Shown: in pieces, positions 1 through 64,000 of the stretch
Position numbering within the stretch: the stretch's first letter is position 1
Layout of the letters: the number at the start of each line of letters is the position of its first letter
From: Patescibacteria group bacterium
GTDB lineage: Bacteria; Patescibacteriota; Patescibacteriia; Magasanikbacterales; UBA922
Length of the DNA stretch: 64,000 nt
Reading direction: 5' to 3'
Assembly: GCA_028687045.1 (NCBI GenBank)
Contig: JAQUAW010000001.1
Span: 2,034 to 66,033 of the forward strand
Notes under the pieces: model-generated
Database searches by the model: none
Told to the model about the DNA's origin: nothing
What the model saw: only the letters and a program-made list of their open reading frames with translations
Position numbers and translations under genes: made by a program

Positions 1-525
1 GATAAAATAAAAAACACAGAAACCTTTCCTGGGTGTTTGGCGGTGATTGATCAATTGGAAATCTTGGCAGATCAGCTTGATGATGGACCGATAATTTGTC
101 TCGATGCTATTAAAGATCCAGGTAATCTAGGTACTATTATTCGCACGGCCGATTGGTTTGGTTTCAAGAATATTTTACTTTCTGAAGACACTGTGGATGT
201 CTACAATCCCAAAACTGTGCGTAGTACTATGGGTTCAATTTTTCATTTGAAGATTGCAAAAACCAGTAATCTTTTAAAAACTCTAGAAAAGCTCAAAAAA
301 GAGTCTGAATACAAAATTTACTCACTAGATTTGAAAGGGGAGAGTCACAAAAAAATGAAATATGAAGAAAAAGTTGTCTATATTTTTGGTAGTGAATCTC
401 AAGGAATTAGAGAAGGTCTTGAAAAAATAGTCGATAAGAGCTATAATATAGCAGGTCAAGGTCAAGCTGAATCACTCAATGTGGCAATTTCAGCTGCTAT
501 TGTAATGGCTAATTTATCATCCTAA
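1..525 (+). CDS. SpoU/TrmH-family RNA 2'-O-methyltransferase, C-terminal part. The 5' end is cut by the window edge and the frame is open back to position 1.
   Basis: ORF track 37..525 with no in-frame stop upstream. It has SpoU-like motifs (DPGNLGTIIRTADWFG, ESLNVAISAAI). Confidence 0.6.
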   Translation, partial: DKIKNTETFPGCLAVIDQLEILADQLDDGPIICLDAIKDPGNLGTIIRTADWFGFKNILLSEDTVDVYNPKTVRSTMGSIFHLKIAKTSNLLKTLEKLKKESEYKIYSLDLKGESHKKMKYEEKVVYIFGSESQGIREGLEKIVDKSYNIAGQGQAESLNVAISAAIVMANLSS

Positions 526-558
526 GTCGAGAATACGACGAGGGATCTGTAGACTCTG
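526..558 (+). repeat. Intergenic hairpin repeat, Y-type (…GA.GGATCTGTAGAC…)
   Basis: GTCGAGAATACGACGAGGGATCTGTAGACTCTG. Paired with an inverted X-type copy at 631..678. Confidence 0.6.
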
Positions 559-630
559 ATAACCTTCTTAATCTATTTAGCAACATCTTTTAGAATCAAT
601 TAATGATTTATTAAACAAAAACATTTATAC

Positions 631-678
631 TTAAGAAAGATCCCATGTCGAGCTTCGCCGACTTTGGGATTGTGAGAA
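631..678 (-). repeat. Intergenic hairpin repeat, X-type, abutting the gltX start
   Basis: CTTAAGAAAGATCCC…TTCGCCGACTTTGGGAT is the reverse complement of the X consensus GGTCATCCYGAGCCGACGAAGTACGGCGTAAGGATCTTTCTTAAG. Confidence 0.6.
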
Positions 679-681
679 CAT

Positions 682-2139
682 ATGATAAGAACACGTTTTG
701 CACCAAGTCCAACAGGCTATTTACATATTGGTAGTTTGCGTACAGCTCTTTATGCTTATCTTTTTGCACGCAAACATGATGGTAAGTTTTTGCTTCGTAT
801 TGAAGACACTGACCAAGGACGTTTTGTAGAAGGATCTCTTGAAAATATTCTTGAATCATTTGCTTGGACTCACGTTACAATAGATGAAGGAGTCGTTTTG
901 GAAAATGGAGAAATCAAACAAAAAGGTGATAAAGGTCCTTATATTCAATCCGAAAGATTGGAAATTTATCAAAAATATATCAAAGTTTTATTAGAAAAAA
1001 ATGATGCTTATCACTGTTTTTGTAGCAAAGAAAGATTGGACGAAATGCGTAAACAACAAGAAGAAAATAAACTTGCTACAGGTTATGATGGACATTGTCG
1101 TAATTTGACTAAAGAAGAAGTGGATGCAAAACTAGAAAATAAAGAAAGTTTTGTAATTAGAATGAAAATGCCAAAGGAAGGTGTGACTGTAATTGACGAT
1201 ATGGTGCGTGGCCGTGTGGAATTTCAAAACAAGTTAATTGACGATCAAGTTTTGATTAAAGCAGATGGATTTCCAACTTATCATTTTGCGGTAGTAGTAG
1301 ATGATCACTTGATGGAAATTAGTCATGCTATTCGTGCTGAAGAGTGGTTGGCTAGTACTCCAAAACATATTGTGCTTTATAATATGTTTGGTTGGGAAAC
1401 TCCAAAATTTGCTCATTTATCATTGCTCATCAATGAAAAGAAACAAAAACTTTCCAAACGTCATGGTGACGTATCGGTGATTGATTATGTCAAAAAAGGT
1501 TATTTACCTGAGGCTTTTGTTAATTTTATTGCTTTTTTGGGTTGGAATCCAGGTGATGATAGAGAATTTTTTACTTTGGAAGAATTAGAAAAAGAATTTG
1601 ATTTTGCCAAAGTTGGTAAGGCTGCTGCAGTATTTAATATTGAAAAACTAAATTGGTACAACAAACAATATATAATGAAAATGTCGAAAGAAGAATTGGC
1701 TAAAAGATGTGAAAGTTTTTTTCAAGAAAAAAGTGTAGATGTTAGTAGTTTTGATTTAGCAAAAATTGTTGCTTTGGAACAGGGGAGAGCCAATACTTTA
1801 TTTGAAATAGTAGAGAATACTTCCTTTATTTTTGCTTTGCCAGAGTATGAATCGTCTATGCTTGTCTGGAAAAAATCTGATAAAGAAACAACAAAAGTTA
1901 ATTTACAAAAGACTATTGAATTTTTAGAAAATATAACAGGGGAGTGGACACGTGAAAATCTGGAATCTTCTATGCTTACTTGGATAAAAGAGCAAGGATT
2001 AGGTAATGGTGATGTTTTGTGGCCAATGCGTGTTAGTTTGTCTGGTTTACAAAATTCTCCAGGACCTTTGGAAATTGCTGGAGTACTAGGAAAAGAAGAA
2101 ACTTTGACTAGAATGAGACAGGCTGTAGATAAAATTTAG
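682..2139 (+). CDS. gltX: Glutamyl-tRNA synthetase
   Basis: N-terminal RFAPSPTGYLHIGSLRTALY (HIGH motif) and a KLSKR (KMSKS-like) motif. 485 aa. Confidence 0.9.
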   Translation: MIRTRFAPSPTGYLHIGSLRTALYAYLFARKHDGKFLLRIEDTDQGRFVEGSLENILESFAWTHVTIDEGVVLENGEIKQKGDKGPYIQSERLEIYQKYIKVLLEKNDAYHCFCSKERLDEMRKQQEENKLATGYDGHCRNLTKEEVDAKLENKESFVIRMKMPKEGVTVIDDMVRGRVEFQNKLIDDQVLIKADGFPTYHFAVVVDDHLMEISHAIRAEEWLASTPKHIVLYNMFGWETPKFAHLSLLINEKKQKLSKRHGDVSVIDYVKKGYLPEAFVNFIAFLGWNPGDDREFFTLEELEKEFDFAKVGKAAAVFNIEKLNWYNKQYIMKMSKEELAKRCESFFQEKSVDVSSFDLAKIVALEQGRANTLFEIVENTSFIFALPEYESSMLVWKKSDKETTKVNLQKTIEFLENITGEWTRENLESSMLTWIKEQGLGNGDVLWPMRVSLSGLQNSPGPLEIAGVLGKEETLTRMRQAVDKI

Positions 2140-2176
2140 AATTTTTTGAGAAAACATGCTATAATAGTTTCTAACT

Positions 2177-3433
2177 ATGAAAAAGCGTGTTTTTTTATTT
2201 ATTTCTATTCTTATATCGGTTTTTTTGATAAACCCGTTTTTTGTTTTTACTGTCGATGCTACAGAAGTTGCTAGTACAAAAACAGATATTGATGAATTAA
2301 ATAAACAAATAGCTGACAAGAAAAATAAAGTAGCTGAATTAGAAAAGACGATTAAGGCTTACAAAGAAAAAATAGAACAAACAAAATTGGATTTTACGTC
2401 CTTGTCAAATCAATTATCTATTTTGGATAATTATATAGCCCAAGTAGATTTGGATATTCAATTTACACAACAAAAAATAGAACAAGCAGAGTTACAAATC
2501 AAAGAGATGTCTTTGTCAATTCAAGAAAAAGAAAGAGTAATAGCTGAACAACAAAGGCTTTTGTCTGGTCTTATCAGAACTATTCATTATGAAAATAATA
2601 AAAAGTATATAGAAGTAATGGCTGCTTATAATAGTTTTTCTGATTTTTATAATCGTGTTCATTATGTACAAAATCTTGAAAAAGATATGGGTAAAAGTGC
2701 CAAAACTGTTCGTTTAGCTAGAGAAGATTTGGAAAATAAGAAAAAACAAAAAGAAGAACAACAAAAGAGTTATCAAGAATTAAATGATAAATTGGATAAT
2801 AGAAAGAAAGATTTACAAGAACAAACACAATACAAAGAGAATTTACTTCTAAAAACAAAATCATCTCAACTTACTTTTAGTACTTTGGTAAATAATTTGA
2901 AACAACAGTATAGTCAAATTGAAAATGATATAAGTAGTATTGAAAATCAAGTTAGAAAAAGATTGGAAGAACAAAATAAAATAAATAATGGCAATCCACA
3001 GCAATCTGGTTTGTTGCCTCTTTCTTGGCCAACAGATAGTCGTTATGTGACAGCTTATTTTCATGACAAATCTTACCCTTTTAGAAATATTTTTGAACAT
3101 TCAGCTATTGATATTAGAGCTGCACATGGTACGCCTGTACGAGCATTAGCTTCTGGTTATATAGCCCGTACTACTCATTGTGCAACTTCTAGTTGTTATG
3201 CTTATGCTATGATAATCCATTCTGATGGTTTTTCGACTGTTTATGGACATTTGAGTAAAATTATAGTTTCAGAAGATCAGTTTGTGACTAGAGGTGATGT
3301 TATTGGTTATTCTGGTGCAACACCTGGTACTATTGGTGCTGGTCCTTTTACTACAGGCCCTCATTTACATTTGGAAGTACGTAAGAATGGTATTCCAGTA
3401 AATGCCTTAACTTACTTAGTTCAAGACTATTAA
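2177..3433 (+). CDS. Secreted coiled-coil protein with a C-terminal M23 (LytM) metallopeptidase domain; EnvC-like murein hydrolase or activator
   Basis: Signal peptide or TM at the N-terminus, a long K/E/Q-rich coiled coil, and a C-terminal HxxxD...HLHLEVRKNG motif typical of peptidase M23. Confidence 0.7.
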   Translation: MKKRVFLFISILISVFLINPFFVFTVDATEVASTKTDIDELNKQIADKKNKVAELEKTIKAYKEKIEQTKLDFTSLSNQLSILDNYIAQVDLDIQFTQQKIEQAELQIKEMSLSIQEKERVIAEQQRLLSGLIRTIHYENNKKYIEVMAAYNSFSDFYNRVHYVQNLEKDMGKSAKTVRLAREDLENKKKQKEEQQKSYQELNDKLDNRKKDLQEQTQYKENLLLKTKSSQLTFSTLVNNLKQQYSQIENDISSIENQVRKRLEEQNKINNGNPQQSGLLPLSWPTDSRYVTAYFHDKSYPFRNIFEHSAIDIRAAHGTPVRALASGYIARTTHCATSSCYAYAMIIHSDGFSTVYGHLSKIIVSEDQFVTRGDVIGYSGATPGTIGAGPFTTGPHLHLEVRKNGIPVNALTYLVQDY

Positions 3434-3438
3434 TTTTT

Positions 3439-3996
3439 ATGGAATTTAAAAATAAAAAAGATTTTTTTAGTGATAATGTTATATTTTTTGATACTGAATT
3501 TACCAATATTGATACAGAAATCGGTGAACTTATGTCTATAGCACTTGTAAAGCCTAATGGTGAAGAACTTTATCTAGAATTGGCTTATGATGAAAGAAGC
3601 GTGCATCCTTGGGTAACTGAGAATGTAGTACCTTACTTGTCAGGAAACAAAATCTCCAAAGAAGAAGCTCTAAATCAAATCTGGGAGTTTATTGGTAGGG
3701 GAGAAGAGAAGCCTTTTTTGATGGCTTATGTCAATCAATTTGATAGTATTTATTGGTATAGATTATTTTCAGACCCAAAAGAGCATCCTGTTTTTTGGAT
3801 ACCAATTGATTTCGCCTCTATTTTGTTTGCTTATGGTTTTGATCCTGAAATAATGAGAGTAGAGGACTTCTATCAATGGTTGGATATTGATACCAAAAAA
3901 TATAATAAACACAACGCCTTAGATGATGCTAGAAAGTTGAAAGAAGTCTATGATAAATTTAAGAGTAGGGTCCTAGTGTCGCACAATATAGAGTAG
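3439..3996 (+). CDS. DEDDh-family 3'-5' exonuclease (DnaQ/RNase T-like)
   Basis: Exo I FFDTEFT, Exo II YVNQFDSIYW and Exo III HNALDDARKL motifs. Confidence 0.6.
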   Translation: MEFKNKKDFFSDNVIFFDTEFTNIDTEIGELMSIALVKPNGEELYLELAYDERSVHPWVTENVVPYLSGNKISKEEALNQIWEFIGRGEEKPFLMAYVNQFDSIYWYRLFSDPKEHPVFWIPIDFASILFAYGFDPEIMRVEDFYQWLDIDTKKYNKHNALDDARKLKEVYDKFKSRVLVSHNIE

Positions 3997-4001
3997 TAAA
4001 T

Positions 4002-4042
4002 TATAAAAAATAAAAAGGGGAGAGATTAGTTTAATTGTCTCT
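4002..4042. terminator. Bidirectional rho-independent terminator hairpin
   Basis: AAAAAGGGGAGAGA..TCTCTTCCCTTTTTT, a 14-bp perfect stem flanked by an A run and a T run, directly after the stop of 3439..3996. Confidence 0.65.
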
Positions 4043-4864
4043 TCCCTTTTTTAATTATACTTTTCTAATTTATGAATTTATAATTTTGAATTTTGAAACA
4101 ATTTTCAATTTAATAATTTTGAAAAATATTTTTGATAAATTTCAAAAAAAATTATAAAATGATATTTTATTTAAAATAAAATTTTAGATAAATAATCAAA
4201 AGTACTTGCTAGTTGGATGTTTAGAATTGGATTTCTGATTACTACAATAGTCATGGGGATTTTTTAATAAAAAAGATGATACACTATACCTTGAGAAATA
4301 AAGCCCTGTTTTGTAGTGTCGTAAAATATAGATAATAATGGCTAAGTAGAGCCAAAAAGAGGAGATTGTTGTACTACCGAGTAGGTATCTATAATAAGCT
4401 AATAATTACTATAAAATAGCTGTAAAAAAATAGAACAATTATGTATTAAATATTTTTTTGTTAATTTTAAAGTTACATAAGTATTGGATATTAATGTTAG
4501 ATGTAGGGTACTAATGGCTGATGAAACATTTAAATATTATCTTATATTATAGTAGTATGTCGCATAAGGTATATTGTGCGACATTGCTTTAAACTAGTAT
4601 AAATGCTACCCAACTATACTTTTTTGTGTCTCTTCCCTATCAATGTTTTTGTTGCAAACAAAATATATCTAATATATTATTTTACCTTAAATAAAAAATA
4701 GACAATTATATTATTGTGTCTATTTTTTTTATAAATTTGCAGCGACGGTCGTGTGAAGTTTGGTATGGGTAACTAAACTTCTCACGACCGTCTATAGCGT
4801 CCCCTACTCTAGTAGAAAACGCTCTACATATTATATAACTACGTTTCTGAAATCTTGTCAACTG

Positions 4865-5683
4865 TTATTTAATTGTTGCAAAAAGTATTTTTGCGTAGTT
4901 TGGATTTGCGTTGTATAAATTGCTCATTTGTTTGATTACTCTCAAAAGAGATGGTTCAAAATCATTTACTTTTATAGTATCCCCTTCTGTTACATTGTCT
5001 AATACTGTATTTGCTACAGTTTTGACATTTTTGAATTCTCTATCTGTCAAAATCCAAAAAGCCAATTCATTTTCAATATGTCTTTTTTTGTTGTCTTGAA
5101 TAAGATAAACTTTAGGATTATTTGAAGTTTTTACCAAGTCTCCTTCTTTGACAGTATTCTCTGTTGAGGCCACAGTAGCTTCACCTATTTGTTGGCGATA
5201 TTTTGTAAGTTCAGTCAAAACCCATTGTTTAGTAATAGCATTGCCTGGGCAACTTTTTTTTGAGTAATCACGGTGAAAATGTATTTCAGAATCTGGAATA
5301 TTTAATTTTTTTAATAAAGTATTTATAGAATGTAGTGTATTCGTCTTGGTTTCTCCACACCAAACTTGGTTATCATAATCACCAACAACTTCAATACCAA
5401 TACTAAGATGATTGCCACTTCCGGCGTGAATACCATCACGACTCATATCAGAGAATAACCAAATACCATCTTCTGCCACAAAGAGATGTGGTCCTGCAGA
5501 CCAGCCTAGTCCTTCATAATAATGTTTTAAGCCTAGTACAGTGTTTTGTCCGTTCCATTCTTCTTTACTTGGACTCCAAGTATGATGGATTACTAGTTTG
5601 TTTGGGGGTAATGATCCATAATTTTTACTATTTGCGTAGCTAGTAAATTGATTACGATTTAATTTTTGATTTACAATATCCAT
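4865..5683 (-). CDS. N-acetylmuramoyl-L-alanine amidase (amidase_2/PGRP fold) with a C-terminal putative cell-wall-binding repeat
   Basis: Motifs HHTWSP...GWSAGPHLFV...HRDYSKKSCPG. The C-terminal segment VYLIQDNKKRHIENELAFW is shared with the protein at 55586..56989. Confidence 0.7.
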   Translation of the reverse strand: MDIVNQKLNRNQFTSYANSKNYGSLPPNKLVIHHTWSPSKEEWNGQNTVLGLKHYYEGLGWSAGPHLFVAEDGIWLFSDMSRDGIHAGSGNHLSIGIEVVGDYDNQVWCGETKTNTLHSINTLLKKLNIPDSEIHFHRDYSKKSCPGNAITKQWVLTELTKYRQQIGEATVASTENTVKEGDLVKTSNNPKVYLIQDNKKRHIENELAFWILTDREFKNVKTVANTVLDNVTEGDTIKVNDFEPSLLRVIKQMSNLYNANPNYAKILFATIK

Positions 5684-5719
5684 ATATATTATATTTTAAA
5701 ATTAATTTGTTTTATTTTT

Positions 5720-6751
5720 TTATTTCCAATAAATTCTATCAGAATAACGTAGATCTATATAATCCAAAAACTTATTTTCATCTTTTATTTTGTCTCTATA
5801 CAAAGCTTCTATTTTATTTATTTGAGATTTCACATCTATATCAAAACGTGTTTTCATATAAAATCCTTTGTATGTTTTTATGGTAAGATCTTGATGGTTA
5901 TCTTCAAATACAAAATATTTTAAAGGAATTTTTTCATTATTATCTAAATTTTTAAACCAAGCTATAATTGAGCTAACTTCATTTTTGTCTAAAACATTTT
6001 GATTGATAGTTACCTCTTGAAAATTATTTTTATCATAAATAATTGGATAATTACCTAAATCTTTTTTTATTGCATTTATGTCAGGTTCATGAAATCTAGC
6101 TATTACTATGGTAGTGGTAACTGTAGTACCATCATTTGTAGTCGTGGCTACATTTTTGGTAATATCTTTCCATTCATAATCACTGGTTTTACGCATTATT
6201 TCTACTATTTTTCCATCTAAATCAACATAGCTATATTCAATTCCATTATCATAGATAATAGTTGATATTTTTTCTTGAATAATAATTTCTAATTTATTAG
6301 GGAAACTTTTTTTGACTATTATTTTTTCTATAGGATATCTATCTTTTATAATATTTTTTATGTCATTAATATTGGCAATTAAATAGCTGTTTTGTTTGAT
6401 AAAACCGAATTTATTATAATTTAATATACCATTCACAGTGTCCAAAAGTTCTGTTTTGTTTATTCTTTGTATTCCTTCAATATTTATATTTTTGATAGAG
6501 AAAAATGGATGAAAAATAAATAAAGAAAATGTAAAAGATAAACTAAAAACTATAATAACTACTTTTAGATAAATATGATTATTGACTTTTTCATGTAAAA
6601 ATGGATTTTCCATTTCTTTGCCTTGCCAAGCAAAATCACGTCTTGTTTTTTTATAATTAAAAAAAGAGCTAAAAAACTTTTTGGTATTTTTTACTTTATG
6701 ATGAAACTTTCTTTGTAGTTTGTGATGATTTATGATTTTTTTGACTGACAT
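5720..6751 (-). CDS. ftsQ: Cell division protein FtsQ/DivIB-like (single TM plus POTRA)
   Basis: Basic N-terminus, one TM helix, then INIEGIQRINKTELLDTV, which is a POTRA signature. Confidence 0.55.
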   Translation of the reverse strand: MSVKKIINHHKLQRKFHHKVKNTKKFFSSFFNYKKTRRDFAWQGKEMENPFLHEKVNNHIYLKVVIIVFSLSFTFSLFIFHPFFSIKNINIEGIQRINKTELLDTVNGILNYNKFGFIKQNSYLIANINDIKNIIKDRYPIEKIIVKKSFPNKLEIIIQEKISTIIYDNGIEYSYVDLDGKIVEIMRKTSDYEWKDITKNVATTTNDGTTVTTTIVIARFHEPDINAIKKDLGNYPIIYDKNNFQEVTINQNVLDKNEVSSIIAWFKNLDNNEKIPLKYFVFEDNHQDLTIKTYKGFYMKTRFDIDVKSQINKIEALYRDKIKDENKFLDYIDLRYSDRIYWK

Positions 6752-6757
6752 AGAGTA

Positions 6758-6803
6758 CGGTCATCCTGAGCCGACGAAGTACGGCGTAAGGATCTTTCTT
6801 AAG
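6758..6803 (+). repeat. X-type hairpin repeat directly upstream of the ftsQ start
   Basis: CGGTCATCCTGAGCCGACGAAGTACGGCGTAAGGATCTTTCTTAAG. Confidence 0.7.
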
Positions 6804-6933
6804 AAGTACTTTTTAGAAATAATTTATGCTAATTGATTCTTATGATTTTGCTAATACTACTTAAAATATAAACATAATAAATTTTCCCCTCCATATTATT
6901 CTGTTAAATATAATTTATATTTTAGAGTTTGTA

Positions 6934-6966
6934 GGGTCTACAGATCCATCGCTCCGCTCAGGATAA
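6934..6966 (-). repeat. Y-type repeat, the inverted partner of 6758..6803
   Basis: Reverse complement is TTATCCTGAGCGGAGCGATGGATCTGTAGACCCT. Confidence 0.65.
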
Positions 6967-6967
6967 T

Positions 6968-7993
6968 TTAAAATCCACGTTTTTTATTTCTGATAGTTTC
7001 AATAATCCAGTTGAACCAATATAGTGGTGAGACTATATAGTCTTGTGCTGGTAATAAATCAATTTTGAAACCACCAAAACCTTTTTTGAAATGAGTAATA
7101 CCTTTGAAAGGATGACTATCAGGCGCATCGTCAGGAGCTATACCCCAGAAGTTGTAATAGTTTAATCCCCTTCTTTTGGCTTCTTTGATAGCTTCCCATT
7201 GTAGTAAATATGATGTTGGTAATTTTTTGTCTTGAACAAGTGAAGCCCCATGTCTATAAGCTGCTGAATTTCCATAATAATAGACTACAGCAGAAGAATC
7301 TAGCGTGTTGTTGTTTGGTAAGTATGCTTTGATTATAGCGACTTCATTGTCTTTGGAAAAATTTAAAAATTCTTTTTCTACATAACTATTTGAAAAACGT
7401 ACAAAATGATGTTTTTTTGCAGTATAATCATGCAAAACATTGAATTCTTCCAAAACTTTTTTATCATTAGAAAATTCTATTTTTACATTTTCTCTTAGGC
7501 ATCTATTTATTAGATTTCGATGATTTTTGTTCATATTCATCAAAATATTTTCTTCACTATCACGCAAATCCAAAAGCCAAGTCGTTTCAGCTAATACGTG
7601 GGTAGGCGCTTTACGAAAACCTATTTCGGCATAATTTTGTTTGTTTGTTTCAGTATCTTCTATGAAAGGTGAAACACGGATAAAAGAATAATTTTCTTTT
7701 TTGGCTTTTTGTTTTAAAAAATCTAACCAAGACTGCAAAGCTTCTTTGTTATTTTCTGTTATATAAGGTCCATAAGGTACAAAAAGAAAGTTGCCACGTT
7801 TAGCATGTACACTTAATACCAAAGAACCTCCTACAAGTTCATTATTTTTATAAATACCAATAAGCCAGTACTTCTCCCCCATCAATTTATAAAACTCACC
7901 ATATTTGTAAGATTGGTTCATGAGAGTGTATTTTTGTTTTAGCAAAAATTCTTCCCAATTTTTTTTATTTTCAATTTCTTTTATTTCGTACAT
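6968..7993 (-). CDS. FemAB-family peptidoglycan interpeptide-bridge aminoacyltransferase (paralog 1)
   Basis: About 340 aa with a FemABX-like motif layout (GNFLFVPYGP, HHFVRFS, LNYYNFWGI). Tandem with its paralog. Confidence 0.5.
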   Translation of the reverse strand: MYEIKEIENKKNWEEFLLKQKYTLMNQSYKYGEFYKLMGEKYWLIGIYKNNELVGGSLVLSVHAKRGNFLFVPYGPYITENNKEALQSWLDFLKQKAKKENYSFIRVSPFIEDTETNKQNYAEIGFRKAPTHVLAETTWLLDLRDSEENILMNMNKNHRNLINRCLRENVKIEFSNDKKVLEEFNVLHDYTAKKHHFVRFSNSYVEKEFLNFSKDNEVAIIKAYLPNNNTLDSSAVVYYYGNSAAYRHGASLVQDKKLPTSYLLQWEAIKEAKRRGLNYYNFWGIAPDDAPDSHPFKGITHFKKGFGGFKIDLLPAQDYIVSPLYWFNWIIETIRNKKRGF

Positions 7994-7995
7994 AA

Positions 7996-8988
7996 TTATT
8001 TTTCTTTTGTACTATGACCAACAATGGTTCTTTTTCTTAGTTTTTGAATTAAAGAAAATATTTTGTATTTGAAAGGATTCAGAATTATTTCCAAAGGTTT
8101 TGGATAGCATTCTAATTTACCATTAAAACCAGCTTTAAACTTCGCTACACCATCAAGAGGATGAGATTTTTGCCAAGTATAATTATGGTGTGAATTTTTG
8201 TCAGTACTTCCCTCTTTGGCTGGCGGAGCCATTCCCCAAAAGTCATAAACTTTGCAACCAAGTTGTTTGGCTAATTTTATTATTTCAAATTGATTTAGAT
8301 AAGGTCCCATCAAGTTGCGATGACTATTGGAAGACGCACCAAATAAATAATACATTTTGTTTTCATATTTGAAAACAATAGCTGAGGATAATACATCTTC
8401 ACCAAAATAAGTTGTGAGTTGGTAAACAGTATCTAACTTCAATAATTTTTCAATATAAGTTTTGTCATGAGTTCTAATACTATTTCTCTCAGTTGTCATT
8501 TCATTCAATTTCCAATAGGTTTCTAGATTTTTTTCTTGTTTGCATACTACACCTTTTTTGATAGCTAGATTTATATTGTATCTAGTTTTGCTATGCATTT
8601 CAGATAATATTTCATTTTCAGATTTTTCTAGATCTAGTAACCAAGTACATTCTGGTTGACGATTTCTTACTTCGGTGTAACTAAAATTTTTTGTAGTGGT
8701 GCTATTCAATCTTTCAATTCGCCAAAATACAAAATTTTTTTCTTTGAAAAATTTACTTATTTCATCAAGTATTTCTTCAGAAAAAGAAACGCGAGGTACG
8801 TAAATAAATTTCAAACCAAGAGCATTGGAAGTTACTACACCTTGAAATTGTATTTTTTCATTGTCAGTTATCAATTCGTATCTAAGTAGTTGTCTGCCTG
8901 TATCTTTCAAAAATTCACCATATTCCCAAGATTGTAAAAATTCTTTTTTTAGTGTCCAATCCTCTTTTTTTAATACTTCTTTTATCAT
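7996..8988 (-). CDS. FemAB-family aminoacyltransferase (paralog 2)
   Basis: Same architecture as 6968..7993 (FIYVPRVS, KVYDFWGMAP). The stop and start are 3 bp apart. Confidence 0.5.
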   Translation of the reverse strand: MIKEVLKKEDWTLKKEFLQSWEYGEFLKDTGRQLLRYELITDNEKIQFQGVVTSNALGLKFIYVPRVSFSEEILDEISKFFKEKNFVFWRIERLNSTTTKNFSYTEVRNRQPECTWLLDLEKSENEILSEMHSKTRYNINLAIKKGVVCKQEKNLETYWKLNEMTTERNSIRTHDKTYIEKLLKLDTVYQLTTYFGEDVLSSAIVFKYENKMYYLFGASSNSHRNLMGPYLNQFEIIKLAKQLGCKVYDFWGMAPPAKEGSTDKNSHHNYTWQKSHPLDGVAKFKAGFNGKLECYPKPLEIILNPFKYKIFSLIQKLRKRTIVGHSTKEK

Positions 8989-10223
8989 ACATTATTATTT
9001 ATTAATTCAACTATCATCTTAGCTTGCGTATAGGTAATGTCTTTGTTAATTGGTAAGTTTATAGATCTGGTAGCTAAATATTCAGCTTTGGGACAACTAT
9101 TTTTTATATAACCAGTTCTTTCTATATCTAAATATTTATCATTTGGAGCAATCACTGAGTCATACCAGTTACCCAAGATAATTCTTTTTTTCTTAGCTAA
9201 TTGAATCAAATTTTTTGGATTATCTACTAAAATTGTATACCTCAAAAGAATTTCATCATTAGATATTTGAGGTTTTTGAATATTTTTGGCTACTAACATT
9301 CTATCATATATTTCAGAAATTTCTTGTCGGTGTTTGTTCATTTGTTCCAATTTTTGCAATTGGTTCAACAAAATTTTTGCCAAAGAATTCGGATATTTTG
9401 CTGGATAAAAATTTAATTTGTGGCAAGATTTTTCTTCTTTATAAATTATTTTGCCTGTTATACCCATTTTTTGAGCCAAAGCTAATCCTAGTTTCCCTAA
9501 ATTAGCTACATCATAAAGAGCTTTACCAATATAAAAGATTGGGAAATTACAAAGATTTTGGAGTATTGTTTTTGTACTTGATTCTGGTAGTTTCTTATTT
9601 AACAACATTATTTTTTCGGCTATTTTGTCATTGTTGGTAATAAGTGCCCCACCTCGTGATGATGATATAACTTTGTCAGTACCAAAACTAAACATGCCAA
9701 TATCTCCCCAAGTTCCTATTAATTTGTCTTGGTATTTACCACCTATAGTATGAGCACAGTCTTCTATGACTATTAGATTATTTTCTTTGGCTATTTGTAA
9801 TAAATTTTCTAAATCTGCAGCTTTACCAAAAGTATGTTGAATAATTAATATTTTTGATTTTGGTGTTATTTTCTTTTTCAAATCTTCTACAGACATGTTC
9901 AAATCTTCGTTTATGTCTACATATACAGGTTTAGCTCCTGCCCAATTAATAGCATTACTAACAACAAGACAAGTATAGGCTTGAACCAAGACTTCATCAC
10001 CATACTTTATGTCTGTTGCTTCTATAGCTTTTTGTAAAGCAGTACGTCCACTATCAAAAGTAATCGCATATTTTACAGAAAAATAATTTTGTAACCAATT
10101 TTCAACTTGAATAATATTATTACCTTTTTTTAGTTGAGACCATTTCCAAGGTAAAAGTAAAAAAGACAAAGCAGTACTTACATCTTTTTTAGAAATGTTA
10201 GGATGAAAACCTGTAAAAATCAT
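8985..10223 (-). CDS. DegT/DnrJ/EryC1/StrS-family PLP-dependent sugar aminotransferase
   Basis: IEDCAHTIGG and FSFGTDKVISSSRGGAL motifs. Overlaps the upstream gene by 4 bp. Confidence 0.75.
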   Translation of the reverse strand: MIFTGFHPNISKKDVSTALSFLLLPWKWSQLKKGNNIIQVENWLQNYFSVKYAITFDSGRTALQKAIEATDIKYGDEVLVQAYTCLVVSNAINWAGAKPVYVDINEDLNMSVEDLKKKITPKSKILIIQHTFGKAADLENLLQIAKENNLIVIEDCAHTIGGKYQDKLIGTWGDIGMFSFGTDKVISSSRGGALITNNDKIAEKIMLLNKKLPESSTKTILQNLCNFPIFYIGKALYDVANLGKLGLALAQKMGITGKIIYKEEKSCHKLNFYPAKYPNSLAKILLNQLQKLEQMNKHRQEISEIYDRMLVAKNIQKPQISNDEILLRYTILVDNPKNLIQLAKKKRIILGNWYDSVIAPNDKYLDIERTGYIKNSCPKAEYLATRSINLPINKDITYTQAKMIVELINNNV

Positions 10224-10227
10224 AATT

Positions 10228-11823
10228 TTATTTAGCTAATTCTTGTCTTACGTTATCAGGTATTCTGTTTTCTAATAAAATAACTGATTTTTTATTTTTT
10301 TGATTTTTTATAAATTCTAATAAATCTTTACTACTCAGTTTTACCATAATTTTTGTATTGTATTTTGTTCCTACACCTTTTTTTAAAGGTTCTATGAAAT
10401 CAGGAGTTGTAATGACTAATTCATCAGCTACAAAAGCTACTTCACCACCAATTTGTTCGTGTATTTCATCACTTAGCTCCCCTAGTTCTATTATTCCTCT
10501 AGTAATAACTACTCTATTATATTCATGAGGATAACCAGCTAACATATTTATAGCAACGCGAAAACCATCAGGATTGGAGTTGTAAGTATCATCAATTATA
10601 ATAGCTTTACCATAATTATAAATTTGCAAAGCATGTTTTGGATTTTCTATTTTTTTGACAGCTTCTTTTATTTCTTCAATAGAAAAACCTAAATAATTAG
10701 CAACCAAAAGAGAAGGTGCCAAATTCAAAATATTGTATTCGCCGGTAATTTTTGTTTGTATTTCAATTAAAGTTTCTTTTCCTTCAATTGTTTTTTTGAA
10801 TTTACCAATTATTCCTATTTCATTACTTTTTATATCTTCAATTAGACATGTCGGTTGGTATTCTTCTTCAAAACCAAAAGTTAAAACTTTGGCTTTTATT
10901 TCATCTAAAAATTCTCGACAATACTTGTTGTCAGAATTTGTCACTGCCAAACCATTTTTTGGTAAAAATCTTAATAGCTCATATTTTGCTTTTTGAATGT
11001 TTTCAATAGATCCAAACAAACTTAAGTGCTGAGGACTAATAGCTGTAAGTATGCCAATTTCAGGGTGGACAATATTACAATGTTCTGTCAAATCACCAAC
11101 ATTATAAGCTCCCATTTCAACTATAAAAAAGTCAATATCTTTGAAGTTGTTTTGTAAAATAAATTTACTGATACCAAAATCTGTATTAATATTTTTTGGT
11201 GTGCAAATAACTTTGAATTTGTAAGCGAGTAATTGAGTAAGAATTTCTTTGGTACTAGTTTTACCATAACTACCAGTGATACCTATCACACGTAATTTTT
11301 TTATTTTTTGCAATTTCTTTCTGGCCATTCTAGCGATATGATCTTTGACAAATTGGGAAGCAATATTTAGTAAATGTACTAAAATAGTAATAGTTATAAA
11401 ACGCAAGAAACTAAAAGCAGCAATAGTCCTAATATCTTCTGTCTTTAAATAAAAAGCAATTTCAATTAATACTGAAGAAAAAATTAACAAAATTATTTTC
11501 AAACTAAATTTTGGTTTCTTGATTGGTTTTTTGAGAATTATCTTTGCTAAAAAATATAAAAAGTCCAAAAAGTATATTAGAAAAACTGCCCACTCAATCA
11601 CCAAAAAATAGCTTTGATTCCAAAAAAATACTACCAAAACAAGTGGCATTTTGTAAATAAAATCATAACGGAAAATAATCCGTTTACCTTCAGAAGTGCG
11701 AAGTAAATCCAAAAATCTATCCCAACGATATTCTTTTAGTTGCCAAAAATAAGCAAATTGCAAATATTCATTGCTCATGCTGATTAGCCAAAGTAAAATA
11801 ATGGATAAATCTAAAAGATTCAT
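10228..11823 (-). CDS. Mur ligase family protein (MurF-like) with an N-terminal multi-TM extension
   Basis: IGITGSYGKTSTKE P-loop typical of Mur ligases, with about 170 aa of hydrophobic N-terminus. Confidence 0.6.
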   Translation of the reverse strand: MNLLDLSIILLWLISMSNEYLQFAYFWQLKEYRWDRFLDLLRTSEGKRIIFRYDFIYKMPLVLVVFFWNQSYFLVIEWAVFLIYFLDFLYFLAKIILKKPIKKPKFSLKIILLIFSSVLIEIAFYLKTEDIRTIAAFSFLRFITITILVHLLNIASQFVKDHIARMARKKLQKIKKLRVIGITGSYGKTSTKEILTQLLAYKFKVICTPKNINTDFGISKFILQNNFKDIDFFIVEMGAYNVGDLTEHCNIVHPEIGILTAISPQHLSLFGSIENIQKAKYELLRFLPKNGLAVTNSDNKYCREFLDEIKAKVLTFGFEEEYQPTCLIEDIKSNEIGIIGKFKKTIEGKETLIEIQTKITGEYNILNLAPSLLVANYLGFSIEEIKEAVKKIENPKHALQIYNYGKAIIIDDTYNSNPDGFRVAINMLAGYPHEYNRVVITRGIIELGELSDEIHEQIGGEVAFVADELVITTPDFIEPLKKGVGTKYNTKIMVKLSSKDLLEFIKNQKNKKSVILLENRIPDNVRQELAK

Positions 11824-11828
11824 ATCAT

Positions 11829-12560
11829 TTAATTAGAAAATGTTTTTATTATATTTAATAATTCTTCTTTTTTCCAAAGGTGTAAACCATGTGTACCATT
11901 TTTTATCACTTCAAGTTTTGAACCTACGATATTATTGGCAATTAATTCAGCATCTTTGACAGGAACAAAACTATCTTTGTCTCCCCAGACAATTAGAGTT
12001 GGGATTTTTATTGCTGGTAAAAACTCGCTAACATCTTGCTTATTGATTTTGAGGAAAATATCTCTTTTGATGCCAGTTGTCTTATTGTAGTCCCCTGTTC
12101 CTGCTGATTTGTAAAGTAATTTACGCATAAAACCAGCAAGCTTATTTAGCCCTGGTAAACTAAATACTATTTTACCACTTTTGGCAATAAATTTAAAGAT
12201 TTTATTTCTAATACTTTCTGGTCGACGATAAATAGCAGCGCCACTCAAAATTAATTTATCAACAATGTTTGGTTCGTGAGATAGTAAATAAGAAGCAACT
12301 TGTCCACCAAAACTATGACCAAGCAAAATTGTGGGCTGTCCTTCTTGTTTGAGACTAATTATTTTGTCTTTAACAAACTGTGAGTACTCCTCCACACCCC
12401 AAATTGAGCTAGGACAGCTTTCCTCACCAAAACATGGTAGTTCTATCACTTCTACTTCAAAATCACTCTCCGCCAACAATACAAAATCAGACCAAGTTTG
12501 TTTTGATCCGTTCCAGCCGGGGAGGATAATCAATTTTTTATTTTGTGGAGTGCTCTCCAT
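11829..12560 (-). CDS. Alpha/beta-fold hydrolase
   Basis: GHSFGG nucleophile elbow; 243 aa. Confidence 0.6.
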   Translation of the reverse strand: MESTPQNKKLIILPGWNGSKQTWSDFVLLAESDFEVEVIELPCFGEESCPSSIWGVEEYSQFVKDKIISLKQEGQPTILLGHSFGGQVASYLLSHEPNIVDKLILSGAAIYRRPESIRNKIFKFIAKSGKIVFSLPGLNKLAGFMRKLLYKSAGTGDYNKTTGIKRDIFLKINKQDVSEFLPAIKIPTLIVWGDKDSFVPVKDAELIANNIVGSKLEVIKNGTHGLHLWKKEELLNIIKTFSN

Positions 12561-12602
12561 AATTTTGAATTTAGTAATTTTAAATTTTAAAATTTTGAAA
12601 AC

Positions 12603-13082
12603 TTATTTTATTGCTTTTTTGACAATACTTTTTATATTATCATCGGCACTAGTTATTTTCAAATTATCTATTTCAGACAAAGGAATCCATTCTAATTTGG
12701 CATTCAACTGTATTTCTTTTTCTTCAAAATTTTGTTCTTTTGCATTACCTACTAATTCACAGACATAAAAAAACTTAATAGCATGTGATGATCCTAAATT
12801 AAATGGCATCTCAAAAAAACGAGTGTTTATTTCTATCAAATCTTTTACTTTAATTTCAAAACCTGTTTCTTCCAAAAATTCTCTACGCAAAGCGTCAATA
12901 TGATCTTCACCGAGTTCAATCCCACCACCAATCAAATAATAACCTAAATCTCCAAATTTTATCATGAAAACTTTATCATCTTTTATTACCACAGCATATA
13001 CTGATGGACGAAAATATAAATCACTAACTTTCATTATTACTTTTTCACCTTCCATATTGTAGCCTTCAACAGTATTTGACAT
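12603..13082 (-). CDS. Nudix hydrolase (paralog A)
   Basis: Nudix box GGGIELGEDHIDALRREFLEETGF. Confidence 0.75.
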   Translation of the reverse strand: MSNTVEGYNMEGEKVIMKVSDLYFRPSVYAVVIKDDKVFMIKFGDLGYYLIGGGIELGEDHIDALRREFLEETGFEIKVKDLIEINTRFFEMPFNLGSSHAIKFFYVCELVGNAKEQNFEEKEIQLNAKLEWIPLSEIDNLKITSADDNIKSIVKKAIK

Positions 13083-13083
13083 A

Positions 13084-13493
13084 TTAGTTTATTGATTTTT
13101 TTATAATAGAAACTAAGTCAGTACTATCACCTATTTTAATTTTTTCTAATTTTGAAAGTTCAACCCATTTTCACAACTGAAAAATATTCTGATAGCATGA
13201 ACATCTTTATTAAATGAAGGATGTCTGAAAAAACTAGTTTGCACATCAATAATTTTCTTTATTTGTACATTATATCCAGTTTCATCTAGTACTTCTCTAC
13301 TTATTGCATTCTCTATTGTTTCTCCCAAGTCTATTCCCCCACCTGGTAAAGAGTATCCAAAATTTTGGCTTATCATTAAGACTTTTTCATCTTTTGTTAC
13401 TATACCATAAACAGAAATTCTCCAACTCAAATCAGAAATATTCATTTCTATTTTGTTTCTATCTTTATCTTCTCCTGTAACAGTTTTGTTCAT
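13084..13493 (-). pseudogene. Nudix hydrolase paralog B, apparently frameshifted near the 3' end
   Basis: The ORF 13146..13493 stops early (…ENGLNFQN*). A different frame just downstream encodes VELSKLEKIKIGDSTDLVSIIKKSIN, which is homologous to the C-terminal tails of paralogs A and C. Confidence 0.45.
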
Positions 13494-13494
13494 A

Positions 13495-13977
13495 TTATTT
13501 TTTAATACAATTTTTTACTATTTCAAGCAATGTACCATCGTCCCCTGCCATTTTTAGATTTTCTATTTCAGATAAATTTACCCACTCCACACTAACATTC
13601 AAAATATTTTCAGACTCAGTCAATTTTATATCTTCTGGATTTTCCGATATTATTTCAGCTTTATAAAATATTTTTATAGTATGACTGTATTTTTCTTTTA
13701 TTGGTGATTTGAAAAAAGCTGTTTGTATATCAAGTAAATCTCCTACTTCCACAGTATAGCCGGTTTCTTCTTTCAATTCTCTTATCAAGGTATCTATGTG
13801 ATCTTCACCAAGATCAATTCCACCACCTGGTAAAAAATAACCATACTTACCAAACTTTGTCATTAATAATTGATTGTCTTTAATTATGATAGCATAAATT
13901 GATGGTCTAAAATATAAATCATCAACATTGATAATTATTTTTTCATTAGATATTGTTAGTCCGTCAACTGTTTTCAT
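13495..13977 (-). CDS. Nudix hydrolase (paralog C)
   Basis: Nudix box GGGIDLGEDHIDTLIRELKEETGY. Confidence 0.75.
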   Translation of the reverse strand: MKTVDGLTISNEKIIINVDDLYFRPSIYAIIIKDNQLLMTKFGKYGYFLPGGGIDLGEDHIDTLIRELKEETGYTVEVGDLLDIQTAFFKSPIKEKYSHTIKIFYKAEIISENPEDIKLTESENILNVSVEWVNLSEIENLKMAGDDGTLLEIVKNCIKK

Positions 13978-13989
13978 GTTTTTTTGTTT

Positions 13990-15249
13990 TTATGCTTTTA
14001 TAGTATCCTTGCCCATAAAATTCTGCAAAACTTTCGGTACTCTAATACTTCCATCCGCTTGCTGATTGTTTTCAAGTATAGCAATTGGAAAACGACTTAG
14101 TACTACAGCTGTACCATTTAGTGTATGCACAAATTCATTTTTGCCTTCCTCATTTTTATATTTGATATTTAATCTTCTTGCTTGATAATCTGTACAGTTA
14201 CTGGTACTAGTGATTTCACCATAACCACCTTTAGCTTCATCTTCAGCTTTCATCGTCATCCAAGCTTCAATATCATATTTGCGGTAAGCAGGACCACCAA
14301 GATCGCTAGTTGGAATGTCAATAACGCGATAAGGAATTTCTAAACCATCACAGATTTCTTTTTCAATACTTAATAATTCTTGATGCAAGGTTTCACTTTC
14401 TTCTGGTTTACAGAAAATAAACATTTCTAATTTGGTAAATTGATGCACACGATAAAGACCTTTGCTAGTGCGACCATAAGCTCCAGCTTCAGTACGGAAA
14501 CAGTGAGACATAGCAGCATATTTCTTTGGTCCAGAGCTCAAATCCAAAACTTCGTCAGCATGATAGCCGAGCATTGTAATTTCTGCAGTGCCAACTAAAC
14601 TCAAACCTTCATCATTAATATTATAAATTTGTTTTTCTGCTCCACGAGGATTGAAACCAGCACCAAGCAAAATTTCATGCTTAGCTAAATCTGGAGTTTC
14701 GACAAGATTGTAACCGTGTTTTGCCAAAATATCCATGCCGTAATTTAGCATCGCTTGGTTTAGTCTGACCATATCATTTTTGACAAAGTAAAACTTACTA
14801 CCAGTTACTTTGGCACCACGTTCGAAATCTATCAAATCAAGATTGATCATAAGTTCTTCATGATCTTTGGCAGGAAAATCAAAGTTTGGAATAGTTCCAC
14901 GTTCTTCGACTGTGACAAAATCTTCTTCGCCACCAATCGGACTTTGTGGATGAGTCATATTTGGTACTTGGAGCATTAGTTCCATAAAATCAGCATCAAC
15001 TTTTGCTAGTTCTTCTTCCAAAGATTTTATTTTCTCCCCTACTTCACGCATTTGTTTTATTTCTTCATCAGTTGGTTTACCTTTTGATCCACTATTTCTT
15101 TTTGAACGTAGTTCTTCTACTTCTTGCATTTTTTCTCTTTTTTGTTTGTCCAAATCAAGAAGAGTATCAATATTTATTTTGACTCTTCTATTTACACAAT
15201 TTTGTTTTATGAGTTCGCTATTGTCGCGAATGAATTTTATGTCGAGCAT
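13990..15249 (-). CDS. serS: Seryl-tRNA synthetase. The likely true start is the second Met (MLDIKFIRDN…); the ORF track extends to 15264.
   Basis: N-terminal coiled coil and class II motifs (FRTEAGAYGRTSKGLYRVHQF, GTAV…SR). Confidence 0.9.
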   Translation of the reverse strand: MLDIKFIRDNSELIKQNCVNRRVKINIDTLLDLDKQKREKMQEVEELRSKRNSGSKGKPTDEEIKQMREVGEKIKSLEEELAKVDADFMELMLQVPNMTHPQSPIGGEEDFVTVEERGTIPNFDFPAKDHEELMINLDLIDFERGAKVTGSKFYFVKNDMVRLNQAMLNYGMDILAKHGYNLVETPDLAKHEILLGAGFNPRGAEKQIYNINDEGLSLVGTAEITMLGYHADEVLDLSSGPKKYAAMSHCFRTEAGAYGRTSKGLYRVHQFTKLEMFIFCKPEESETLHQELLSIEKEICDGLEIPYRVIDIPTSDLGGPAYRKYDIEAWMTMKAEDEAKGGYGEITSTSNCTDYQARRLNIKYKNEEGKNEFVHTLNGTAVVLSRFPIAILENNQQADGSIRVPKVLQNFMGKDTIKA

Positions 15250-15258
15250 ATGGGCAAT

Positions 15259-15302
15259 GGTCATCCCGATCCGCCGAAGGACGGAAAGGGATCTTTCTTA
15301 AA
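15259..15302 (+). repeat. X-type repeat overlapping the serS 5' end
   Basis: GGTCATCCCGATCCGCCGAAGGACGGAAAGGGATCTTTCTTAAA. It has compensatory stem changes relative to copy 6758..6803. Confidence 0.7.
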
Positions 15303-15370
15303 TATAAATGTTTTTAAAATAATTGACGTTAATTGATTCTAAAAAATGTTTTTGAATAAATAAAAGTTAT

Positions 15371-15416
15371 CAGGGTCTACAGATCCATCATCGTATTCTC
15401 GACTCAGGATGACATT
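15371..15416 (-). repeat. Y-type repeat, the inverted partner of 15259..15302
   Basis: CAGGGTCTACAGATCCATCATCGTATTCTCGACTCAGGATGACATT. Confidence 0.65.
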
Positions 15417-16465
15417 GAATTACAATACTCAATCAACTCTGGCAAAATTTCTTGATATAACTTATTATTGGCTCCAATCATATCTTCGTCTCCTGCTTTT
15501 TCCAAATCAAACCATTCAATTCCCAAAGTCTCGGCGTCAGATATTTCGTTAATGTTGGAAATTACTTTACAAAGCATTGGTACTAGATACACTTGATATT
15601 TTACAACTGAATCTAACTGAGCTTCAACATATATTTTGCTGAGTTGTCTGACTACTTCTACCACATAGCCAACCTCTTCTTGAGTTTCTCTAATTACATT
15701 TGTTTCAAATGTTTCACCAAGTTCCATACTGCCACCTGGGAATTCCCACTTGTTATGGTAGTCTGGTCGATGGGGGTCATTCCTCTTGGACATAAGAATT
15801 TTTCCATTGTCTACAATGATGGCAAGTGGAACAACGATGTGTTTGACACCATACTGATTTTGTAAATAATATTTTATTTTTATCAAAGCTTTGCCGCGGT
15901 GACTTGTTGCATTTTTTTCATTCGGTGTTAGTTCTGCATAAGTTTTTCCTAAATCTTCCAAATAAAATATTGGATCATAGCCCCAAGCAGTCTCTGTGTC
16001 TACACGTTTTTCTAATACCACCCCTTCTCTTACTCCGGTATTAGAAAAAAAACTTTTTTGTTGAGGGTCATAACAAACAAGACAAGATTTGAACTGTGCT
16101 TGTCTTTTTTCTAGTGGGACATCTTTTAATTTTTCTAGTAAAATATTTATACGTTCATCAGCATCAGCACCTACTCGAGCACTAATTACTCCAGGCCAAC
16201 CATCCAAAGCATCTACAAAAATTCCACCATCGTCAGCAATACTCATTAGACCTGTTTTTTCAGCGTAGTATTTGGCTTTAAGCACGGCATTGGCTTCTAT
16301 GGTACTTTCTGTTTCTTCAGGCTCTACTATTTTTTCGGGTAATTCAGCTAGAGACAAAAAATTAAATGGCAAATCTGCCAAAAATTTTTTCATTTCTCTG
16401 AATTTACCTTCATTGGTAGTAGCGATTAATATTTTTCTTTTTTCTTCTGTCATAAGGTTTTTCAC
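15404..16465 (-). CDS. Fusion protein: an RdgB/Ham1-type non-canonical NTP pyrophosphatase (N-terminal) joined to a Nudix hydrolase (C-terminal)
   Basis: N-terminus ILIATTNEGKFREMKKFL with a Ham1-like layout. C-terminus FPGGSMELGETFETNVIRETQEEVGY is a Nudix box. Confidence 0.65.
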   Translation of the reverse strand: MKNLMTEEKRKILIATTNEGKFREMKKFLADLPFNFLSLAELPEKIVEPEETESTIEANAVLKAKYYAEKTGLMSIADDGGIFVDALDGWPGVISARVGADADERINILLEKLKDVPLEKRQAQFKSCLVCYDPQQKSFFSNTGVREGVVLEKRVDTETAWGYDPIFYLEDLGKTYAELTPNEKNATSHRGKALIKIKYYLQNQYGVKHIVVPLAIIVDNGKILMSKRNDPHRPDYHNKWEFPGGSMELGETFETNVIRETQEEVGYVVEVVRQLSKIYVEAQLDSVVKYQVYLVPMLCKVISNINEISDAETLGIEWFDLEKAGDEDMIGANNKLYQEILPELIEYCNSMSS

Positions 16466-16506
16466 AATCCCGAACCCGAGGAACGAGGGAAGGGATCTTT
16501 CTTAAA
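16462..16506 (+). repeat. X-type repeat at the start of the RdgB-Nudix gene
   Basis: TCACAATCCCGAACCCGAGGAACGAGGGAAGGGATCTTTCTTAAA. Confidence 0.7.
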
Positions 16507-16584
16507 TTAAAATTTTTAGAAAATACTTATGTTAATTGATTTTGAAAAACATGCAATTGAAATAGGTATTTTTATTATCACGTT

Positions 16585-16624
16585 TTGACAAATTTCTCCG
16601 CCAAATCGGCGGATCAATTTGTCA
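16585..16624. promoter_or_regulatory. Split palindrome TTGACAAATT–(22-bp GC hairpin)–AATTTGTCA
   Basis: The same half-sites recur at 33788..33809 and 50728..50752. Confidence 0.45.
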
Positions 16625-16628
16625 TTCC

Positions 16629-17048
16629 TTATGTTTTTTCTAATAACTTTTTTCTTATCTCCCCAGACTTATGTTGTTCTGGTTTGTAAGATTTCAACCG
16701 AACAACTTTTGTGTTCAATCTAAATTCTTTGATTTTTTCTTCTAATTTATCAATAAAATTTTGTTGATCATAACCAAGAGCTATTACATCTGGTTTTTCA
16801 GTTTTGATAACTTTGTAATAATCTATTTTATTTCCTAAAACAGCTTGGTCAATTATTCTTATATTTTTCAAGAATTCTAATCTCTCTTTTTCGTTATGAA
16901 CTAAAGTAATTTTCTTTATTTTTTTTGAAGTAATATCTCTTCCAACTACAACCACTAAATAACTCCCTAGTTTCTTGGCTTGTTTGAAAAGATTCAAGTG
17001 TCCCAAATGTACAATATCAAATGTTCCAAAGACCATTACTTTTTTCAT
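16629..17048 (-). CDS. Cytidylyltransferase-like nucleotidyltransferase (HxGH family)
   Basis: FGTFDIVHLGH motif; 139 aa. Confidence 0.55.
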   Translation of the reverse strand: MKKVMVFGTFDIVHLGHLNLFKQAKKLGSYLVVVVGRDITSKKIKKITLVHNEKERLEFLKNIRIIDQAVLGNKIDYYKVIKTEKPDVIALGYDQQNFIDKLEEKIKEFRLNTKVVRLKSYKPEQHKSGEIRKKLLEKT

Positions 17049-17056
17049 AAATAAAA

Positions 17057-18556
17057 TTATTTCTTTTTTTCATCTTTCTCTTCCACTTCTTCTACAGGTT
17101 TCATAAGTGGAAAAGCTGTAACTTCACGCAAAGTATGTGAACCAGTGATAAGAGCTGCAAATCTATCAATACCAATACCAGTGCCTGTAGCTGGAGGCAT
17201 GCCGTGTTCTAGAGCTTCTACATAACTCCAGTCGTTGGCCATAGCTTCATCATCCCCTTCTGCTTTATTTTTTACTTGTTCTTCAAATCTTTCACGTTGA
17301 TCGATTGGATCGTTTAGCTCTGTATAAGAATTACTAAGCTCAAAACCATTGACGATAAGTTGGAACATTTCAGTATATCTTGGATCTTCAGCTTTTTTGG
17401 CTAGAGGTTTGAGTTCAATTGGATAATTCAAGACAAAAGTTGGTTGAATCAATTCTTTGCGAGCTGATTGTTTGTATAAATTATCAAGCAATTTTCCACG
17501 TTCGGTAAGATTTTCATGATCATAACCTTTGGCTGACATGACTTTTTTCAATTCTTCCAAATCTGTAAATTCATCAATATCAATACCAGAATATTTGAGA
17601 ACTGCATCATGAAAAGTAATACGAGGATATGGACCTGCAAAATTTATTTTGTGTTCATCGACTTCTACTTCCAATTTACCTATAGAATTTTCAACGACAT
17701 AAGGAATCAATTTTTCATGCAAGGTCATGTTGTCTTCATAATCAGCATAAGCCCAATAATATTCAAGCATGGTAAATTCTGGATTGTGTTGGTGGTCAAC
17801 GCCTTCATTGCGGAAAGCTCTACCCATTTCAAAAGTTTTTTCAAAACCACCTACCAACAATCTTTTTTGCCAAAGCTCACCCATACAAATACGTAAATGC
17901 ACATCTAAATCATAAGCATTCAAGTGTGTATCAAAAGTACGAGCCATAGCACCAGAAGAAATAGTTTCAAGCACTGGTGTTTCTACTTCAATAAAATTTT
18001 CATTTTGTAAAAATTCACGAATATAACGTAATATTTTTCCACGAACAATAATTTTGGCTTTTTCTTCTGGGTTGACCAAAAGATCCAAATATCTCTTACG
18101 ATAGCGCACTTCTTCATCATTCAAACCATGAAATTTGTCTGGCAGTGGTAATAAAGTTTTTGCGAGTAGTGTCCAAGAACTAACCAAGATAGAAGGTTCG
18201 CCTTTGTGTGTCATGAATTTTTTGCCTTGAACTTCAACAATATCACCTGAATCAATTTTTTTACTAAATAATTTGTAATTGTCAATTCCAATGTCATCTT
18301 GCTTAAAAGCTATTTGCATTCTGCCTGATTCATCTTGTAAATGACAAAACATAAGCTTTCCCATATCACGCTTTGTCATAAGACGTCCAGCAACACTAAG
18401 TTCAGCATCTTCTTTTGCGTCAAGAGCTTCTTTTATAGTTTGTTTACGATTTATTCTAGCAGGATAAATACTTATATTCATTTCCTGAAGTTCTTTCAAT
18501 TTACGAAGACGTATTTCACGCTCGTCATTGATATTGATTTCTATATTATTTGTCAT
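17057..18556 (-). CDS. lysS: Lysyl-tRNA synthetase, class II
   Basis: OB-fold N-terminus and class II motifs (FRNEGVDHQHNPEFTMLE, GIGIDR). Confidence 0.9.
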   Translation of the reverse strand: MTNNIEININDEREIRLRKLKELQEMNISIYPARINRKQTIKEALDAKEDAELSVAGRLMTKRDMGKLMFCHLQDESGRMQIAFKQDDIGIDNYKLFSKKIDSGDIVEVQGKKFMTHKGEPSILVSSWTLLAKTLLPLPDKFHGLNDEEVRYRKRYLDLLVNPEEKAKIIVRGKILRYIREFLQNENFIEVETPVLETISSGAMARTFDTHLNAYDLDVHLRICMGELWQKRLLVGGFEKTFEMGRAFRNEGVDHQHNPEFTMLEYYWAYADYEDNMTLHEKLIPYVVENSIGKLEVEVDEHKINFAGPYPRITFHDAVLKYSGIDIDEFTDLEELKKVMSAKGYDHENLTERGKLLDNLYKQSARKELIQPTFVLNYPIELKPLAKKAEDPRYTEMFQLIVNGFELSNSYTELNDPIDQRERFEEQVKNKAEGDDEAMANDWSYVEALEHGMPPATGTGIGIDRFAALITGSHTLREVTAFPLMKPVEEVEEKDEKKK

Positions 18557-18621
18557 AGCTATTTAACTTAAATTTAGGCTAATTTACTGACTTATTGTAA
18601 CAGATTTCTTTCAAAAATACA

Positions 18622-18646
18622 AATACTCCCAAGAAGGGAGTATTTT
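18622..18646. terminator. Rho-independent terminator between greA and lysS
   Basis: TACTCCCaagaaGGGAGTA hairpin followed by a T run. Confidence 0.6.
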
Positions 18647-18768
18647 GGCTAATTAAAGATAATTTTTTCAAAATAAGACTTTAGTTCTTAACTAAGTGTA
18701 TATAAAGCAGATACAGCAAGTACAACCTATATAACTATAATTAAAACCTAATACCTAAAACCTAATAA

Positions 18769-19230
18769 CTATTTAATATCTACAATCTTATAAACCTGTA
18801 CACCAGATGGTAAAGTCACTTGTATTTCTTCATTTTTTTCTCTTCCTAGAAAAGCAGAACCTAGAGGTGATTCATTGGATATTTTACCAGATACAGGGTC
18901 AGCTTCTTGAGCTCCGACAATAGTATAGTCTTTTTCTTTACCATTTATCTTTACAGTAACAGTAGAACCTATTTGAACAAAGCTACTTTTTCCTTCTGAA
19001 ATTATTTCAGCATTGTCCAATAGATTTTTCAATTCTATTACTCTACTTTTTGCCCAAGACATTTCGTCACGAGCAGCATGATATTCAGCATTTTCTGACA
19101 AATCACCCATTTGTTTAGCTTCATCAATACGTTTGGCAATAGTAGGTGTCTTTTCATTTTCTAATTCGTCCAATTCTGCTTTCAAATTGTCTAATTTTTG
19201 TTGAGTCATATATTGTACATCATCCGTCAT
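18769..19230 (-). CDS. greA: Transcription elongation factor GreA
   Basis: 153 aa. N-terminal coiled coil and a C-terminal FKBP-like domain (GSTVTVKINGKEKDYTIVG). Confidence 0.8.
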   Translation of the reverse strand: MTDDVQYMTQQKLDNLKAELDELENEKTPTIAKRIDEAKQMGDLSENAEYHAARDEMSWAKSRVIELKNLLDNAEIISEGKSSFVQIGSTVTVKINGKEKDYTIVGAQEADPVSGKISNESPLGSAFLGREKNEEIQVTLPSGVQVYKIVDIK

Positions 19231-19336
19231 ATATTTTGTTACTTAAAATGAGTTAAAAAAATAGTACCGCATACGCGGACCTGTCAGCTACTAGTATAAC
19301 AGGTTTTGAATTAAGGTCAAATTTTCTTTCCACAAA

Positions 19337-21358
19337 TTATCTTTTTTTATAATCTGCCCACCATTTATAAAATTCATTAGCTATTGGCTCGGCTGCAATA
19401 CCACCTTCACCACCCTCTTCTACTAGCACGGTAACTACTATTTCAGGATTTTCAAATGGTGCAAAAGAAGTAAACCATGCATGGGTATCTTTATTTTGAC
19501 TCCATTGAGCCGTACCTGTTTTACCAGCTGAACTAAAAGGTAAATTTTTCAAACCAGCACAAGAACCATAAGCCACACAATCTTTCATACCTAAACGAAT
19601 CGTTTCTAAGTTAGCTTTATCAATAAAATTTTCTGATAAAATTTTTGGAGTAATTTCAGTTCTTTCATTTGTTTCTGGATTGATAATTTGTTTTACAAGA
19701 TGAGGTTGATAGACTGTGCCTCCATTGGCAACACTAGCCGTCATATCCGCAATTTGTAAAGGGGTAGTCAAAAAGTCACCTTGTCCAATAGAATAATTGT
19801 AAGTGTCACCAATATACCAAGGTTCTTTTTTTGTACGTTGTTTCCATTGTGGTGTTGGCAAAAACCCACTTGATTCAGCTGGTAAATCAATACCAAGTAC
19901 TTTACCAAAACCAAATTTTTTCAGATATTCATTTATCGTGTCTACTCCCATACCTGCAAAATCACCATAACCACCGCCAATATAATAATAAAATGTATTA
20001 ACCGAAAGAGCTAGTGATTTACGAACATTAGTCAAACCGTGTCCTCCAACTTGCCAATCTGGAAAAAACCATTGTTGTACTCTAAGTCCTCCCGTACTCA
20101 AAAAAGTAGTATTAGCTGTAATAATATTTTCTTGTAAAGCTGCTGATGAGATGGCAGGTTTGATAACTGAACCAGAAGGAAAACTACCACTTATAGCTCT
20201 ATTGAAAAGAGGTCTGTTTTCATTATTCAAATATTCACTATATTTTGTTTGGCTAATTCCTCCAGAAAAATCATTATTGTCAAAACCAGGATAACTTACC
20301 AAAGCAAGGATTTCACCGTTACGAGGATCCATGACAACTGCCGAGGCTCTTTCTTTTTTTAATTCTTGAAGTTTTTTAGAAATTATTTCTTCTAGTTGTA
20401 TTTGCATATTATTGTCTATAGACAATATCAAATTAGAACCAGAAGTTGGGTCTTTTTCTGCCAAAACTTGTTGTTCTCTACCTTGAGCATTTACTTCTAT
20501 TCTTTTTTCACCATAAATGCCTCTTAGATAATTTTCATATTTTTTTTCTACTCCAGTTTTACCTATAGAATCAGAAGGTAGATAACCTTTTCGATAATAA
20601 GTTTCCAATTCTGTAGGAGATAATTTACCCACATAACCTAAAATATGTGCCAAGGTATTGTTAGTATAATTTTGTTCATCTTCTGGATGTAAAAAATCTA
20701 CAGTACTAGTTGAAATATTAATATTTTTGCTAGAATCCAAAATATATAATCTCTTACTACCAAATTGAATATTGATACCAGGTAAATCCAAACTAGCAAT
20801 TTGAATTTTTAAAGTAGTTTCATAAGGTATATCTTCGGCAATAATAATTGAATCTTGACGATAATTTTTATATTTTTCAATAGTATTTTGTACGTCTTGT
20901 TTATCTTGACCCGTTATACTAATTAATTTTTCAATTACGTTATTTAATTCTTTTTTATCCTTTGGTAAATCTTTTGGAACAACAGTGAGTGAAAAATTTG
21001 CTACATTTTGTGTAAGTTGAAAATTGTTTCTATCGAAAACGAGTCCCCTTTCAGATTGTATAGGTATGACTTTTTGTCTATTTCCTTCAGCTTGTGCGCG
21101 ATAATTATTTCCCATCAAAATTTGTAAAAAAAATCCTCTACCAAGAATAAAAGAAAAACAAAAAACTATAAATAATAAGAAAAAGAAAGTTTTTTTGCTA
21201 TCTGAAAAACTGGAGCCGAGGTGTGAACTGCCAGAAGTAGTAATATCTTCACTATGGTTATTACCCATAAACAAACTATCTTCTGTCCAAGATAATTTAT
21301 ATTTACCTTTTAGTGAGATATCCTTTTTAGGATTTATTAAGTATGGATCTATTTCCAT
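19337..21358 (-). CDS. mrdA: Penicillin-binding protein 2 (peptidoglycan D,D-transpeptidase)
   Basis: 673 aa with an N-terminal TM, a dimerisation domain and a transpeptidase domain. Lies directly upstream of mreD/mreC/mreB. Confidence 0.8.
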   Translation of the reverse strand: MEIDPYLINPKKDISLKGKYKLSWTEDSLFMGNNHSEDITTSGSSHLGSSFSDSKKTFFFLLFIVFCFSFILGRGFFLQILMGNNYRAQAEGNRQKVIPIQSERGLVFDRNNFQLTQNVANFSLTVVPKDLPKDKKELNNVIEKLISITGQDKQDVQNTIEKYKNYRQDSIIIAEDIPYETTLKIQIASLDLPGINIQFGSKRLYILDSSKNINISTSTVDFLHPEDEQNYTNNTLAHILGYVGKLSPTELETYYRKGYLPSDSIGKTGVEKKYENYLRGIYGEKRIEVNAQGREQQVLAEKDPTSGSNLILSIDNNMQIQLEEIISKKLQELKKERASAVVMDPRNGEILALVSYPGFDNNDFSGGISQTKYSEYLNNENRPLFNRAISGSFPSGSVIKPAISSAALQENIITANTTFLSTGGLRVQQWFFPDWQVGGHGLTNVRKSLALSVNTFYYYIGGGYGDFAGMGVDTINEYLKKFGFGKVLGIDLPAESSGFLPTPQWKQRTKKEPWYIGDTYNYSIGQGDFLTTPLQIADMTASVANGGTVYQPHLVKQIINPETNERTEITPKILSENFIDKANLETIRLGMKDCVAYGSCAGLKNLPFSSAGKTGTAQWSQNKDTHAWFTSFAPFENPEIVVTVLVEEGGEGGIAAEPIANEFYKWWADYKKR

Positions 21359-21359
21359 G

Positions 21360-21863
21360 TTATTTTATTAATCTAAATTTTGTAAAAGTCTTTTCTAAAA
21401 TAAAATATAATAAAAAAGATAAACTAGTTGTAAGTAGTATTTCCCAACCATAATATACAAACAAAGTTGCTTTTATTTTTGTATTAGAAAATATAATCAA
21501 AATTGTATAAAAAATTCTAAAAATAACAACTTCTAATAATGTCATTGTGGCCAAAGCCCAAATAGATTTATTAGCAAAAAATTCATAATACAACCAATAT
21601 ACCAACAAAAAACTAATAGTCAAAGATATAGTGAAAACTCCAAAAGATAATTCACTATACAAATCCATCAAAATTCCTGCCAGAAAAGCCAACCAAACAA
21701 CACTCCCTGTACCATAAAAACTCAACATTATTATCAAAAAAATAATAACTAAATTGATGTTTTCAAAAGGATATGGTAATAAATAAGAAAAATACAAATT
21801 TAATACAAAAACAGTAACTATCAAAAAAATATAAAAAAGTGTCTTCAATACAGACTTAATCAT
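21360..21863 (-). CDS. mreD: Rod shape-determining protein MreD-like polytopic membrane protein
   Basis: Sits between mreC and mrdA; 167 aa and entirely hydrophobic. Confidence 0.5.
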   Translation of the reverse strand: MIKSVLKTLFYIFLIVTVFVLNLYFSYLLPYPFENINLVIIFLIIMLSFYGTGSVVWLAFLAGILMDLYSELSFGVFTISLTISFLLVYWLYYEFFANKSIWALATMTLLEVVIFRIFYTILIIFSNTKIKATLFVYYGWEILLTTSLSFLLYFILEKTFTKFRLIK

Positions 21864-21880
21864 AACAATAAAAAATTATT

Positions 21881-22675
21881 TTAAGATTTTTTTGGAATAA
21901 TAACTGCTACCAAATTTATATAACCCAAATCAGCAGCCGGTGTAATAACAGCTTGTTGAAAAGGTTCGTGTGGTTGCTTATCAACTACCTCAATATTACC
22001 AATTATCAATCCTCTAGGTATACCAACAGTAAGACCTGAAGAAATAATAGTATCTCCAGGTGCGACTATTTCATTTTGTGGAATATAATTCATTCTAACT
22101 CCTAAGCCATAACCACCTTCTACCAAACCAATACTTCTTTCTCCATTCATAATAGTAGCACCTATAGCACTACTGTTGTCATTGATAAGTCTAACCACAG
22201 ATCTATCATCTTCTACTTTTGTTATTCTCCCAATAAGAATTCCACCACCCACAACGACAGGATTATCCAAACTAATACCATTTTTAGAACCCTTATCGAT
22301 CATAAGAGTAGTCCCTAATGGATTGATGGTTCTACTCAAAACTATTGCTCCTATATGTTCATAATCATTTTCTAGAAAAAAATTTAATTCTTTTTTCAAT
22401 TCATCATTTTCTTCGTTTAACAATTTTATATTTGTTAAAGCTACTTGATTTTGTTGTCTGAGTTGTTCCAAAGTATTTTTATCTTCTTCGGTTAATACCT
22501 GCTTGGATTTTTTAAAATAAGTTTTTACATTATTTACAGGTTTCAAACTCCAATCAATAACAGCTATAAATGGTTTTTCAATAAAATTTAACAAATGGAA
22601 ATGATTAAAAAATATAACAAAAATAATCACAAAAAAAATAGTAAAAAATGTTTTTGTTTTACTTTTGTTAACCAT
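21881..22675 (-). CDS. mreC: Rod shape-determining protein MreC
   Basis: N-terminal TM, coiled coil, and a C-terminal beta domain (VVVGGGILIGRITKV). Confidence 0.7.
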   Translation of the reverse strand: MVNKSKTKTFFTIFFVIIFVIFFNHFHLLNFIEKPFIAVIDWSLKPVNNVKTYFKKSKQVLTEEDKNTLEQLRQQNQVALTNIKLLNEENDELKKELNFFLENDYEHIGAIVLSRTINPLGTTLMIDKGSKNGISLDNPVVVGGGILIGRITKVEDDRSVVRLINDNSSAIGATIMNGERSIGLVEGGYGLGVRMNYIPQNEIVAPGDTIISSGLTVGIPRGLIIGNIEVVDKQPHEPFQQAVITPAADLGYINLVAVIIPKKS

Positions 22676-22687
22676 ATAGTATCTTAT

Positions 22688-23734
22688 TTATCTCTTTTGT
22701 TTAGATGAAGGTAATGCTATGTTTTTCAAAAGTTCATCTTCTTCCAACAAAATACCAGCTCCTCTCACAGTAGTTGTAAGTGGATCGTCGGCTATTCTTA
22801 CAGAAATTTCAGTAGCACGAGAAATTATTTTATCAATACCTCTAAGCATAGCTCCTCCACCAACTAATAATAAACCTCGTTCATGAATATCAGCTATTAA
22901 TTCTGGTGGTGTAGTTTCCAAAGTCATTTTGATATGGTCTACAATAGTTTTGATACTACGAGCCAATGCTTCACGAATTTGAGCATCGTTTACCAAGACT
23001 TCTTTTGGTAGACCAGTCACGACGTCTCTTCCTTTCATATTAAATTCTAGTAATTCACCAGAAGGCAAAGCTGAACCAACTTTGATTTTTATTTGTTCAG
23101 CATGACTTTCACCAACCAATAAATTGAAAACTTCTCTAGCATATTGTGTAATATTTCTGTTCATTTCGTCACCAGCAATTTGAGTAGATTTCCAGGTAAC
23201 CACACCATTCAAAGACAGAACTGCTATTTCGGTATTGCCAGCACCAATATCAACTACCATACTACCAACAGCTTCTTGAATTGGTAAACGAGCTCCAATA
23301 GCGGCTGCCATAGGACCTTGCACAACAATAACTTCACGTGCTCCTGCAGACGTCACAGCATCTTCTACCGCTTTTATTTCTACTTCAGTGACATCTAACG
23401 GAACAGCAATAATAACGCGTGGTCTATTTGTAAATGAAAAACCGTCTTTTTGAACTTTATCAATAAAATATTTAAGCATTTTTTCGGTCACTTCGTAATC
23501 AGATATTACACCTGCTGTAAGTGGTTTGGTAACTTGAATATGAGATGGAGTTTTTCCAAGCATTTGTTTGGCTTCTTGTCCTACTGCCAAAATTTGCTCG
23601 GTTTTGATGTTTATAGCGACAACAGATGGTTCATCTATCACAATACCTTTTTCAGAAGTATAAACCAAAGTATTGGCTGTACCTAAGTCAATGGCGATAT
23701 CTTTTCCTATTTTTTTAAACAATTTTTCAAACAT
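22688..23734 (-). CDS. mreB: Rod shape-determining protein MreB (actin homolog)
   Basis: DLGTANTLVY and VVDIGAGNTEIAV motifs. Confidence 0.9.
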   Translation of the reverse strand: MFEKLFKKIGKDIAIDLGTANTLVYTSEKGIVIDEPSVVAINIKTEQILAVGQEAKQMLGKTPSHIQVTKPLTAGVISDYEVTEKMLKYFIDKVQKDGFSFTNRPRVIIAVPLDVTEVEIKAVEDAVTSAGAREVIVVQGPMAAAIGARLPIQEAVGSMVVDIGAGNTEIAVLSLNGVVTWKSTQIAGDEMNRNITQYAREVFNLLVGESHAEQIKIKVGSALPSGELLEFNMKGRDVVTGLPKEVLVNDAQIREALARSIKTIVDHIKMTLETTPPELIADIHERGLLLVGGGAMLRGIDKIISRATEISVRIADDPLTTTVRGAGILLEEDELLKNIALPSSKQKR

Positions 23735-23832
23735 ATTTTCATTAAAACACTAGAACATAAAAACATTAAAACAATTTTTTCAAATAAATTATTATTTCAA
23801 TGTATTCATTTATATCTACTAAATAATTTTTA

Positions 23833-25086
23833 CTATTTTAATAATTCATCAATTGCAATAATTTTAGCTTCACTTTCATTACGTTTTTTAATTTCAACAG
23901 AATCTTGTGCCAAAGTCTTTGGACTTATGATGACACGAAGAGGAATACCAATTAAATCACTATCGGCAAACTTCTCCCCTGCTCGCACACCAATTCTATC
24001 ATCATACAAAACTTCTTTGCCTTGTTTTGTCAAAGTTTCATATAGTTCATCAGCTTTCTTCACATCAGCTTCTTCGCTACAAAGTGAAACAAGATGAATT
24101 TGGAATGGTGCGACGCTCTCTGGCCAAACAAGACCTTTTTCATCAGCAAAGCGCTCAACAATCACTCCCATCAAACGAGTAACACCAATTCCATAAGATC
24201 CTAGATGTACATATTTTTTTTCACCATTTTCGTCTGTAATATAAAGATTCATTTGTTCAGATTTTTTGGTACCAAAATTAAAAATATTTCCCACTTCAGC
24301 TGTTTTGACTTCTTCTAATTCATCACGAGTTACACCCAAATCTTGCAAAACTTTGTCACTCAAAACTTCATTATTGATAGCTATCTTTTTATCACGATTG
24401 ATATAGATAACATCTTCGCCAGCATCGGTAATTGTTTGAAATTCGTGAGAGAACTGTGTGAAGGCTCCACCAGAAGCAAAAGTAACAAAAGTATCGTCAC
24501 CTAGTCCAACACGTTCAAATACGCGCATATAAGCATCTATCACACCTTGATAAAATTTTTCATGTTGTTCTGCATCTAAGCTGTATGAATATAAATCTTT
24601 CATGACAAATTCACGACCACGCAAAATACCTGATTTTGCTCTTAGTTCATTACGCATTTTTGTTTGAAATTGATAAACATAAGCAGGTAAATCTTTGTAA
24701 CTAGAAATGTAATTTTTCATCATTTCACTAATAGGTTCTTCGTGTGACCAACCAAAACCGACTTCTGTGCCATTTTTTAATTTAGATTTGAACCAGACAT
24801 CCACATTTTCATCACTCCAGCGATCGGTATTTTCCCAAAGTTCTTTTCTTTGAAGACTAGTCATGATGAGTTCTTGTCCTCCAACAGCATTCATTTCTTC
24901 ACGAATAATTTGTTTTATTTTTTCAAGTACACAAATACCTAATGGTAGATAAGCATAAGCACCGGCCATTTCTTTGTAAATATATCCTGCGCGTGTCAGA
25001 AATTCTGCATTTTTTGACACTTCATCAGCAGGCGCTTCTTTGCGAGTTTTGGTAAATAATTGTGATTGTTTCATATGTTTTATCAT
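23833..25086 (-). CDS. proS: Prolyl-tRNA synthetase (short, archaeal/eukaryal-like form)
   Basis: 417 aa with class II motifs. Lacks the long bacterial insertion domain. Confidence 0.8.
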   Translation of the reverse strand: MIKHMKQSQLFTKTRKEAPADEVSKNAEFLTRAGYIYKEMAGAYAYLPLGICVLEKIKQIIREEMNAVGGQELIMTSLQRKELWENTDRWSDENVDVWFKSKLKNGTEVGFGWSHEEPISEMMKNYISSYKDLPAYVYQFQTKMRNELRAKSGILRGREFVMKDLYSYSLDAEQHEKFYQGVIDAYMRVFERVGLGDDTFVTFASGGAFTQFSHEFQTITDAGEDVIYINRDKKIAINNEVLSDKVLQDLGVTRDELEEVKTAEVGNIFNFGTKKSEQMNLYITDENGEKKYVHLGSYGIGVTRLMGVIVERFADEKGLVWPESVAPFQIHLVSLCSEEADVKKADELYETLTKQGKEVLYDDRIGVRAGEKFADSDLIGIPLRVIISPKTLAQDSVEIKKRNESEAKIIAIDELLK

Positions 25087-25087
25087 A

Positions 25088-25116
25088 TTGAGCGAAGCGA
25101 AATATCTTTCTTAAGG
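25088..25116 (+). repeat. X'-type repeat at the proS start
   Basis: TTGAGCGAAGCGAAATATCTTTCTTAAGG. Confidence 0.6.
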
Positions 25117-25227
25117 AATACTTCTATAACGCTTCAAATTAATTTTTATTAAATAACTATTTTAAATAACTTTTCTGAGAAGAAATAAATATTTTGTAAG
25201 AAAATTTTTCTTATTATAATATATTTA

Positions 25228-25253
25228 GGAAAGATTCTTCGCTCCGCTCAGAA
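25228..25253 (-). repeat. X'-type repeat, the inverted partner of 25088..25116 (about 110-bp spacer)
   Basis: GGAAAGATTCTTCGCTCCGCTCAGAA, the reverse complement of TTCTGAGCGGAGCGAAGAATCTTTCC. Confidence 0.6.
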
Positions 25254-25640
25254 TTAATTTGCCTTATGCTTGACTGAAATATTGAACGAAATAATCAAGA
25301 CAAACATAATCAAGAGTAAACTTCCAGTAACCATATTTAAATAATTTTGACCTTGTAAAAACAAAGCTAAAATCATAAATAATGACAAAAATAATGATTG
25401 ACGAAAGCTTATTTGGACATAGCGGAATAGCGGCAAATCTTTGGCTCCGAAAAATCTATAAAAGAAAAAGAATATAATTGACAAAGTCCCAAGTACTGAC
25501 AAAAAAAGGCTTCCATAAAAGAAAAGAAAGCCTGATAAAGGTGATGAAGTAGGATCAACATTTAAAATAACAAAAAACCAAGATACCCAACATAGTATCG
25601 TGGCAAAGAGCATTGTAGCAATATATTGACGTAAATTCAT
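25254..25640 (-). CDS. Small polytopic membrane protein of unknown function
   Basis: 128 aa with about 4 TM helices. Confidence 0.4.
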   Translation of the reverse strand: MNLRQYIATMLFATILCWVSWFFVILNVDPTSSPLSGFLFFYGSLFLSVLGTLSIIFFFFYRFFGAKDLPLFRYVQISFRQSLFLSLFMILALFLQGQNYLNMVTGSLLLIMFVLIISFNISVKHKAN

Positions 25641-25726
25641 AATAAGACAAAAATATAGCTATATTTAGCTATATCTTATATTACACTTTTTTTGTGGCTT
25701 TGGCAAGGGTAGTTTTTAGGCTATTT

Positions 25727-26026
25727 TTAAGCCAAATACCTAATCCTATCCACTTCATTTCTACCCAATTTTTCATTCAATTTATCCACTATTTGCGTTT
25801 GATTTAGCCTTATTTCCTGTGCCATAGCTGAACTACTACAACTTATAGTCAAAGTTCTGTTTTTGAGAAAAAGTGGAAGGGCTGTTTTTGCTAAATCTTC
25901 ACCAAATATCTCAGACAACACAACTTTGGCTTCTTCAACTACTTGAGAATCATCGAGTTGTTTTTTGAGTGGGCCTTTTTGAGTGAACCTGCTGTTTAGT
26001 GTGTCTCCGAGGGAGGAAAAGGGCAT
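25727..26026 (-). CDS. DUF721/DciA-like protein
   Basis: C-terminal pattern LKNRTLTISCSSSAMAQEIRLNQTQIVDKLNEKLG..V.RIRY matches the DUF721 consensus (GVLxVxVxSSAWAxEL…LN…G). Confidence 0.5.
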   Translation of the reverse strand: MPFSSLGDTLNSRFTQKGPLKKQLDDSQVVEEAKVVLSEIFGEDLAKTALPLFLKNRTLTISCSSSAMAQEIRLNQTQIVDKLNEKLGRNEVDRIRYLA

Positions 26027-26043
26027 AAATTCTTTGTATAAAT

Positions 26044-26150
26044 AAATGGAGATAAACTTGAGATAAATAGAGATGATACAATAATTTTTCGGTTAAAACT
26101 CATCTCAAGTGTATCTCTATCTTATCTCTTCGTCTTTTATCTTATCACAC
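26044..26150. repeat. GAGATAA/TTATCTC motif cluster upstream of the DciA-like gene
   Basis: GGAGATAAACTTGAGATAAATAGAGATGATAC … ATCTCAAGTGTATCTCTATCTTATCTCTTCG. Homologous to 43707..43778 but with the two arms in swapped order. Confidence 0.55.
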
Positions 26151-26194
26151 ATCATTTCAAAATCCAAATTATTCTTAATAAACAAAGCCCAACA

Positions 26195-29134
26195 TCAAAG
26201 CTGTCTAAACTCACATATCTCCTTAAAATCACAATACTGACAAACATGTTTATTTGGGGTGGCTTTGAAATCCCCTTTTTGGATTCGTTCCATCGCGTCA
26301 AACAGCTTAGCTTCTAACTTTTCTTTGTCTTTGTCTGTACCTACAAAAGACATTTTCTTGTTTTCATTTAAATAAAAGAAAGTTAATTTGTCTATCTTTC
26401 CTAAATTTTGGTATTGTGGCAAAGTTTCCACAGCAATTTGATAAATAAGCAATTGTTGTTTGTCGTCAATTGTTAGTTTATCTTTTGGTGTACCAGTCTT
26501 ATAATCTATAATCTCCAATTTATTATCTTCCACAGCATCAATTCTATCTATTCTACCTTTGACAAAGTATTCCCCTATTTTGATTTTAAATCCGCCTTCA
26601 ATTGTCACTGGGATTGTCCAATTATTTTCTTGTGATTTGTAAAATTCTTTGAGTAATTCTTCACCTTTGGCAAAATATTCTTCTCTTTGGTTTTTACTCT
26701 TGTACCAATCAGGGATCCATTTTCTTTTGTAAATTGCGAGTAATTCTTCTTCATTTGGAATTTTTATTTTGCCCGTACTTTTGTTTTCGGTAACAGTCTC
26801 AAACAAAGATACTTGCTTAGCACTATTCATATCTTGTACTTTTTCATAAAATTCTTGCAAAGTCCCGTGAATAGTATTACCAAAACTAAAATGTGGACTA
26901 CCTTTACTTGGCAAATTCAAAACGTAAGCCAACTTGTAATTGTAAGGGCACTTTTGGTAAGTACTAATACGAGAATAAGAAAATATTTTTGGTGGAATGT
27001 ATTCTATTTCTTCCTCATCATTTTCTATTTGCGTATTTAGTTTTTTTATTTCTTGCATCAGAGTTTGTTCTTTTTCAACAAGTTTTTTTTCTTTATTATC
27101 GAAATCAAGCTCAGCCAAAAAGCGACTTATTTTCTTGGCTCTAGTTCCACCATAACTACTCGCACTTGTCAAAAATAATCTTTGTTTGGCACGAGTCACT
27201 GCCACATAGAAAAGACGACGCTCTTCCTGATAATGCAAATCATTGTTTTCCAAAAACTTTTCTCTAATAAGTTCATCTGGCAAAGCTATTCCTTCACTCT
27301 TGCGTCTAGTTGGAAATCTTTCTTCTACCAAATTTACAATGAAAACATTTTTGTATTCTAGACCTTTTGAACCATGAATAGTGATGATATTGACTGAGTC
27401 TGGTGTATCTTTGATTTGATTTATTTTGCCACCGTCCCCTGATTCGATGATGAATTCATAATTCTCGACAAAACCAGCCACATGGGCTCCAGGTACATTT
27501 TCTTCGTAAGTCCGAATAAGATCAAAAAATTGTTTCAAATGATAAATTTGTCTGATAACGTCTTTGTTTCCTTTATTTTCTTCAATAGTCAAATATGACA
27601 AATAACCAATGCTTTCCATAAATTGATAAAGCAAACTGGTTGGCTTTTCAAATTTACTTTGCTTGATTCCTTCGTGACAGGCGTTTAATAATTTGTTAGC
27701 CATTTCTATCGCGTGAGTAGACAAAAATAATTCTTGAGCTCGCTTGAGTGTTTCATAATAAGACATACTTTTTCTCTTGGCTGTACTTGTCACTTTTTGC
27801 AAATCGTTTTGACTAAATTCCAAAAACGGCATTTTTAGCAAACGAAAAAATGCTTTGTCATCATAAATATTAGTCAGAAGTGTGAGGAAATTGAAAGCAT
27901 CAATCACAATATCTTGACGATAAAGCCCTGCTGAAGCAAGATACTCAAAAGGAATGCCAAAGCTCTCCAAAGCGTTGCTAAATGGCTCTACGTGAGAATT
28001 GGCACGAACAAGAATTGCGAAATCATCCCAATTACTATCTTTATCATTTTCTTTTATTTCCACTATTTTGTTTATCACTCCTACTACTTCTTCATCAAGT
28101 GTTTCATAGTGTAAATGTTCTATTTGAGTGTGCAAATCTTTGAGACCACTTTCCAATCTTTTACTAATTTGTAATTTTTCTTCTAGACGATGTGGATTAT
28201 TATTTTTGATAGAGTTGTAAGCCAAATCCAAGATTTCTTGACCAGAACGATAATTGTCTGTCAGAACAATATTTTTGGCATTAGGATAATCTGTTTTGAA
28301 ATTCATGATGATAGCAACATTGGAACCACGAAAAGAATAGATAGCTTGGTCATCATCCCCTACTACTGTCAGTTTATTATTTTCGCCTGCTAACAATTTT
28401 ACCAATTGATATTGCGCCCAATTGACATCTTGAAATTCATCTACCATTATATATTTAAATCTTTTTTGTAATTTTTTGAGTACGTTTGGTCTGTCTTGCA
28501 AAAGTTTGACTGCATAAAAAATAATATCACCAAAATCCATTGACTCATTATCCAACAATAATTTTTGATATTTATTATAGGCATCAGCCAACTCAATCAA
28601 TCTATTTTTTTCTTGTTTTTCAGCTTCGTCTTTGTCCAAAATCAAAGACTTTACATAATCCAAATAAGCTTGAGGTGTTATCATTTCATCTTTGGCTTTG
28701 GAAAAGTGTGTAAGAAGTTCATGAATATAACGATTTGGACTACCCATTGGTCGATAATAATCAAAATTAAAATCATAAATATGTTCTCGCAAAAGCAACC
28801 AAGCGTCGGTCTCATTTAATAATTTGAAATGATTTGGTAGACCAATTTCAAGACCATATTCTTCCAAAACTTTTTGACAAAAACTATGAAATGTAGAAAT
28901 TTGCATTTCAGTATAATTGGCTTCAATCAGGTCGTCTACTCTATCTTGCATTTCTTGTGCTGCTTTGTCAGTAAAAGTCAAAGCCAAAATTTCTTCGGGC
29001 AAAGCCAATTTTTGCTCGACAATGTGAGCAATTTTTTTGGTAATGACGGTAGTTTTGCCAGTACCAGCACCAGCAATAATCAACAAATTACCATCGTTGT
29101 ATTCTATGGCTTCTTTTTGGTTTTTATTTAACAT
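26195..29134 (-). CDS. UvrD/PcrA-type superfamily-1 helicase fused to a C-terminal PD-(D/E)XK nuclease with a Cys cluster (AddA/RecB-like)
   Basis: N-terminal GAGTGKTT Walker A. C-terminal RIDRIDAV..IIDYKTG plus CQYCDFKEIC. Confidence 0.75.
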   Translation of the reverse strand: MLNKNQKEAIEYNDGNLLIIAGAGTGKTTVITKKIAHIVEQKLALPEEILALTFTDKAAQEMQDRVDDLIEANYTEMQISTFHSFCQKVLEEYGLEIGLPNHFKLLNETDAWLLLREHIYDFNFDYYRPMGSPNRYIHELLTHFSKAKDEMITPQAYLDYVKSLILDKDEAEKQEKNRLIELADAYNKYQKLLLDNESMDFGDIIFYAVKLLQDRPNVLKKLQKRFKYIMVDEFQDVNWAQYQLVKLLAGENNKLTVVGDDDQAIYSFRGSNVAIIMNFKTDYPNAKNIVLTDNYRSGQEILDLAYNSIKNNNPHRLEEKLQISKRLESGLKDLHTQIEHLHYETLDEEVVGVINKIVEIKENDKDSNWDDFAILVRANSHVEPFSNALESFGIPFEYLASAGLYRQDIVIDAFNFLTLLTNIYDDKAFFRLLKMPFLEFSQNDLQKVTSTAKRKSMSYYETLKRAQELFLSTHAIEMANKLLNACHEGIKQSKFEKPTSLLYQFMESIGYLSYLTIEENKGNKDVIRQIYHLKQFFDLIRTYEENVPGAHVAGFVENYEFIIESGDGGKINQIKDTPDSVNIITIHGSKGLEYKNVFIVNLVEERFPTRRKSEGIALPDELIREKFLENNDLHYQEERRLFYVAVTRAKQRLFLTSASSYGGTRAKKISRFLAELDFDNKEKKLVEKEQTLMQEIKKLNTQIENDEEEIEYIPPKIFSYSRISTYQKCPYNYKLAYVLNLPSKGSPHFSFGNTIHGTLQEFYEKVQDMNSAKQVSLFETVTENKSTGKIKIPNEEELLAIYKRKWIPDWYKSKNQREEYFAKGEELLKEFYKSQENNWTIPVTIEGGFKIKIGEYFVKGRIDRIDAVEDNKLEIIDYKTGTPKDKLTIDDKQQLLIYQIAVETLPQYQNLGKIDKLTFFYLNENKKMSFVGTDKDKEKLEAKLFDAMERIQKGDFKATPNKHVCQYCDFKEICEFRQL

Positions 29135-29164
29135 ACTGAGCGGAGCGAAGTATCTTTCCTAAGG
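29135..29164 (+). repeat. X'-type repeat at the helicase-nuclease start
   Basis: ACTGAGCGGAGCGAAGTATCTTTCCTAAGG. Confidence 0.6.
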
Positions 29165-29283
29165 AAAATATCAATAATAAAAAAAAACTTCATCTATATT
29201 AAAATTGTTTAAGCTAGTATTATTCTACTACAATTCTTCAAAAAAACAAAATCTCCCCAACTAAGAGAGATTCTATTCCGCGT

Positions 29284-29320
29284 ATATCCGCGTAAATATC
29301 CGTTTAATCTGCGTTTTTAA
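29284..29320. repeat. Four phased TCCGCGT-like units with a 10-11-bp period
   Basis: TCCGCGTatatCCGCGTaaataTCCGTTTaaTCTGCGT. Related units occur at 46213..46239 and 19271..19287. Confidence 0.5.
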
Positions 29321-29463
29321 ACTCCACAATTACATCCACCACAACAACTGTCTTCTTTTTCTGTTTCCTCGTCACAAGCGCAAAAACCTTCATTATTGCA
29401 ACAGGTATCTTCTTGCTTTGGCTCTTCTTGTGAATCTTTTTCTTCTTTTGTTTCGTCTGACAT
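29317..29463 (-). CDS. Candidate 48-aa micro-protein: acidic N-terminus and a C-terminus with 8 Cys (…TCCNNEGFCACDEETEKEDSCCGGCNCGV). Not in the ORF track because it is under 60 aa.
   Basis: The ATG lies 13 bp downstream of the stop of 29477..30676 on the same strand, and the frame is open for 147 nt. Confidence 0.35.
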   Translation of the reverse strand: MSDETKEEKDSQEEPKQEDTCCNNEGFCACDEETEKEDSCCGGCNCGV

Positions 29464-29476
29464 ATATTTATTTTAG

Positions 29477-30676
29477 TTATTTAAGTAAATTTGGATACTT
29501 TTGAAAAAACATCTCCAAAACCTGACCATTTAGTCTGTAAACTTGATTTTCCTCGTCTTTCGTTACCCACATAGTATCTAGCAAATTTTGCATTATGCCT
29601 TCATTACTTAATGCAAAAGGCAGTTTTTTTCCCTGCATTATTTTTTTCAAAACATCCCTTTCTTCATCATTAAAAGTTTTTTGAAAAACTTGTCTATAAT
29701 GGTTAAATATGTTGTCAAAGTTTCTCTCTATTCTTTCAATGACATCTTCCATATCACTAGCCGTATAATTTAATTTCTTTACGTCAACAGAACAAAATTC
29801 AGCCAAAAATTCATTGACAAAATAATTTATTTCTCTAGCTTTACCACCGGTAAACTCGTAAATTTTTTCTATGGCATCAGGGGCAAAAGTAAGATAGCTC
29901 CCTTCCAAGTCTTTTTCTACTAATAATCTTGTCTCTTCCAAAGTAAGTGGTCTAATATAAAATTCTTGATAATCCTCACCAAATATTTTTTGTAACATCT
30001 TATTATTTTCTATATCTACAAAATGCAATACCAAAGCTATCTGCAGTTCATCCAAATTACCTAAACTTGCGATATATCTCAAAAATCCCTCATTATCTAT
30101 AACATTGACTACCTCATCAATGGCTATAAAACATTTAATATTATTATCTTTTAGATATTGATTTAAATACTCAAACGGTGTTTGTCCACTTTCTGTAATT
30201 TTTTCTCTTATTTCCTCAATACTAGCTTGTTTACCTTGTTCAATCTCTTTTTGACGAATAAATTTACAAACTTCATACAATCCAAATCGTTTTTTAAAAT
30301 AGTCTAAACTACTATCTGAAAGAATCGGAATAGCGTCAAACTTGATAGAATTATCTGCACCAAAGTCATTGACCAAGGAATTCAACATACTACTTTTGCC
30401 AATCCTTTTGAGACCTCTTATTGCTACATTTTGTCCAGCGAGTAAAGTATCTTGAATTTTCTTTTCTTGATCCAGACGAACAATACTTCTTTCTATACTG
30501 GCTTCACGTGTAATTCTTTCTCTTGTTTTTTCAAGATGAACTTCAAAAATTTCAGGTGATAATCTTGCTCTTACTTCTTCTAAAGTCAGTTCTTTTTCTT
30601 GTTGCTCAGTACTTTCATTCATTGTTAGTTTTTCTTCCTCTGGCACAAAAGGAAGATAATTATCACCTGTACCCAT
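29477..30676 (-). CDS. AAA+/P-loop ATPase of unknown function
   Basis: Walker A IRGLKRIGKSSML and Walker B CFIAIDEV. 399 aa. Confidence 0.55.
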   Translation of the reverse strand: MGTGDNYLPFVPEEEKLTMNESTEQQEKELTLEEVRARLSPEIFEVHLEKTRERITREASIERSIVRLDQEKKIQDTLLAGQNVAIRGLKRIGKSSMLNSLVNDFGADNSIKFDAIPILSDSSLDYFKKRFGLYEVCKFIRQKEIEQGKQASIEEIREKITESGQTPFEYLNQYLKDNNIKCFIAIDEVVNVIDNEGFLRYIASLGNLDELQIALVLHFVDIENNKMLQKIFGEDYQEFYIRPLTLEETRLLVEKDLEGSYLTFAPDAIEKIYEFTGGKAREINYFVNEFLAEFCSVDVKKLNYTASDMEDVIERIERNFDNIFNHYRQVFQKTFNDEERDVLKKIMQGKKLPFALSNEGIMQNLLDTMWVTKDEENQVYRLNGQVLEMFFQKYPNLLK

Positions 30677-30733
30677 AATATAAAAAATATAGTTGATTTA
30701 TGAAACTATAATATCATCTCTATAATACCCAAG

Positions 30734-32518
30734 TCAAGCCATAAAACCACCAACTTGAATATCCCACAAATTACGATAAATACCATTTTTTTTCTTCAAA
30801 AGTACTTTGTGTGAACCTTGTTCAAGAATTCCACCTTGTTCTATCACCAAAATTCTATTTGAATTCATAATAGTCGAAAGTCTGTGTGCGACGATAATGA
30901 CAGTCTTACCTTTCATCAGATTTCCCAAAGCATCTTGGATAAGCTTTTCTGACTTAGAATCTAAACTAGAAGTTGCTTCGTCCAAAATCAAAATTGGGGA
31001 ATTTTTTAGTATTGCTCGAGCTATAGCTACGCGCTGTCTTTCACCGCCCGAAAGCTTGATACCTCTTTCTCCTACCAAAGTATTGTAACCATCTGCCAAA
31101 TTCAAAATAAAATCATGAGCATTGGCTTGCTTGGCAACAGACATCACTTCTTCATCACTAGCATCTGGTTTAGCATAACGAATATTTTCCATGATACTTC
31201 TATGAAAAAGCATCGGGTCTTGTGGCACAAGACTGACATTTTGCCATAAACTTTCTTGCGTACACTTGGCAATGTTTTGTCCATCTATCAGAATTTTTCC
31301 ACCAGAAATATCATGTTGACGTAAAAGCAATTTTACAATAGTAGACTTCCCTGCACCTGAGGAACCAACGAGGGCTATTTTTTCTTGAGGCTTGATTACC
31401 AAATCCATTTTTTTGATTATTTCTCTAGTTTTGTTGTAAGCAAAAGAAACTTCTTTGAATTCTATTTTACCTGTCGTAACTTGTAATTTTTTGGCATTTT
31501 TGACATCTTGTATGTCATAAGGCATATTTAGTATCTCAGTCATTTCTTCGGCGTCAGCCAGTGATTCATAAAAATCTCTAATTACACGACCAAAGCCAAA
31601 AAACTTTTCAAAAATAATAATAAGATAAGATTGAATCAAAATAAAATCACCAACTGTAATACTACCAGCTTGCCAAACTTTGACAGCATAAAACAACATC
31701 ACGATTTCCAACAAAATCATCAACATCCATTGTATACCATCAAACCAAGTGGAAATGTCCCAAGAAAATTTTCTTATTTTCCTTAGATCTTCTGTTTTTT
31801 GTTCAAATTCTTTACACTCTCTACCATAACCAACCAACAACTTTACATTGGTATTATTAGTAAAAGAATCAGCCAAAAAAGCTCCAACCTTGGAATCTAG
31901 CTGACTTCTCTCAAAATCATATTTTAATTTGAATTTACTAAAAAAGTAACTAGTCAAAACAAAGATGAATATCCAAGAAATTATTATTAAAGCAAAAAAC
32001 TTGTTACGACTAAATAAGACAATAGAAATAAGTGTAACATTGATAATGATAGGCAAAAGATCCCAAATTATTCTATCTGAAATTCTATCAAAAGCTTGTA
32101 CAAATCTACCAACTTTTTTTACCAGAGAACCTACGAAGCTGTTGTTGAAAAAAGAAAAAGAATGTTTGTGAACTTTGGAAAAACAAGCATCATTCAAATC
32201 TTTTAGACTGTCTGTGCTAAACTTTATGTACAAAAAAGCCATGACACGGATAAAAAACCACTGCAAAATTTTTATACCCAAAATAATAAATAATGTGGTA
32301 TAGAGAATCTCAACATTAGGATTAGTAGACAAGACATCAAAAAACTTTTTGTACCAATAAGGAGCCAATATTGAAAAAGCATCACCAATCAATAACAACA
32401 AAAACATAGACATAAAGCTCCATTTGTATTTCCAAGCTTGTTGCCAATAAATTTTCAAAGTTATTTTGGTATTATTTTTCATAAGTAATTTATTTTTTTT
32501 GCAATAAAAAAACGTCAA
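30734..32518 (-). CDS. ABC exporter with fused permease and ATPase (MsbA-like half transporter)
   Basis: Six-TM N-terminal half, then GSSGAGKST Walker A, LSGGERQRVAIARAIL signature and ILILDEATS Walker B. Confidence 0.85.
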   Translation of the reverse strand: MTFFYCKKNKLLMKNNTKITLKIYWQQAWKYKWSFMSMFLLLLIGDAFSILAPYWYKKFFDVLSTNPNVEILYTTLFIILGIKILQWFFIRVMAFLYIKFSTDSLKDLNDACFSKVHKHSFSFFNNSFVGSLVKKVGRFVQAFDRISDRIIWDLLPIIINVTLISIVLFSRNKFFALIIISWIFIFVLTSYFFSKFKLKYDFERSQLDSKVGAFLADSFTNNTNVKLLVGYGRECKEFEQKTEDLRKIRKFSWDISTWFDGIQWMLMILLEIVMLFYAVKVWQAGSITVGDFILIQSYLIIIFEKFFGFGRVIRDFYESLADAEEMTEILNMPYDIQDVKNAKKLQVTTGKIEFKEVSFAYNKTREIIKKMDLVIKPQEKIALVGSSGAGKSTIVKLLLRQHDISGGKILIDGQNIAKCTQESLWQNVSLVPQDPMLFHRSIMENIRYAKPDASDEEVMSVAKQANAHDFILNLADGYNTLVGERGIKLSGGERQRVAIARAILKNSPILILDEATSSLDSKSEKLIQDALGNLMKGKTVIIVAHRLSTIMNSNRILVIEQGGILEQGSHKVLLKKKNGIYRNLWDIQVGGFMA

Positions 32519-33236
32519 TAGTATTATACACCTTTTGACGTTTTTTTAAAATAGTTTTTTTAAAAAATAAAAAACAATAATAAAAAATAATTATTGTTTA
32601 TCTTTAAAATCTTATAATTATTATTTACAAAATAAATTATAAAAAATTCAAATTACAATAATTAACAAATCTTTTGTCAAAATCAATCTAAATTTTTGTT
32701 TCAAAAAACCAAAACTTAGATTGATTGAGACGACGTACCTCCTTTGTTAAAGTAATCTCAATCCTCCTTTTGTTCTTCTTTTTTTTCGATGAGCCCTCAC
32801 AATGGGGGCTTTACCGAAGAATGGTGTTGAATGGCTCTGCCAAACACCACCACAAAGCTGAACCGAGCTACAAGAGGATGATCGGAACCCTCCACTTTAA
32901 ACTCGTATATACCAGACGTAACAAAAATAAACAGAAAATTATGATGCACTTCTTCGACTACTCGGCACTGTGGCCGCTTAGCCAAAAAGTGAATCATATA
33001 CATCAAAACGCCTTCATGCGTTTTGATGTGTTGACCACAAAAAGTTGGAAGAAAAGAGATACTACGTAGGTGATAAAGTCTGCAAACAGTCTTGATATCT
33101 CCACTGTTCACAGCACCAACACACCTCCCTAAAAAAGCTGTATTGCGCCGCCACGACTCTGTCGCGGCAGCTAAAAATAGAAACAAAGCCAAGAAAGGCA
33201 CTGTTGCCAAAAGATCCACCTGGACCTCCTAGAAAT

Positions 33237-33458
33237 GCGACTTCACAACGTGAGAACTTCTCACGCCATTCAGTCGCTGGTTTCTATCTAAAAAATAGAC
33301 AAAAATCAGCAACTGAATTTTTTGGCACGCACAAAATCATACTCTCCGACATATCCACTGTCAATTACTATATCCTTGACAGAGTGTAATTTGTCGTTCT
33401 ATTTGTAAAAGTTCTCTATACAAAAAAATACACCTAATTTAATAGATGTATTTTTTTT
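33237..33458. repeat. Copy 1 of a 210-220-bp direct repeat. It contains a GC-rich nested hairpin, a degenerate TTGACA palindrome and a terminal hairpin with a T run.
   Basis: About 90% identical to 33650..33866. Starts GCGACTTCACAACGTGAGAACTTCTCACGCCATTCAGTCGC. Confidence 0.7.
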
Positions 33459-33649
33459 GCCCCTCCTTTCCTCCTTTGTGTATGTGAATGGTTGGGCAAT
33501 TACCTCAAGCGGATCCCCAATAGCGGGAATCTCCACCTGAAGCCCCTGATTTCCGGCGGCTGTTTAGCCAGCCGGAAACCATCAACAACACAATGACGGG
33601 AGACACTCCCGCCAAAAACTCCAAAAAGCTCATGTGAGCCTCCGAAACG

Positions 33650-33866
33650 GCGACTTCGCAACGTGAGTACTTCCCACGCCATTCAGTCGCTAGTTTCTAT
33701 CTAAAAAATAGACAAAAATCAGCAACTGAATTTTTTAGCACGCACAAAATAATACTCTTTGACATATCCACTGTCAATTACTTTACCCTTGACAAATTTC
33801 AATTTGTCGTTCTATTTGTAAAAGTTATTTATATAAAAAAATACACCTATTTTCTAGGTGTATTTT
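33650..33866. repeat. Copy 2 of the same direct repeat. It contains the perfect palindrome CTTGACAAATTTCAATTTGTCG and the terminator TACACCTAttttcTAGGTGTATTTT.
   Basis: Aligns to copy 1 with a 413-bp period. Confidence 0.7.
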
Positions 33867-33885
33867 AATTAATTTATTTTAATTT

Positions 33886-35160
33886 CTAAACAAGATAACG
33901 TAAGAAAATATAGACAGTACACATCACCAAAGCTACAAAAGTCAAAGGTAATGCCATCTTCATATACTCCCAAAAACCAATACCATGACCTTCTTTACTA
34001 GCAATACCACTTACTACAACATTGGCTGAAGCACCAACCAAGGTCGCATTTCCACCAATATCAGCACCAAGAGCCAATGCCCACCAAATTGGTGCCAAAG
34101 GTAGTCCTGCAATAGTTCCTAAATCTTTGACAAGTGGGATCATAGTAGCTACAAATGGAATATTATCAATTACAGCTGAAAATATAGCTGAACCCCACAA
34201 AACACTCAAAGTAGTAGCTGTCATGTTTCCACCAGTAAGATTTAGCAAACCTTCAGCCAACATACGAATAGCGCCAACTTCTTCTAGAGCTACAACCAAG
34301 ATGAAAAGTCCCATGAAGAAAAATATTGTAGTCCATTCTACTTCTTTCAAATGTTCTTCTGGATCATGCATGGTCAAAAGCAACATAAGAGCAGCACCAC
34401 CAAGAGCGATAGTAGCACCTTCTAAATGAGTTACACTATGGGTAAAAAATCCAACCAAAACTATAGCCAAGACAAATAATGCTTTTTTTAACAATTTTAC
34501 GTCAGACAAAGCTTCTCTTGGATTAAATTTTGCGATAGTAGCTTGTGCTTCTGCAGTAGCCACAAGTTGCTTGCGATAAATGAAAACCAAAAGTGCAATA
34601 GTAACAATAGAAACAAGAACAGAAATAGGTCCAAGATTAACCAAAAAATCATTGAAAGTAAGACCACTAGCACTACCAATAAGAATGTTTGGCGGATCTC
34701 CGATAAGAGTAGCTGTACCACCAATATTGGCCAACAAAATAGCACCTATAAGAAATGGCTTAGGGTGAATTTTCAAATTATGAGCAACCACAAAAGTGAC
34801 TGGTATCATAAGAAGTACAGTAGTCACATTGTCGAGCAAAGCAGAAAAAACAGCAACAATAGTTAGTAATAATATATATATTTTTACAGGGTTACCCTTA
34901 CCAACTTTGGTAGCCCAGATAGCCACATATTGAAACATACCACTGTGTTTGGCTATTCCCACAATAATCATCATACCAATCAAAAGGCCTAGAGTATTGA
35001 AGTCAATCCCCTCAATTGCTTTTTCTTGTGTCACAATACCAAGCAAAACCATCAATCCCGCACCAGCCATAGCAATGACAGTACGATGAATTTTTTCAGA
35101 GATGATAATAGCGTAAGTAGTAATAAAGACAACAAGTGTAATCCAAAAAAAGATTCCCAT
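33886..35160 (-). CDS. ArsB/NhaD-superfamily ion transporter permease
   Basis: 424 aa, about 10-12 TM helices, with a duplicated internal-repeat architecture typical of the ArsB/NhaD/CitMHS group. Confidence 0.65.
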   Translation of the reverse strand: MGIFFWITLVVFITTYAIIISEKIHRTVIAMAGAGLMVLLGIVTQEKAIEGIDFNTLGLLIGMMIIVGIAKHSGMFQYVAIWATKVGKGNPVKIYILLLTIVAVFSALLDNVTTVLLMIPVTFVVAHNLKIHPKPFLIGAILLANIGGTATLIGDPPNILIGSASGLTFNDFLVNLGPISVLVSIVTIALLVFIYRKQLVATAEAQATIAKFNPREALSDVKLLKKALFVLAIVLVGFFTHSVTHLEGATIALGGAALMLLLTMHDPEEHLKEVEWTTIFFFMGLFILVVALEEVGAIRMLAEGLLNLTGGNMTATTLSVLWGSAIFSAVIDNIPFVATMIPLVKDLGTIAGLPLAPIWWALALGADIGGNATLVGASANVVVSGIASKEGHGIGFWEYMKMALPLTFVALVMCTVYIFLRYLV

Positions 35161-35187
35161 ATAGTTTATAAATCTTTATTATATTTA

Positions 35188-35658
35188 TTAATGAATTCCG
35201 AGTACACGAGCGATAGCTTTTTTGATATCAGTACGATTGATATAGCCAACCAATTTTTCTTCAGCATCGACTACTGGAATTTGACGAATCTTGAATTCAG
35301 AAAGCATAGTAGCAGCTTCCATCAAAGTATGACTTTCTTTGATAGTGTGAACCTCTTTGGTCATAAATTTGGTAATAGGTTCATCAGCAACTTCTTTGAT
35401 TCTAACACTAAATTCTTCAGCCGCCTCAAAAGAAGCTAAATGTTTGTCTTCTTCCAAATAATCTGGAACTACATATTGAATCAAATCCATACTAGACAAA
35501 ATCCCTTTTACATATTTTTCATCGTCAACGACAACCACTCCATTGGTACGACCGTCAACCATTTTTTGCAATGCTTCTCTAAAAGTAGCATTAATATTTA
35601 CTGTTGTCACAACATCTTGCATGTTGTTTTTGACAAGATATTTTTCTTGTTCTGTCAT
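35188..35658 (-). CDS. Tandem CBS-domain protein
   Basis: 156 aa with two CBS-like motifs (GVVVVDDEKYVKGILS; IPVVDAEEKLVGYINRTD). Sits directly upstream of the permease. Confidence 0.7.
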   Translation of the reverse strand: MTEQEKYLVKNNMQDVVTTVNINATFREALQKMVDGRTNGVVVVDDEKYVKGILSSMDLIQYVVPDYLEEDKHLASFEAAEEFSVRIKEVADEPITKFMTKEVHTIKESHTLMEAATMLSEFKIRQIPVVDAEEKLVGYINRTDIKKAIARVLGIH

Positions 35659-35781
35659 ATATTCTATATATTATATATAAATTAAATTGCTTTTTGCATT
35701 ATTTCTAATTTAGAACATACAACATTATAAGATAATTTTAGTATAATTTCAAGGGTAACAGTGGATAAATATTTAAACAAC

Positions 35782-35819
35782 AAAAAATACCAGATTGTAA
35801 CTGGTATTCTTTATTTTTT
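35782..35819. terminator. Bidirectional rho-independent terminator
   Basis: ACCAGATTGTAACTGGT hairpin with an A run on one side and a T run on the other. Confidence 0.6.
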
Positions 35820-35840
35820 ATTTCTAATAAACAATCATTC

Positions 35841-37436
35841 TTATAAATCGTTTCCTGTATATGACATATTGAAACTTTTATTAATCAAAGGAAAATCTGG
35901 CACAATATTGTTCAAACCAGCCTCACCCAAAGCTGACCAGTTGACAAAGGAAGGATCTCTTGGAAATACTCTACTAATATTGCCTTGTGCGTCTGTAGCT
36001 ACGAAATAAGATATCTCTCCACGCCAACCTTCCACCATACTTACAGCATAAGCACTTTTTTGCAAAATAAGGCTAGTAATATTGGCTACAATAATCTCTC
36101 CCTCAGGTATTTTTTGCAAAGATTCTTGTACTATTTCCAATGATTTACGAATTTCTTTTAAACGAATCTGAAATCTAGCGTTGACATCACCCTCTTCTTC
36201 TACAGGTATTTGCCCCATAGAAACTTCGGCGTAAGCAGCATAAGGGTGATCAACACGTGTATCATGTTTTACACCTACAGCTCTACCAGCGACACCCAGA
36301 GTACCTTGGTTATTAGCTACTTCTAGAGAAATGATGCCTGTACCTTTTAGACGATTCAAAAGTGATGCACTATCTTCAGCGATAGCAATCACTTCTTCAA
36401 AATCTTTAGCAATTTTTATCAGTTCTTTACTTAGATAATCTTGTTCACTTTTGTTTAAATCTTTTTTTACACCACCAATAGTATTTACACTACGCAAAAA
36501 TCTACTTTTTGTTAATTTTTCATTTATTTGCATCATCATTTCACGCAAACGTGATCCATTGGCTCCACCAAAACTGAAACCAGTATCCATCATAATAGCT
36601 CCAATATCACCAAAATGATTAGCTAGTCTTTCAAGTTCAGCAAAAATGGTTCTCAAATACAAAGCACGTTTTGGCACTTCAATTCCAGCTAATTTTTCTA
36701 TAGTTTGACAAAAAGCTAAAGAATGACTAAAAGAACTATCACCAGAAATTTTTTCTGACAAACGTATCTTATTTTCCAAAGACAAAACTTCAAATAATTT
36801 TTCACTACCTTTGTGTACATATCCCAAACGTGGTTCAAGTTGCACAATACTTTCTCCAGCCATACTAAAACGAAAATGACCAGGTTCGATAATACCAGCA
36901 TGAATTGGTCCAACAGGAATTTCATAAATCCCCTCACCTTTTACTTCTTGAAATTCATATTTACCGGTTACTTCTTTCAATTTGGTTTTCCATTCAAAAT
37001 CTTTTCTAAGAGGAAAAACATTACTTGGATAATTTTCATGCAAAATAAGCGGTCTATTGTCTGGAATATCTGTAGCTACTAAACCAAAAAAAGTCTGAAT
37101 TCTTCTTTCGTAGTTTAATATTTCAGGTACAAGGTTAGCCAATGAAGGAAAATCAGTAGTATTTTTCAATTCAATAAAAGGACAGATAAAAAAATTATCA
37201 CCAGGTACAGCAAATAAATACCAAATTTTGAAAGCTCCTTTTTCTTTTCTTTCGTCTGTAGCGGTGACTAGCTTAAGTGAAAGTTTTTTTTGATTATGTA
37301 ACTCTCCTACAATTTCAGCTATTTGTGTAGAAGATACTTCGAAGATAGCCAAGTTATCGTGATACTCTACGTTAGCATTCTTTGGAAGGTATGATTGTAT
37401 TTTTTCTTTTATCATATTAGTATTGCAAAACAGCAT
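35841..37436 (-). CDS. Fused NuoC-like/NuoD-like subunit, homologous to the group-4 [NiFe]-hydrogenase large subunit but lacking the Ni-binding cysteines (Ehr large subunit-like)
   Basis: VGPIHAGIIEPGHFRF and LGYVHKGSEK are NuoD/HycE-like. The L1 position reads KISGDSSFSH where hydrogenases have RxCGxCxxxH. The C-terminus has no CxxC. Confidence 0.7.
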   Translation of the reverse strand: MLFCNTNMIKEKIQSYLPKNANVEYHDNLAIFEVSSTQIAEIVGELHNQKKLSLKLVTATDERKEKGAFKIWYLFAVPGDNFFICPFIELKNTTDFPSLANLVPEILNYERRIQTFFGLVATDIPDNRPLILHENYPSNVFPLRKDFEWKTKLKEVTGKYEFQEVKGEGIYEIPVGPIHAGIIEPGHFRFSMAGESIVQLEPRLGYVHKGSEKLFEVLSLENKIRLSEKISGDSSFSHSLAFCQTIEKLAGIEVPKRALYLRTIFAELERLANHFGDIGAIMMDTGFSFGGANGSRLREMMMQINEKLTKSRFLRSVNTIGGVKKDLNKSEQDYLSKELIKIAKDFEEVIAIAEDSASLLNRLKGTGIISLEVANNQGTLGVAGRAVGVKHDTRVDHPYAAYAEVSMGQIPVEEEGDVNARFQIRLKEIRKSLEIVQESLQKIPEGEIIVANITSLILQKSAYAVSMVEGWRGEISYFVATDAQGNISRVFPRDPSFVNWSALGEAGLNNIVPDFPLINKSFNMSYTGNDL

Positions 37437-38862
37437 TATTAATTAAAGTCTGCAAAAATGGTGGCAAATAGACACTCAAAATAACTATAATAGTAACAAA
37501 TAAAATTTGTGGAATAAACAACCAAATATTATTTTCACCTTTTTCAATATTGTCTGGTTTTTCTCCAAAAAACATAGCTGTAAAATGTTTCAAAAAACTT
37601 ACAAAAACTAAAGCGAGAAAAAACAGAGCAATCAAACTAACGACAGGATACTCTTTCATACCAGCTGACAAAATGTAAAGTTTGGTCATAAACATTCCAA
37701 ATGGTGGCACACCTGTCACAATCAGAAAACCAATAAGGGAAAGTACACCCGTCACAGGCAAGACTTTCAAAGCTCCTTTGACATTGAAAATTTTGGCAGA
37801 ACTATATTTCAATAACAAATTTCCTGTAGATAAAAAGAGTACGACTCTGACACAAGAATGATAAACAATATGAAGTATTGCTGCAAAAATACCTAATCCT
37901 CCAAAACCAAAACCAAGTGCCATTACACCGGCATTTTCAATACTAGAATAAGCAAGCAATCTTTTGTAATTTTTGGCATTGAACATAATCAAAGCTGAGA
38001 CAACAATAGACAATAGACCAAAAACAATCAATAGTGTTTGACTAAACAAAGGTCCAACGGCAATGTCTACAATAACCTTGTATCTAAGCATAATCACAAA
38101 AGCAATTGGCAACAAAGCGCCGGATAACAAAGCGCCTATAGGTGCTGGTGCTTTGCTATAAGCATCTGGTTTCCAAGTGTGCATTGGTACAAAACCAATC
38201 TTAGTACCATAACCAATAAGTACAAAAACAAAAGCAATTTTAGCAAGCAAGGGGTCAAGATGAATAGCATTACTAGTCAATGTTTGCCAGTCCACCAAAC
38301 CAACACTAGACAAATCAATAGAGGTAAAAAATAATAATGTTCCAAAAAATCCCAAAAGTAAACCAACAGAATTGATAATCAAATATTTCCAAGCTCCTTC
38401 AATCGCTGATGGTTTATTGTAAAAACTTATCAAAAAGGCAGTAGACAGTGTGGTAGCTTCAATAGAAATCCAAGCAAAAATAGGATTGCTAGAGGTAATT
38501 GCCAAAAACATCGCTACAAAAAACATATTCAACAAAACAAAATATTGTTTTACACGTGTAAAACCAATAATACTTTTTTGCATTTCTTGACGTAAATATT
38601 GTACAGAATAAATAGTAGTAGCAAAACCAACAAAACCAAGAACCAAGACAATAATAGCACCCAAAGAATCAATTGAAAAAAATCTTCCAGAACCTGGTGT
38701 ATAAATTCCCAATGAAGACACTTTTAGAGCTACTACAATAGACAACACCAAAGAAATTAATGAAGAAACTACTGATACAACTTCAATAACTACTTTTCTT
38801 TTAGAAAGAAGATTTATTATCGCTGCAATAAACAAAGTTATTATTATAAAAAAAATTTCCAT
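37417..38862 (-). CDS. NuoN/NuoM/MrpD-like antiporter-type membrane subunit
   Basis: 481 aa, about 14 TM helices, with family-typical motifs. Confidence 0.7.
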   Translation of the reverse strand: MEIFFIIITLFIAAIINLLSKRKVVIEVVSVVSSLISLVLSIVVALKVSSLGIYTPGSGRFFSIDSLGAIIVLVLGFVGFATTIYSVQYLRQEMQKSIIGFTRVKQYFVLLNMFFVAMFLAITSSNPIFAWISIEATTLSTAFLISFYNKPSAIEGAWKYLIINSVGLLLGFFGTLLFFTSIDLSSVGLVDWQTLTSNAIHLDPLLAKIAFVFVLIGYGTKIGFVPMHTWKPDAYSKAPAPIGALLSGALLPIAFVIMLRYKVIVDIAVGPLFSQTLLIVFGLLSIVVSALIMFNAKNYKRLLAYSSIENAGVMALGFGFGGLGIFAAILHIVYHSCVRVVLFLSTGNLLLKYSSAKIFNVKGALKVLPVTGVLSLIGFLIVTGVPPFGMFMTKLYILSAGMKEYPVVSLIALFFLALVFVSFLKHFTAMFFGEKPDNIEKGENNIWLFIPQILFVTIIVILSVYLPPFLQTLINNAVLQY

Positions 38863-38866
38863 ATTT

Positions 38867-39514
38867 TTAATCTTTTAATTTTTTCATTGAAGAAACATTC
38901 AATGTTCCAAAATGTTTATACAACATTGAAATAAAAATTGAGGCAATCATAATCCAAATAAAAATATTAAAAATAATTCCTAATTGAAGAGAAGCCGACT
39001 GCTCTAACTCAGCAAAAACAGCAAACATCACGATACTATTTTCAAAAGACAAAATACCAATAATTTGTGACAAAGCCCCTTTACGATTGACTATCAAAAA
39101 CAAAGAAAGAAACATCGATGACAAAGCAAGAGATAACAGCATTTGATGATCTGACACAATACTAGTCAAAGGAACAAACTTTTGTGAATGAGCTATAAAA
39201 ATTAAAACAGCAATAACAATTAAAGTAATTGGTGTATTTAGATAAGTACTAACAGAAAAAGACAAAGCATATTTTTTGATCAGACTAATAAAAAACTTTG
39301 GTGCTACAATAACTTTGACAATCAACATCACAAGTATAACTAATAACATCCACAAATCTTTGGTCTCAAAAAAAGAATTTAATAATATAATAACAACTAC
39401 TAATGATTGCAAGGCATAAGTATACACAGCTGAAACGTTTTTCTTCATTATAAGCAAAAAGACAACAGATAATAGAACTATCTCAGATAAAAATTGTAAA
39501 GTTAATAGATTCAT
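38867..39514 (-). CDS. Small polytopic membrane subunit of the same module, possibly NuoJ/K- or MbhD/HyfE-like
   Basis: 215 aa and hydrophobic. Embedded between the NuoH-like and NuoN-like genes. Confidence 0.4.
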   Translation of the reverse strand: MNLLTLQFLSEIVLLSVVFLLIMKKNVSAVYTYALQSLVVVIILLNSFFETKDLWMLLVILVMLIVKVIVAPKFFISLIKKYALSFSVSTYLNTPITLIVIAVLIFIAHSQKFVPLTSIVSDHQMLLSLALSSMFLSLFLIVNRKGALSQIIGILSFENSIVMFAVFAELEQSASLQLGIIFNIFIWIMIASIFISMLYKHFGTLNVSSMKKLKD

Positions 39515-39547
39515 AAATTATCACTATAAAAAACAAAGTTAGATGTT

Positions 39548-40483
39548 TTATTTAATTGAATAAATAAGTCCAATTGCCACAACATTGAAAATAAAAGAAA
39601 TAAATAATAAATCTGGCAATCGAAAAAATCTAAATTTAGCAATAGTTGATTCTAGCACAGCAATAGCACCACAAAATAAAAATATTTTTATTAAAAAATA
39701 AAAAATACTCAAAGATATCGAAGCCAACCCAACATCAGTACCAAAACCAAATGGAAAAAATAAGTTAGCGCCAAGTACCATAAAAATAAGTAATTTGTTG
39801 GCAGCAGCCCATTCCATCAGTGCCAAACGTTTACCAGAAAATTCCAAAATCATAGCTTCATGCACCATAGTCAATTCCAAATGAGTAGCTGGATTATCAA
39901 AAGGAAATCTGGCAGTCTCAGCCAATAAAACAATGAAAAATCCACCAAAAGCAAGTAATACTGGCAAAAAGTATTGACCACCAATTGATTGACTAAAACT
40001 TGCGATATCAAACAAATTACTAGAACCAGCTATCAAAGCCATGGTTAAAAGTGAAAAAATGAAGCCTCCTTCAGCTAAAGCTGAAATAGTCATTTCACGA
40101 CTTGAACCAAAACCACCAAAAGCACTACCTGTATCAACACCAGCCAAAGCCATAAAAAAAGTACCAATAGCTAAAGTATAAACAACAAATAAAATATCAC
40201 TAGTAACAAAACCTGCAATGCGTGGAAAAAAGATAGGTATACTAAAGCCAACTACCAAAGTTACTGCAAAAACAATATAAGGAGTAAATCGAAAAACCCA
40301 AGAAGCGTCATTACTTATTACTTCATCTTTGTGTAAAAGTTTCCAGATATCTCTGTAAGGTTGAAAAATATTAGCACCTTGACGATTTTGTAACTTAGCT
40401 TTTATTTTTCTAATAATACCAATACACAAAGGTGACAAAGCTGGTACAAAAAATAATTGGATTATCCAAATAAATATTGACAT
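39548..40483 (-). CDS. NuoH/HycD/EchB-like membrane subunit
   Basis: 311 aa; the RIAGFVTSD…GFGSSREMTISALAEGG region matches the NuoH/HyfC fold pattern. Confidence 0.7.
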   Translation of the reverse strand: MSIFIWIIQLFFVPALSPLCIGIIRKIKAKLQNRQGANIFQPYRDIWKLLHKDEVISNDASWVFRFTPYIVFAVTLVVGFSIPIFFPRIAGFVTSDILFVVYTLAIGTFFMALAGVDTGSAFGGFGSSREMTISALAEGGFIFSLLTMALIAGSSNLFDIASFSQSIGGQYFLPVLLAFGGFFIVLLAETARFPFDNPATHLELTMVHEAMILEFSGKRLALMEWAAANKLLIFMVLGANLFFPFGFGTDVGLASISLSIFYFLIKIFLFCGAIAVLESTIAKFRFFRLPDLLFISFIFNVVAIGLIYSIK

Positions 40484-40487
40484 AAAA

Positions 40488-42539
40488 TTATAATATTACG
40501 AGTAGAGCTAGCATAAGAGCTACAAAAATATAAGTGATATAAAGATCGATATTACCATTCTGTATAGTCTTAGCTTTTACAGATAACTTATTGATTACTA
40601 TATGTATAGGTTGATAAAAGTAAGTATTGTATATATTACTAATACTCAAAGTTATTGTTCTTGATTTTGGTAAATATCTATTTTGATCATCATAATACTC
40701 AATATTATTTTGAATAGTTGGTTTGAGCAAACCTTTGAAAATCAATATTATTGATCGTGAGAATCCTGTAGCTGTTATTTCAGCACGTGGAGTAAGATCT
40801 GTACCACAATCCCAAGTATTGGTCTTACATTCTTTTTGTGTTTTGTTAATTACTTTTTTGAAAACGAAAATTACCAAAAAAGTAGCAACCACAAGTAAAA
40901 GAAAAATAAACATACCAGAGATTGAAGAAAATCCATCAGAAACAGTCATACTCTGGTTAGAAGAAATATTTACAGCAGAAGCTGAATTTTTGAAGATACT
41001 CAAACTTTGACTTACGGTATTGATAAGACTAATTACATATCCAGAAAATACACCAAACAAAAGTGTTAATAATGCTAAAGCGCCCATACCTAAACGCATA
41101 GAAAAAGGAGATTCTTTGGCATGTTTCACTTCCTCACTACGTGGACGAGCCAAAAAAGTAGCAGCAAAAGCTTTGACAAAACAAGCAAGTGCTAATCCCC
41201 CAGTAAATACCAATGATCCTGCTGCCAAAATAAAGATCCATTGTGTTACAAACTGCATTTGATTTATTCCTTGAAACAAAGCTTGATAAGTCAACCATTC
41301 ACTAAAAAAACCATTAAACGGTGGCAAAGCAGAAATAGCAATTGAACCAATAAGAAAGAAGAAAGCTGTTTGTGGCATGTACTTTATTAGACCACCATAT
41401 TCTTCCATATTACGAGTATGTACTTGGCTTATTACCGAGCCTGCACTTAAGAAGAGTAAAGCCTTGAAAATAGCATGATTAAGTGTGTGAAATAATGCTG
41501 CACCAAGGCCAAGCAAAGCCAAAGCTGGTAAATTTAGAGAATAAAAAGTCAAAGCACTGCCCAAACCAAGCAAAATAATACCAATGTTTTCTATACTATG
41601 ATAAGCAAGCAATCTCTTGATATCATGTTCAGTCAAAGCATATAAAACTCCGAGTAGAGATGAGATTGAACCAACCACCAAGATTACTAATCCCCACCAG
41701 TATGGTGCTGGAGAAAGAATATCCAAAAACAATCTTACCATCATATAGATACCAGTCTTGATCATAACACCTGAGAGTATTGCTGAAACATAAGAAGGAG
41801 CAGCTGGATGAGCGGCTGGTAACCAAATATGCAATGGGATAATACCAGCTTTCAAGCCAAAACCAATAAAAGCAGAAACAAAAATAATATTTTTTATAAA
41901 TGCAGGAACAAGAGCTATATTTTCTTTTATCACTAGAAAATCAAAAGAACCAATATACTTAAACAAAAGTAAAAAAGCTAAAATAATAAAGGCTGTACCA
42001 ATATAAGTCATCACCAAATACAAAAAACCTGCCTTTACATTATCTTGATCATTTTTTTCATAAACAATCAAGAAATATGAAGTAACTGCCATTATTTCCC
42101 AAAAAATAAGGAAAAAAAGAGCATTAGAAGAAGTTACTACTAAAATAACACTGGCAATAAAAATGTTATAGAAAAATCCAAGAGCGCCAATATTATATTT
42201 TTTGTAATAATGTTTTATATAACCTACACCATAGATAGAACAGAATAAGACTATCAAAGAAACTACAAAAACAAAAAAACTAGACAACAAGTCGATATGA
42301 AAAGACAATGTAAAAAGTGAAAAAACAGATGTTTTCAGATCAAACAACAAACTACTTTTTGTCAAAATTGCTGTAATAGAAAAAATCAAACCCCATAAAG
42401 AACCAGCGATAGCAAAAAAACTACCCCAGCCATTTGCATATTTATCATTTTTGAGGAAAAACAAAGATCCAATGCCTCCAACAAAAAATAAGGAAAGTAA
42501 AATAAAAAAGCTAATTGGTGAGGTAATGATTTCTAACAT
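40488..42539 (-). CDS. NuoL/MrpA/HyfB-like large antiporter subunit
   Basis: 683 aa, about 16-18 TM helices, with the conserved WLPAAHPAAPSYVSAI-type motif. Confidence 0.75.
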   Translation of the reverse strand: MLEIITSPISFFILLSLFFVGGIGSLFFLKNDKYANGWGSFFAIAGSLWGLIFSITAILTKSSLLFDLKTSVFSLFTLSFHIDLLSSFFVFVVSLIVLFCSIYGVGYIKHYYKKYNIGALGFFYNIFIASVILVVTSSNALFFLIFWEIMAVTSYFLIVYEKNDQDNVKAGFLYLVMTYIGTAFIILAFLLLFKYIGSFDFLVIKENIALVPAFIKNIIFVSAFIGFGLKAGIIPLHIWLPAAHPAAPSYVSAILSGVMIKTGIYMMVRLFLDILSPAPYWWGLVILVVGSISSLLGVLYALTEHDIKRLLAYHSIENIGIILLGLGSALTFYSLNLPALALLGLGAALFHTLNHAIFKALLFLSAGSVISQVHTRNMEEYGGLIKYMPQTAFFFLIGSIAISALPPFNGFFSEWLTYQALFQGINQMQFVTQWIFILAAGSLVFTGGLALACFVKAFAATFLARPRSEEVKHAKESPFSMRLGMGALALLTLLFGVFSGYVISLINTVSQSLSIFKNSASAVNISSNQSMTVSDGFSSISGMFIFLLLVVATFLVIFVFKKVINKTQKECKTNTWDCGTDLTPRAEITATGFSRSIILIFKGLLKPTIQNNIEYYDDQNRYLPKSRTITLSISNIYNTYFYQPIHIVINKLSVKAKTIQNGNIDLYITYIFVALMLALLVIL

Positions 42540-42540
42540 A

Positions 42541-43083
42541 TTATTTTTTTTGTGAAGGTTTATTTTCTATTGTTTCAAGAATCTTGAGTAATGATTGAAG
42601 AATAAAAGTAGGTGTAGGAGGATCACCCAGAATTTGATAATCTACAGGTATCACTGAATCTACACCATTTAACACAGCATAAGAATCTTTGAATATTCCA
42701 CCATCAATAGCATCATCCCCTATTGCTACCACAATTTTTGGGTTAGGTGTGCCATCATAGGCATCTTTGAGAGCCTTGGCCATATTTTTCGCTACAGGAC
42801 CAGTCACAAGCAACATGTCAGCGTGTCTTGGTGAAGCCACAAAATGAATACCAAAACGTTCAACATCATAGAAACTGTTAGACAAAGCTACCAATTCTTG
42901 TTCACAAGAGTTGTCTGATCCAGCATCAATTTGTCTGATAGCCAAAGAACCCCTAAATAATTTTTTTACTTTATCTTGTATTTTTTCTCCAATTTCAAAA
43001 AAATCCTTTTGATTAAGATCATCTTTTGAAATAGAAATTATATTTTTTGGTGTTTTGAATATTTTTACAAAAAGTTTCAACAT
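42541..43083 (-). CDS. NuoB/hydrogenase small-subunit homolog with 3 of the 4 Fe-S ligand cysteines replaced
   Basis: Aligns to NuoB: GCCAVEMM becomes NSCEQELV, MGSCANGGG becomes IGDDAIDGG, and PGCPP becomes LGDPP. Confidence 0.7.
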   Translation of the reverse strand: MLKLFVKIFKTPKNIISISKDDLNQKDFFEIGEKIQDKVKKLFRGSLAIRQIDAGSDNSCEQELVALSNSFYDVERFGIHFVASPRHADMLLVTGPVAKNMAKALKDAYDGTPNPKIVVAIGDDAIDGGIFKDSYAVLNGVDSVIPVDYQILGDPPTPTFILQSLLKILETIENKPSQKK

Positions 43084-43267
43084 ATAGACCTTAAAATAAT
43101 ATTTTATTATACTTTACAAAAAATCACTAAAATATAAATATACCTATGATTGGCAAATTTATAACAGGACATATTTTCTCACTAAATAAACTAATTGTCA
43201 ACCCAATAAATTTATATTATACACATGAAAAAATCAAAAAACCACTTTTGAAAAGTGGTTTTACCTT

Positions 43268-43696
43268 TTATCTTAATTTTCTGTATTTGTTGGCAACCCT
43301 GATTCTGTTCATTTCTTTATCAATAAGTGCTTGCAGTCTAGCATAATCAACATCTTCAATATTTTTGACTTTTTCCATTTCTTCTTCAGCTCTCTTATGA
43401 GCTTCTTCAGCTCTAGCAAGATCAATATTATCAGCTCTTTCAGCACTATCAGCCAAGATGACTAATTCACTATTTGCTCTCACTTCCAAAAAACCACCAG
43501 AGATAGCATAAGGATGTTCACCATCTTTATCTTTGATTCTCATTTCTCCAGCTTGAAGAACAGAAACCATAGGAATATGGCTTGGCAATACGGTAATTTC
43601 ACCAGAAGTTGTTGGAATACTTACTTGAAAAACATCATTTTCGTAAACTTTTTTTTCTGGTGTGATTATTGTAAATTTTAAAGTTTGTGTTGACAT
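43268..43696 (-). CDS. atpC: F1 ATP synthase epsilon subunit
   Basis: 142 aa with a beta sandwich and a helical hairpin. Last gene of the atp operon. Confidence 0.8.
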   Translation of the reverse strand: MSTQTLKFTIITPEKKVYENDVFQVSIPTTSGEITVLPSHIPMVSVLQAGEMRIKDKDGEHPYAISGGFLEVRANSELVILADSAERADNIDLARAEEAHKRAEEEMEKVKNIEDVDYARLQALIDKEMNRIRVANKYRKLR

Positions 43697-43706
43697 AGAT
43701 ACAAAT

Positions 43707-43778
43707 TTTATCTCAATATATCTCTATTTTATCTCTATCTTATTATAAGGAGATAAATGGAGATAATGTAGAGATATG
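43707..43778. repeat. GAGATAA/TTATCTC motif cluster between atpD and atpC
   Basis: TTTATCTCAATATATCTCTATTTTATCTCTATCTTATTATAAGGAGATAAATGGAGATAATGTAGAGATATGG. Confidence 0.55.
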
Positions 43779-43785
43779 GTTTTAT

Positions 43786-45174
<1,389 letters not shown>

Positions 45175-45204
45175 TTAATTAATTGATTTGTTTTAAAATA
45201 TTTA

Positions 45205-46170
45205 TTAATTTAACGCTGCAGCACCACCAGCAATTTCCGCAATTTCTTGAGTAATAGCAGCTTGTCTAGTCTTGTTATAAGTAAGATTCAATTCTTTGAT
45301 CATATCATTTGCTGAGTCACCGGCATTTTTCATAGCCAACATGCGAGCACTGTGTTCACTAGCAGAACTTTCAAGTAGAGATTGATATATTTGCATTTCT
45401 ACAAGTCTAGGTAAAATTGTTTTCAAAACTTCAGCTTTACCTGGTTCAAATAAATATTCGTTCAATTGTTCTTGCTTTCCTTTATTCAAAGTTCTTTCTT
45501 TCAAATCTTCATCACGACCAAGCTCAGTAATCATTTTTTCCAAATCAAATTCTGAAATTGGTAACACTTGACGAATCTTAGCTTCTTGAGCCACAGCTGA
45601 ACGATAATCTGTATAAGATACTACAACTTTATCATATTTTTTTTCTATATAATTTCCAATTATCATTTGAGAAGCTACCATTACATCTTCAAGTACTGGT
45701 TTATCTGAAATACTATTGAAAGAAGCAATCAAGTTGTAACCGTGTTTTTTACAAAAATCAGCACCTTTTTTACCAATACCAATCACATCTACTTCCACAC
45801 TTTCACTAGACTGGGTATGTTTATTACGAGCACGTTGAAAACTAATATTTTTTGGATCTTTTAGTTGAGCTGCAGTTTTTTTGATAATATTGGAATTGAA
45901 ACTTCCACACAAACCACGATTGGAAGTAATCAAAATTAATAATATTCTTTTTACTTGTCTTATCTCAAGCAAAGGCATTGATTCCTTTTCAGTCTTTGAC
46001 AAATTTATCAACAAATCCCACGCAGTAGTAGCGTATTCTCTAGTATCCAAAGCAGCCTGCACAGCTTTGCGCATTTTGGCAGCCGAAACCATTTCCATCG
46101 CCTTAGTAATTTTTTTGGTGTTGGAAACTGATTTGATTCTAGTTTTTATTGCTTTAGCACTTACAGCCAT
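45205..46170 (-). CDS. atpG: F1 ATP synthase gamma subunit
   Basis: 321 aa with conserved termini (MAVSAKAIKTRIKSVSNTKKITKAMEMVSAAKMRKA …AITQEIAEIAGGAAAL). Confidence 0.85.
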   Translation of the reverse strand: MAVSAKAIKTRIKSVSNTKKITKAMEMVSAAKMRKAVQAALDTREYATTAWDLLINLSKTEKESMPLLEIRQVKRILLILITSNRGLCGSFNSNIIKKTAAQLKDPKNISFQRARNKHTQSSESVEVDVIGIGKKGADFCKKHGYNLIASFNSISDKPVLEDVMVASQMIIGNYIEKKYDKVVVSYTDYRSAVAQEAKIRQVLPISEFDLEKMITELGRDEDLKERTLNKGKQEQLNEYLFEPGKAEVLKTILPRLVEMQIYQSLLESSASEHSARMLAMKNAGDSANDMIKELNLTYNKTRQAAITQEIAEIAGGAAALN

Positions 46171-46241
46171 ATTATTAAATAAAAAGTTTAAAGTTTAAAG
46201 TATCTGTGTTAATCCGCGTTGTTATCTAATTATTCTGCGTA

Positions 46242-47729
46242 TTATTTCTTAAATTCTTCACAAACACCTTTCAAATCCGCAATGATACTATCATCCCATT
46301 CACCTTTAGAGATTTTTTCTAACAATGATTGGTGACTACCTCTAACAAAATCCAAAAATTTTTCTTCTGTTTTCAAAATATCAGTAACAACAACATCATC
46401 GAAATAACCATTATCTACTGCAAAAATAGAAGCAACTTGATCTTCAACATGCATCGGACTATATTGAGGTTGTTTCATAAGTTCTACTACTCTAGCACCT
46501 CTATCCAATTGTTTCTTTGTTTCGACATCTAGATCACTAGCAAATTGAGCAAAAGCTTCAAGTTCACGATATTGAGCAAGAGCAAGCTTAATTTTACCAG
46601 AAACTTTTTTCATTGGTTTAGTTTGAGCAGCACCACCTACACGAGAAACAGAGATACCGACGTTGACAGCTGGACGAATACCCTTGAAAAACAAATCTGT
46701 TTCCAAGAAAATTTGTCCATCAGTAATAGAAATTACGTTGGTTGGAATATAAGCAGTCACGTCAGAAGCTTGTGTTTCAATAATAGGAAGAGCGGTAATA
46801 GATCCACCACCATGTTCTTTGTTCAAGTTACAAGCACGTTCCAAAAGACGGGAATGAAGATAAAAAACATCTCCAGGATAAGCCTCACGTCCTGGTGGGC
46901 GTCTCAAAAGCAAAGAAATTTCACGATAAGCCCAAGCTTGTTTTGTCAAATCATCATAAACGATTAAGACATCTTCACCTTTATCAGCGAAGTATTCAGC
47001 CATAGTTACACCAGCATACGGAGCAATAAAAGACATCGCAGCAGGATCAGATGCACCAGCTACCACTACAGTTGTGTATTCCATAGCACCATTTTCTTCA
47101 AGTTTAGCTACGATACGAGCTACTTTTGACTCTTTTTGTCCAATAGCTACATAAATACATTTCATGTTTTGACCTTTTTGGTTGATGATAGCATCAATTG
47201 CAATAGCTGTTTTACCAGTTTGACGATCACCAATGATAAGCTCACGTTGTCCACGTCCAATTGGAATCATAGCGTCAATAGCTTTGATACCAGTCTGTAC
47301 AGGAACACCAACAGGTTGACGACTCATCACACCAGGAGCTGTTTTTTCGATAGGATAAAATTCTTTTGTAACAATATCACCTTTACCATCAATAGCTTGT
47401 CCAAGAGCGTTTACCACACGACCAATCACTTTTTCACCAACTGGTACTGACAAAATTCTACCAGTTCTCTTGACAGTATCACCTTCTTTGATTTTTTCAT
47501 ATTCACCCAAAATCATAGCACCTACAGTTTCTTCTTCCAAATTCAAAGCTACACCCATAATACCGCCTGGGAATTCAAGCATCTCTTGAGATTGACAACT
47601 TGTCAGACCACTCATACGAGCAATACCGTCCCCTACTTCAATAACAGTACCGACTTCTTCTACTTCTACTGTTTTTTGAAAAGCAGAAATATGTTTTTTT
47701 AGTTCTTCGATTACTTGATTTGTAGACAT
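46242..47729 (-). CDS. atpA: F1 ATP synthase alpha subunit
   Basis: [11 protein letters not shown] Walker A; 495 aa. Confidence 0.95.
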
Positions 47730-47744
47730 ATATTTTTTACTAAT

Positions 47745-47775
47745 CTTGAGCGGAGCGAAAGATCTGTAGACCCTG
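47745..47775 (+). repeat. Y-type repeat upstream of the atpA start
   Basis: CTTGAGCGGAGCGAAAGATCTGTAGACCCTG. Confidence 0.6.
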
Positions 47776-47804
47776 CGAACGCTTCTTTTAATTTAAATGT
47801 TTTT

Positions 47805-48191
47805 TTAAATAGTTAAACTTTTTTTTAAATTTGTCAATTGTGTTTTCACACTAGCATCCAATATTTTATCTTCTATTTTCACTCTAATACCACCTATCAA
47901 ATTTTTATCAATCTTTTCTTGAACAAAAACTTCTTTACCAAAAGATTCTTTAATTTTTTTGATAATTTCACTATCCAAATCTCTTGCAGAAGTTACTTCC
48001 AATTCAACTATTCCTTGTTTCTTCTTAAGAATAGTTTCAAATTCAGCTATAATATTATTGGTTTGTTTTATTTTGTGTTTTTTAGCTAGTAGACCCACAA
48101 AATTTTTCAAAACAATATCTAAATCACTAGCATTCAAACCAATAGTCAATTCGTAAAGAGCTTCAGCAAATTGTTTATTAGAAATTTTCAT
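47805..48191 (-). CDS. atpH: F1 ATP synthase delta (OSCP) subunit, short form
   Basis: C-terminal IGGIRVKIEDKILDASV is typical of delta. It sits between atpF and atpA. Confidence 0.65.
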   Translation of the reverse strand: MKISNKQFAEALYELTIGLNASDLDIVLKNFVGLLAKKHKIKQTNNIIAEFETILKKKQGIVELEVTSARDLDSEIIKKIKESFGKEVFVQEKIDKNLIGGIRVKIEDKILDASVKTQLTNLKKSLTI

Positions 48192-48200
48192 ATATTTACG

Positions 48201-48243
48201 TCATTCCGACCCGCCGAATCGGCGGGGAGGGATATTTCTTAAA
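48201..48243 (+). repeat. X-type repeat upstream of the atpH start
   Basis: TCATTCCGACCCGCCGAATCGGCGGGGAGGGATATTTCTTAAA, with the perfect inner stem CCCGCCGA/TCGGCGGG. Confidence 0.65.
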
Positions 48244-48308
48244 TCTAAATTATTTTAATTTACAAAACTTTCAAATGATTCTAAAATACTTTTTCAATTA
48301 ATTTATTA

Positions 48309-48869
48309 TTATTTTTTTAGACTAGCTAAACTATCTTCAATTATTTTTTTGTCAATTTTACCATCCATTTTTTCATTCAAGATTTTTTCTAAAGCAGTTA
48401 CAATAAGTGTAGCTGATTCCTGTCTAATCTCTTCCATCATTTGTACTTTTTCTGTTTGAATACTTTTTTTAGCTTGATCCACAATCACTTCGACTTCACT
48501 TTTAGCTTTTACTTTCATATCCTCACCAAGTTGTTTAGCTTCAGTATGTGCTTTTTCAATTACTTTATTAGCTTCAGCTTTGGCTTCTTTCAATTTGTCT
48601 TGATATTCTTTTTCACTAAGAGCTAAATTAGTTTCAATTTCTTTAGCATTATCAATACTATCATCAATCATTTTTTTACGTTCAGCCAATGTTTTAGTCA
48701 AAGGTTTCAAAATCAAAAACCATAAGATTATAGCAACAACAGTAAAGTTAATAAGTTGAAAAACAAAAAGTTGAGCATTTAAACCCAAAGATGCTGGTAA
48801 ACTTTGTTCAGCAACGCCTGTTTCCTCATGTGTATTTAATGTTTCTTCTGTCATAATAATATTAAACAA
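48309..48869 (-). CDS. atpF: Fo ATP synthase b subunit
   Basis: Single N-terminal TM followed by a long charged helix. Confidence 0.7.
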   Translation of the reverse strand: MFNIIMTEETLNTHEETGVAEQSLPASLGLNAQLFVFQLINFTVVAIILWFLILKPLTKTLAERKKMIDDSIDNAKEIETNLALSEKEYQDKLKEAKAEANKVIEKAHTEAKQLGEDMKVKAKSEVEVIVDQAKKSIQTEKVQMMEEIRQESATLIVTALEKILNEKMDGKIDKKIIEDSLASLKK

Positions 48870-48979
48870 GTAAATAATTATTTGTGTTTATTTGTGTAAC
48901 ATTTGTATTATTTTCAAACAAATAAACCAATGAAACCAAGTTTACCAGTTTTTAGCTAGTAAACTTAGTCTACAACGAT

Positions 48980-49267
<288 letters not shown>

Positions 49268-49338
49268 TTATAAATTAAGTGACCTTTCGATCTTAGTCCC
49301 CTTGAAAATTTCAAGAAGATTGAAGATTGAAATGTCTT

Positions 49339-50157
49339 TTAGTGATGTGCTTCTTCTTCATCTCCATGTGGAACAGAAGTGGCTACCGTCATATATACCA
49401 AAGTAAGCATCGCAAATACCGTAGCTTGAATCACACCTACCAATATCTCAAGTAACATGAAAGGTGTTGGAACAAAAGCCGCAACTAAAGCCGAAATCAC
49501 AGAAATCAAGATTTCTCCAGCAAAAATATTACCAAAAAGACGTAGAGAAAGAGATACAACTTTTGCAACCTCAGAAACTATTTCGATAAGACCCACACCA
49601 AATTCAATGATAGCTGCAAAAACAGCAATGAACCCTTCGCCAATACCATTTTTGAATTTTTTAAAACTTTTGAAAACATTTTTTATTTGTACAAACTTAC
49701 CCAAATGTGTAAAAACACCAATAGTAGCAAAAGCATAGAGATGCGAACCAATCACAGAAACAAGTGCCATAGCGAGAGTAAGATTCAAATCAGTGTTGGC
49801 AGGACGAAGCAACATATTGTGTCCAACAGTAATACTTCCTGTACCTGGTAAAAGTCCAAGCCAATTTGATAACAAAATAAAAAAGAAGATAGCACCAACT
49901 ATTGGCAAAAATCTAATAGTCTTTTTTCTATCTCCTGTAACTTGATCAAAATAACCAAGTAGCGTGTCTAAGAAAAATTCACTAGCATTTTGTAATTTTC
50001 CTGGTTTCAAACTTATACTTCTTTTTATAAAAATTCCTAAAATCAAAAAAATGACAATCGCAAGCCAAGCATTTACCATAGTATTGGTAATATTTAGATT
50101 ACCAATGTGAAATACTGCTTCTGGAGCAAGTGTAGGAATGTGAATTTCTGCGCTCAT
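49339..50157 (-). CDS. atpB: Fo ATP synthase a subunit
   Basis: 272 aa with a conserved Arg in the LSLRLFGNIFAGE motif. Confidence 0.85.
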   Translation of the reverse strand: MSAEIHIPTLAPEAVFHIGNLNITNTMVNAWLAIVIFLILGIFIKRSISLKPGKLQNASEFFLDTLLGYFDQVTGDRKKTIRFLPIVGAIFFFILLSNWLGLLPGTGSITVGHNMLLRPANTDLNLTLAMALVSVIGSHLYAFATIGVFTHLGKFVQIKNVFKSFKKFKNGIGEGFIAVFAAIIEFGVGLIEIVSEVAKVVSLSLRLFGNIFAGEILISVISALVAAFVPTPFMLLEILVGVIQATVFAMLTLVYMTVATSVPHGDEEEAHH

Positions 50158-50192
50158 AATTTATTTATTTTGATTTCCATAATTAATGGTGT

Positions 50193-50278
50193 TCTCCCCC
50201 TTGTAGGGGGAGCTAGAGGGGGTTAATGACAATTTAATCAACGTCGAACCCCACCTGACCTCCCCTACAAGGGGAGGA
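50193..50278. repeat. GC-rich composite hairpin element between atpZ and atpB
   Basis: CTCCCCCttgtaGGGGGAG and its inverted twin CCTCCCCtacaaGGGGAGG flank a third hairpin, AGGGGGTT…AACCCCAC. Confidence 0.55.
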
Positions 50279-50297
50279 ACTCTCTAAAAAGTTTTAT

Positions 50298-50558
50298 TTA
50301 TTTTTTTTCGTCAAGTTTCTTATACTCTTCCCCATACAACTTAGCTTTCTTATAAATCATTTTAGTAGAAAGAAAGGCAGCCAAGAGAAAAGCTGAGATA
50401 GTAAACCAAGGAGCGTGTCCATATTTACCTTCAAGCCACTGACCAATTAAGACAAAAACTATAATAGGTACAGCAATTATGGCTCCAAAATCACCCACAA
50501 TACGTAGACCCAACATCATATATTTTCTATCTTTTGGATCTTCTGGTAAAAGAGACAT
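50298..50558 (-). CDS. AtpZ/AtpI-like small membrane protein encoded upstream of atpB
   Basis: 86 aa with two TM helices, in the leader position of the atp operon. Confidence 0.5.
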   Translation of the reverse strand: MSLLPEDPKDRKYMMLGLRIVGDFGAIIAVPIIVFVLIGQWLEGKYGHAPWFTISAFLLAAFLSTKMIYKKAKLYGEEYKKLDEKK

Positions 50559-50727
50559 ATTTTTTGAAAGAATGTCTAGAATAAAAACGGTGCTATTATA
50601 ACTGTTTTAACCCATTTAGTCAATTATTTAGCAAATTTGTTGTGAATAATAATAACTAGACAAAATTTGGCCAAAAAATAACACGCCATCAGTTTAGCAA
50701 AAACAAATACGATGTCAATCTGATTAC

Positions 50728-50752
50728 CCTTGACAAATTGGAATTTGTTGTT
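50728..50752. promoter_or_regulatory. Operator-like palindrome CCTTGACAAATTggAATTTGTTG. It overlaps a -35-like TTGACA and lies upstream of tatD.
   Basis: Near-identical to the site at 33788..33809. Confidence 0.45.
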
Positions 50753-50842
50753 CTAAAACAAATAAGCGTTATTTACTCTTAAATAACAAAGAATCTCAAA
50801 ATTACCGAGATTCTTTTTTATTTTATAAATTTTTCAATCAAA

Positions 50843-50880
50843 ACTTTCGTAATTTCGTACTGTTCGTATTTCGTATCCCT
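50843..50880. repeat. TTCGTA array (4 units with an 8-9-bp period) downstream of tatD
   Basis: CTTTCGTAATTTCGTACTGTTCGTATTTCGTATCCCT is a direct repeat of 51790..51830. Confidence 0.6.
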
Positions 50881-50886
50881 CAAAAC

Positions 50887-51732
50887 CTAAATTTTAATCT
50901 TATCAAACAACCTCAAACTATTTTCCCAAATAATATTTTGGACTTCCTTAACACTCAAATCTTTTATAATAGCTACTTGTTTGAGGACTTCTTCTACCAT
51001 CCAAGGTTCACAACGTTTGCCACGATACTTTTGAGGAGCGAGATATGGAGCATCTGTTTCTATCAAAAATCTATCCAAAGGAACATTTTTTACTACTTCC
51101 CACAAATCTTTTTGAATTTTTGGTTCTGTCTTTTTGCTAGGAAAAGTGATAATACCCGTGAAACCCAGATACAAACCAAAATCCAAATATTTTTGAGCAA
51201 CTTCCCAATCTCCACTAAAACAATGTACTACTCCACGTATTGGCTTAGGTAATGTTTCTAATACAGCAATTAGCTCTTTGTGAGCATCACGAACGTGAAT
51301 TACCAATGGTAAATTATGTTTTATAGCAAAATGATATTGCGCCAAAAATATTTCTTTTTGTTTTTTCAAAACTTCTTCAACTGTTTTGTCTTTCGGAACA
51401 TGATACAATTCAAAACCACATTCCCCTACTGCAATTACTTTGTCTGACTTAGCAAGTTCAGCAAAATATTCTTCATCAAAATTTTCTTCACGAGAAACAA
51501 AAGATGATTCTTCTTCATCGACATAAGTTGGAAATAAGTGTATTGGATGAATCCCGATTGAAGCAAAAATATTAGAATTACTTTCAGCTAACTCCACCGC
51601 TTTTCTACTCGTTTCTTTTTGGGTACCAATAGCATGAAGCCAAATATTTTTTTCAGCACAAACTTCAAGCACTTTTTCACGCTCTTCATCAAAACCTTTG
51701 AATTGTATATGGCAGTGAGAGTCAAACAACAT
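50887..51732 (-). CDS. tatD: TatD-family metal-dependent DNase/hydrolase
   Basis: N-terminal FDSHCH and a TIM-barrel motif layout. Confidence 0.85.
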   Translation of the reverse strand: MLFDSHCHIQFKGFDEEREKVLEVCAEKNIWLHAIGTQKETSRKAVELAESNSNIFASIGIHPIHLFPTYVDEEESSFVSREENFDEEYFAELAKSDKVIAVGECGFELYHVPKDKTVEEVLKKQKEIFLAQYHFAIKHNLPLVIHVRDAHKELIAVLETLPKPIRGVVHCFSGDWEVAQKYLDFGLYLGFTGIITFPSKKTEPKIQKDLWEVVKNVPLDRFLIETDAPYLAPQKYRGKRCEPWMVEEVLKQVAIIKDLSVKEVQNIIWENSLRLFDKIKI

Positions 51733-51742
51733 ACTATTAACT

Positions 51743-51830
51743 GGATACGAAATACGAAAATTTACGAAAGTACGAACTACGGAACTTTCGTATGTTCGTA
51801 CTTTTCGTATTTCGTATCCCTATTAACGAA
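51743..51830. repeat. Long imperfect palindrome built from the same TTCGTA/TACGAA units, upstream of tatD
   Basis: GGATACGAAATACGAAAATTTACGAAAGTACGAAC…CTTTCGTATGTTCGTACTTTTCGTATTTCGTATCC. Confidence 0.6.
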
Positions 51831-52437
51831 TTAAATTCTCAGCGTAATCTACAGTAGAATGAAGCAATTGCAAAGCCTTTGGCAAAAGTGGAATAAAGAT
51901 AGAGGCAATATCACTCAAAATTGGAGCGATTATTGAATTTGCCAAACTTGTCATTATTTTTTCAGAAAGCGGAATTCTTTCAATAAAATATACAAACAAG
52001 CCAAGACTTAGAATACCTTCAATAATACCCAAACCTAAACCAAACAAACGATTGAAAGTTTTGACAAAAGGAACGATAGAAACTATCTTAAAAATTCTAT
52101 CAATAAACCAAAACAAAACACCAACCAAACTAGTAATAATAAAAAAAGCCAAAACAAACATCAAAACCTTACTAGTATTTACTCCCCAACCTGTTACAGA
52201 AATAAGCCAATTAGCCAAATCCTGATAATATCTACCGGCCAAATAAACACCTAAGAAAGTACCAATGAGTGATCCAAATGCACGGACAAATCCAGACCAA
52301 AAACCATAAATACCAAAACTACCTATAATTATAAGAAAAATGATATCAGTGACATTCATACATATATAATAAAAATTATGCTTATATTTTACTATAAAAA
52401 AAATAAAAAGTAAATAAAAAAGCCCAATATTGGGCAA
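51823..52437 (-). CDS. cvpA: CvpA-family membrane protein. The start may be an internal Met (MNVTDIIF…).
   Basis: Four TM helices with GxxxG-rich segments typical of colicin V production protein. Confidence 0.55.
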   Translation of the reverse strand: MPNIGLFYLLFIFFIVKYKHNFYYICMNVTDIIFLIIIGSFGIYGFWSGFVRAFGSLIGTFLGVYLAGRYYQDLANWLISVTGWGVNTSKVLMFVLAFFIITSLVGVLFWFIDRIFKIVSIVPFVKTFNRLFGLGLGIIEGILSLGLFVYFIERIPLSEKIMTSLANSIIAPILSDIASIFIPLLPKALQLLHSTVDYAENLIR

Positions 52438-52454
52438 TTATTTTTGTGGTTTGT

Positions 52455-52602
52455 GAGGAGAACGGTGGGACTCACGTTTGTCTGTCGACTACGGGTATTG
52501 ACGCGAAGGAGGCACGTCAGCACCGCACGTAGAGCAAACTACCAGTCCATCTAGGGAGCAAACTCCCCAGACTATGGCCGCGAGCACTCCACCGTTCCCC
52601 TC
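52455..52602. ncRNA. Candidate structured ncRNA of about 150 nt, identity unknown. It has a long terminal helix and two internal hairpins. The strand is uncertain.
   Basis: About 60% GC in a roughly 30% GC genome. The 5' GAGGAGAACGGTGGGACTCACG pairs with the 3' CGCGAGCACTCCACCGTTCCCCTC. Internal hairpins are CTACG..TGACG..CGTCA..CGTAG and GGGAGcaaaCTCCC. Confidence 0.45.
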
Positions 52603-52662
52603 AACCACAAACTACGATATTTTAGTTAATTTGTCAATAGTTAGTTATAAAAGCAGTTCAAT

Positions 52663-54183
52663 CTATTTCTCTAATCTTACAAACAAAATATCTGCTTTTT
52701 TGATTTTTTTTCCTTCTTGCAATAAACCCCATTTTTTTTCTTCAGCAAAATTGTCTGAAACTTCCAAATTCAATTGAGACAAAATCTTTTCTGCAGTTCC
52801 AGGAATAATTGGTACCAGTGATAAAGCCAAATGTCGTAGACCTTCTACCAATTGATACAATAAAACAGAGATATTTTCACCAGTCTTCACTTTTTCCCAA
52901 GGTTTTTCTTCAGAAATTTTCAAATCTATCTTAGAAACCAAGGAATTGATATTTTTTATTACTTCTTCAAAATCAAATTTAGCAAAAGCACTTTCATAAT
53001 CTAACCAAAATTTTTCTGTTCCAAAAATATCTGTTGCAAGGGCTGGTACCTTATTTTCTTGATATTTTTCAATCATAGTCAAAATACGAGAAGTAAGATT
53101 ACCAATACCATTTACTAGATGAGCGGTGTAGAAATTTTCAAAACGTGATACTGAAAAATCACCATCTTTAGTTGAAGAAACTGCTCCAAGCAAATAATAA
53201 CGTACAGCATCTGTTCCATATTTAGTAACAACATCTTCTGGATTCACGACATTTCCTAGAGATTTACTCATCTTCTCTCCTTCAGTTGTCAAATAACCAT
53301 GTATAAATTCTGTTGTTGGCAAATCCAAACCTGCAGAAATAAGCATAGCCGGCCAGTAAAGAACATGAAATTTGCCAATACCTTTGCCAATTACATGCAC
53401 TACTTCCCTATTTTCTTGATCATTTTGTTCCCAATATTTTGCAAACAAACTTTCATCACTACTACCAAAATTTAAACCTGTTATATAATTTGACAAAGCA
53501 TCCACCCAAACATACATAATTTGACTTTCATCACCTGGAACTTTTACCCCCCAATTGTGAGCACGCTCTGCACTACGAGAAATACTAAAATCTTCCAATC
53601 CTCTATCTATAAAAGCAAGCCACTCATTTTTACGAAATTCTGGAGTAATATTTATAATGTTTTTTTCTAACAATTCTTTCAATTTTTCTTGGTAATTGGA
53701 AAGTTTGAAAAACCAATTTTCTTCTTCAACCACTTCCGGTACAGTCTTATGTTCCAAACATTTACCATCCTCGAGTTCTTCTTCTTTATAAAAAGCTTCA
53801 CAACCAACGCAATACAAACCTTTGTATTTTCTTTTTTCTAAATCTTCTTTCTTGAAATTATTCCACAATTTTTGGGCACCTTTCATATGTCTATCTTCTG
53901 TAGTACGAATGAAGCCATCAAAAGAAATATTCAAAATATTTTTGAAATTATAAAATTCTTTGTAGTATTCATCAACAAATTCTTGAACACCCTTGCCAGC
54001 TTTTTCAGCTGCTTGTACATTTTTGAGAGAGTTTTCATCAGTACCGGACAAAAAGAAAACATCTTTACCCACAAGTCTATGATAACGAGCTATTGCATCT
54101 GTTTGAATATATTCAAGAGCATGTCCAATATGAGGTTTGCCATTGATATAAGGAATAGCGGTTGAAATATAATACTTATTCAT
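52663..54183 (-). CDS. metG: Methionyl-tRNA synthetase
   Basis: HIGH (PHIGHALE) and KMSKS motifs. Confidence 0.9.
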   Translation of the reverse strand: MNKYYISTAIPYINGKPHIGHALEYIQTDAIARYHRLVGKDVFFLSGTDENSLKNVQAAEKAGKGVQEFVDEYYKEFYNFKNILNISFDGFIRTTEDRHMKGAQKLWNNFKKEDLEKRKYKGLYCVGCEAFYKEEELEDGKCLEHKTVPEVVEEENWFFKLSNYQEKLKELLEKNIINITPEFRKNEWLAFIDRGLEDFSISRSAERAHNWGVKVPGDESQIMYVWVDALSNYITGLNFGSSDESLFAKYWEQNDQENREVVHVIGKGIGKFHVLYWPAMLISAGLDLPTTEFIHGYLTTEGEKMSKSLGNVVNPEDVVTKYGTDAVRYYLLGAVSSTKDGDFSVSRFENFYTAHLVNGIGNLTSRILTMIEKYQENKVPALATDIFGTEKFWLDYESAFAKFDFEEVIKNINSLVSKIDLKISEEKPWEKVKTGENISVLLYQLVEGLRHLALSLVPIIPGTAEKILSQLNLEVSDNFAEEKKWGLLQEGKKIKKADILFVRLEK

Positions 54184-54298
54184 ATTTATTTTTTGGATTA
54201 TTAGAATAACATAAAAAATATTTGTGTCTATTCGTTAGTATTTGTGTTATTCTTAAACTTTTTTAATTCACAAAACGTAAAATTTAAAATTCACTTTT

Positions 54299-54979
54299 TT
54301 ATTTAGAAATGATAACAACGAATTCTCCTTTATCCTTCACCTGCATATCACCAAGTCCACCTACTGTCCCACGATAAATCGTTTCAAATTTTTTGGTAAG
54401 TTCCCGACAAATGCAAATCTTAGTTTCTGGATTCAAAAACTCTTGCATACTTGCCACGGCTTTGAGAATTCTGTGATTTGATTCATAAAAACAAACTGTC
54501 TGTTCAATATTTGCTAAATTTTTAAAATAAGTTTGTCTACCATTTTTTTGTGGAGGAAAACCAAGGAAAACAAATTTGTCAGTAGGAAATCCAGAAATAG
54601 AAAGTGCTGTCACTACAGCAGAAACACCAGGAATTGGAATAATAGTTAATTGGTTACTTAGTTTATTAGTTAATTCACTAATTAAAAGATTACCTGGATC
54701 ACTTATACCCGGTGTTCCTGCATCAGTAACTAATGCTAAATTTTTACCTTCTTCAAGCAATTCTTTTATTTCAGAAACTTTTCTTTCGTCACTATGTTGG
54801 TGATAACTAATTGTCTTAGTGGTGATTTCATAATGATTCAACAATTTTTGAGTGACTCTAGTATCTTCACACAAAACAAAATCAACGCTTTTCAAAGTTT
54901 CCAAAGCGCGCAAAGTAATATCACCTAAGTTTCCAATCGGTGTAGCGACAATATATAATTTTCCAAAATCAGTCGTCAT
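54299..54979 (-). CDS. rsmI: 16S rRNA (cytidine1402-2'-O)-methyltransferase RsmI (tetrapyrrole-methylase fold)
   Basis: LYIVATPIGNLGDITLRALETL…LCEDTR. Confidence 0.8.
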   Translation of the reverse strand: MTTDFGKLYIVATPIGNLGDITLRALETLKSVDFVLCEDTRVTQKLLNHYEITTKTISYHQHSDERKVSEIKELLEEGKNLALVTDAGTPGISDPGNLLISELTNKLSNQLTIIPIPGVSAVVTALSISGFPTDKFVFLGFPPQKNGRQTYFKNLANIEQTVCFYESNHRILKAVASMQEFLNPETKICICRELTKKFETIYRGTVGGLGDMQVKDKGEFVVIISK

Positions 54980-55232
54980 AATCCTTATTTCTTAATTCTT
55001 AGTTCTTATATAATAACAAATCTAGCCAAAAAATCAAACTATTGACAAAAAAACGAATTTAAAGTAGATTGACTAATCAATTTTGACTAAACAAGGTCAA
55101 ATTTTGTCTACCAAAGATGCTGTCAAACTATTTAACATTATCTTTGGCAGACCAAAAGTCTGCAAACAGACCTGAGAAGGAACGAGCTGGAAGTACCAGA
55201 ACGTCTCTTCTCACCTGCACCTTGGGAGAGGT

Positions 55233-55460
55233 GTGGAAATAAGACGAACAAAGGCCGACACCTACATCAGTGTAGGTTCGGCCATCGGCGCTATAGCGGG
55301 CGCCGTCTTCGGCCTCGAGGCCGGAGGAAACATGGGTGCAGGAATCTTCTGCACCGTGGTCGGCTCCGCACTTGGAGTCGTCCTTGGACTGGTCGCTATG
55401 CCAGTCCTAAAACTAACCGCTGCGGCGTTTGTCAGATCTGACAAACGCCGCGATCTCTAA
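55233..55460 (+). CDS. Small Gly-zipper membrane protein encoded in a GC-rich island. Alternate start codon; the gene model is uncertain.
   Basis: GSAIGAIAGAVFGLEAGGNMGAGIFCTVVGSALGVVLGLVAM carries GxxxG repeats. Local GC is near 58%. It is followed by two hairpin terminators. Confidence 0.4.
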   Translation: MEIRRTKADTYISVGSAIGAIAGAVFGLEAGGNMGAGIFCTVVGSALGVVLGLVAMPVLKLTAAAFVRSDKRRDL

Positions 55461-55510
55461 CAGCCGTGGGCAGAAGCTAAAAACTTCTTTGCCCACGGCC
55501 ATCCAATCTT
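55413..55510 (+). terminator. Tandem hairpins ending in T8 downstream of the Gly-zipper ORF
   Basis: GCGGCGTTTGTCAGATCTGACAAACGCCGC is a perfect palindrome. It is followed by CCGTGGGCA…TGCCCACGG and then ATCTTGccaaaaCAAGATTTTTTTT. Confidence 0.6.
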
Positions 55511-55585
55511 GCCAAAACAAGATTTTTTTTATTTTTTATGCTATAATATGAAAACTAAATAGAAATTAATGTCTAAAATAAAAAT

Positions 55586-56989
55586 ATGAAAAAACCTGTA
55601 GTTTATATAGCTCTACTGAGCTTATTACTTCCCCAAATTTCTTTAGCAACTGAATTCAACCCTAATTTTATTATTACTGATGAAGCTTTGCAAAACAAAG
55701 ATACCATGACAGTCTCTGATATTCAGATTTTTTTGGAAGAAAAAAATAGTGCTTTAGCTGACTTCATTACTGAATACCAAGATGGATCAAGACAAAAAGC
55801 TTCTAGCATCATCTATAATTCAGCTCAAAAATATAATATCAATCCCAAATATTTACTTGTAAAACTACAAAAAGAACAAAGTCTAATTACCGAAAAAAAT
55901 CCTAGCCAAAAACAATTAGATTGGGCTACAGGCTACGCTGTATGCGACAGTTGTAGTAAAGATGATCCAAGTATTCAAGAATACAAAGGTTTTGCCAAAC
56001 AAGTAGACAAAGCTGCGGATGTAATGCGTGGTTATTATGAAAAAGTAAGTTCTCAAGCTTGGATAAAAAGAGCTGGACAAACTTATAATATAGACGGACA
56101 AGATATTACACCAGCCACCAATGCTACAGCGTTTCTTTATACCTATACTCCACATTTGCATGGCAACCAAAATTTTTGGACAATCTGGCAATCTTGGTTT
56201 GAACAAAGCTATCCAGATGGTACCTTAGCCAAAACATCTACTGATACTACAGTATATTTGATTCAAAATGGCAAAAAAAGAAAAATATCTAATATGACTT
56301 CTTTGATTACCCGCTTTGATCCAAAACTTATAATTACCATAACAAAATCAGAACTAGACAAATTAGAAGAAGGAATAGAAATCAAATTACCAAACTATGC
56401 TATTGTTAGTTCCCCTTCTGGTTATTACTTGCTTGATTATGATTACAAAAGAAAATTTGATAGTTATGATGTTGTCAGAGCTATAGGTTACAATCCTGCC
56501 GAAATTATGGAAGTCACAGATACTGAATTATCTGAATATTTACCTGGCAAAAATATTAGTGCCGATGTAAAAGATTTAACAGGTCGTCTAGTGCAATTGA
56601 AAGGAACCAACAATTTTTATTATATAAAAGATGACACTTATGCTCCAATACTTGATAAAAAAATAATACAATTGAACTTCCCAAATTTAACTATTGATAA
56701 AGTAGACAATAGTGCTTTCAACAACTTAAACAAAACAGAACCACTATTACCAAAAAATGGTACTATCATTGGTGTAGAAGGTGAAGCTACTATCTATGTT
56801 ATGGAAAATGGTAAAAAAAGACATATCAACAATGAAGAGACTTTCTTACAATATGGCTATAATTGGAAAAATGTTGTCTGGATAAATTTTGGAGCAGCCC
56901 TAATCATTCCAGAAGGTCAGCCCTTGCAATTAATCGAACAACTTGATAATTTAGATGTAGTCACAACTTCGGACGTATCAAGTCTTTAA
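55586..56989 (+). CDS. Secreted protein with two copies of a roughly 35-aa repeat shared with the amidase at 4865..5683. Possibly a cell-wall-binding or murein-hydrolase-associated protein.
   Basis: Signal peptide MKKPVVYIALLSLLLPQISLA. Repeats are TTVYLIQNGKKRKISNMTS and ATIYVMENGKKRHINNEETFLQYGYNWKNV. Confidence 0.5.
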   Translation: MKKPVVYIALLSLLLPQISLATEFNPNFIITDEALQNKDTMTVSDIQIFLEEKNSALADFITEYQDGSRQKASSIIYNSAQKYNINPKYLLVKLQKEQSLITEKNPSQKQLDWATGYAVCDSCSKDDPSIQEYKGFAKQVDKAADVMRGYYEKVSSQAWIKRAGQTYNIDGQDITPATNATAFLYTYTPHLHGNQNFWTIWQSWFEQSYPDGTLAKTSTDTTVYLIQNGKKRKISNMTSLITRFDPKLIITITKSELDKLEEGIEIKLPNYAIVSSPSGYYLLDYDYKRKFDSYDVVRAIGYNPAEIMEVTDTELSEYLPGKNISADVKDLTGRLVQLKGTNNFYYIKDDTYAPILDKKIIQLNFPNLTIDKVDNSAFNNLNKTEPLLPKNGTIIGVEGEATIYVMENGKKRHINNEETFLQYGYNWKNVVWINFGAALIIPEGQPLQLIEQLDNLDVVTTSDVSSL

Positions 56990-56999
56990 ATTATAATTT

Positions 57000-57791
57000 A
57001 TGCCCATAGTATTTGCAGCTATCACACCTCATCCACCTATTATTATAGATGGCATAGGAAAAAACAAAAAAGAACTAGTAAACAAAACAATAACAGCTTT
57101 TGAAAAACTTGAACAAAATCTATATACTAGTAAACCAGATGTTATTGTTATAATTTCTCCACATGGTGATATTTTTGAAAATACTTTTGCAGTAAACCTG
57201 TCTGAAAATTTTGTTTCTCATTATGAAAAATTTGGTGATTTTGCTACCCAAGAATCATGGACAGGTGAAATAATGTTGGGACATATTATCAAAGAAAAAT
57301 CTTACGAAAAAAATTTACCAGTACAACTAATCACCGAAGCAAAACTAGATCATGGTTCATCAATACCACTTTCAAAATTAACAAAACACTTCCAAAATAT
57401 AAAAATATTACCAATTGGCAATACTCAACTAGATCCAAAAACACAATTAGAATTTGGACAACTTTTATACGAAATATTTTCAGAATCAGAAAAACGAATA
57501 GCTATTATCGCCTCAGCTGATTTGTCACATGCTTTAAATAGTGATTCTCCGGCAGGCTTTCACAAAGATGGTGAAGAATTTGATAAAAAAATTATTGAAT
57601 TACTAGAATCTCATAATACAGCTGGTATCGTCAACTTAGATCCAGAACTTGTAAAGAATGCTTCTCAGTGTGGCTACAACTCAATAATTACAATACTTGG
57701 ATGTCTAAGAAACATCAACTATTCTTTCAAAAATATTTGCTATGAAACTAGTGTAGGTATTGGCTATCTAACTGGAGAATTTGTCTTTTAA
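57000..57791 (+). CDS. LigB/MEMO1-family protein (class III extradiol dioxygenase-like fold)
   Basis: N-terminal FAAITPHPPII and SPHGD motifs. Confidence 0.5.
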   Translation: MPIVFAAITPHPPIIIDGIGKNKKELVNKTITAFEKLEQNLYTSKPDVIVIISPHGDIFENTFAVNLSENFVSHYEKFGDFATQESWTGEIMLGHIIKEKSYEKNLPVQLITEAKLDHGSSIPLSKLTKHFQNIKILPIGNTQLDPKTQLEFGQLLYEIFSESEKRIAIIASADLSHALNSDSPAGFHKDGEEFDKKIIELLESHNTAGIVNLDPELVKNASQCGYNSIITILGCLRNINYSFKNICYETSVGIGYLTGEFVF

Positions 57792-57811
57792 AAACCAAAT
57801 ATTTTAATTTT

Positions 57812-59680
57812 GTGATTGCCAAAATCATTCCACTTACAAGACTACCTAGGGCTTTTTCTTTTTTTGATTATACCATACCTGAAAATTTGGAAAAATCACT
57901 AAAAACAGGTCAATTGGTAGAAATACCTTTCCGCTCCAAAAGTATCTTTGGTATTGTTTATGATATTGAAAAAAATGATAATGAAAAATTAAAAGAACTA
58001 AAAAGTATTGTAAACGAAATAGCTATTTTTAGTAAAAAACAATTGGAGATGTACTTACTTTTGTCTGAAATTTATCTAATATCTCCTTCGGTATTACTAA
58101 AAATGAGTTTGTTGCCACTACAAAAAAGAAAATTACAAAAGATAGCACTGCAAACTTTTACAGAAAAAGCTAAAAAAGAAAATACCCAAAGTTATCATTT
58201 TTATAATTCAAAAGAAGAACATAAAAAAATATATAAAAATATAGAAAATAATAGTTTGCTAATAGTACCAGAAGTTAGACAAATTGAAGAAATAAAAAAA
58301 ATTCTCCCAAAAAAATTACAAGACAAAATAGTCGTCTGGTATTCTGAACTTAGTACCAAACAAAAATTTGAAAATTGGCTACAAATAAAAAATGGTGAAA
58401 AAACAATTATCATAGGTACACGCAATGCTCTATTTTTACCATTCAATAATTTGGACAAAATTATTATTGACTTTGAACATGATGAAAATTTAAAAAGTTG
58501 GGATAGTACACCTAAATTCCAAACCAAAGACATTGTAAAATTTTTACAAAAATTATATTCTTGCGATATTAGCTTTGCTAGTTTTTCACCTAGTTTTGAA
58601 AAGTATTACGAAATAAACAAAGGACAAATTGAATACTCCCAAAAATTGACTAAAGATAAATTACTATTCAAAAATACAAAATCAAATTTACCAACAGTCA
58701 TAAATATTTCAAACAAAAATTTTAGTCAAAATAAAAGTGTTTTTTCACTAGATTTGGAAGAGAGAATAAGAACAGCTACCAAAGATGTCTTCATTTATAT
58801 AAATAGAAAAGGTTTTGCCACAACCACACAATGTCTAAATTGTGGTTATATAGCTCGTGATCCTCAGACAAATCTACCTCTTATTTACGACCAAAGCAAA
58901 AATATTCTCTATTCACCTTACAGCAAATTTAGTCAAAAGTTCTCCCCTACCTGTCCCGAATGCAAAAGTGAATTGATAAAAAACTATGGCTACGGCACAG
59001 AGTTAGTAGAACAAGAAGTAAAAAAAATAATGAACACAGAAAGTTCTCATGATATTATTAAGCTAGACAAAGATAGTAATCAATTAGAAACAACATCTAA
59101 TCAAGCTCGTATTATCATTGGTACAAATGCAGCTATCAAAGCTATCAACTGGGAACAGACTGACTTGATCATTTTTCTCGATATTGATAGACAATTAGCG
59201 ATACCTGAATATTTATCCCAAGAAAACATCTGGCACAATATTCAAGAAATAAATTATTATCGAAATGAACAAAGCAAATTTTATATTCAAACTAATAATC
59301 CAGAACATACTATTTTCAAATCACTAGGCGAAAAAGACAGAATATATAGGACAGAACTAAACACTCGACAAAAACTAGGTTTATTTCCTTACCAATATGT
59401 AGTAAAATATTACTGTGGAACTGATAGTGAAAACAAAAGCAAGAACCTATCAGAACAAACTGCCAAAAATGTTATGACAGCATTGACAAAACTAGCCAAA
59501 AATGCTACAATACTCGGCCCTTACGAAATGCAACCAAAATATTTTCGTAAGCAATATTGGTATGGTTTCGCTCTAAAAATTGCTGATAAAAACTCATTAT
59601 CAGTAATCAGGCAAATCAATCAATATATTCCTGGCAACTTCAAAATAGATCCTAATCCTATTTCGTTGCTTTCTCCTTAA
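57812..59680 (+). CDS. priA: Primosomal protein N' (PriA)-like protein with a Zn-ribbon and an atypical, apparently degenerate Walker A region
   Basis: N-terminal KIIPLTRLPRAFSFFDYTIPENL…GQLVEIPFRSKSIFGIVYDI is PriA-like. The CxxC…CxxC Zn ribbon is present. No GxGKT is recognisable. Confidence 0.55.
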   Translation: MIAKIIPLTRLPRAFSFFDYTIPENLEKSLKTGQLVEIPFRSKSIFGIVYDIEKNDNEKLKELKSIVNEIAIFSKKQLEMYLLLSEIYLISPSVLLKMSLLPLQKRKLQKIALQTFTEKAKKENTQSYHFYNSKEEHKKIYKNIENNSLLIVPEVRQIEEIKKILPKKLQDKIVVWYSELSTKQKFENWLQIKNGEKTIIIGTRNALFLPFNNLDKIIIDFEHDENLKSWDSTPKFQTKDIVKFLQKLYSCDISFASFSPSFEKYYEINKGQIEYSQKLTKDKLLFKNTKSNLPTVINISNKNFSQNKSVFSLDLEERIRTATKDVFIYINRKGFATTTQCLNCGYIARDPQTNLPLIYDQSKNILYSPYSKFSQKFSPTCPECKSELIKNYGYGTELVEQEVKKIMNTESSHDIIKLDKDSNQLETTSNQARIIIGTNAAIKAINWEQTDLIIFLDIDRQLAIPEYLSQENIWHNIQEINYYRNEQSKFYIQTNNPEHTIFKSLGEKDRIYRTELNTRQKLGLFPYQYVVKYYCGTDSENKSKNLSEQTAKNVMTALTKLAKNATILGPYEMQPKYFRKQYWYGFALKIADKNSLSVIRQINQYIPGNFKIDPNPISLLSP

Positions 59681-59754
59681 ACTAGTAAACACAACAGATT
59701 CGGCCTAATAAACCGATAAACTAATAAACTCAATATTTCATGAAGCAACATGCA

Positions 59755-59786
59755 CAGGATCTACAGATCTCTCGCTACGCTTCGAG
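59755..59786 (-). repeat. Y-type repeat upstream of the def start
   Basis: CAGGATCTACAGATCTCTCGCTACGCTTCGAG. Confidence 0.55.
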
Positions 59787-59804
59787 ATTTATTATAGAAT
59801 TCCT

Positions 59805-60302
59805 ATGACACTAGACATTATCACAATCCCTAATGAGAATCTTAGAAAAAAATCTGTAGAAGTAGATCTTGATTTTGTGCGTGATGAAAATAGTCAAAAA
59901 CTTTTTGACGACATGATAAAAACTATGTATGAAGATGATGGTATTGGCTTGGCAGCACCTCAGATTGGCAAAAATATTCGTGTCTGTGTAATAGGCAGAG
60001 AAGCTCTCAAGATGGACAAACACAATACTCTACCAGTAGAAGATCTAGTACTTATAAATCCAACTTGGCAAAAAATAAACAAAAAAACTCATGTGGAATT
60101 AGAAGGTTGCCTTTCTGTACCAAAAACTTATGGCAAAGTAAAACGCTACAAAAATGTTTATGTAGAAGCACTAAATCGTAAAGGAGAACATATCGAGTTT
60201 GAAGCCAACAACTTTTTTGCTAAGGCTGTCCAACATGAAGTAGATCATCTTAATGGCGTTTTGTTTATTGACAAAGCGACTGGGATTTACGAGATAGAGT
60301 AA
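59805..60302 (+). CDS. def: Peptide deformylase
   Basis: GIGLAAPQIG, EGCLSVP and HEVDHLNG motifs. Confidence 0.9.
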   Translation: MTLDIITIPNENLRKKSVEVDLDFVRDENSQKLFDDMIKTMYEDDGIGLAAPQIGKNIRVCVIGREALKMDKHNTLPVEDLVLINPTWQKINKKTHVELEGCLSVPKTYGKVKRYKNVYVEALNRKGEHIEFEANNFFAKAVQHEVDHLNGVLFIDKATGIYEIE

Positions 60303-60438
60303 TTAAATATACTAATATACAAATTATACGAATGATACTAATAATACAAATACTCAATTAAACAATTATTTAGTAGAAAAAAATTAGTAATATTTGTATC
60401 ATTTGTAACATTAGTATATTGGTATAATATTCATTAGT

Positions 60439-61362
60439 ATGCAAAAAATAAAAATCATTTTCTTTGGAACACACGAATTTGCCAAAACAATTTTACAAGG
60501 ACTTATTGATAGTTCTCTTTTTGAAATAGAAAAAGTCATTACCCAACCAGACAAACCAGTTGGACGTAAACAAATTTTGCAAAAATCCCCTGTTAAAATT
60601 CTAGCCGAAGAATTTGGATTAGAAATTGATCAACCAGAAAGCTTAAAAAACTACGAACTATTGGTTAATGACTCTGAACTATTCATCGTCGCTCAATATG
60701 GTCTACTCATTCCTGAAAACATTTTGAATATTCCAAAATTTGGAACAATAAATACTCACACTTCCCTACTACCAAAATATCGTGGAGCTTCACCTATTCA
60801 ATCAGCAATTTTCAATGGTGAAAAAGAAACAGGTGTCACCATCATGCTAATGGACAGAGGTATGGACTCTGGGCCTATTTTGAGCCAAAAAACAGTACCA
60901 ATACTAGCAGATGAAACTTATATAGATTTAGATGAAAAAATGGCGCAAATCGCCTCACAATTGCTTCTAGATACAATACCAAAGTATATTGACGATGAAA
61001 TAAAGCCACAAACTCAAAATGAAGCTGAAATAACATTTTGTAAAAAATTAGACAGAGATGATGGTAAAATTGATTGGAAAAAATCTACATCAGAAATTTA
61101 CAATCAATATCGTGCTTTCACACCATGGCCAGGTGTCTGGACTACTTGGAATGACAAACGTCTAAAACTTTTGAAAATGTATCCCAGTGATAAAAAAATA
61201 GAAACTGGTAAAGTATCTATAGAAAATGGTAAAATATATATTGGCACTATCGACAGTTCTTTAGAAATACTGGAATTACAATTAGAAGGAAAACCTTCTA
61301 TGATGGTCTCAGTGTTTATAAATGGTTATGGTAAAAATTTTGATAACACTCTCCTAAAATAA
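60439..61362 (+). CDS. fmt: Methionyl-tRNA formyltransferase
   Basis: N-terminal formyltransferase motifs (INTHTSLLPKYRGASPIQ) and a C-terminal OB-like domain. Confidence 0.9.
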   Translation: MQKIKIIFFGTHEFAKTILQGLIDSSLFEIEKVITQPDKPVGRKQILQKSPVKILAEEFGLEIDQPESLKNYELLVNDSELFIVAQYGLLIPENILNIPKFGTINTHTSLLPKYRGASPIQSAIFNGEKETGVTIMLMDRGMDSGPILSQKTVPILADETYIDLDEKMAQIASQLLLDTIPKYIDDEIKPQTQNEAEITFCKKLDRDDGKIDWKKSTSEIYNQYRAFTPWPGVWTTWNDKRLKLLKMYPSDKKIETGKVSIENGKIYIGTIDSSLEILELQLEGKPSMMVSVFINGYGKNFDNTLLK

Positions 61363-61370
61363 CCAATTTT

Positions 61371-61413
61371 GTCATCCTGAACCGACGAAGTACGGTGAAG
61401 GATCTTTCCTAAA
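61371..61413 (+). repeat. X-type repeat between fmt and the GIY-YIG gene
   Basis: GTCATCCTGAACCGACGAAGTACGGTGAAGGATCTTTCCTAAA. Confidence 0.7.
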
Positions 61414-61437
61414 ATAATTTTAATTAATAAATAATTT

Positions 61438-61728
61438 ATGGGAGGAAATAATTATTATGTTTATATAATGACAAGTATAAGTGGCGTTTTATATATTGGG
61501 GTTACAAATGATTTAAGACGTCGAGTGATTGAACATAAAAATGAATTAATAGATGGTTTTACAAAAAAATATAAATGTCATAAGTTAGTGTACTACGAAT
61601 ATTTTACTGATATAAATTATGCCATTCGACGTGAAAAAGAATTAAAAGGTTGGAAAAGAATCAAAAAAATAGAATTAATTAAAAAAGATAATTATAATTT
61701 AATTGATTTATTTCCGAAAATTAATTAG
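61438..61728 (+). CDS. Small stand-alone GIY-YIG nuclease (YhbQ/UPF0213-like)
   Basis: YYVYIMTS…VLYIGVTNDLRRRVIEH…; 96 aa. Confidence 0.8.
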   Translation: MGGNNYYVYIMTSISGVLYIGVTNDLRRRVIEHKNELIDGFTKKYKCHKLVYYEYFTDINYAIRREKELKGWKRIKKIELIKKDNYNLIDLFPKIN

Positions 61729-61749
61729 TTGGAAGTGTATAAATTTAAA

Positions 61750-61784
61750 AAAGATTCTTCGTCCTCTACGGGACTCAGAATGAC
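61750..61784 (-). repeat. Diverged X-type repeat in inverted orientation, downstream of the GIY-YIG gene
   Basis: AAAGATTCTTCGTCCTCTACGGGACTCAGAATGAC. Confidence 0.5.
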
Positions 61785-61807
61785 AGTTAGAAAGATTAGT
61801 TTAATCC

Positions 61808-63253
61808 GTGTTCCAATCTAAACATTTCAATGTGAAAAATTTTAATAAAGAAATGACACCTAAAAAGTTAGAATATTTACTTCTAACATTTTTTTTGATT
61901 CTACGTCTAGCTTCTTTTTGGACTTACCAAAATCTTGTTTGGAATTCTAGTTTAGCAACTATTTTGATAATCAGCTTCACTTATTTGACTCTAAAAAATC
62001 TACCACTAGCCTGGACAATTCTCGTAACAGAACTTTTCTTAGATGGAGCTGGCGGTTTTTTTCAACTAGGTGGACTAATACTCCGTACTTGGTTTCTTGG
62101 TATTTTTGCTCTTGCCTGGCTAGGGTCAAAAATAAAAAATAGAAAACTAAATCTGAGTCTTCCAAAACCAATACTAATCACTCTCCTACTTTCTATTTTT
62201 ACAATCTTACTAGCTATAATCTTGGGATTGAAAAATGGACATGGAACTATACTTGTTTTACAAGATGCAATTCTATATTTCTTTGTTTTCTTATTATTTC
62301 CAACTTTGGAATTTACCAACTTCCCAAAAAAATATTTTATAAGTCTCAGCAAGATATTTATCATATTATCAGGAGTATTTTCTCTTTTAACTTTTTTTAT
62401 TTATTCTAGTGCTTTAGGTTTTTTACAAAACCCTTATTACCACTGGTTTCGTGACATTGCTGGTGGCAAAATTACAGATCTAGGAAATCACTTTTTTCGA
62501 GTAGTATTGTCCAATCAAATTATCATAGTTCCTCTTGTTTTAATCTTTATTTCTTATTTGATTAAACAATCTACAAATAAAAAATGGTGGTTTTTGACAT
62601 CATTATCTTTGTTGATTCTAATCATGAATTTTTCACGTATTTATTTTCTAGCCCTTGCTTTCGGCATGCTGATTTTGGCATACAAAAATAACTTCAAAAA
62701 ATGGTTTCTAACTTCCCTTACGATTACAACTTTATTTATCACAATCTTTATTTCTTTGAACCTTGTTTCTAGCCGTTTCAATTCTATTGGTTTAGAACTT
62801 ATTGGTTTAAAAATATCTTCTATACAAAAACCAAGTGATGATATTAGTGGAGCCATTCGACTCGCAATGTTACCAGATATAAAAGAAAAAATATCTACAC
62901 ATCCCTATTTTGGCTCTGGTCTAGCTACCCAAGTAAGCTATGAAGATCCTGCTACAAAAGAAATAGTTACTCGCACTCAGTTTGATTGGGGTTATTTTGA
63001 AATGTTGGCTGAACTAGGCTTTGTAGGTACCTTCATATTCTTACTTTTTATTATCATGGTACTTTATTATTTAGCAAAATTAGTTTATAAACAAAAAAGC
63101 CCACTTCATTTAGGACTTTTTGCCGGAGCTATTTCACTATTTGTTATCAATATTACAACTCCTGCTCTATTTCAAGGTTTTGGAATACTCTACTTTGTAT
63201 TTATTATGAAAATTATTTCTGAAAATCATCAAGATGATGTTTCTCTACAATAA
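61808..63253 (+). CDS. O-antigen ligase/polymerase-like polytopic membrane protein (Wzy_C-like). The start may be the downstream ATG (MTPKK…).
   Basis: 481 aa, about 12 TM helices, with a large periplasmic loop near the C-terminal third. Confidence 0.5.
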   Translation: MFQSKHFNVKNFNKEMTPKKLEYLLLTFFLILRLASFWTYQNLVWNSSLATILIISFTYLTLKNLPLAWTILVTELFLDGAGGFFQLGGLILRTWFLGIFALAWLGSKIKNRKLNLSLPKPILITLLLSIFTILLAIILGLKNGHGTILVLQDAILYFFVFLLFPTLEFTNFPKKYFISLSKIFIILSGVFSLLTFFIYSSALGFLQNPYYHWFRDIAGGKITDLGNHFFRVVLSNQIIIVPLVLIFISYLIKQSTNKKWWFLTSLSLLILIMNFSRIYFLALAFGMLILAYKNNFKKWFLTSLTITTLFITIFISLNLVSSRFNSIGLELIGLKISSIQKPSDDISGAIRLAMLPDIKEKISTHPYFGSGLATQVSYEDPATKEIVTRTQFDWGYFEMLAELGFVGTFIFLLFIIMVLYYLAKLVYKQKSPLHLGLFAGAISLFVINITTPALFQGFGILYFVFIMKIISENHQDDVSLQ

Positions 63254-63962
63254 TTTTTTTAGCTTTTTCATAATTACTAACTTTCTCACTCCACCATGGC
63301 AAATTTTTACATGGTTTTTTGTAAGCAAATTTCGGCAACCAACCACTTATTATTCCTGTAGAAATGATGGTAAACAAATATTCATCAATCCACTCTCCTT
63401 TTTTACCAAGTTCTAACATAGTTAACCACAAATCCCAATCTTGAAAACGTTTTAATTTTTCATCAAACAAAGGAAAATCCTCCCGACGAATAAGTGAACT
63501 AGTATGTATATAATTATTTTTTTGTAATTCTATTGGTGAAAATTTCTTAGCCAACATTTTTTTCTTACCCAAATTGAAACTAGAATAAACAAAACTAAGA
63601 TCTTGCTTTTTATCCAATTTTTTTGCCATTTTTTCCAGCATATCGCTTTCCGCTTCAATATCTGCATCCCAAAATATAACATACTCCCCTTTTGATAAGT
63701 CAAATCCTTTATTTCTGGCAGCTGGAGCACCTTTGTTTTCTTGACGGTAATAAATAATGTTTACGTTTGTATTTTTTTTCACATTCCTCATTCCTCGTTC
63801 CACATTCCCCTCGACACTGCCATCATCCACCACAATAATTTCTTTATTCTCATAATTTTGTTGTGTAGCCGAAAGCAAAGACTTCTCGAAAATCTCGACA
63901 CGATTGTAAACTGGGATAATAATACTAATCAATTTTGGCATATATTTTTTTATTTTTGACAA
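63213..63962 (-). CDS. Family-2 glycosyltransferase
   Basis: IISIIIPVYNR…VVDDGS (DxD motif). Confidence 0.75.
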   Translation of the reverse strand: MSKIKKYMPKLISIIIPVYNRVEIFEKSLLSATQQNYENKEIIVVDDGSVEGNVERGMRNVKKNTNVNIIYYRQENKGAPAARNKGFDLSKGEYVIFWDADIEAESDMLEKMAKKLDKKQDLSFVYSSFNLGKKKMLAKKFSPIELQKNNYIHTSSLIRREDFPLFDEKLKRFQDWDLWLTMLELGKKGEWIDEYLFTIISTGIISGWLPKFAYKKPCKNLPWWSEKVSNYEKAKKIIVEKHHLDDFQK

Positions 63963-64000
63963 TAAAAGGAAATACTAAATAAAGTACAGAAAAAAACAAA

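What the first reader, a model, noticed from the sequence alone, without database searches (positions are those of the whole stretch)
61371..61784. Small GIY-YIG nuclease gene bracketed by inverted copies of the hairpin repeat
Seen: an X-type copy at 61371..61413 and a diverged inverted copy at 61750..61784 enclose only the 96-aa GIY-YIG ORF (61438..61728). The bracket lies between fmt and an O-antigen-ligase-like gene.
Established: GIY-YIG domains serve as homing endonucleases and as the nuclease of some mobile elements.
Inference: the GIY-YIG protein may be the mobilising or processing nuclease for this repeat family, so this locus could be an autonomous copy and the others MITE-like non-autonomous copies. 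Alternatively the gene is cargo caught between two elements.
Basis: partly seen in the sequence, partly recalled or inferred. Interest (0 to 1): 0.75.

Follow-up and report, generated by a model that had tools for sequence, protein, structure and literature searches.

The report
Ssn hairpin-cutting nuclease gene with repeats
The small gene is a member of the recently described Ssn family of nucleases that cut single-stranded DNA next to a specific hairpin, and it sits between two inverted copies of that hairpin, so this is a new example of a known system.

Summary
A 96-aa single-domain GIY-YIG ORF (61438-61728) lies between a forward hairpin repeat (61370-61412) and an inverted copy (61747-61785), between fmt and a Wzy_C ligase gene, in a Patescibacteria (Magasanikbacteria-like) genome.

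It is not new in kind. The protein is 45% identical (E 9e-26) to the gonococcal ortholog of SsnA. SsnA is the site-specific ssDNA endonuclease of Chenal et al. 2025 (PMC11893778), which binds "NTS/SRM" hairpins and cuts a few nt 5' of their GTCAT tag. The repeats keep the SRM features that paper found critical: the (T)GTC tag, a stem starting AT, and a C after the stem. They have a longer two-part stem and fail the published SRM search pattern.

Across 76 homolog loci from more than 10 phyla, the same bracket recurs in 38 under a strict detector. Close relatives show an empty fmt-ligase site, or a lone hairpin with an ssn remnant. The window also holds a deletion series: a 22-codon ssn remnant and two ~155-nt gene-less hairpin pairs.

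The nuclease-repeat partnership and the "autonomous copy plus MITE-like derivatives" picture are therefore supported. Actual transposition by this hydrolytic nuclease remains unproven. Verdict: new member of a known kind, moderate interest.

The parts
61370..61412 (+). Left (upstream) SRM hairpin, X-type. TGTC tag 61370-61373; outer stem 61374-61378 / 61399-61403; GA/GA internal loop; inner stem ACCG/CGGT; C at 61404; tail TTTCCTAA.
61438..61728 (+). ssn gene: 96-aa single-domain GIY-YIG nuclease of the Ssn family. Catalytic-residue equivalents are Y9, Y19 and E66.
61747..61785 (-). Right (downstream) SRM hairpin in inverted orientation. Tag TGTC at 61785-61782 on the - strand; outer stem ATTCT/AGAAT; GA/GA loop; inner stem GTCC/GGAC; C at 61753; T-rich tail.
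61363..61369 (+). Predicted Ssn cut zone on the top strand, about 3 nt 5' of the TGTC tag. Inference by analogy with N. meningitidis SsnA.
   Evidence: inference from PMC11893778
61786..61792 (-). Predicted Ssn cut zone on the bottom strand (inference). A burst of 12 substitutions against a sister strain starts at 61786.
6760..6966 (-). Decayed element. Y-type arm (degenerate) 6934-6966; in-frame 22-codon ssn remnant 6829-6894 (MEGKIYYVYILSSISKIIRIN*); X-type arm 6760-6800.
15260..15413 (-). ~155-nt gene-less pair of inverted SRMs. Y arm 15373-15413; remnant of the last ssn codons TTTTTTAGAATCAATTAA 15328-15343; X arm 15260-15300.
515..673 (+). Second ~155-nt gene-less SRM pair with the same internal layout (127/149 identical to 15260-15413). 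Its tags are degenerate.
48200..48290 (+). Solo X-type SRM (48200-48240) followed by a tail that holds the reverse complement of the ssn 3' end (48270-48286).
16464..16497 (+). X-type hairpin with a degenerate tag (CACAAT).
25233..25257 (-). Short X-like hairpin with a degenerate tag.
47740..47775 (+). Degenerate Y-type hairpin.
59745..59791 (-). Degenerate Y-type hairpin between priA and def.

Best explanation
The locus is an SRM-ssn-SRM unit of the Ssn system.

Shown by homology: ORF 61438-61728 encodes a single-domain GIY-YIG enzyme of the Ssn family of site-specific single-stranded-DNA endonucleases.

Inferred from the characterised homologs: the enzyme acts when the flanking repeats become single-stranded (during replication, repair or DNA uptake) and fold into hairpins. 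It binds the hairpin, reading the stem and the C just 3' of it. It then hydrolyses the same strand a few nucleotides 5' of the (T)GTCAT tag. It does not cut the complementary strand, dsDNA or RNA. Here the two tags face outward, so the two predicted cuts fall just outside the 416-bp unit, one on each strand.

Shown by comparison: the unit is an insertion/deletion polymorphism among close relatives. The window also holds internally deleted, gene-less derivatives that keep the two hairpin ends.

Inferred and not shown: the intact gene supplies in trans the nuclease that acts on all tag-bearing copies. This would either promote their spread (IS/MITE-like behaviour) or, as in Neisseria, cut ssDNA at these sites and so modulate recombination of incoming DNA.
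For: Protein:
- Pfam GIY-YIG only, 96 aa.
- AF2 model with pLDDT 90. Best PDB folds are UPF0213 BH0048, Slx1 and the UvrC N-terminal domain.
- tblastn E 1e-14 to a 94-aa N. gonorrhoeae ORF that carries Y6, Y17 and E64 and is flanked by canonical NTS.
- BLASTP 45% identity, E 9e-26; hhalign probability 99.9%.
- Three differences from a sister strain in the gene, all synonymous.

Published function: PMC11893778.

Repeats:
- TGTC tag, stem starting AT, and C after the stem in both arms.
- Compensatory inner-stem changes between orthologous copies.

Family-wide bracket:
- Homolog N- and C-termini read into the hairpins (CHSEQSEESL, DPSLRSG).
- Of 76 loci, 45 have a forward copy upstream, 48 a reverse copy downstream and 38 both. 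Far-flank density is 0.245 per kb.
- Some homolog flanks are near-canonical NTS.

Site polymorphism:
- L089 and L091 have the fmt stop, 3 nt, then the ligase start.
- L087 and L088 have a solo hairpin plus an ssn 3' remnant.
- L090 has a solo hairpin.

Deletion series.
Against: - No biochemical data exist for this protein or these hairpins.
- The hairpins fail the published SRM search pattern (0 hits in the window). Their stems are two-part rather than 8-9 contiguous bp.
- In N. gonorrhoeae the tags around ssnA face inward, the opposite of this locus. The bracket geometry is therefore not a fixed family feature.
- No target-site duplication was found.
- The window holds only one intact gene.
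- The serS-upstream hairpin pair is conserved at the same site in relatives with 84-85% serS identity. That points to long vertical persistence rather than recent jumping.
- A hydrolytic nuclease that cuts one strand at one end has no known route to cut-and-paste transposition.
Confidence: 0.8

Rival explanations
1. Domesticated, immobile host system. The hairpins are long-lived chromosomal sites. The nuclease only restricts or trims ssDNA at them, for example incoming transforming DNA. The repeats spread or decay through ordinary recombination and not through any action of Ssn. This overlaps with the best explanation on identity and differs only on mobility.
For: - The only demonstrated biological role is a 5-fold change in transformation in N. 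meningitidis.
- The serS-upstream hairpin pair is orthologous in relatives with 84-85% serS identity.
- The window has one intact gene.
- Sister strains show mosaic, recombination-like divergence around the locus.
Against: - Nearly the same ~155-nt internally deleted unit sits at two unrelated loci.
- The fmt-ligase site occurs in empty, solo and full states, with different junctions.
- The protein is 60-68% identical across many phyla, while fmt falls to 40-49% outside the closest relatives.
Confidence: 0.4
2. The gene is passive cargo that happens to lie between two unrelated REP-type hairpins. Those hairpins would act as terminators or mRNA-stabilising structures.
For: - The hairpins lie at gene boundaries, and some supply stop codons.
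- The X-type tail is T-rich.
Against: - The bracket recurs around homologs in more than 10 phyla with a strong orientation bias.
- No terminator is predicted at either arm.
- No Rfam family matches.
- SsnA does not bind RNA.
Confidence: 0.03
3. Free-standing GIY-YIG homing endonuclease that targets the fmt-ligase intergenic dsDNA of relatives lacking it.
For: - The gene is present or absent at one site among relatives.
- ssn and its arms differ by about 1% from a sister strain, and substitutions cluster just outside the right arm.
Against: - The protein has no DNA-binding domain and is 96 aa.
- Homologs sit in unrelated genomic contexts.
- Characterised homologs do not cut dsDNA.
- The low divergence is not specific to the element: the ligase stretch 61838-62637 is also about 1% diverged.
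Confidence: 0.04

Closest known systems
Ssn / NTS-SRM system (SsnA of Neisseria meningitidis; Chenal et al., Nat Commun 2025, PMC11893778)
   Same: - Single-domain ~94-96-aa GIY-YIG protein, 45% identical, with conserved catalytic Tyr/Tyr/Glu.
- Gene flanked on both sides by oriented hairpin repeats with a GTC(AT) tag, a stem starting AT and a C after the stem.
- Many further hairpin copies elsewhere in the genome.
   Different: - The host is a Patescibacteria (CPR) genome, a group not mentioned in the paper.
- The hairpin has a 5-bp outer stem, a GA/GA internal loop and a variable inner stem, and it fails the published SRM search pattern.
- The tags face outward here and inward at the gonococcal ssnA locus.
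- Activity is untested.
CGTC/TGTC-tagged REP superfamily (Di Nocera et al. 2013, PMC3733652)
   Same: - Terminal (C/T)GTC tag.
- Stem beginning with A-T pairs and a short unpaired tail.
- Frequent head-to-head dimers.
- Intergenic location.
   Different: - The four described families have 8-9 contiguous bp and 4-5-nt loops. Here the stem is two-part and loops are 3-8 nt.
- The tail is CTTTCTTAAA or CTGTAGACCC, not CCA.
- That paper found no dedicated enzyme.
REPIN-RAYT systems and IS200/IS605
   Same: - Small enzyme gene flanked by inverted hairpin repeats that are recognised as ssDNA.
- Gene-less inverted hairpin doublets dispersed in the genome.
- Long vertical persistence.
   Different: The enzyme is a hydrolytic GIY-YIG nuclease, not an HUH/Y1 transposase. 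No covalent intermediate is known, and no strand transfer has been shown.
GIY-YIG homing endonucleases (I-TevI, Seg proteins)
   Same: GIY-YIG catalytic domain, and presence/absence polymorphism of the gene.
   Different: - No DNA-binding domain.
- ssDNA hairpin target rather than a dsDNA homing site.
- Not located in an intron or a phage.
UPF0213 / YhbQ / Slx1 GIY-YIG proteins
   Same: Closest solved folds (1zg2, 1ywl, Slx1).
   Different: Only about 25-31% identity (E 5e-5). These are a different subfamily and are not associated with repeats.

Membership tests
Ssn nuclease family (cd10448) | Single GIY-YIG domain of about 94-100 aa with no extra domain | tested here: met
   The 96-aa ORF matches PF01541 over residues 5-75 and has no other Pfam hit. 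The AF2 model is a compact GIY-YIG fold with pLDDT 90.
Ssn nuclease family (cd10448) | Homology to Neisseria SsnA at E < 1e-10 (the paper's criterion) | tested here: met
   tblastn E 1e-14 against a 7.3-Gb collection, BLASTP 45% identity with E 9e-26, and hhalign probability 99.9%. The comparator is the 94-aa N. gonorrhoeae ORF. I take it to be the SsnA ortholog from its length, its Y6/Y17/E64 and its NTS flanks. It is not NMV_0044 itself.
Ssn nuclease family (cd10448) | Catalytic residues Y6, Y17 and E64 of SsnA conserved | tested here: met
   They align with Y9, Y19 and E66 of the window protein. These positions are invariant in the 20-sequence alignment.
Ssn nuclease family (cd10448) | Assignment to CDD model cd10448 and placement in the Ssn clade | not testable with these tools
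   No CDD library and no reference tree are available. NCBIfam gave no significant family.
Ssn nuclease family (cd10448) | Site-specific cleavage of ssDNA only, a few nt 5' of the hairpin | not testable with these tools
   This needs biochemistry.
SRM / NTS hairpin repeats | GTC tag directly 5' of the palindrome, and a C directly 3' of it (the positions critical for cutting and binding) | tested here: met
   Both arms and the copies at 6760, 15260, 15413 and 48200 have these features.
SRM / NTS hairpin repeats | Match to the published degenerate pattern HGTCWYN(0-2)YYVSBRHN(0-5)WNVSBRGN(0-2)RNCYNB | tested here: not met
   There are 0 matches in the window on either strand. Only 13 of 76 homolog loci have an adjacent match. 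The local hairpins are longer and two-part.
SRM / NTS hairpin repeats | SRM copies on both sides of the ssn gene | tested here: met
   Copies lie at 61370-61412 and 61747-61785. The same arrangement is found in 38 of 76 homolog loci with a strict structural detector.
CGTC-tagged REPs (families 1-4) | Contiguous 8-9-bp stem, 4-5-nt loop and a CCA-like tail | tested here: not met
   The local form is a 5-bp outer stem, an internal loop, a 3-7-bp inner stem and loops of 3-8 nt, with tails CTTTCTTAAA or CTGTAGACCC.
Autonomous IS with MITE derivatives | Terminal inverted repeats around an enzyme gene, plus internally deleted copies that keep both ends | tested here: met
   There is one intact unit, a 22-codon remnant unit, and two ~155-nt gene-less units that are 85% identical at unrelated loci.
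Autonomous IS with MITE derivatives | Presence/absence polymorphism with an identifiable empty site | tested here: met
   L089 and L091 are empty. L087, L088 and L090 carry a solo hairpin. The window and L001-L006 carry the full unit.
Autonomous IS with MITE derivatives | Target-site duplication or a defined target | tested here: inconclusive
   No convincing direct repeat flanks the unit. The 14-nt D3 repeat is explained by the conserved SRM tail plus the AT-rich end of fmt.
Autonomous IS with MITE derivatives | The enzyme catalyses excision and integration | not testable with these tools
   Only ssDNA nicking is known for the family (PMC11893778).
REPIN-RAYT | HUH/Y1 tyrosine transposase | tested here: not met
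   The protein is GIY-YIG.
GIY-YIG homing endonuclease | C-terminal DNA-binding domain, intron or phage context | tested here: not met
   The protein is a single 96-aa domain in a chromosomal intergenic context.

The most novel reading that the evidence does not exclude
SRM-ssn-SRM units are active, autonomous mobile elements of a mechanistically new class, driven by a hydrolytic ssDNA-hairpin-specific GIY-YIG nuclease rather than a DDE, HUH, serine or tyrosine enzyme. The widespread (C/T)GTC-tagged REP superfamily, including the ~155-nt gene-less hairpin pairs here, would be their MITE population, mobilised in trans. The empty, solo and full states of the fmt-ligase site and the deletion series in this window would then be natural-history evidence for that activity.
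Probability: 0.3. Interest if true: 0.7.

Novelty: new member of a known kind. Interest (0 to 1): 0.35.

Why it matters
The Ssn/SRM partnership was published in 2025, so the core finding is a rediscovery.

This locus adds three things:
- It shows a clean instance in a CPR/Patescibacteria genome.
- Its hairpin variant escapes the published SRM search pattern, so that pattern undercounts the family.
- It gives comparative evidence on a question the paper left open, namely whether the unit behaves like an insertion sequence. The evidence is an empty site, a solo-hairpin site with a gene remnant, and a nested deletion series.

If Ssn does drive the spread of (C/T)GTC-tagged REPs, that would settle the "REPs without a transposase" problem raised in 2013.

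Tried and rejected
- **Rfam:** a scan of the whole window at gathering thresholds gave no hit and, incidentally, no tRNA.
- **Terminators:** the terminator scan found nothing at either arm.
- **Published SRM pattern:** 0 hits in the window. I wrote a structural detector instead. At a 4-bp stem it was too permissive (6.7 chance hits), so I used 5 bp or more.
- **Target-site duplication:** the 14-nt direct repeat D3 looked like one. I rejected it because TCTTTCCTA is part of the SRM tail in L087 as well.
- **"Element more conserved than its flanks, so recently spread":** rejected. Divergence from the sister strain is mosaic, and the ligase 5' half is equally similar.
- **L075:** its two ssn copies are a tandem ~1.2-kb duplication, so they say nothing about element boundaries.
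- **MAFFT alignment of solo-copy tails to the intact 3' end:** ambiguous in AT-rich sequence. The claim that the tails are ssn 3' remnants rests on two things. The FRIN*/KIN* codon match is unique to this lineage among 120 homologs. The longer 6760-6966 copy retains the N-terminal codons.
- **PDB:** neither the sequence search nor the fold search found a solved Ssn structure.
- **Paper supplements:** none are held, so NMV_0044 itself could not be compared. A gonococcal chromosome mislabelled as a plasmid in PLSDB supplied the ortholog.
- **Phage collection:** only weak GIY-YIG hits.

Full report
**Observation**

- A forward hairpin repeat, TGTCATCCTGAACCGACGAAGTACGGTGAAGGATCTTTCC, lies at 61370-61409. 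It begins 8 nt after the fmt stop codon.
- A 96-aa ORF lies at 61438-61728.
- An inverted copy lies at 61747-61785. On the minus strand it reads TGTCATTCTGAGTCCCGTAGAGGACGAAGAATCTTTTTT. It ends 22 nt before the GTG of the next ORF.

Pfam assigns the ORF to GIY-YIG (PF01541, E 4.7e-14). The neighbours are peptide deformylase, fmt, a Wzy_C O-antigen-ligase-like protein and a family-2 glycosyltransferase.

Both arms fold the same way: a 5-bp outer stem (ATYCT/AGRAT) that starts right after GTC, a symmetric GA/GA internal loop, a 4-bp inner stem whose sequence differs between the arms, and a C right after the stem. The shared end motifs are over-represented in the window (7 against 1.3 expected).

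**The repeat family in the window**

Tag-intact copies lie at 6760 (+), 15260 (+), 15413 (-), 48200 (+), 61371 (+) and 61784 (-). Relaxed scans add degenerate copies at 515, 639, 6934, 16464, 25233, 47740 and 59766 (25 candidates against 6.6 in shuffles, about 11 of them clearly family members).

There are two tail types:
- "X": GGATCTTTCTTAAA.
- "Y": GGATCTGTAGACCC.

Inner stems vary with compensatory changes, including between orthologous copies in different genomes. Examples are GCCGGC..GCACGGC in L151 against GCTGGC..GCACAGC in L153, and CCGA..TACGG against CCTA..TAAGG in L090. The hairpin itself is therefore under selection. Rfam has no matching family, and no intrinsic terminator is predicted at the two arms.

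**What the protein is**

A database search returned more than 6,700 homologs, the closest at about 70% identity and the rest of the best 120 down to 58%. The exact protein occurs at the same fmt-ligase site in six metagenome contigs, named "Patescibacteria group bacterium". The serS gene of the window places the organism with Candidatus Magasanikbacteria.

The literature search found Chenal et al. 2025 (PMC11893778). Its main points are:
- SsnA of N. meningitidis is a 94-aa single-domain GIY-YIG protein (CDD cd10448).
- It binds the hairpin repeat NTS (CGTCATTCCCGCGMAVGCGGGAATCYRG) only as ssDNA and cuts a few nt upstream.
- The three bases 5' of the palindrome are critical for cutting, and the C after it is critical for binding.
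- It does not act on the reverse strand, dsDNA or RNA.
- 71% of homolog genes have "Ssn-related motifs" (SRM) nearby, and 42% have them on both sides.

A gonococcal chromosome filed as a plasmid in PLSDB supplied the ortholog: 94 aa, with Y6, Y17 and E64 exactly as mutated in the paper, and flanked by canonical NTS. The window protein is 45% identical to it over the full length (E 9e-26; hhalign probability 99.9%). Y9, Y19 and E66 align with the catalytic residues.

The AF2 model (pLDDT 90) is a bare GIY-YIG fold. Its nearest solved structures are UPF0213 BH0048, Slx1 and the UvrC N-terminal domain. No Ssn structure is in the PDB copy.

I therefore file the ORF as an Ssn-family member. CDD membership and enzymatic activity could not be tested.

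**What the repeats are**

They have the SRM hallmarks: the (T)GTC tag, a stem beginning A-T, and a C after the stem. They also belong to the "(C/T)GTC-tagged REP" superfamily of Di Nocera et al. 2013 (PMC3733652), which that paper said "apparently lack a dedicated transposase".

They are nevertheless a structural variant. The published SRM pattern finds none in the window, and the stems are two-part rather than 8-9 contiguous bp.

**Is the bracket a family feature or an accident?**

Homolog proteins carry N-terminal extensions such as CHSEQSEESL and C-terminal tails such as DPSLRSG or DPSSAKASLGMT. These are translations of a forward hairpin upstream and an inverted one downstream (16 of 120 by a simple pattern).

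I fetched 80 loci from one genome per species, spanning more than 10 phyla with 51-68% protein identity. Nearly all show the hairpins by eye. I then applied a strict detector: GTC, a perfect outer stem of at least 5 bp, then C. In the 76 loci with full flanks it finds:
- a forward copy upstream in 45 (reverse in 18);
- a reverse copy downstream in 48 (forward in 22);
- both in 38;
- 0.245 copies per kb in the far flanks.

Several flanks are near-canonical NTS (for example L016, L020 and L030). The "chance cargo" alternative is rejected.

The outward-facing tag orientation seen here is the commonest arrangement but is not universal. At the gonococcal ssnA locus the tags face inward.

**Empty sites**

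Metagenome relatives with the same priA-def-fmt-ligase-GT2 synteny show three states of the site downstream of fmt:
- **Empty:** L089 and L091 (fmt 82% identical) have the fmt stop, 3 nt, then the ligase ATG. L092 is also empty.
- **Solo hairpin:** L087 and L088 (priA 97%, fmt 85%) and L090 have one X-type hairpin fused to the fmt 3' end, which supplies its stop codon. In L087 and L088 a tail follows that contains the reverse complement of the ssn 3' end.
- **Full unit:** the window, L001-L006 and L112.

The fmt-hairpin junction differs by about 15 nt between the solo and the full states. In L087 the gene remnant is in the opposite orientation to the intact gene of the window. This suggests either independent events or an inversion between the inverted arms; I could not decide between them.

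**Deletion series inside the window**

- The pair of arms at 6760-6966 encloses, on the minus strand, an in-frame 22-codon ORF, MEGKIYYVYILSSISKIIRIN*. It has the N-terminal 15 residues and the last few residues of an Ssn protein. Support comes from tblastn E 0.07 at window scale, and from the 14-mer TATTATGTTTATAT, which occurs only there and in the intact gene.
- Two ~155-nt gene-less pairs, 515-673 and 15260-15413, sit at unrelated loci, share the same internal layout and are 127/149 identical. They retain only TTTT(TT)AGAATCAATTAA, which reads (F)FRIN*. The intact gene ends LFPKIN*, an ending found in no other of the 120 closest homologs.
- The solo copy at 48200 and the L087 copy keep the same tail.

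These derivatives have a Y-type upstream arm and an X-type downstream arm, and about 73% nt identity to the intact gene in the remnant. They therefore descend from a paralogous element, not from the 61370-61785 copy.

The serS-upstream pair is orthologous in relatives with 84-85% serS identity (L151-L153). It is missing in the closest relative (L150, 98%), where two small paralogous ORFs occupy the site. These units can therefore persist vertically for long periods, as REPINs do.

**Mechanism**

Shown: protein family, hairpin features, recurrence of the bracket, site polymorphism and the deletion series.

Inferred from the homologs: the protein binds the extruded ssDNA hairpin and hydrolyses the same strand about 3 nt 5' of the tag. 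I derived this position from the oligo lengths reported in the paper. With outward-facing tags, the predicted cuts fall near 61366/61367 on the top strand and 61788/61789 on the bottom strand, just outside the unit.

A sister strain differs from the window by 3 synonymous changes in ssn and a few changes in the left hairpin, but by 12 substitutions in 61786-61828, starting at the first base outside the right arm. This is suggestive only, because divergence along the whole region is mosaic.

How single nicks by a hydrolytic enzyme would lead to copying is unknown. Nick-primed strand displacement or gene conversion between SRM-bearing sites are speculative routes. The alternative, equally compatible with the data, is a domesticated system that cuts ssDNA at these sites and modulates recombination, as shown for Neisseria.

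**Comparison and novelty**

The closest known system is Ssn/NTS-SRM. Membership of the protein family is met on every feature I could test. The hairpins meet the functional hallmarks but not the published search pattern.

The unit works like REPIN-RAYT or IS200/IS605 in layout but is not a member of those families, because it has no HUH enzyme. It is not a homing endonuclease, because it has no DNA-binding domain and its homologs sit in varied contexts.

Verdict: a new member of a known kind, in a phylum not discussed in the paper. It brings a hairpin variant and useful comparative evidence for IS/MITE-like behaviour, but no proof of mobility.

Scores:
- Interest: 0.35.
- Most novel reading not excluded (an autonomous GIY-YIG-driven element whose MITEs are the (C/T)GTC-tagged REPs): probability 0.3, interest 0.7 if true.

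Noticed in passing
L150 1781-2443 (Ga0172380_10000008), versus window 15260-15413: In the closest relative (serS 98% identical) the gene-less hairpin pair upstream of serS is absent. Two paralogous small ORFs (109 and 106 aa, no Pfam hit) occupy the site. More distant relatives (84-85%) keep the hairpin pair.
   Followed up: partly
window 59540-60740, and L001: Divergence from a sister strain is mosaic. The end of priA, def and the start of fmt differ by 10-65 of every 100 nt, against about 0-5 in most other stretches (a second diverged patch lies at 62638-62837). A degenerate Y-type hairpin (59745-59791) lies in the most diverged stretch. This recalls the report that genes next to dRS3/NTS are more variable in Neisseria.
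   Followed up: partly
window 61786-61828: Twelve substitutions against the L001 strain begin at the first base outside the right hairpin arm. This is where Ssn would be predicted to cut the bottom strand.
   Followed up: no
window 6751-6769, 15249-15269, 48191-48209, 15404-15413; L087 ~3410-3425; L090 ~3410-3425: The GTCAT end of the hairpins abuts ORF boundaries.
- Three X-type copies end 8-9 nt from the ATG of minus-strand genes, where the reverse complement reads GGATGAC-N8-ATG.
- In three cases the TGA inside GTCATYCTGA serves as the stop codon: window gene 15404-16465, and fmt in L087 and L090.
   Followed up: partly
L149 456-486 and 876-905 (N. gonorrhoeae NZ_CP119140.1): PLSDB holds 2.17-Mb gonococcal chromosomes labelled as plasmids. 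At the ssnA locus there, the NTS tags face the gene, the opposite of the outward orientation that predominates in the 76 homolog loci.
   Followed up: partly
L075 2001-2258 and 3206-3463: A Terracidiphilus MAG carries a tandem ~1.2-kb duplication that includes the ssn homolog and its hairpins (86% identity between the copies).
   Followed up: partly
window, whole: No tRNA gene and no Rfam family at gathering threshold in 64 kb.
   Followed up: no
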